Below are positions 1 to 16,545 of a stretch of DNA of 16,545 bases, in pieces. Below the pieces are notes generated by a model. The model saw only the letters and a program-made list of their open reading frames with translations. It was not told the DNA's origin and searched no databases. How positions within the stretch are numbered: position 1 is the stretch's first letter; every line of letters begins with the position of its first letter. The DNA lies in NCBI GenBank assembly GCA_046758705.1, contig JBHIAT010000073.1:1-16545 (forward strand). Reading direction: 5' to 3'. A program made the position numbers and the translations under genes. The stretch is from Candidatus Bipolaricaulia bacterium. Lineage in GTDB: Bacteria; Bipolaricaulota; Bipolaricaulia; JBHIAT01.

Positions 1-108
1 ACCAATTTTCTGATCAGCACGTTTGGCGAAGACGAAGCCGGTGAACTCTACTTAGCCCACCACGATTCTAGCGGGACGATCTATCACATCGTCAGTGGGG
101 GCGATTGA
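1..108 (+). CDS. 3' end of a PQQ-dependent sugar dehydrogenase (glucose/sorbosone dehydrogenase family beta-propeller), partial
   Basis: Frame 1 reads TNFLISTFGEDEAGELYLAHHDSSGTIYHIVSGGD*. ISxFGEDxxGELY...GxIY is the typical last blade of this family. Truncated by the window edge. Confidence 0.75.
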   Translation, partial: TNFLISTFGEDEAGELYLAHHDSSGTIYHIVSGGD

Positions 109-116
109 ATGGCCGG

Positions 117-1130
117 CTATCCGCCGATGTAGGACATCTCTATCTTAGGCAGCCCGACGGTCTCGGACGAGCGGATCTCCGAGTAGCGGTCGTCGCGGCC
201 CCGCCAGATCGAGGTGATCGCTTCGGAGATCTCGGCGTCGGAGGCGCCGCTGCGGAGCAGCTTGCGCAGGTCGTGGCCCTTGGTCGCGAACAGGCAGGTG
301 TAGAGCAATCCATCGACCGAGAGCCGGGCGCGGGTGCAGCTGCGGCAGAACGCCTGTGTCACCGAAGCGATGACGCCAATCTCACCACTCCCGTCCTGGT
401 ACCGCCAGCGGTTAGCAACCTCGCCGTGGTAGTTCGGCTCGCGCGGCTCGAGCGGCATCACGGCGTTGAGCATGCCGATGATCTCGGCCGCGGGAACGAC
501 GTCGTCGAGCCGCCAACCGTTGGTGCTCCCGACGTCCATGTACTCGATGAAGCGGAGGATGTACCCGGTCTTGCGAAAGTAACGGGCCATGGGCACCACG
601 CTCTGCTCGTTAACGCCGCGCTGCACCACCATGTTGATCTTGATCGGCGTGAGACCCACGGCGGCCGCCGCCTCGATCCCCTCCAGGACGCGTTCGACGG
701 GGAAGTTGACATCGTTCATGGCTCTGAAGACGGCGTCATCAAGTGAGTCGAGGCTCACCGTGATGCGCTGCAGCCCGGCATCCTTGAGCATCTGTGCCTT
801 CTTCGCAAGCAGCGAGCCGTTGGTCGTCATCGCCAGGTCGAGCCCCGGGATGCGCGCCAGCATCTCGATGAGCCGTTCCACGTTGCGGCGCACGAGCGGC
901 TCCCCCCCCGTTATACGGATCTTCTTGACGCCGTGGGCGACGAAGATTCGGGCGAGGCGTTCGATCTCCTCGAAGGTCAGCAGCTCGTCGCGCTCGAGAA
1001 ACTGGTACTCGCGGCCGAAGATCTCCTTCGGCATGCAGTAGACACAGCGGAAGGTGCAGCGGTCGGTGATCGAGATCCGCAGATCGCGAAGCGGTCGCCC
1101 GAAAGTGTCGATGAGACTCACGATTGTCAC
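117..1130 (-). CDS. moaA: GTP 3',8-cyclase MoaA (molybdenum cofactor biosynthesis, radical SAM)
   Basis: [16 protein letters not shown] (CxxxCxxC), TGGEP, RFIEYM, second-cluster motif CxxC...C ([18 protein letters not shown]) and the C-terminal GG (MSYIGG). Confidence 0.97.
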
Positions 1131-1152
1131 CTATTCTATAAAAGGATAGAGA

Positions 1153-1800
1153 TCATACCCGGACATCCAGGACTTTCACACCGGCCCGTTCGAGTTCGGC
1201 AACGATCTCATCGACGTCTCGGGTCACCATGCGAATAACCACCCGGCGGGTGGTGAGCGGATCGGTGTGGACATATGCGGTGGAGAGGCTTAAGATATTG
1301 ACGTTGTGAGTCCTCATCGGTTCCAGCGCTTCGATCAGCGCACCCGGTCGATCTTCGAGCTCGATGAACAGGCGTGTTCCTCCCTCGGCAAACCCCATGA
1401 TCTCGATCAGCGCGTCGAAGACATCCGATTCGGTGATGATGCCGACCAACCGTTGCTTCCGATCGACAACGGGCAGGCCGGAGATCTTTCGCTCCCGCAT
1501 CGTCAGCGCCACCGCTTCGATCGCCTCGTCGGGCTCGATGGTAACCACGTCGTTGCTCATCACCTCCGCCACCGTTGTCTTGGCTAACAGATAACTCAGC
1601 TCCCAGACGTTCAGATCGGTGATATCGGAAGGGCTGGCTTCTTGGAGATCCCCTTCGGTCACGATCCCCACCAGTTTTCCCGCTTCGACCACCGGCAACC
1701 GGCGGATGCTGCTGTCCTTCATCAGTTTCCGGGCCTCCATGATCGGGATCTCCGGCGACACGGTGATCAGATCACGGGTCATCCACATCTTGACGAACAT
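1153..1800 (-). CDS. CBS-pair + ACT domain protein (AcuB-like), copy 1
   Basis: Two CBS repeats (IRRLPVV..GKLVGIVTEGD; ISGLPVV...LVGIITESD), ACT domain (IELEDRPGAL...VNILSL) and the AcuB-type SPSDITDLNVWEL segment. Confidence 0.9.
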   Translation of the reverse strand: MFVKMWMTRDLITVSPEIPIMEARKLMKDSSIRRLPVVEAGKLVGIVTEGDLQEASPSDITDLNVWELSYLLAKTTVAEVMSNDVVTIEPDEAIEAVALTMRERKISGLPVVDRKQRLVGIITESDVFDALIEIMGFAEGGTRLFIELEDRPGALIEALEPMRTHNVNILSLSTAYVHTDPLTTRRVVIRMVTRDVDEIVAELERAGVKVLDVRV

Positions 1801-1889
1801 CTCGGTCTTCCTTTCAGATCAAAGGATGACGATCAATCTGAAGTTCTGAAACGATGAACACTCCACTACAGGCAAGTGGACAAACCACC

Positions 1890-1935
1890 GGGCCGAGGTA
1901 GCTAACCTCCCGAAAGCCTATAGCTGCCTCGGCCC
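1890..1935. other. Long GC-rich inverted repeat (15-bp stem, 16-nt loop) in the leader of CBS-ACT copy 1
   Basis: GGGCCGAGGTAGCTA (1890-1904) pairs with TAGCTGCCTCGGCCC (1921-1935) with one G-T pair. No U-tract follows on either strand. Confidence 0.6.
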
Positions 1936-1987
1936 TTCCTCACATGACGACGACCTCAACCTTGGAGTTCCACCCGATCCCGTCGAT

Positions 1988-2902
1988 TTACTCGATCCCG
2001 GTAAAGAACTCAAACCATCGGTAGATCTCAAACCAGGAAACGATCTCCCCGATCCTGACTTTGACCGCTACCACCGGGTCGAGTTTCTTGCTGAGCAGAT
2101 AGAACCCCTCGATGAACGGAAGATCCTCCTCACGTTCCTTCACTCTGGCCAGTCGCTTTTGCCCTTCTTTCTTCGGGACATCGGTCTCCGTATAGATGGG
2201 ATAGTATCGAAATCCTTGAGGATTGAACGGTTTTAGTTCGATGCCCGTCTCCCGTTCGATGATGCGCTTGGGCGCGGCCCTGAAGAACAAGCTCTCCAGG
2301 AACGAAGGGCTGTTTCCATCACGGATGCTCAGGCGCAACTGTTCTTGGGTGCAGTGAGCGCAGATTTTCGGATCGGTCAGAACCAGCCAAGCGCGCCGAT
2401 GACCACACACGTCGCAGATGTTCGCCGCCTCGATCCGTCGCTCGGTTTTGGCAGCGAACCGAGCGACCGACCAGGCAACGGTTCCCACCAACAGGCTCCC
2501 GACCATCCATTGTCCCAGACCATCCAGCCAGACGATCGACGATCCACTTACCAGAAGCTGCAAGATGGCGATCGCTTTGATCGTCCCTAAAACGGCCGCC
2601 AGGGTCCCGGCCGTCCACAAAACACGGTCGGCCAACCAGTGAAGCACTTTGAAGGCGCCTTTGCACTTGGCCAGCACCCGAACGGCTAGCCGGACCTCCG
2701 GTGCCGGTTTATCCTCTTTCCAGGGCTGGCGATCGTGCTCCCGGATGATCTGGCACACCTCTCCAGCGAGTTGGTTCCACTCATCCTCCCCCAGTCCCGT
2801 CTTGAATCGAGCATGTTCCAGGATTGTCTCATGCCAGTTCCTCGGTTCTGTCCCGACGGCACCCCTTCTCTCCTTGCCCACGTCAGGGACAACCTCCCTC
2901 AT
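1988..2902 (-). CDS. Hypothetical membrane protein with two hydrophobic segments and a CxxC-x14-CxxC putative zinc ribbon
   Basis: 304-aa ORF with a strong SD (AAGGAGGGGG) and its own promoter. Hydrophobic stretches VLWTAGTLAAVLGTIKAIAILQLLV and WMVGSLLVGTVAWSVA, followed by CDVC...CAHC. Confidence 0.75.
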   Translation of the reverse strand: MREVVPDVGKERRGAVGTEPRNWHETILEHARFKTGLGEDEWNQLAGEVCQIIREHDRQPWKEDKPAPEVRLAVRVLAKCKGAFKVLHWLADRVLWTAGTLAAVLGTIKAIAILQLLVSGSSIVWLDGLGQWMVGSLLVGTVAWSVARFAAKTERRIEAANICDVCGHRRAWLVLTDPKICAHCTQEQLRLSIRDGNSPSFLESLFFRAAPKRIIERETGIELKPFNPQGFRYYPIYTETDVPKKEGQKRLARVKEREEDLPFIEGFYLLSKKLDPVVAVKVRIGEIVSWFEIYRWFEFFTGIE

Positions 2903-2933
2903 GACTCCCCCTCCTTTTCTGTAGTAGTTTTCA

Positions 2934-2962
2934 ATTTTAGCATAGCAGAACCGTCCTTACAA
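2934..2962 (-). promoter_or_regulatory. sigma70-type promoter for the 304-aa hypothetical gene
   Basis: Minus strand TTGTAA-17 nt-TAAAAT with an extended -10 TG. Confidence 0.6.
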
Positions 2963-2984
2963 CTGCAAATACTTCCGACCTGAC

Positions 2985-5708
2985 TCAACCGCCACGCGCC
3001 AGGATCGTCCGCTTGACCACTTCGACCCCCAGCAATCCGGTCGAGGAGACGGCCAGCACGATGAGCCAATCGTGGAGATTCAGGGGGACAGTACGGAAGG
3101 CAGACTGCAGCGACGGTGTGTAGATCACCAACAACTGCAGCAGGATCGAGGAGAGAACGGCCAGGATCAGGTAGCGATTCTTGAACGGACCGATCTCCAG
3201 GATCGAGTGACGATCCGATCGACAGTTGAACGCGTTGAACATCTCGAACATCACCAGCAAGGTGAATACCATCGTCTGGGCTTTGGTATAGGCGTCCCCA
3301 GTTCCGAGCGTCGGGTTGTACCAATAGAAGATGGGTAGCGTACTGATGGTCATCAGGATCGCCATGGTGATGATGATCGCCTTCACGCCTGGGGTGAAGA
3401 TGCTCGCATGGGAGGAGCGGGGCGCACGCTGCATGATATCAGGATCGGGAGGATCGATCCCGAGCGCGAGCGCGGGGAGGCCGTCGGTCACCAGGTTGAC
3501 CCACAGGATCTGGATCGCAGCCAACGGGAGCGGGAAGCCCAGCAACCCGGCGAACAACATCACCAGGATCTCCCCCACATTGCTGGAGAGCAGATAGGCC
3601 AGATACTTCTTGATATTGTCATAGATCCCCCGCCCTTCTCGAGCTGCCTCCACCAGCGTGGCATAGTTATCATCGGAGAGGACCATGTCAGCGGCCTCCT
3701 GGCTCACCGCGGTCCCGGTGATCCCCATTGCCACCCCGATGTCCGAGCTTTTGAGGGCCGGGGCGTCATTGACCCCATCGCCGGTCATCGCCACCACATG
3801 GTCGTTCGCCTGAAGTGCGTTGACGATCTTCATCTTGTGCTCCGGAGAGACCCGCGTGTAGACCGAGATCTCCTCCACCACCCGCTGGAATGCCTCATCG
3901 CTTATCCGCTCCAGTTCTTCCCCGCTGAGCACCCGGCCGTGATTCAGGATGTCCAGCTCCCGGGCCACCGCCATCGCGGTGAGCCGATGGTCACCCGTGA
4001 TCATCACCGTTTTGATTCCCGCCCTCCGGCACAGCGCCACCGACCGTTTCGCCTCCTGTCGTGGCGGGTCGATCATGCCCATCAGACCGAGGAAGACAAG
4101 ATCCTGCTCCACCGTCTCTTCGGTGAATACCCCCAGGGACGGGGAGAGTTCCCGGTAGGCAAGCCCCAACACCCGAAGCGCCTCTCCGGTCATCCGCTCG
4201 TTGGCCTCCAGGATCGCCTCCCGTTTTGACTTACGGAGTTCGATCGTCTCTCCGTCTGCGGCTCGAAATCGGGAGCACCGTTCCAGAACCATCTCCAGAG
4301 CACCCTTCATATAAGCGAGTTTTCTCCCATCGGGAGCGACATGAACGGTAGACATGCGCTTCCGTTGCGAATCGAACGGGATCTCACCGACACGCAGATA
4401 TTCCGATCGGATCTCCTCCGGGACCAGACCGCCTTTCATCGCCACCACCACCAGCGCCCCTTCGGTCGGATCCCCGATCGATTCCCAGCGACCCTCCTCC
4501 TGTCTCAGCTGTGCGTCATTGCAGAGCAGTGCCACATGGAGCAGGGGGGCGAGTTCCCTCTCACTCACATCCTCGGCGGCGATCTCCCCGTCCGGATCGT
4601 AACCGGTCCCGGTGACTTCGATGTTCCGGCTGCCGACATAGATCCGGCGTACGGTCATCTCCCCTCGGGTCAGGGTGCCCGTCTTGTCCGAGCAGATCAC
4701 CGTTGTGCTGCCCAGCGTCTCGACAGCGGACAGCCGTCGAACGATCGCATTGCGACGGGCCATCCTCTGGACGCCGATGGCCAGGGATCCGGTCACCACG
4801 GCGGGCAATGCCTCCGGGACAGCGGCGACCGCCAAACTCACCCCCCAGATGAACATATCGAACAGCCCCTGGCCCCGGAGGATACCGAGGGCGGACACGG
4901 CGGCGACGACGATCAGGGCGGCGATCCCCAGCCACCGGCCCAACTCCCCCATGCGACGTTCGAGCGGTGTTTTCGGCTCTTCGATCGTCTGGAGCATTCC
5001 GGCAATCTTTCCGAACTCGGTCTCCATCCCCGTTTCCACCACCATCGCCCGGCCCCGACCGTAGGTCACGATCGTGCCGGCGAACACCATGTTCTCTCGC
5101 TCGGCCAGCGGGACAGACGTGGGAAGAACGTCGGGATGCTTGCTAACTGGCGTCGATTCTCCGGTCAGCGGTGCCTCATCGATCTCCAGGTTGAAGGCCT
5201 CGATCAACCGGGCATCGGCGACGACCCGGTCCCCGGTCTCCACGACCAGCAGATCGCCGGGCACAACCTGTGCCGCCGGGATCTCGAGCTCGACCCCGTC
5301 ACGGACGACTCTCGCCGCCGGAGCCGTCATCTGCTTTAACGCCTCGATCGCTCGTTCCGCCCGGTATTCTTGAATAAAGCCGAGAGCCACCGAGGCGATC
5401 ACGATCGCCAGAATGACGCCCGCATCGAGGGCCTCGCCGATCAGAAACGAGACCAGCACGGCAATCAGCAGTAGGATTATCAGGAAGTTTCTGAACTGGC
5501 CCAGAAGCAGTTTGAGGGGGTTGGATCCTGCTTCCCCGCGCAACTCGTTTGGACCGTATTCGTCGAGGCGGCGCGCCGCCTCCTCCGCACTCAACCCTTC
5601 CTCGCCTGAGTTCAGATATTTCAGCAGCTGAGCCACCTCAAGCGCGTACCATATTTCACCTGTGACCATCGGAAATTCTGTGCTGATTTTACCATATCGA
5701 TCGCCCAC
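2985..5708 (-). CDS. Cation-transporting P-type ATPase, Ca2+-type (P2A, PacL/YloB-like)
   Basis: TGES, AVAAVPEALP, phosphorylation site DKTGTLT, KGA, MITGDH, TGDGVND, SSNVGE and QILWVNLVTDGLPALALG. The start may instead be the ATG at 5669. Confidence 0.95.
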   Translation of the reverse strand: MGDRYGKISTEFPMVTGEIWYALEVAQLLKYLNSGEEGLSAEEAARRLDEYGPNELRGEAGSNPLKLLLGQFRNFLIILLLIAVLVSFLIGEALDAGVILAIVIASVALGFIQEYRAERAIEALKQMTAPAARVVRDGVELEIPAAQVVPGDLLVVETGDRVVADARLIEAFNLEIDEAPLTGESTPVSKHPDVLPTSVPLAERENMVFAGTIVTYGRGRAMVVETGMETEFGKIAGMLQTIEEPKTPLERRMGELGRWLGIAALIVVAAVSALGILRGQGLFDMFIWGVSLAVAAVPEALPAVVTGSLAIGVQRMARRNAIVRRLSAVETLGSTTVICSDKTGTLTRGEMTVRRIYVGSRNIEVTGTGYDPDGEIAAEDVSERELAPLLHVALLCNDAQLRQEEGRWESIGDPTEGALVVVAMKGGLVPEEIRSEYLRVGEIPFDSQRKRMSTVHVAPDGRKLAYMKGALEMVLERCSRFRAADGETIELRKSKREAILEANERMTGEALRVLGLAYRELSPSLGVFTEETVEQDLVFLGLMGMIDPPRQEAKRSVALCRRAGIKTVMITGDHRLTAMAVARELDILNHGRVLSGEELERISDEAFQRVVEEISVYTRVSPEHKMKIVNALQANDHVVAMTGDGVNDAPALKSSDIGVAMGITGTAVSQEAADMVLSDDNYATLVEAAREGRGIYDNIKKYLAYLLSSNVGEILVMLFAGLLGFPLPLAAIQILWVNLVTDGLPALALGIDPPDPDIMQRAPRSSHASIFTPGVKAIIITMAILMTISTLPIFYWYNPTLGTGDAYTKAQTMVFTLLVMFEMFNAFNCRSDRHSILEIGPFKNRYLILAVLSSILLQLLVIYTPSLQSAFRTVPLNLHDWLIVLAVSSTGLLGVEVVKRTILARGG

Positions 5709-5759
5709 AGGCTATCGCCTATCTGGGGATGAGATGGGGAACCAGCCGTCCCGCACCCC

Positions 5760-6506
5760 TCACTCCACGTTCCAGAGGGGATTCCGCCCACCGCGTTTGA
5801 TCAAGGGGCGGTGATACTCCATCCCGGTGAACCGCCAGATCGCCTCCCGCCATGAACGGGCCTCCTCTGGGGTCACTTCCTCATCAACGTTATAGGACTG
5901 CTTGCGCTGAAGCTGATACAGCCGTTCTTGGAGCGCTTCCAGTCGGGCGAGGTGATCCTCGATCAGGAAGGCACGCAGCTCGGGCTTCCGGATCTCCTCA
6001 ACAGCCATCTCAACATGGGGGTTGCACAATCCGTCCGAGGCAATGAACTGCTCCCGCCAGCTCTCATCTTCGTCTTCCAGGACGTCGAGTAGGGATAGGA
6101 TTGTGAGACGACCTCCTTGGGTGGATTGGCACAGCATGCATACCTGTGGTCCCGGTGACATCCGGTCTGAGATCGGCCTGCGTACCGATCGACGAACGCC
6201 GGAGAGGATGTCAGCCTGATTCGCCTTATGGAGAAGCTCCACATATCGCTTGACCACCGTCTCGTAGATCCGGGCGACGCCTGCCATGCCGATCAACTCC
6301 CGCTCCTCCACCACCTGGACCATAAGATGGGCATGATATCGACACAGTCCGAGGGCTTCGTCGAAACGGGTCCGAAGCCCGGGATCACCGGTAAACTCAT
6401 ACAGCATCGACCAGATCCAACGCTCCTCATTGAGATGTACCAGACGGCAGATAGAGCATCCCTCAAGTCGAAATGCCCGTTTGAGATCCGATCGGATGAA
6501 GGTCAA
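5760..6506 (-). CDS. DUF6062-family protein (two CxxC...LCxxH putative Zn sites)
   Basis: GCSIC...GLCRYH and CMLC...GLCNPH, with the C-terminal RKQSY...EEARSWREAIWRFTG pattern. TTG start with SD GAGGAGG overlaps the upstream stop (TTGA). Confidence 0.8.
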   Translation of the reverse strand: MTFIRSDLKRAFRLEGCSICRLVHLNEERWIWSMLYEFTGDPGLRTRFDEALGLCRYHAHLMVQVVEERELIGMAGVARIYETVVKRYVELLHKANQADILSGVRRSVRRPISDRMSPGPQVCMLCQSTQGGRLTILSLLDVLEDEDESWREQFIASDGLCNPHVEMAVEEIRKPELRAFLIEDHLARLEALQERLYQLQRKQSYNVDEEVTPEEARSWREAIWRFTGMEYHRPLIKRGGRNPLWNVE

Positions 6507-7462
6507 TGCGGTTCCCCCTCCTCATGAGACCTCAATAGCGGAATGACCGGAATCAGGGTCAGGCGCTCCAACTGAAGCGCCTCCGGCTGCAAAGAAGCGA
6601 TCTCGGTCTCAGGGTCGGAGATAGGAATAGAACCACCTCGTCGAAAACTCGGTCTCATACGAAGGAGGAGCAGACGGACGAAATGACCTGAGGTTCTTGG
6701 AACCCGCTGCAAGGTGGATCGGATCACCCCAGCGTGCCCTGCCAGAAACGCCCGGAGTTGGGGAAGGTTGACAGGAATTCTGACCCGCGGCAGGTCTCGG
6801 AAGAGCTGGAACGTAGCGCCCCAGCCGTCACCTCGGATACGGTCTTCCATGACCGGCAGATCCGTGAGGTGGTAGGTGCCGAAGATGCGCTTACGATCCG
6901 CAGAGGAAGCGTCGACTCGCTCCCCTCCTGACAGCCGCTCCGCAATGGAGGCGAAGCAGTGGTTGAGAAAGACCGGGAAGACCAACGCCACCCGTTTATG
7001 GAGCTCGTAGATGATCTGTCGATCGTCAACCCCGAGAGACGGGACCGTGCGGCGAAGGAGTCCTTCGAACCGGTCTCTCACAATCGATTCGGCAAACCAC
7101 CGGTTGAGATAGTGGGTGTAAGCGATCGGCTCTAAGGCGGCCAGATCGGGGCAGACTAAGAAAGCGAAGAGCGAGGTGCGCAGTTGCTCGGTGAATCCTG
7201 CAGAGGTGCCCGGCAACGGGACTCGGCCGATCGGCACGAACAACTCCCGGTCCTTGCCCTCCCCGATGATGACCGTTACGTTGATCTCCGAGAGCGCTCC
7301 ATAGCGGCTCACAGTCAGGCCGGGGGTCTTGGCAAGGCTCACCCGCGCCAGCTCCGGCAGGGTGTAGGCGCGACGAGCGCACAACCTGAGAATATTCAGG
7401 CGAACCTCGGTTCTGAGCATCCAACGGCGGAACTCCTGTCTTGAGGACTGAAGGATGATCAT
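6503..7462 (-). CDS. Hypothetical protein (~319 aa from ATG 7462; alternative in-frame TTG start at 7561)
   Basis: Long open frame whose stop overlaps the DUF6062 start. The predicted ATG at 7630 lies inside the fluoride aptamer, so it is unlikely to be the real start. No family recognised. Confidence 0.6.
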   Translation of the reverse strand: MIILQSSRQEFRRWMLRTEVRLNILRLCARRAYTLPELARVSLAKTPGLTVSRYGALSEINVTVIIGEGKDRELFVPIGRVPLPGTSAGFTEQLRTSLFAFLVCPDLAALEPIAYTHYLNRWFAESIVRDRFEGLLRRTVPSLGVDDRQIIYELHKRVALVFPVFLNHCFASIAERLSGGERVDASSADRKRIFGTYHLTDLPVMEDRIRGDGWGATFQLFRDLPRVRIPVNLPQLRAFLAGHAGVIRSTLQRVPRTSGHFVRLLLLRMRPSFRRGGSIPISDPETEIASLQPEALQLERLTLIPVIPLLRSHEEGEPH

Positions 7463-7492
7463 TCGATCCCGATCCTTTGGATCCGACCGCGG

Positions 7493-7561
7493 ATCGGAGA
7501 TCCTGTGGCGAAGAGCGGTGCCAACGACACCCCTGATTCCAACGATGAGCCGCTTGAGCAA
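7493..7561 (-). pseudogene. Possible relic of the crcB/Fluc fluoride channel N-terminus, in frame with the downstream hypothetical ORF
   Basis: SD GAGGTG, 6 nt, then TTG giving MLKRLIVGIRGVVGTALRHRISD. This resembles the Fluc TM1 motif (LLVGxGGxxGAxLRYxxS) and lies directly after a fluoride riboswitch. Confidence 0.45.
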
Positions 7562-7589
7562 CAGAGCCACCTCTTTATCGAGAGGGTAG

Positions 7590-7635
7590 GTAGGAGTCAT
7601 CAGCCTAGGGGCGGTTAGGGCGAACTCCATCGCCC
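7590..7635 (-). ncRNA. Fluoride riboswitch (crcB RNA motif)
   Basis: Minus strand GGGCGAUGGAGUUCGCCCUAACCGCCCCUAGGCUGAUGACUCCUAC. P1 GGGCGA/UCGCCC, pseudoknot GGAGU/ACUCC, P2 GCC-CCUA-GGC, and conserved GAUG, AACCGC, GAUGAC..CUAC. Confidence 0.93.
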
Positions 7636-7646
7636 GAAGCTATTTC

Positions 7647-7675
7647 ATTGTACCCAAGAGAAGCTCAGATTTCAA
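7647..7675 (-). promoter_or_regulatory. sigma70-type promoter driving the fluoride riboswitch leader
   Basis: Minus strand TTGAAA-17 nt-TACAAT. The predicted start (~7640) is a few nt upstream of the aptamer. Confidence 0.75.
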
Positions 7676-7710
7676 GGGAAAAGCCTGCTAGGCCCGCGGT
7701 CCCCGCTCGC

Positions 7711-8889
7711 TCACGGGACAACCGGCATCACGTCCGAACGCTCCTTGAACCGGTCCCTGAATCTGAGAAACAACACCACGGGGATGACGCCGACGAAACC
7801 GCCATAAACAAAAGTTGCCGTGGGCGCCACCGTGTGCCATAAAAACCCGGCGATCAAACTGGCCGGTAACGCAACCAACCCAACGGTTGTGTGAAAAGCC
7901 CCCAACACGGTCGCTTTTAACTCCTCCGATGACAGTTCGGAGATGAAAGCCCTCTGGTTGCCGTCGATCATCGCATGTACCAGGCCATAGAGAACGAATA
8001 GAACGATGAACACAGGCAGGGAGTTGGACAGGGCAAAGCCGAGAGAGGTTAACGAAAACAGAAGATATCCAGAGATGATCACCTTCCCTCTGCCGATCTT
8101 ATCGGAAAGAACCCCGAAAGGGGCGGCAAAGAGCCCGTAAAAAACGTTAAACAAGGTATACAAGATGATCGGCATTCCGACCGATGATCTGCCGGTAAAC
8201 AGCTCCTGGGCTTTTAGGATAAAGAACATGTAACTGAAGTTCGCCAACCCGAAGATACCGGCTATGAGAATGAACCACCTGATGGAGACAGGCAGATCTT
8301 TTATCCCCACGTTCAGCGTCCTATCTTGAGGTTTCCCCCTCCGTTCTGTGACAAAGCGGAGCGGGATGAGCGAAAGGAACGATAAAATAGCGGCAATGAA
8401 TATAATGGATCTGAAGTTCAGCCGCAAAAACCAAAATAGCACGAAAACGACCCCGGCTCCCAAAATGGCACCGGAGGTATCCAAAGCCCGATGGATTCCA
8501 AACCCCTTGCCCAGCTCTTTTGGCATGGAATCGGCGATAATCGCATCCCTGGCGGGGGTTCTCAAGCCCTTTCCCACCCGCTCGATCCCGGAAAAGATCA
8601 GGATATGCTGCCATATCGATGAGAAAGAGAGGAGCAGTTTGGAGATCGACGAGATGAGGTAGCCTGACCGGACGAATATCTTCCTTTTTCTCGTTTTATC
8701 GGACCAATAGCCGGAAAAAACATTGAGGAGACTCGTTATACCCTCTCGTAATCCCCCGATCAATCCCACGACCAAGCCGGTGCCACCCGATGCCGTGATA
8801 AACATGGGCAGGATCGGCATGATCATCTCACTGCTTAAATCGTTCAGAAAACTGACGATGCCCAGCAGGAATACATTGGCTCTTTTCAA
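7711..8889 (-). CDS. MFS transporter (12-TM, substrate unknown)
   Basis: MFS motif A twice (GYWSDKTRKRK; GVLSDKIGRGK), ERVGKGLRTPARDAII and about 12 hydrophobic segments. TTG start. Confidence 0.92.
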   Translation of the reverse strand: MKRANVFLLGIVSFLNDLSSEMIMPILPMFITASGGTGLVVGLIGGLREGITSLLNVFSGYWSDKTRKRKIFVRSGYLISSISKLLLSFSSIWQHILIFSGIERVGKGLRTPARDAIIADSMPKELGKGFGIHRALDTSGAILGAGVVFVLFWFLRLNFRSIIFIAAILSFLSLIPLRFVTERRGKPQDRTLNVGIKDLPVSIRWFILIAGIFGLANFSYMFFILKAQELFTGRSSVGMPIILYTLFNVFYGLFAAPFGVLSDKIGRGKVIISGYLLFSLTSLGFALSNSLPVFIVLFVLYGLVHAMIDGNQRAFISELSSEELKATVLGAFHTTVGLVALPASLIAGFLWHTVAPTATFVYGGFVGVIPVVLFLRFRDRFKERSDVMPVVP

Positions 8890-8915
8890 CTATCCATCCT
8901 TGGCAGGCAAACCCC

Positions 8916-10082
8916 TTACCGTTCGTCGATTGGGATATAGCTTGCTTGTATCGGACCGATATAACGGAATCGCGGCCGGAACAGCCGGTTCTCCTCCAAC
9001 TGCTCCAGAATGTGAGCCGTCCAGCCCGCTATCCGGCTCACGGCGAAGATCGGGGTGTAAAGATCCGGTTCGAATCCCATATAGTAGTAGACCGTGGCGG
9101 AGTAGAAATCGACATTGGGAAAGATCCCCTTCTCCCCGAGGCGGTCGACGACCGCCTTCTCGATTCGCCGGGAGATCTCATACCAGGTGATGTCCCCCTG
9201 GATCTCGGCGAGCCTCTTTGAGTATCGGTTGAGGATCCGGGCCCGTGGGTCGTAGGTCTTGTAGACTCGGTGACCGAAACCCATGATCTTCTGGTGGTGG
9301 GCAAGCGCTTCCTCGACGTACGTCTCCGCCTTCTCGACGTCACCGATCTGCAATAGAGTCTGCATCACCTCACGGTTCGCCCCGCCGTGGAGCGGTCCTT
9401 TCAGGCTGCCGACCGCTGCGGTCACCGCTGAGTAGATGTCCGTCAGTGTCGAGATGGTCACGATCGCCGTGAACGTCGAGGCGTTGGAGCCGTGATCCGC
9501 ATGGAGGATCAGCGCCACATCCATGACTCGGGCGGTGTAATCATCGGGAAGGGTGCCGGTCAGCATGTAGAGGAAGTTGGCCGCATGTCCGAGCTCCGAG
9601 TTGGGCGCCACCGGCTCCTGCCTACGGCGCAGCCGTTGGATAGCGGCCACGATCGTCGGGGACCGGGCGATGAGCCTGACCGCTTTGCGACGGATGGCCT
9701 CCGGGCTATGATCCTCGGCTTCCGGATCGTACACCCCCAGCGCCGAGATCGCGGTGCGCAGCACGGCCATCGCAGGTGTCTTGGTATTTTGCACATGCAG
9801 ATCCTTCAGCACCTGGAGCACCTCGCCGGGCAACGCCCGGTTGGCGGTGAGTTCCGCCTTGAACCCCTCCAGCTCATCCCGGTTGGGAGGCCTGTGATGG
9901 AGGAGCATATAGGCGACTTCCTCGAAGGTTGACGCCTCGGCAAGCTCCTCGATCGGGATGCCTAAATAGGCGAGCACACCCTGCTGACCATCGATGTAGC
10001 TGAGCTCGCTCTCCCCAATGATTACCCCTTCCAAACCTTTCACCGCCTCGACCGCATTCTGTCGCTGTTTCCCATCTGTCAC
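8916..10082 (-). CDS. gltA: Citrate synthase (citrate/2-methylcitrate synthase family)
   Basis: KGLEGV, HADHGSNAST, GPLHGGAN, IMGFGHRVYK, DPR, PNVDFYS and RP. GTG at 10082 has the SD AGGAGG and is preferred over the TTG at 10103. Confidence 0.93.
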   Translation of the reverse strand: MTDGKQRQNAVEAVKGLEGVIIGESELSYIDGQQGVLAYLGIPIEELAEASTFEEVAYMLLHHRPPNRDELEGFKAELTANRALPGEVLQVLKDLHVQNTKTPAMAVLRTAISALGVYDPEAEDHSPEAIRRKAVRLIARSPTIVAAIQRLRRRQEPVAPNSELGHAANFLYMLTGTLPDDYTARVMDVALILHADHGSNASTFTAIVTISTLTDIYSAVTAAVGSLKGPLHGGANREVMQTLLQIGDVEKAETYVEEALAHHQKIMGFGHRVYKTYDPRARILNRYSKRLAEIQGDITWYEISRRIEKAVVDRLGEKGIFPNVDFYSATVYYYMGFEPDLYTPIFAVSRIAGWTAHILEQLEENRLFRPRFRYIGPIQASYIPIDER

Positions 10083-10147
10083 GAACAATTCCTCCTTCAG
10101 CAAATAGGCGTGGATTCTGTCCTGTATGAATTACTATTACCGTTTTA

Positions 10148-10177
10148 ACTATACTACAGGAACGGTTAGCTTGCCAA
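10148..10177 (-). promoter_or_regulatory. Putative sigma70 promoter for citrate synthase and the MFS gene
   Basis: Minus strand TTGGCA-18 nt-TATAGT in an AT-rich intergenic stretch. Confidence 0.45.
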
Positions 10178-10236
10178 ACATAGCGTGATGGGGCCCAAAC
10201 GGCTTATCTTTCTCTTTCGCTTTCACTTTATTGAGA

Positions 10237-10680
10237 TTAAGATTGGGATTTGGGTATAGAGGACATCGGGATGACCATCACCGGGACCGGCGACATCCGC
10301 ACCACCGCTTCGGCCACGCTGCCCAACAGGATACGCTCCAGGCCGCTTCGGCCATGGGTACCCATCACGATCAGATCGATCTCCATCTCTTCGGTATAGG
10401 CGATGATCTGCTCCGCTGGATCTCCGTCCTGAACCCTCCCCTCGGCCGACAGACTCCCAAGCTCCTGGATTACTTTCTCGATAATCCGCTTGCCCTCCTC
10501 CCGCATGCTGTCTTTGACCCGTTCCTGGGGCACTCCTGGCAACGACAAGACCAGCGGAGTGTTGATCACATGTAGGACATGGACGGTCGCTCCGTACTGC
10601 GTTGCCAGCCCTTTGACATAGAGCACCGCTTGCTCGGCACAGTCAGAGCCATCGGTCGGCAGCAGAATGTTCTTGAACAT
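10237..10680 (-). CDS. Universal stress protein (UspA family, ATP-binding type)
   Basis: ILLPTDGS, VLHV, DLIVMGTHGRSGLERILLGSVAE (G-x2-G-x9-GS) and PVPVMV. Confidence 0.95.
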   Translation of the reverse strand: MFKNILLPTDGSDCAEQAVLYVKGLATQYGATVHVLHVINTPLVLSLPGVPQERVKDSMREEGKRIIEKVIQELGSLSAEGRVQDGDPAEQIIAYTEEMEIDLIVMGTHGRSGLERILLGSVAEAVVRMSPVPVMVIPMSSIPKSQS

Positions 10681-10698
10681 CGTTCTCCCCTGTGGTTA

Positions 10699-11346
10699 TC
10701 AGCGAACATCCACAATCTGGATGTCGGCTGCTTTCAGTTCCCAGATGATCTCCTCCGTGTTCCCCTGCGCTACCATCCGGATCACGACCTCGCGTCGGTT
10801 CGGCGGGCCCGGATGGAGATGAGAGGAGGCCAGGCTCAGGATGTTCACATGGTGATCTCTGATCGGTTCCAACACTTGAACCAGAGCCCCCGGCTCATCC
10901 TTCAGTTCAATCGTCAGCCGGGTCCCACCCTCCTCGAACCCCATCACCTCGATCAGCACGACAAAGATGTCGGACTCGGTGATGATTCCCACCAACCCTT
11001 CCTGGCCACCGACGACCGGCAGGCCGCCGACCTTGTGCCTGCGCATCTTCACCGCCGCCTCCTCGATGGTATCCTGGGGCCTGACGGTGACCACCTCCCG
11101 ACTCATCACCTCCTCCACCGTCGTCTTGGCCAGCAGGTAGTTCAACTCCCAGATGCTCAGGCTGGTCGCATCCGAAGGGCCTGCCTCCTGAATATCCCCC
11201 TGGGTTACGATCCCCACCAGTTTCTCACCCTTCATCACCGGCAGCCGGCGGATGTTGTGTTGTCTCATGGTCTCACGAGCGTCCATGATCGGCGCCTCCG
11301 GCGACACGGTGACCACATCGCGGGTCATCCACATTTCGATGAACAT
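10699..11346 (-). CDS. CBS-pair + ACT domain protein (AcuB-like), copy 2
   Basis: Same architecture as 1153-1800 (about 60% identity by manual alignment). SD AGGAGG. Confidence 0.9.
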   Translation of the reverse strand: MFIEMWMTRDVVTVSPEAPIMDARETMRQHNIRRLPVMKGEKLVGIVTQGDIQEAGPSDATSLSIWELNYLLAKTTVEEVMSREVVTVRPQDTIEEAAVKMRRHKVGGLPVVGGQEGLVGIITESDIFVVLIEVMGFEEGGTRLTIELKDEPGALVQVLEPIRDHHVNILSLASSHLHPGPPNRREVVIRMVAQGNTEEIIWELKAADIQIVDVR

Positions 11347-11407
11347 CTTTCATATCCTCCTTCCTGGATTATTCTATACGCTCACAACCTGAAACTCCAT
11401 AGAGATC

Positions 11408-12895
11408 TCAAATCCTTCGCAAGAACGAGCGGAACAGGATGAGGACTGGAATGATCTCAAGCCGGCCGATCCACATGTTGAAGCATAGGACCAGCTTGGC
11501 AGCCAGCGGCATGTTTGGACCGGTGATCCCGACGGAAAGGCCGATATTCCCTTGTGCAGAGGCGACTTCAAAGATCACCTCGTTGAACGCGTAGCTCGGG
11601 ACCGCCTGGAGCAAAACGATGACGCCGATCCCCAGAGACAGTATCCACAGGAAGATAATGGTTGAAACATTCCCTATCCGCCTGTCCGCCTCCGTTTCAT
11701 CGAACGGTTTCCCACCGAGTTCGAACCGCGTCAGGGCGTCACGGGGGGCGATGATCTTACGAAACTGCCACTGGATCCCCTTGAACAGGAGGATGAGGCG
11801 GATCACCTTGATGCCGCCAGAGGTGGATCCGGCCGCCCCCCCGATGATCATACCGACGGTGAGGATCAGTTGAGCGGTCGGACTCCACGCCCCCAGATCG
11901 ACCGTCTGGAAGCCAGTGGCGGTCATTGCTGATACATACTGGAACGCGGAATCCCGTAGCACGGTGAACTCCCCGAGAAGGAGCTGAGACCGGTTCTCAA
12001 GCCACAGAACGAGGATTCCGACAACAAGCAGGATCAGCAACCAGCGGGTCTGAATCCCCCGCCACAGCTGGGAGAAATCCCCACGCAGGATTCGGTAGTG
12101 AACGACGAAGCTGATCGCGCCAATGACCATCAGCGGGAGCAGGGCCAGCTCGATCGCCAGGCTGTCATACGCCGCGATGCTGCCATCGACCACGCTGAAC
12201 CCACCGGTAGAGATCCCGGTCATCGAGTGGTTGATCGCGTCCCAGATCGGCATGCCGGCAGCCCAAAGCAGGCCGATTCCGACCAGCGTATACACGGCGA
12301 AGATCCACCACATGGTGTGTACCGTCGATCGCACCGACGGATGGATTCGTTCCTCGCGTGCCTCCGCATAGTAGAGGCGGTGGGCGCCGGGACCCGGACC
12401 GACGATGATCGACAGCATCAGCACGATCACCCCCATGCCGCCTACCCACTCGGTGAAACTGCGCCACCACTGAAATGTGCGAGGAAGCTGATCCGCGTCG
12501 ATGACCATGGTGAGCCCGGTGCCCGTGTATCCCGAGATCGACTCGAAGATCGCGTTCATCGGATCCCGGAACTCGAGCACCGTGTTTGGGGCCTCGGTGA
12601 TCCAGATCGCTGTCAGGTAGATCGGCAGGGCACCAAGCGCCGCAACGAGCAGCCAGCCGAGCGCCGCAACGACCATGCCGTGCCATAGCAACGCCTCCCC
12701 GGCTCGGCGAAACGGCCAGTAGAGCAGGTTTCCCAACCCCAACGACAGCGCGGCGGTGATCAACAGCGGACCGATTGCAAACGACTCCTGGAATGCCAGG
12801 GGGACCCCCAGGGAGGCGATCGCCATGATGCCGACGACCTGAACGATCAGGCCCAGATCCCGGAGAATAATCGGCAGCGAATCCGATCGGATCAT
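11408..12895 (-). CDS. trkH: Trk potassium uptake membrane protein TrkH
   Basis: Four pore-loop glycine motifs (SGYTGTGLT, TGISTGGFS, SAMTATGF, SAQGNIGLS), GGAAGSTSGGIK and MWIGRLEI. ATGA overlap with trkA. Confidence 0.95.
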   Translation of the reverse strand: MIRSDSLPIILRDLGLIVQVVGIMAIASLGVPLAFQESFAIGPLLITAALSLGLGNLLYWPFRRAGEALLWHGMVVAALGWLLVAALGALPIYLTAIWITEAPNTVLEFRDPMNAIFESISGYTGTGLTMVIDADQLPRTFQWWRSFTEWVGGMGVIVLMLSIIVGPGPGAHRLYYAEAREERIHPSVRSTVHTMWWIFAVYTLVGIGLLWAAGMPIWDAINHSMTGISTGGFSVVDGSIAAYDSLAIELALLPLMVIGAISFVVHYRILRGDFSQLWRGIQTRWLLILLVVGILVLWLENRSQLLLGEFTVLRDSAFQYVSAMTATGFQTVDLGAWSPTAQLILTVGMIIGGAAGSTSGGIKVIRLILLFKGIQWQFRKIIAPRDALTRFELGGKPFDETEADRRIGNVSTIIFLWILSLGIGVIVLLQAVPSYAFNEVIFEVASAQGNIGLSVGITGPNMPLAAKLVLCFNMWIGRLEIIPVLILFRSFLRRI

Positions 12896-13557
12896 CCAGT
12901 GATGCGTCCCACCAGGTCGTCGGTGGCCGGTTGCTGGGTGATAACGGTCACCTGATCACCGACGTTGAGCAGCGTCTTGCCGACAGGGATGATCTGTTCA
13001 TCGTCCCGTTCCACGGCGACGATCAGGGTCTTATCCGGAATCAGTCCCGCGTGACCGCTCTCCTGAATCGTTTTACCGACCAACGACGAGCGCTCGGTCA
13101 GCGTCGCCTCGAAGAGTTGCGCCCCGCCGCTCAACGTGACCAAGTCGCGGATCTTTGGCCGCTGCATCGTGCTGTAGAGGTGTCTGGCTACGATCTCCTC
13201 CGGATCCTCTACCACATGGGCCCCAAGACGATGGAACAGCACGCCGTGATCTCGCTCGTTGACGACCGAGATGAGCGTGGAGACATCCAGCTCCTTTCCC
13301 AATGCGATCACCATCAGATTGGTCGCATCATCCGCGGTGGTGGCCACCAGGGCATCGGCTCGGGATACGCCTGCCTCGTTCAACACCTCCACCGAAGTCG
13401 CATCGGCGTGAAGGACCAGCAGATCGTCGAAGTTTCGATTGATCTCCTCAGCCCGCTCCCGGTCGCTCTCGATGAGCACCACATCGTTCCTGTCCTCCAG
13501 CGCGATCTCGATCAGGCTCTCCCCGACCTTCCCAGCACCGATGACGATCATGTACAT
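12892..13557 (-). CDS. trkA: Trk potassium uptake regulatory subunit TrkA (RCK_N + RCK_C)
   Basis: IVIGAGKVG Rossmann motif, DAT...EAGV..AD...T.DD..N, and a C-terminal RCK_C (IVAVER...IIP.G.T.L..GDQV). SD GGAGG. Confidence 0.93.
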   Translation of the reverse strand: MYMIVIGAGKVGESLIEIALEDRNDVVLIESDRERAEEINRNFDDLLVLHADATSVEVLNEAGVSRADALVATTADDATNLMVIALGKELDVSTLISVVNERDHGVLFHRLGAHVVEDPEEIVARHLYSTMQRPKIRDLVTLSGGAQLFEATLTERSSLVGKTIQESGHAGLIPDKTLIVAVERDDEQIIPVGKTLLNVGDQVTVITQQPATDDLVGRITG

Positions 13558-13576
13558 CGTGGTCCTCCGGACTTAC

Positions 13577-13610
13577 CTTACATTGTAAGCGGAAACAGTT
13601 TTACATACAA
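13577..13610 (-). promoter_or_regulatory. sigma70 promoter of trkA-trkH with an overlapping palindrome
   Basis: Minus strand TTGTAT-17 nt-TACAAT (13610-13582). The palindrome CTTACA-T-TGTAAG (13577-13589) covers the -10. Confidence 0.55.
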
Positions 13611-13641
13611 CTTAACGCCGGTGCTCGCAACTGTGACACTT

Positions 13642-14100
13642 TCATCCCGTCACTTCGACGATATTTTGGGGAGTTCCATTGAGGAACGCTTCGATGTTGG
13701 CAACCGTCGTCTCTAAGATTCGCTCCACCGCCTCCCGGCTGAGCAGTTGCTTCTCCTCCTTAATCAACGCCTCTTCCTCCAGCACATCCAAGCCGGCCCC
13801 CCCAACGATCCCCCGGTCGAGTCCCCAGACGAGCGCGAACGTGCGTTCATAGGCCTTGTGCACCTTGCGGGACAGTGACAGAATCAGGGCGAACGTGTGC
13901 TCAGCCACCGTGTTGTCGCCGTAATACGGGACGTTGGTGACGACCACGCCGCGCTCCCGGCAGGCGTCGAGATCGATGTGATCGTAGCCGGTCGACCGTG
14001 TTGCCACCAGCTGAACGTCGGGCAAGGCGTTGAGCGTATCAACGGTGATCTCGGAGTAGATGAACGGGGAGAGGACGGTGATCCCTTGGGCGAACACCAT
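13642..14100 (-). pseudogene. Internally deleted D-2-hydroxyacid (D-lactate-type) dehydrogenase remnant
   Basis: Retains ATRSTGYDHID, NVPYYGDNTVAEHTFALIL, GAGLDVLEEE and the C-terminal helix. Lacks the N-terminus, the GxGxIG NAD motif, NTARG and the catalytic TPH. Confidence 0.85.
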
Positions 14101-14215
14101 ACCGGGGCCGCCGCCAACATAGGCGGGCCCGAGCTCGATCAAAATCGAGACGTAACTCTATTTAGCACAACTGCTATCACGAAGTCAAACGCCCTTCGAT
14201 TCCAGTCCACTGTGA

Positions 14216-14244
14216 TTGATTCGGAGTTTCCCTGGGATTATAAT
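14216..14244 (+). promoter_or_regulatory. sigma70 promoter for the DUF4342 gene (and possibly the omegaRNA by read-through)
   Basis: TTGATT-17 nt-TATAAT, followed by a G-rich SD before ATG 14268. Confidence 0.75.
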
Positions 14245-14267
14245 TAAGATTACGAGGGGGGGGAACC

Positions 14268-14537
14268 ATGGCAGAAAAGAAAACCACGGTGGAAGTGGAG
14301 GACGTCGAGGGCAGTAAACTCATCGACAGGGTCGGTGAACTCCTTCACGAAGCTCGGGTACGCCGGATCAGTATCAAGAACAAGGAGGGCAGGACCCTGT
14401 TGGACATTCCCCTTTGGGGAGGAGCTGTGGCGGCGGTGATAGCCCCGATTATGGCAGCTGTAGGGGCGGCTGCAGCTCTGTTAGTAGGGGGCCAGATTGA
14501 AGTCGAAAGAGAGGAAGAGGAAGAAGGAGAAGAGTAA
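14268..14537 (+). CDS. DUF4342 domain protein
   Basis: LIDRVGELLHEARVRRISIK...LLDIPL..GAVAAVIAP.MAAVGAAAALL...IEVER matches the family pattern. Promoter and SD present. Confidence 0.85.
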   Translation: MAEKKTTVEVEDVEGSKLIDRVGELLHEARVRRISIKNKEGRTLLDIPLWGGAVAAVIAPIMAAVGAAAALLVGGQIEVEREEEEEGEE

Positions 14538-14543
14538 GATTGT

Positions 14544-14812
14544 GTCAATGACCCGCCCCTCAAGGAGGCGGGCTTGCCATGGCGATAGCAACGTAAGCAT
14601 TGACTAGGAGGAGTTTGCCATCCTAATGCAAAGCCAATGGCAAACTAAACGCATTGCAGGCTACAAGGACGGCGGAGTGCACGACCTGGCTCCGCCCGCT
14701 CCGGCAGAATCGCTTAATGCCACGTCTGTCCATCACAACCGTCAACACCGCCGACAGACTAAGCCTGCTTTGCCCCTCGAAGGTCACTCAACAGGTCCAC
14801 GGGAGCCTGGCC
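14544..14812 (+). ncRNA. omegaRNA (HEARO-like) scaffold for IsrB
   Basis: Stems GTCAATG/CATTGAC (14544-50/14598-604), AGTTTGCCAT/ATGGCAAACT (14612-21/14637-46), GGCGGAG/CTCCGCC (14671-77/14690-96) and GTCTGTC/GACAGAC (14724-30/14753-59). Possible pseudoknots GACCT/AGGTC and GAGG/CCTC. The 3' end is approximate. Confidence 0.8.
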
Positions 14813-14814
14813 GT

Positions 14815-15873
14815 ATACCGGCACTCATTCCCGTGCTCCACCAGGATGGTACCCCGCTTACGCCTTGTAAGCCAGCCAAAGCCCGCAAGTTGCTCCGGGG
14901 CGGTGTGGCAGAAAAGCACTGGAACAAGCTCGGTCATTTCTACATTCAGATGCGGGTCGAGACGGGCAAAGAGACACCGGAGATGTGGTTGGCGGACGAC
15001 CCCGGTTCGCAGTTTGACGGGATCGCGGTCGCTTCTCATCAGCGGGTTCAAACGACCGCTATGCTGGAATTGCCCACCGGGATCGCCAAGAAGATGACCA
15101 ACCGGAGACAACTCAGACGGGCCCGGCGGTATCGCAAATGTCGCAGGCGACCGAAGCGATTTGACAATCGCCACCGACCGGAGGGTTGGACAGCTCCCTC
15201 GCAGAAAGCCAAAGTGGACTTCCGGCTGAAGGTGATCGGTGAGCTCTATAAGCTCTATCCGATTGCTGGTGCTGTGGTCGAGGATGTGCGATTTAACCAC
15301 TATCGCAACCGTTGGGGCAAGCACTTCTCCACGGTCGAGATCGGGAAAGCTTACTTCTATGCCGAGCTAAAGAAGCTCGGTCAGCTGAAGCTATACGCTG
15401 GCTGGGAGACGCAGGAAGAACGCGAGAGGCAGGGCTTGAAGAAAAGCAAGTCCAAGCGTAAGAGGACACCGGAGAGCCATGTGGTGGATGCGGTAGCGAT
15501 GTTGTCTCGATGGCTGGGGACAGCTGACCTGCGCGTGCCCCAGTTCTGGGTGTTCAAGCGACCGAATGTGCGCAGGCGCAGCCTCCACCTTCAGAACCCG
15601 GCCAAGGGAGGGGTGCGACGGGGGCATGGAGGGACAGCTGCGTTAGGCATCGCCAAGCACACGGTTTGTCTTTGGAAAGGGCAGCTGTATCGAACCGGGG
15701 GGTCAACGGGAGGCCGGCTGAGTTTGCACGATATGACACTGGAGGCGAAGCGGGTGGTGCGGCACGCCAAAGTGGAGGAGTTGACATTGTTGTTCAAGCA
15801 ATCGATATTGGGAATGGAGGTGAAATACAAGCCTGACGGCTTGCAGCCAATTCCCCCTTCTCCGTCCCCCTGA
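14815..15873 (+). CDS. isrB: IsrB RNA-guided nickase (RRXRR/PLMP + split RuvC, no HNH)
   Basis: PLMP domain (IPVLHQDGTPLTPCKPAKARKLL), RuvC-I DDPG, Arg-rich bridge helix RRQLRRARRYRK..R..RFDNR, RuvC-II VVEDV and RuvC-III SHVVDA, with no HNH insert; about 350 aa. The start codon is uncertain (ATA 14815, GTG 14833, or ATG 14626 inside the omegaRNA). Confidence 0.88.
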   Translation: MPALIPVLHQDGTPLTPCKPAKARKLLRGGVAEKHWNKLGHFYIQMRVETGKETPEMWLADDPGSQFDGIAVASHQRVQTTAMLELPTGIAKKMTNRRQLRRARRYRKCRRRPKRFDNRHRPEGWTAPSQKAKVDFRLKVIGELYKLYPIAGAVVEDVRFNHYRNRWGKHFSTVEIGKAYFYAELKKLGQLKLYAGWETQEERERQGLKKSKSKRKRTPESHVVDAVAMLSRWLGTADLRVPQFWVFKRPNVRRRSLHLQNPAKGGVRRGHGGTAALGIAKHTVCLWKGQLYRTGGSTGGRLSLHDMTLEAKRVVRHAKVEELTLLFKQSILGMEVKYKPDGLQPIPPSPSP

Positions 15874-15914
15874 AGGAGGACGGTCCCCTTGGCTGAATTC
15901 TATGGTCCGGCATG

Positions 15915-16322
15915 CTACGCCATCACGTTCGTGATCAGCCGTTGGACATCCTCTAACGTGGCCATCGCCCCGCTCTCCTTCGACTCCATAATGACGAGAG
16001 AGATCAGTTGGGCCTTGCCATCGGTCGCCTCCCGGATCGGATCGTAGAGATCCCGGAGGAAGTGTTGTGCCAAGTTTTCCGGAGTCGGGTTGTAACCGCA
16101 CCAATCGTTCAGGTATTGTCCTTCAGGAAGATAGTCGTTGAGGATTTGCTTGATCCGATCGGTGTCAACCAGGAGGCCAGGGATCTGCTCGTTCCCTTCC
16201 AGGTTCCCCTGTATCTGCAGTCGAATCTCCCAGGTATGATCGTGCGGATCAGAGAAGGAAGTCACTGGATGACCTTCGACCGCATGTGAAGCATCGAACC
16301 GATGGATCACCCACACGAACAT
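15915..16322 (-). CDS. QueD/6-pyruvoyl-tetrahydropterin synthase family protein (T-fold), atypical active site
   Basis: FDASH, HxH (HDH), G.LVD, LND, NPTPENLA and a terminal ES strand. SD GGAGGT. Lacks the CxxxHGH cysteine. Confidence 0.8.
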   Translation of the reverse strand: MFVWVIHRFDASHAVEGHPVTSFSDPHDHTWEIRLQIQGNLEGNEQIPGLLVDTDRIKQILNDYLPEGQYLNDWCGYNPTPENLAQHFLRDLYDPIREATDGKAQLISLVIMESKESGAMATLEDVQRLITNVMA

Positions 16323-16338
16323 GGAGCACCTCCCCTGA

Positions 16339-16368
16339 ATATTAATCGATGGCCGGGCAACCTGTCAA
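16339..16368 (-). promoter_or_regulatory. Possible promoter for the QueD-like gene
   Basis: Minus strand TTGACA-18 nt-TAATAT immediately upstream of the SD, which would give a very short leader. Confidence 0.35.
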
Positions 16369-16495
16369 CCTTCAACCGGGGTCGACGGGGATAACCTAGG
16401 TGCTGTGGACATGGGGTGATCATCCCCCAGACGGCTTATCCTTCCCATCGGTCAGTTGACCAGTTGACAAATAGATGCTAACCATGCTTAATACT

Positions 16496-16530
16496 CTCGG
16501 TTCGCTAACTTTCCTGAGCAAAAACGAAAT
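16496..16530 (+). ncRNA. Probable preQ1-I riboswitch aptamer (controls a gene beyond the window)
   Basis: CUCGG-UUCGCUAACUUUC-CUGAG-CAAAAACGAAAU: 5-bp P1 (one G-U), UUCG..AAC...C loop and A-rich tail. A competing helix 16513-22/16530-39 exists, and the element is adjacent to a QueD-like gene. Confidence 0.62.
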
Positions 16531-16545
16531 TTGTTCAGGCGCTTT

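Follow-up and report, generated by a model that had tools for sequence, protein, structure and literature searches.

Our picture of how microbes handle fluoride has been guided mainly by fluoride riboswitches, which led to the discovery of the Fluc and CLC-F exporters. What, then, is regulated by a riboswitch of this class in a locus that contains no exporter? The question arises from a stretch of 16,545 nt from Candidatus Bipolaricaulia bacterium (GCA_046758705.1 JBHIAT010000073.1:1-16545), analysed at its full length and referred to below as the window. On its minus strand (2985..7675), a promoter-like site is followed by a fluoride aptamer, a gene of an unnamed family (ORF1), a gene of the DUF6062 family and a gene for a P2A Ca-type ATPase. 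The original prediction described this arrangement as a non-canonical operon and suggested that it may be a fluoride-response module, with the ATPase at its centre.

Organization of the locus

The operon layout proposed initially was borne out by the Rfam, Pfam and NCBIfam searches and by the ORF coordinates (Table 1). Fluoride RF01734 is the sole match in the window that reaches the Rfam gathering threshold (E 2.7e-15), and this match is untruncated, covering model positions 1-64 of 64. The riboswitch call is thus genuine, and the segment 7590-7635 assigned to the aptamer earlier is the core of the match. The consensus alignment shows P1 and P3 as well as the pseudoknot that joins the P1 loop to the 3' tail. 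The structure is supported by covariation across 18 aptamers, one from the window and 17 from related loci: 94% of the cells in their alignment are paired, as compared to at most 50.5% in slid controls, and compensatory changes on both sides are seen at 9 of the 13 pairs, three of these being in the pseudoknot.

Table 1. Features of the riboswitch-headed operon, in window coordinates
Feature	Position	Strand	Remarks
sigma-70-like promoter TTGAAA-17-TACAAT	7647..7675	-	10/12 consensus positions; ends 4 nt 5' of the aptamer match
fluoride riboswitch aptamer RF01734 (P1, P3, pseudoknot)	7584..7643	-	Rfam, 61.7 bits (cut-off 34), full-length
presumed expression platform	7559..7586	-	CCCTCT/AGAGG pairing potential; same layout in related loci
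ORF1, unnamed protein family	6503..7561	-	352 aa (start TTG 7561) or 319 aa (start ATG 7462)
DUF6062 protein, 248 aa	5760..6506	-	PF19538; two CxxC...CxxH motifs
spacer between the DUF6062 and ATPase genes, 51 nt	5709..5759	-	no promoter-like or terminator-like sites found
P2A-type (SERCA/PMR1-like) cation ATPase, 907 aa, apparently intact	2985..5708	-	Pfam and NCBIfam

The promoter described in the original prediction is present; the scan as a whole, which covered sigma-70-type sites only, does not exceed chance (2 sites vs 1.4 ± 1.0 in shuffled sequences). Upstream of most aptamers in the related loci, -10-like hexamers are seen by eye at the same position. As predicted, the window lacks an exporter: none of its 75 ORFs of at least 60 aa matches the Pfam CRCB or Voltage_CLC families. 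The operon is non-canonical only in a relative sense, since ion transporters have already been described in fluoride operons (PMC11139923). The scan of 2700..8000 yielded no terminator-like sites (3.4 ± 2.1 in shuffles), hence none between the DUF6062 and ATPase genes, again as originally stated; over the whole stretch from the aptamer to where the ATPase gene ends, neither terminator-like sites nor sigma-70-type promoter-like ones were found.

The open frame of ORF1 extends over 6503..7630. The homologues start at the ATG, about 120 nt past the aptamer, and this agrees with the length of about 319 aa given earlier. The alternative in-frame TTG (7561..7559) is preceded by a Shine-Dalgarno sequence, GAGGTGG (7573..7567), with a 5-nt spacer. 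Since the homologues begin at the ATG, the TTG is treated here as a putative start. The Shine-Dalgarno sequence and this start codon are situated 11-23 nt downstream of the aptamer, and the same order, that is, an aptamer, about 10 nt, a GGAGG-like motif and a start codon, is common to the relatives.

The switch looks translational, because no terminator is seen and the Shine-Dalgarno sequence directly follows the aptamer. The CCCTCT segment (7586..7581) could pair with AGAGG (7574..7570), which overlaps the Shine-Dalgarno sequence. For five of twelve related platforms, Shine-Dalgarno accessibility is predicted to be lower with the real aptamer tail than with nearly all shuffled tails, at most 7 of 60 of which gave accessibility as low. 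For the window platform, accessibility was equal or lower with 51 of 60 shuffled tails, so the folding model does not support tail-dependent occlusion there, and the fold of the window leader is no more stable than that of shuffles (z -0.33). The layout thus suggests a translational switch at ORF1, clear in the relatives and unclear in the window.

Further downstream, the ORF1 stop TGA (6505..6503) overlaps the DUF6062 start TTG (6506..6504), so that the two genes have four nucleotides (TTGA) in common. The spacer preceding the ATPase gene has no notable structure (z-score -0.19), and the ribosome-binding context of the ATPase start is weak. The ATPase gene probably belongs to the same transcript. 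Its control by fluoride can be inferred only from the short gap with no terminator-like or promoter-like site found; with the switch acting on ORF1 translation, such control would be indirect.

Linkage of aptamers to ORF1 and DUF6062 in related loci

The comparison set consisted of 25 DUF6062 loci of other genomes, derived from tblastn matches. The chosen DUF6062 ORF is confirmed by Pfam in 20 of these; in L004, L006, L014 and L019 it is outside the ORFs checked with Pfam, and in L023 it is a fragment with no Pfam match. When searched with a profile of alignment A2, every one of the 25 loci yields DUF6062.

Fluoride aptamers at or above the Rfam cut-off are present in nine loci, with 12 matches in total, of which 11 are directly upstream of the DUF6062-containing operon or of an adjoining ORF1-family gene. 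Five more loci have sub-threshold matches (25-30 bits), all of them on the correct strand directly 5' of DUF6062 or ORF1, with no other fluoride match anywhere in these loci at the same thresholds. Thus, 14 of the 25 DUF6062 loci are linked to an aptamer, the number of independent cases being smaller because several linked loci are closely related (L004/L006, L012/L013, L005/L008). In the other 11 loci no fluoride aptamer is seen even at relaxed thresholds; in one of these, L010, the upstream sequence is only about 110 nt long. In the DUF6062 tree, a single clade of the linked rows is rejected (AU p 8.9e-5), and such rows occur to either side of the deepest split.

All ten ORF1-family genes with genomic context, in the window and nine loci, are situated behind an aptamer match, eight at or above the cut-off and two below. 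ORF1 and DUF6062 adjoin in nine of the 25 loci, and three arrangements are seen if the window is counted: ORF1 followed by DUF6062 in the window; the reverse order in L002 and L024, the latter also with a 4-nt overlap; and convergent genes with touching 3' ends in L004, L006, L007, L012, L013, L015 and L016. In 16 of the 26 contexts, the window included, DUF6062 occurs without ORF1. The original prediction allowed that homologous cassettes might never be linked to the riboswitch; the counts for the two families show otherwise, and they provide the first functional lead for both, as anticipated.

The ATPase behaves differently. Pfam and tblastn revealed no P-type ATPase in the 25 related loci. 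As judged by these comparisons, it is outside the conserved unit, being a lineage-specific addition at this locus, and its proposed role as the centre of a conserved module is not supported. Control of the pump by fluoride and the two mechanisms proposed for it, compensation for poisoning and Ca2+ export that traps fluoride, likewise gain no support from the comparison. In the relatives, its place is taken by Na+/H+ exchangers, Mrp-type complexes, HAD phosphatases or dynamin-like GTPases. Among the 25 loci, Mrp/Mbh-type subunits are found near DUF6062 in five, HAD hydrolases in four, Na_H_Exchanger in three and Usp in two. The order is aptamer, NhaP, Usp, DUF6062 in L002 and L025; aptamer, DUF6062, NhaP in L003; and a variant, sub-threshold aptamer, DUF6062, Mrp in L005, L008 and L011. 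A gene for a dynamin-like GTPase abuts DUF6062 in L012, L013, L015 and L016. The exchangers, Usp, Mrp/Mbh-type subunits and HAD hydrolases near DUF6062 belong to classes that have been described for the fluoride regulon (PMC11139923).

Features of the encoded proteins

ORF1 has no Pfam match at E up to 0.01, helix-turn-helix models included, and no NCBIfam match. Its family is small: four homologues were found in 5.8 billion clusters, and the family has 24 representatives, the window's own protein counted, in 1.84 billion. Its AF2 model (pLDDT 86.8) has no Foldseek match at E ≤ 0.001; the best one is 3u1d_B (E 0.017, probability 1.00, TM by target 0.49), and most of the matches listed are winged-helix regulators of the GntR-like, ArsR, MarR and PadR types. 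The first hundred or so residues of the model superpose on such proteins (3u1d, 1uly, ZitR/AdcR). However, ORF1 differs from them in lacking sequence-level membership and in having a long insert (residues 40-58), and there is no match for the 200 residues at its C-terminus. The most conserved residues, R95 to W122, fall C-terminal to the winged-helix part. An independent Atlas feature search placed ORF1 with the HTH_5/HTH_24/MarR_2 clusters at score 0.86, to be treated as a lead only, and no PDB sequence matched the family profile at E ≤ 10. ORF1 belongs to a small unnamed family, the N-terminus of which may be winged-helix-like, as the model hints.

The DUF6062 protein scores 45.4 bits against PF19538 (cut-off 27). 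In the alignment of 28 sequences, seven positions are invariant (C17, C20, C55, H58, C123, C161 and H164), and an eighth, C126, is conserved in at least 90%; the two halves of the protein align to each other (BLASTP E 7e-4). DUF6062 has two Cys3His sites, which, judging by the motif, probably bind metal. The AF2 model is all-helical (pLDDT 73.2), with no match in the PDB (best E 0.12). In the Atlas structure search the fold is placed beside dynamin-family clusters (TM by query 0.67-0.68), which is again a lead only.

The ATPase contains the Pfam domains Cation_ATPase_N, E1-E2_ATPase, Cation_ATPase, Hydrolase and Cation_ATPase_C and passes the NCBIfam equivalog cut-offs both for the PMR1 type (TIGR01522, 827 vs 798.3) and for the SERCA type (TIGR01116, 717.7 vs 703.4). 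Its translation includes DKTGT, TGES and GDGVND, the catalytic motifs of P-type ATPases, the first with the phosphorylated Asp. By class, it is a putative Ca2+ (or Mn2+) transporter of the P2A type.

Possible roles of the riboswitch and its target genes

The observations are likely to be explained by a canonical fluoride riboswitch that has its own promoter and turns on the conserved ORF1/DUF6062 unit, with the ATPase as a lineage-specific addition. Binding of fluoride would fold the pseudoknot of the aptamer, as expected of a member of a validated riboswitch class. Given the layout, the folding would expose the Shine-Dalgarno sequence 11 nt downstream, allowing translation of ORF1 from the TTG. 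DUF6062 would then be translated by coupling via the TTGA overlap. The ATPase would be reached by read-through, any dependence on fluoride coming from translation-dependent protection of the transcript; this is the weakest step of the scheme. From the gene neighbourhoods, the ORF1/DUF6062 unit appears to be a part of the fluoride stress response in Bipolaricaulota-like bacteria, and elsewhere it travels with NhaP-type exchangers and Mrp-type complexes.

What the two proteins do can be suggested only tentatively. They may form a regulatory or adaptor pair, with ORF1 binding DNA and DUF6062 as its metal-binding partner, that extends the fluoride response to ion-transport genes. In a more specific version, likewise speculative, the ORF1 family and this DUF6062 subfamily might constitute a dedicated, so far unstudied two-protein system, in which a riboswitch-induced DNA-binding ORF1 and a zinc-binding DUF6062 relay fluoride stress to cation/proton transport, that is, to Na+/H+ exchangers, Mrp and, here, the Ca2+ pump. 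It would act either as a second level of regulation beneath the riboswitch or as a new kind of protection that does not depend on exporting fluoride. The winged-helix-like domain of ORF1 is easier to reconcile with DNA binding than with another view, which we find rather doubtful, that the two proteins are accessory, assembly or membrane-stress factors for cation/proton transporters or dynamin-like GTPases. The latter view would account for the frequent occurrence of DUF6062 without ORF1, for its location as the first or last gene in transporter operons, and for the adjoining dynamin-like GTPase genes along with the similar Atlas placement of the fold. However, DUF6062 shows no sequence similarity to these GTPases (hhalign probability 0.13) and, as weak evidence, longer proteins yielded no fused forms.

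The position of the ATPase may be understood in other ways. It is possible, though less likely than not, that the riboswitch governs ORF1 alone, with DUF6062 following by coupling, and that the ATPase is expressed separately and has nothing to do with fluoride. The absence of the pump from the relatives, the apparently translational switch, the 51-nt gap with the poor ribosome-binding context and the restriction of the promoter scan to sigma-70-type sites are all consistent with that. On the other hand, the ATPase gene is on the same strand close to DUF6062, with no terminator-like or promoter-like site in or ahead of the spacer and no notable structure in it, and the relatives often have a different cation transporter behind or beside DUF6062 in a riboswitch-headed operon (L002, L003, L025 and, with sub-threshold aptamers, L005, L008, L011). 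The converse interpretation, in which the ATPase is the functional core, being overproduced against metal-fluoride poisoning or exporting Ca2+ that traps fluoride outside the cell, seems improbable. Metal fluorides do inhibit P-type ATPases, and the operon layout has been confirmed. Phosphoryl-transfer enzymes sensitive to fluoride (enolase, pyrophosphatase, HAD-fold phosphatases) have been described as being overproduced, and ties of fluoride to divalent-cation transport or calcium fluoride sequestration are likewise a described theme (PMC11139923). However, as ORF1 and DUF6062 recur while the pump does not, the conserved, selected unit is not the pump, and the literature matches, mostly titles and abstracts, describe no link between fluoride riboswitches and P-type or calcium ATPases. 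Finally, the aptamer could be an orphan remnant of a lost crcB/CLC-F operon, accidentally located 5' of ORF1. This reading agrees with the lack of an exporter gene in the window and is contradicted by the linkage of related cassettes to aptamers, including that of every ORF1-family gene with context; the aptamer is intact and high-scoring, with a promoter-like site ahead and a Shine-Dalgarno sequence and start codon behind it, spaced as in the relatives, and we regard such an origin as hardly credible.

ORF1, found behind an aptamer in every context seen, and DUF6062, linked to aptamers in several independent arrangements, are both strong candidates for unknown components of the fluoride response. 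Both proteins are small and soluble. If confirmed, such a role would be the first function for DUF6062 and a fluoride mechanism other than export, of interest for engineering fluoride tolerance in organofluorine degradation. The Ca2+ pump alone adds little, being a single case: ion transporters, divalent-cation ones included, are over-represented in fluoride-related operons according to the 2024 review (PMC11139923). In the literature searched, DUF6062 is not mentioned, and neither it nor the ORF1 family is named in the fluoride regulon.

Compared to the exporter operons (CrcB/Fluc, EriC-F/CLC-F), the window has the same aptamer class, 5' leader position and expected fluoride-ON logic, but instead of an exporter it has two uncharacterised families and a cation pump under control. 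A riboswitch upstream of a P-type Ca/Mn-type ATPase is known from Streptococcus pneumoniae, where the Mn2+-sensing yybP-ykoY element is reported to activate the P-type Mn2+/Ca2+ ATPase MgtA (PMC6649816). There, however, the aptamer class and ligand are different, and the pump directly follows the switch and exports the sensed ion, whereas in the window two genes intervene and the fluoride anion is no plausible substrate of the pump. A further parallel is provided by described operons in which a fluoride riboswitch is combined with Na+/H+ antiporters, universal stress proteins, HAD-fold phosphatases or formate-hydrogenlyase/Mrp-like complexes (PMC2864571, Weinberg 2010; PMC11139923; PMC11477304, C. 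difficile CD0656-7). DUF6062 of the related loci sits in exactly such operons (L002, L003, L005, L008, L011, L025), and the window differs by having the P2A ATPase where the relatives carry antiporters.

Aptamer and layout of the cassette

The original prediction placed a fluoride aptamer at the head of the cassette, and the Rfam search bears this out: the match is full-length and scores 61.7 bits (cut-off 34; E 2.7e-15), and fluoride is the sole RNA family matched in the 16.5-kb window at the gathering thresholds. The promoter-like site is separated from the aptamer match by 4 nt; it comes from a consensus scan that, taken as a whole, does not exceed chance (2 sites versus 1.4 expected). The search for operator-like inverted repeats near the promoter yielded only a weak palindrome and the P1 helix.

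ORF1, the unnamed family gene behind the aptamer, has two candidate starts. The Shine-Dalgarno sequence lies 11 nt 3' of the aptamer and is followed, 5 nt further on, by a TTG codon in frame with the long ORF1 frame. All homologues, however, start at the position equal to a downstream ATG, yielding 319 aa, the length originally predicted. Starting at the TTG would lengthen the protein by 33 residues, and the G+C content by codon position in this extension (0.67/0.48/0.64) is similar to that in the rest of the gene (0.63/0.46/0.71).

The ORF1 stop and the TTG start of the gene encoding the DUF6062 protein (248 aa) overlap within TTGA, and the gene of the ATPase (907 aa, above the NCBIfam cut-offs of PMR1-type and also SERCA-type Ca2+ pumps) begins 51 nt beyond DUF6062, the spacer having no notable fold. 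No terminator-like site was found in the interval 2700..8000, while 3.4 were expected from shuffles, and the consensus scan yields no second promoter-like site along the operon until position 2962. None of the 75 window ORFs of at least 60 aa matches CrcB or CLC. Thus the predicted arrangement of ORF1, the overlapping DUF6062 and the ATPase, with neither a terminator nor an exporter, is confirmed in every point. A recent insertion of the ATPase was also considered and rejected, since the G+C content is 0.58–0.64 throughout the region, without a break.

Genes of ion homeostasis abound throughout the neighbourhood. Immediately upstream of the riboswitch there is a same-strand run of TrkA, TrkH, a CBS-CBS-ACT protein, Usp, citrate synthase and MFS genes; the CBS-CBS-ACT protein has a paralog in the window, 60% identical and also of 215 aa. 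The gene just downstream of the ATPase encodes a protein of 304 aa, unmatched in Pfam and NCBIfam, and has a promoter-like site of its own. A 415-aa RRXRR protein resembling the RNA-guided endonuclease IscB (NF040563, 134.6 bits, below the cut-off of 175; Pfam RRXRR, 150 bits) adjoins a DUF4342 ORF and a 166-aa truncated D-2-hydroxyacid dehydrogenase missing most of the NAD domain; this stretch may be the scar of a mobile-element insertion.

Coordinates of features in the window and in the DUF6062 loci of other genomes
Sequence	Feature	Coordinates	Strand
Window	Promoter-like site TTGAAA-17-TACAAT	7675..7647	-
Window	Weak palindrome	7682..7711	
Window	Fluoride aptamer	7643..7584	-
Window	Shine-Dalgarno GAGGTGG	7573..7567	-
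Window	ORF1, from TTG 7561 or ATG 7462	6503..7561 or 6503..7462	-
Window	DUF6062	5760..6506	-
Window	ATPase	2985..5708	-
Window	Promoter-like site TTGTAA-17-TAAAAT of the 304-aa gene	2962..2934	-
Window	304-aa protein	1988-2902	-
Window	CBS-CBS-ACT protein	1153-1800	-
Window	CBS-CBS-ACT protein, upstream run	10699-11346	-
Window	RRXRR protein	14626-15873	+
Window	ORF flanking the RRXRR protein	13642-14142	-
Window	ORF flanking the RRXRR protein	14268-14537	+
L001	Partial DUF6062-like ORF	2-352	+
L003	Aptamer with terminator hairpin	2920-3030	+
L005	Variant aptamer	6976-7039	+
L008	Variant aptamer	7736-7799	+
L011	Variant aptamer	6191-6254	+
L007	ORF1 homologue in two ORFs (8903-9364, 8617-8976)	8617-9364	-
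L012	Dynamin-like GTPase	5594-8226	
L013	Dynamin-like GTPase	3-1507	
L015	Dynamin-like GTPase	5959-8627	
L016	Dynamin-like GTPase	6097-8621	
L025	Second aptamer	14872-14943	-

Linkage to ORF1 and DUF6062 in other genomes

Scanning the DUF6062 alignment against one genome per species gave 25 loci (L001–L025). At the Rfam gathering thresholds, nine of them contain 12 fluoride aptamers. The aptamer heads a DUF6062-containing operon in six loci: directly before DUF6062 in L003, L004 and L006, with a short ORF of 82–87 aa between them in L024, and with a Na+/H+ exchanger and a universal stress protein between them in L002 and L025. In L004, L006, L012, L015 and L016 an aptamer is situated about 20 nt 5' of a gene convergent with DUF6062, and the ORF1-family profile identifies this gene as an ORF1 homologue. 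Relaxed thresholds added sub-threshold matches of 25–30 bits in five further loci, directly 5' of DUF6062 (L005, L008, L011) or of an ORF1 homologue (L007, L013), and no other fluoride match anywhere in the loci scanned. In total, with the sub-threshold matches included, 14 of the 25 loci are linked to a fluoride aptamer, and all ten ORF1-family genes with known context (the window and nine loci) stand behind an aptamer match. Hence the observation named as fatal to the original prediction, homologous cassettes never linked to the riboswitch, is clearly not what is seen. The eleven loci without an aptamer are L001, L009, L010, L014 and L017–L023, L010 having almost no upstream sequence.

The linked loci include close relatives (L004/L006, L012/L013, L005/L008). 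With the L023 fragment excluded, the linked rows fall on either side of the deepest split in the DUF6062 tree, and a tree uniting them is rejected (AU p 8.9e-5). The alignment of 18 aptamers supports P1, P3 and the pseudoknot, with 94% of the cells paired, as opposed to at most 50.5% in slid controls, and compensatory changes in 9 of 13 pairs.

The pair itself occurs in three arrangements: ORF1 before DUF6062 (the window), DUF6062 before ORF1 (L024 and L002), and a convergent one whose 3' ends overlap (seven loci). In L024 the genes overlap by 4 nt, as they do in the reverse order in the window. The ORF1 tree has one tandem and one convergent clade, and together with the varied arrangements this argues for a functional link rather than inherited synteny. 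We consider it very probable that this is a working aptamer serving both ORF1 and DUF6062.

Several observations concern single loci. The aptamers of L005, L008 and L011 share a variant with P1 GGAU/AUCC (GGGU/AUCC in L011) and the tail CUAAUG in place of CUGAUG; these fluoride-like aptamers score 25–28.5 bits, under the Rfam cut-off, and may still bind fluoride. They head operons of DUF6062 and an Mrp antiporter, and in L005 and L008 a Rex-like gene intervenes. The second aptamer of the Fraserbacteria locus L025 (45.1 bits) precedes an unrelated operon 6 kb away, formed by DUF4129, DUF7269, DUF58 and a MoxR-type AAA ATPase, a set outside the classes named in those parts of the fluoride-riboswitch literature that were examined. 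The ORF1 homologue of L007 is split in two by a frameshift or an assembly error. L001 has a second, partial DUF6062-like ORF (family profile, E 6.6e-10) situated 8 kb upstream of the main copy, beyond an Mrp/complex-I-like cluster.

The two proteins and their neighbours

ORF1 belongs to a tiny family: four homologues were found among 5.8 billion clusters, and, counting the window protein itself, the profile search yielded 24 representatives from 1.84 billion. It has no Pfam or NCBIfam match. The structural model is confident (pLDDT 86.8, pTM 0.88), and roughly the first 100 residues look like winged helix-turn-helix regulators, with 3u1d as the top match (E 0.017, probability 1.00) and ArsR-, MarR- and PadR-type proteins after it. 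An independent Atlas feature search retrieves HTH_5/HTH_24/MarR_2 clusters at 0.86, to be taken as a lead only. At the sequence level, no HTH-family model matches, and the ORF1 profile retrieves nothing from the PDB sequences. The most conserved stretch, from R95 to W122, is situated behind the winged-helix part. Hence ORF1 is assigned to no regulator family.

For DUF6062, 34 close homologues were found apart from the protein itself, the named ones coming from Bipolaricaulota/Acetothermia, Fraserbacteria and Chloroflexi. The model is all-helical (pLDDT 73.2), with no PDB fold match. The protein is an internal duplication whose halves align at E 7e-4, each with CxxC, 34 residues and CxxH. Seven of the eight Cys/His residues of these motifs are invariant in 28 sequences, and the eighth is conserved in at least 90%. 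A weak match (E 0.078), a hint only, aligns one repeat with the CxxC...CxxH of the zinc-binding form of ribosomal protein bS18. It is reasonable to assume from the sequence that DUF6062 has two metal sites, probably for zinc.

The Atlas structure search places the DUF6062 fold beside dynamin-family clusters (TM by query 0.67–0.68), in agreement with the adjacency of DUF6062 to genes of dynamin-like GTPases (600–640 aa) in four loci, where the GTPase stop abuts or overlaps the DUF6062 start (L012, L015, L016 and, as a fragment, L013). This is suggestive of a connection with membrane remodelling. No fusion of DUF6062 with a dynamin-like protein was seen among longer proteins, and there is no profile similarity between DUF6062 and the adjacent dynamin-like proteins. 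That ORF1 and DUF6062 act as a regulatory or adaptor couple is a tentative reading, to which we give less than even weight.

The ATPase, proposed originally as part of a possible fluoride-response module, is not conserved: none of the 25 loci has a P-type ATPase by Pfam (208 ORFs, 120 and then 88 of the remaining 114), and tblastn of the window pump against the complete 280,601 bases of locus sequence gives no match. DUF6062 is instead accompanied by Na+/H+ exchangers (L002, L003, L025), Mrp- or Mbh-type complexes (L001, L005, L008, L011, L024) or NagD-like HAD hydrolases (L007, L017, L018, L019). Exchangers, Mrp/Mbh-type complexes and HAD hydrolases are already reported as fluoride-riboswitch-associated in the parts of PMC2864571 and PMC11139923 consulted; divalent-cation transporters are over-represented among fluoride-related operons in the consulted part of PMC11139923. 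Since other cation transporters stand beside DUF6062 in several of the loci and the pump in none, the pump is a local occupant of the cation-transporter place rather than the core.

As an RNA, the riboswitch itself is ordinary; as far as the literature could be searched, the novelty lies in the controlled genes. These are a tiny unnamed family that stands behind a fluoride aptamer in every context seen and a DUF6062 subfamily that shares this linkage in most loci; often they are paired. No paper in the literature searched mentions "DUF6062", and we found none naming the ORF1/DUF6062 proteins or a fluoride-switched P-type ATPase, although earlier lists of riboswitch genes may tally them as "hypothetical".

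Candidate mode of regulation

Most related loci have a GGAGG-like motif and a start codon no more than about 10 nt 3' of the aptamer. In the free-state minimum-energy folds of the expression platforms of L002, L004(-), L006(-), L013, L016 and L025(+), 9–12 bases of the aptamer 3' tail, including the pseudoknot strand, pair with the Shine-Dalgarno/start region, which is the classic translational ON design. Under the aptamer constraint the accessibility of the Shine-Dalgarno sequence rises in all 12 platforms; because this rise is partly built into the constraint, a shuffled-tail control was added. In 5 of 12 platforms the real tail cuts accessibility below the level of almost every shuffle.

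For the window, 51 of 60 shuffled tails gave equal or lower accessibility, and hence tail-dependent occlusion is unsupported there. In this case the fold prediction pairs the Shine-Dalgarno sequence, in either state, with CCCUCU just 3' of the aptamer. Transcription termination was rejected as the mode of the window platform, as no terminator-like site was found. By its sequence, the window has the layout of translational switches. DUF6062 would then be expressed by translational coupling to ORF1, and fluoride control of the ATPase would operate via read-through dependent on ORF1 translation. Whether the control extends to the ATPase at all we regard as an even call.

The L003 platform is transcriptional, as opposed to the translational layouts in most sister loci: a perfect terminator hairpin with a run of seven T overlaps the aptamer tail and uses the pseudoknot strand.

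Follow-up and report, generated by a model that had tools for sequence, protein, structure and literature searches.

A structurally intact IsrB OMEGA element with an unusual coding-frame start in a Candidatus Bipolaricaulia bacterium

IsrB proteins are the smallest members of the Cas9 lineage and are used as programmable nickases. Restorative homing is an established behaviour of TnpB and IscB, while we know of no such demonstration for IsrB. The closest described system is that of Desulfovirgula thermocuniculi (DtIsrB; PDB 8DMB; Hirano et al. 2022, PMC9581776). Its target-adjacent motif (TAM) is NTGA/TTGA, read by residues R323 and Q326, the latter contacting the fourth TAM base; an engineered Q326R substitution relaxed its specificity (PMC9581776). 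As to genomic context, a preprint (bioRxiv 10.1101/2023.03.14.532601) reports an orientation bias of IscB elements, and that a nearby tnpA is missing for most IscB/IsrB genes.

The window studied here (the whole stretch of DNA analysed, 16,545 nt of contig JBHIAT010000073.1 of a Candidatus Bipolaricaulia bacterium) contains a 1349-bp element on the + strand, at positions 14544–15892, its ends having been set by comparison with copies of the same family. With a probability of about 0.85, this is a non-autonomous insertion of the IS200/IS605 superfamily (ISC1-type) that encodes an OMEGA nickase system. It is a further, structurally intact example of a well-described kind; what is unusual is the start of its coding frame. 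The insertion lies between a DUF4342 gene (14268–14537, + strand) and a PTPS/QueD-like gene (15915–16322, − strand). The DUF4342 gene is upstream of the element and has the same orientation, with a promoter-like site at 14216–14244, and no terminator-like site was found between the two. This co-orientation agrees with the bias described for IscB elements in bioRxiv 10.1101/2023.03.14.532601. The 16.5-kb window contains no tnpA, none of the 16 other ORFs scanned matching a transposase family. The Y1 (HUH) TnpA that defines an autonomous IS200/IS605 element is absent from within this one, where isrB fills the available room. The GC content of the element equals that of its flanks, and no second copy was found within the window. 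The window thus supplies neither a transposase that could mobilise the element nor a template for homing. A scan of genome contigs with the window protein alone gave 29 pattern matches, none of them confirmed; a scan with alignment A1 gave 61 loci. The lack of a nearby transposase, the host-like GC content and the single copy in the window would also fit a domesticated host gene, acting as an RNA-guided regulator or repair factor and no longer behaving as a transposon. However, most IscB/IsrB genes lack a nearby tnpA regardless (bioRxiv 10.1101/2023.03.14.532601), and the ends of the element also speak against domestication, as follows.

Among related copies from the same genome, homology starts at GTCA[AG], some pairs matching 1–9 further upstream bases by chance, and 10 of the 11 pairs compared lose homology immediately behind NTGA(A). 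The window reads GTCAAT at 14544 and CTGAA at 15893–15897. The CTGA at 15893–15896 (+ strand), an NTGA-type target-adjacent motif, abuts the element end and was taken as lying outside it, since for transposons of this family such a motif is part of the target. An earlier sequence-only reading had placed the system at 14544..15901; its left limit is exact, while the right one lay about 9 nt too far, family comparison leading to 15892. The related hairpins that it had described at the two ends are both present. The subterminal hairpin on the omegaRNA side, which is SL1 of the RNA (14552–14572; CCCGCCCC/UCAA/GG-A-GGCGGG), has a predicted stability as DNA of −8.1 kcal/mol on the + strand and −9.6 kcal/mol on the − strand, and 7 of the 8 base pairs vary at both positions among loci. 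The far-end hairpin (15862–15883; CCGTCCCC/CTGAA/GG-A-GGACGG) is enclosed by an outer stem (15846–15850/15889–15893). The isrB stop codon (TGA, 15871–15873) sits in its 5-nt loop CTGAA (15870–15874), that is, at the hairpin tip, as had been noted. Relatives share this layout (ATTCC, the hairpin, CCTTG and then NTGA), and a TTGA follows the DtIsrB element at locus L028. The element thus shows what is expected of IS200/IS605-type ends: imperfect, mutually related subterminal hairpins on both sides, and a short abutting target motif. From its position, the putative guide source is the 20 nt of flank directly 5′ of the RNA scaffold (AAGGAGAAGAGTAAGATTGT; 14524–14543, + strand), the 20-nt length being borrowed from DtIsrB (PMC9581776). 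This segment overlaps the DUF4342 stop codon (14535–14537). The element has preserved both hairpins, GTCAA at its exact start and the adjoining NTGA, all of consequence only for transposition or homing, and the guide corresponds to the neighbouring flank, as in mobile copies. Domestication is therefore very improbable.

The RNA encoded upstream of the conserved part of isrB is an IsrB-type omegaRNA, supported by covariation. The scaffold, supported by homology, folding and covariation, covers about 280 nt (14544–14823, + strand), the cognate RNAs of IsrB being about 300 nt long in general. The Rfam HEARO model (RF02033) matched 14544–14792 (+ strand) over its whole length (1–211) with 58.9 bits (E 7e-11), a match found in E-value mode. 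The covariance-model check proposed for the locus thus gave a full-length match, but one that did not reach the gathering score of 83 bits, which explains why a default Rfam scan lists nothing in the region. The experimentally validated omegaRNA of DtIsrB, with 56.2 bits, also lies under this threshold, which IsrB-type RNAs thus normally miss; likewise, 5 of 7 relatives matched the model, all below 83 bits. Since both the window RNA and that of DtIsrB miss the gathering score, HEARO under-covers RNAs of this type. The single-sequence fold of 14544–14823 had a free energy of −107 kcal/mol (z −3.69), a value that none of 200 shuffled sequences equalled. The main helices, which had been read as intact, are all present: S1 (14544–50/14598–604), SL1, SL2 (14574–91), the long-range helix S2 (14608–11/14775–78), SL3 (14612–46), S3 (14651–61/14763–73), SL4 (14667–702), SL5 (14703–21), SL6 (14724–59), SL7 (14792–809) and SL8 (14810–22). 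They are named after those of DtIsrB, by position, and contain no non-standard pairs. Two pseudoknots complete the structure, the adaptor (14581–86/14709–14) and the nexus (14683–87/14781–85). When the full structure, including both pseudoknots, was projected onto 50 IsrB loci, 77% of the cells were paired, versus 60.4% in shuffles; none of 500 shuffles reached 77%, and sliding the partners lowered pairing to 35–47%. Changes on both sides were seen in 72 of the 85 pairs. The adaptor and nexus helices were 80% and 75% paired across the 50 loci, with both-side changes in 4 of 6 and 4 of 5 pairs, respectively. RNAalifold found compensatory changes in 28 of 29 pairs.

The protein is an IsrB, devoid of an HNH domain. 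In the profile searches that had been suggested, Pfam RRXRR was matched with an E-value of 7.8e-44 (profile positions 1–157 against residues 68–224, in the numbering of the 415-residue reading described below), and it was the sole family found; no HNH family of Pfam appeared at E-values up to 1. The best solved relative by sequence was DtIsrB (8DMB; E 4.3e-78, window residues 67–342). A BLASTP comparison with DtIsrB translated from L028 showed 52% identity over 276 residues, with one 1-residue gap. With so small a gap, located between RuvC-II and RuvC-III, an inserted HNH domain could not be accommodated. An AF2 model was confident in the core, and Foldseek retrieved 8dmb_P as the top match (E 1.8e-34, TMt 0.80, 344 columns, 44% identity). 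These data agree with the HNH-less IsrB identity assigned from the letters alone. The NCBIfam guided_IscB equivalog was nevertheless matched with an E-value of 4e-39, and IscB structures were the next-best matches, as might be expected if the protein were an IscB or an early Cas9 cutting both DNA strands. Yet the equivalog score (134.6) is below the cut-off of 175, the IscB structures show 17–21% identity versus 44% for IsrB, the spacing from RuvC-II to RuvC-III is that of DtIsrB, and Pfam gave no HNH family at E-values up to 1. In addition, a Cas9d model gave an E-value of 0.03 only, and Tandem Repeats Finder detected no CRISPR-type tandem array in the window, the sole repeat being an 18-nt, 2-copy one at 3346–3381. 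A double-strand nuclease is hence hardly credible here, and the locus is treated below as encoding an IsrB nickase.

The catalytic positions are D125 in RuvC-I (ADDPG), E219 in RuvC-II, and H285 and D288 in RuvC-III. These four columns are invariant in all 43 aligned relatives, DtIsrB included, and also in alignment A1, and the frame of 415 codons that contains them is uninterrupted, as had been stated. The D/E/H/D set corresponds to the catalytic motif of the RuvC domain in RuvC and Cas9 nucleases. The PLMP domain is present, aligned with DtIsrB residues 8–59, and reads PLTP (residues 77–80); AF2 predicted strands and a helix for residues 68–109, with pLDDT values of 80–96. PLTP and ADDPG had been pointed out as divergent motifs; they are real but not special, as PLT is shared with other loci and ADDPG retains the catalytic Asp of the DPG motif. 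The Arg-rich bridge helix (RRQLRRARRYRKCRRRPKRFDNR) aligns with the bridge-helix region of DtIsrB and is predicted as a helix at about residues 153–168. In the putative C-terminal TAM-interacting domain, which BLASTP did not align, MAFFT placed R376 against R323 of DtIsrB (Arg in 40 of 43 sequences) and R379 against Q326, in a column that is Gln in 28 of 43 sequences and Arg in 3. On this alignment, the window protein would naturally carry the same change as the engineered Q326R variant, and it may accordingly prefer a TAM other than the CTGA present at the site. Guide-dependent nicking of the non-target strand beside an NTGA-type TAM would be the expected activity; its correlate in the sequence is the CTGA at the far end. 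The closest proteins (P0001–P0005) are 71–94% identical.

The start of isrB is where the locus departs from the usual layout. The conserved core (14827–15873, + strand), supported by the Pfam match, the 8DMB alignment, the invariant columns and the fold match, comprises 348 open codons with all catalytic residues. The longest frame (14626–15873, + strand) starts at the only ATG available, which lies in the SL3 loop of the omegaRNA; there is no canonical start codon before the PLMP domain. At the usual site, which holds a proximal ATG in 38 of 53 related entries, the window has no ATG, GTG or TTG with a Shine-Dalgarno sequence. Alternative weak start codons are ATA 14815, ATT 14827 and GTG 14833. 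The protein would be 346–352 residues long if started at GTG 14833, ATT 14827 or ATA 14815, and 415 residues long from ATG 14626, IsrB proteins usually having about 350 residues. Judging from these codons, translation must begin at ATG 14626 or at one of the three weak ones; otherwise, no protein would be made. ATA 14815 was considered as a conserved start, being aligned with the ATG of DPANN-type loci and with ATA in L004, L022 and L039. It is not a conserved start, because L003 has TTA at that position and because it lies in the loop of the conserved SL8 hairpin; it may still serve as a start in the window.

Residues 1–61 of the 415-residue reading are coded by the omegaRNA scaffold, and AF2 assigned them pLDDT values below 50. 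A protein constraint on this N-terminal extension was examined and rejected: in relatives, substitutions were flat over its three codon positions (e.g. 17/11/15), versus 24/27/98 in the cores. The same RNA stretch is read in shifted frames in P0003 and P0007. The flat codon positions and these frame-shifted readings indicate that the apparent amino acid conservation of the extension (GYKDGG..EPLNAT) is a by-product of RNA conservation. The arrangement is not confined to the window. Eight other loci of several lineages (L003, L004, L022, L006, L007, L012, L053 and L009, from Bathyarchaeota, Methanoperedens and other MAGs) have no proximal start and a frame open to an upstream ATG, and all 16 long-form proteins of alignment A1 have the same architecture. 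Five of the eight loci could be compared as related pairs, and their cores showed a strong third-position excess, which denotes purifying selection.

The absence of a canonical proximal start could mean that the element is a silent, structurally preserved relic, in which the isrB start has been lost, no IsrB is made and at most the omegaRNA is produced, perhaps serving an IsrB encoded elsewhere in the genome. In the window, ATA or the loop of SL8 occupies the place of the relatives' ATG, L039 carries ATA exactly where its nearest relatives carry ATG, and stand-alone omegaRNAs acting in trans have been mentioned for IscB (PMC9581776). However, the 348 core codons have stayed open with every catalytic residue, the eight loci of the same architecture include the five with cores under purifying selection, the long-form proteins of A1 follow it without exception, and a 94% identical protein keeps the long frame. 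A relic is thus unlikely. The description of the element as potentially active is at odds with none of the features examined, but qualified by the missing canonical start at the usual place. A recent origin, suggested as well, finds no support in the GC content, equal to that of the flanks, or in the single copy in the window.

It is conceivable, at somewhat less than even odds, that in the window and in a sizeable clade of bacterial and archaeal IsrBs the canonical start after SL7/SL8 has been abandoned, and that translation starts from an AUG inside the omegaRNA scaffold. In the window this would be the AUG at 14626, in the SL3 loop; 14 nt before it stands a GGAGG, which doubles as the 5′ strand of S2. 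Under this reading, a single stretch of ~200 nt would act as guide-RNA scaffold and also encode a disordered leader whose amino acids are themselves unselected. Folding of the RNA, or binding of IsrB to it, would hide the ribosome-binding site together with the start codon; a given transcript would serve either as message or as guide, and IsrB would repress its own production. Structured RNA and coding sequence would thus be compactly united, with built-in autoregulation. A limited literature search found no described N-terminal extension or omegaRNA-internal start, which leaves their absence from the literature unproven.

Expression, RNP formation, nicking and homing are proposed by analogy with relatives, following PMC9581776 and bioRxiv 10.1101/2023.03.14.532601. 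A transcript would enter from the left, probably by read-through from the co-oriented DUF4342 gene, and yield the omegaRNA. The 5′ 20 nt of this RNA would copy the flank at 14524–14543, and its ~280-nt scaffold would fold into a multi-helix body with two pseudoknots, to which IsrB would bind. If a TnpA supplied in trans were to excise the element, the rejoined empty site would read as a guide match followed by CTGA. Recognition of this site by the RNP would rely on the NTGA-type motif, and the single RuvC site would nick the non-target strand; the element would then be restored by repair that uses a sister copy. The protein, the RNA and the two end hairpins on which this scheme is built are identified and intact, and the position of the guide and the adjacent motif are identified too. 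As biology, the locus is ordinary: one more non-autonomous OMEGA element at an intergenic site. With its intact protein and cognate omegaRNA, and with ends and target motif defined, it might serve as a tool and adds an observation on the diversity of TAMs.

Compared with known systems, the window protein has the domain order of DtIsrB: a PLMP domain, a split RuvC with an Arg-rich bridge helix, a short linker replacing HNH, and a putative TAM-interacting (TI) domain. The 52% identity spans residues 5–279 of the 352-residue reading, while the TI domains are too diverged for BLASTP to align, Q326 of DtIsrB being matched by Arg (R379) of the window in the MAFFT alignment. The two omegaRNAs share the helix set and both pseudoknots, their HEARO scores differing by less than 3 bits, although the scaffold is longer in the window (~280 nt versus 262 nt). 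In both elements the stop codon is in the loop of the far-end hairpin and an NTGA motif follows the end. The DtIsrB gene, however, has AAGGAGG and an ATG after SL8, whereas the window lacks such a start and has its sole ATG in the SL3 loop. In this respect it resembles the long-form loci, which have no canonical start before the PLMP strand and a frame open for 56–78 codons through the omegaRNA to an ATG. In L006, L007, L009, L012 and L053, as in the window, this ATG (AUGCARA) is in the SL3 loop, preceded at about 11–18 nt by the S2 5′ strand (GGAGG or GAGGG), while in L003, L004 and L022 it is in SL2. The proteins of these eight loci are only 45–55% identical to that of the window; P0001, from a Candidatus Bipolaricaulia MAG, is 94% identical and has the same long frame. 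The IscB systems (OgeuIscB, 7XHT/7UTN; GstIscB of ISGst5) share with the window the PLMP domain, RuvC, the bridge helix, a 5′ omegaRNA of the HEARO family and an IS200/IS605 context, but contain an HNH domain, absent here, and cut both strands. Their target motif is similar: TTCAT lies 5′ of the transposase-defined left end (bioRxiv 10.1101/2023.03.14.532601), and in gene orientation this is ATGAA, versus CTGAA in the window. Relative to the Rfam HEARO model, S1, SL1, SL2, the long-range helix and the inner helices align with the window RNA, which exceeds the model by an insertion of 50 nt around SL5/SL6 and by a 3′ extension with SL7/SL8. Finally, Cas9 of type II CRISPR systems would come with an array, a REC lobe and an HNH domain; no such array was found in the window, and the protein lacks HNH and is at most 415 residues long.

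At the element, the forward strand carries a single long frame of 415 codons (14626–15873), the product of which matched one Pfam family only, RRXRR (PF14239; residues 68–224, E 7.8e-44). No HNH family was detected in Pfam, even at E values up to 1. The profile search that the sequence-only reading had proposed as a check thus agrees with its assignment to IsrB, and the NCBIfam IscB equivalog scored 134.6 bits, under its cut-off of 175. The best sequence match among solved structures was 8DMB, the IsrB of Desulfovirgula thermocuniculi (DtIsrB; E 4.3e-78, query residues 67–342), IscB chains ranking after it at E 1e-12 or weaker. Over 276 residues, the window protein and DtIsrB (translated from its genomic locus, L028) are 52% identical, and their alignment needs only a single gap of one residue; the aligned stretch spans RuvC-I, the bridge helix, RuvC-II, the short linker replacing HNH, and RuvC-III. 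An AlphaFold2 model, for which the input alignment held 29 sequences, had a confident core (pLDDT ≥90 at 195 residues) and pLDDT <50 at residues 1–61 and 405–415. Its top PDB match was 8dmb_P (E 1.8e-34, target-normalised TM 0.80, 44% identity), while IscB structures matched at 17–21% identity. Across 43 complete relatives drawn from genome loci and aligned with MAFFT, D125, E219, H285 and D288 never varied (43/43); these are the RuvC residues reported earlier for the uninterrupted isrB. The motifs described as divergent, PLTP and ADDPG, are indeed present, but PLT was also found at other loci, and the DPG motif keeps the invariant Asp.

The multi-stem omegaRNA with intact main helices was recovered as well. 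At Rfam gathering thresholds, a fluoride riboswitch elsewhere was the sole match in the whole window. The covariance-model search, also proposed earlier, matched HEARO (RF02033) in E-value mode only, at 14544–14792, with the entire model covered (58.9 bits, E 7e-11). This sub-threshold score is no weakness of the window copy, because five of seven related loci matched in the same scan, every score being below the gathering score of 83 bits, and the DtIsrB locus, whose omegaRNA structure has been solved, scored 56.2 bits. The full structure drawn from the window sequence comprises helices S1–S3 and SL1–SL8 plus two pseudoknots, and all of its 85 pairs are standard in the window. In an alignment of omegaRNA regions from 50 loci (319 nt per locus, ending 8 nt inside the conserved core), 77.0% of the cells were paired in this structure versus 60.4% when shuffled (0 of 500 shuffles as high). 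Pairing dropped to 35–47% with partners slid by 1–3 columns, a control that somewhat favours the drawn structure since it derives from one member of the alignment. Both-sided changes were seen in 72 of the 85 pairs. The weakest helices were S2 (46% paired), SL3 (39%) and the inner SL7 pairs (41%), which fall in length-variable, poorly aligned columns. RNAalifold predicted 29 pairs on the same alignment, 28 of them with compensatory changes, and an independent single-sequence fold of 14544–14823 gave the same nested helices (−107 kcal/mol, z −3.69). The scaffold is ∼280 nt long, versus the 262 nt given for DtIsrB in the text available from PMC9581776.

At the DtIsrB start, an AAGGAGG in SL7 is followed by SL8 and then by the ATG. 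Start codons were surveyed in 53 entries (52 loci plus the window). In 38 of them, an in-frame ATG precedes the conserved strand by no more than 25 codons without an intervening stop; five had GTG or TTG at the start-homologous position, and one was cut by a contig end. A canonical proximal start was absent in the other nine (the window and loci L003, L004, L006, L007, L009, L012, L022 and L053), which represent about four lineages and hence are not independent. In all nine, the frame is open for 56–78 codons up to an ATG within the omegaRNA (in the window, the stretch concerned is 14608–14826); 14 of the 38 proximal-ATG entries are also open for at least 50 codons upstream. The protein alignment showed no Met near the PLMP strand in any of 16 long-form relatives. 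The SL3 loop is where this upstream ATG (AUGCARA) is found in the window (14626) and in L006, L007, L009, L012 and L053; the S2 5′ strand (GGAGG or GAGGG) precedes it by ∼11–18 nt. The N-terminal extension is not protein-constrained and evolves like RNA, because its substitutions between pairs of related loci are flat by codon position (17/11/15, 8/10/5 and others; 24/27/98 and similar in the core), two related proteins (P0003 and P0007) use another frame across part of the same RNA stretch, and the AlphaFold2 model gives it no structure. Alternative starts would be an ATA at 14815 in the SL8 loop (TTA at the same position in L003), an ATT at 14827 and a GTG at 14833. Given the clade-wide pattern, the ATG at 14626 appears at least as likely a start as a weak proximal codon.

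A co-oriented DUF4342 gene (14268–14537, forward strand) stops 6 nt ahead of the element, and a convergent PTPS/QueD-like gene (15915–16322) stops 22 nt beyond it. A promoter-like site occurs at 14216–14244, with no terminator-like site from there to the element, which makes it plausible from the sequence that the omegaRNA is transcribed by read-through. The arrangement fits the bias in orientation that Meers et al. (bioRxiv 10.1101/2023.03.14.532601) report for IscB elements. No transposase was found among the 16 other window ORFs scanned, and the window contains neither a second copy of the element nor a CRISPR-like array. At 58.5%, the element has the same GC content as its flanks, and the closest protein in a large protein collection (94% identity) is attributed by its source to a Candidatus Bipolaricaulia MAG.

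About 400 nt upstream of the element, a D-2-hydroxyacid dehydrogenase frame (13642–14142, reverse strand) is only 166 aa long, matches only parts of the catalytic domain (Pfam 2-Hacid_dh; NCBIfam ∼59–124 of 320), has no NAD-binding domain and probably represents a gene remnant. The fluoride riboswitch (7584–7643, reverse strand; 61.7 bits, E 2.7e-15) is directly followed by a 375-codon ORF (6503–7630, reverse strand), matched by no Pfam or NCBIfam family and possibly an unnamed fluoride-response gene, and then by genes for a DUF6062 protein (5760–6506) and a P-type cation ATPase (2985–5708). Two CBS-CBS-ACT paralogues of 215 aa each (1153–1800 and 10699–11346, reverse strand) share 69% identity over 300 nt (1226–1525 versus 10772–11071); one adjoins a universal stress protein gene and trkH/trkA.

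The conserved block starts with GTCA[AG] in all aligned loci. In 11 comparisons between related copies, mostly from the same genome, homology started at this word, some pairs having 1–9 additional chance-matching bases upstream, and in 10 it stopped directly past NTGA(A); the exception was the pair L001/L002, whose 3′ parts differ. The far end of the DtIsrB locus reads ...GGAATCCTGCGCCGGAAGATC then TTGA, the experimentally determined TAM (target-adjacent motif) of DtIsrB (PMC9581776, available text). The window has GTCAAT at 14544 and, on the far side, ...GGACGGTCCCCTTGG then CTGAA (15893–15897). These words and the homology limits of the relatives therefore delimit the element to 14544–15892 (forward strand), with a CTGA motif (15893–15896) abutting its far end and the guide source, placed from the element start, at 14524–14543. 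Of the limits first proposed, 14544–15901, the left one stands and the right one was 9 nt too far. The related hairpins noticed at the two ends were confirmed at 14552–14572 and 15862–15883; they resemble each other in both stem and loop, and each folds as DNA on either strand. The isrB stop (TGA, 15871–15873) does lie at the tip of the far-end hairpin, in its 5-nt loop, as it likewise does at the DtIsrB locus. In many relatives, unlike in the window, the target motif itself supplies the stop TGA (e.g. L003, L004, L006, L012, L018, L046, L011, L009 and L014); as this motif lies outside the transposon, it is the insertion site that ends their frame. The last ∼10 IsrB residues (15846–15873), which include PIPPSPSP and are unstructured in the model, are coded by the far-end hairpin region, so both frame ends overlap cis-acting end structures.

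In the MAFFT alignment, R376 falls in the column of DtIsrB R323, where 40 of the 43 have Arg, and R379 (codon 15760–15762) in that of Q326, where 28 of the 43 have Gln, 5 Lys and 3 Arg; these assignments were made by multiple alignment alone, the C-terminal domain being unaligned by BLASTP. According to the available text of PMC9581776, Q326 reads the fourth TAM base, and the mutant Q326R cut TTGA, ATGA, TTGG and ATGG targets, accepting both A and G at that base. The predicted TAM of the window IsrB would thus be NTGR instead of NTGA alone, and the CTGA found next to the element fits this.

The observation made from sequence alone is confirmed: the window carries an IsrB OMEGA element of intact structure, potentially active, subject to the start-codon question, and a new example of a known system. 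Meers et al. name the transposon ends with reference to the transposase, which puts the motif at the left end and the guide beside the right one; by that scheme, the omegaRNA side of the window element would be its 'right end'. In gene orientation, the TTCAT motif of their IscB becomes ATGAA, which is near the CTGAA of the window.
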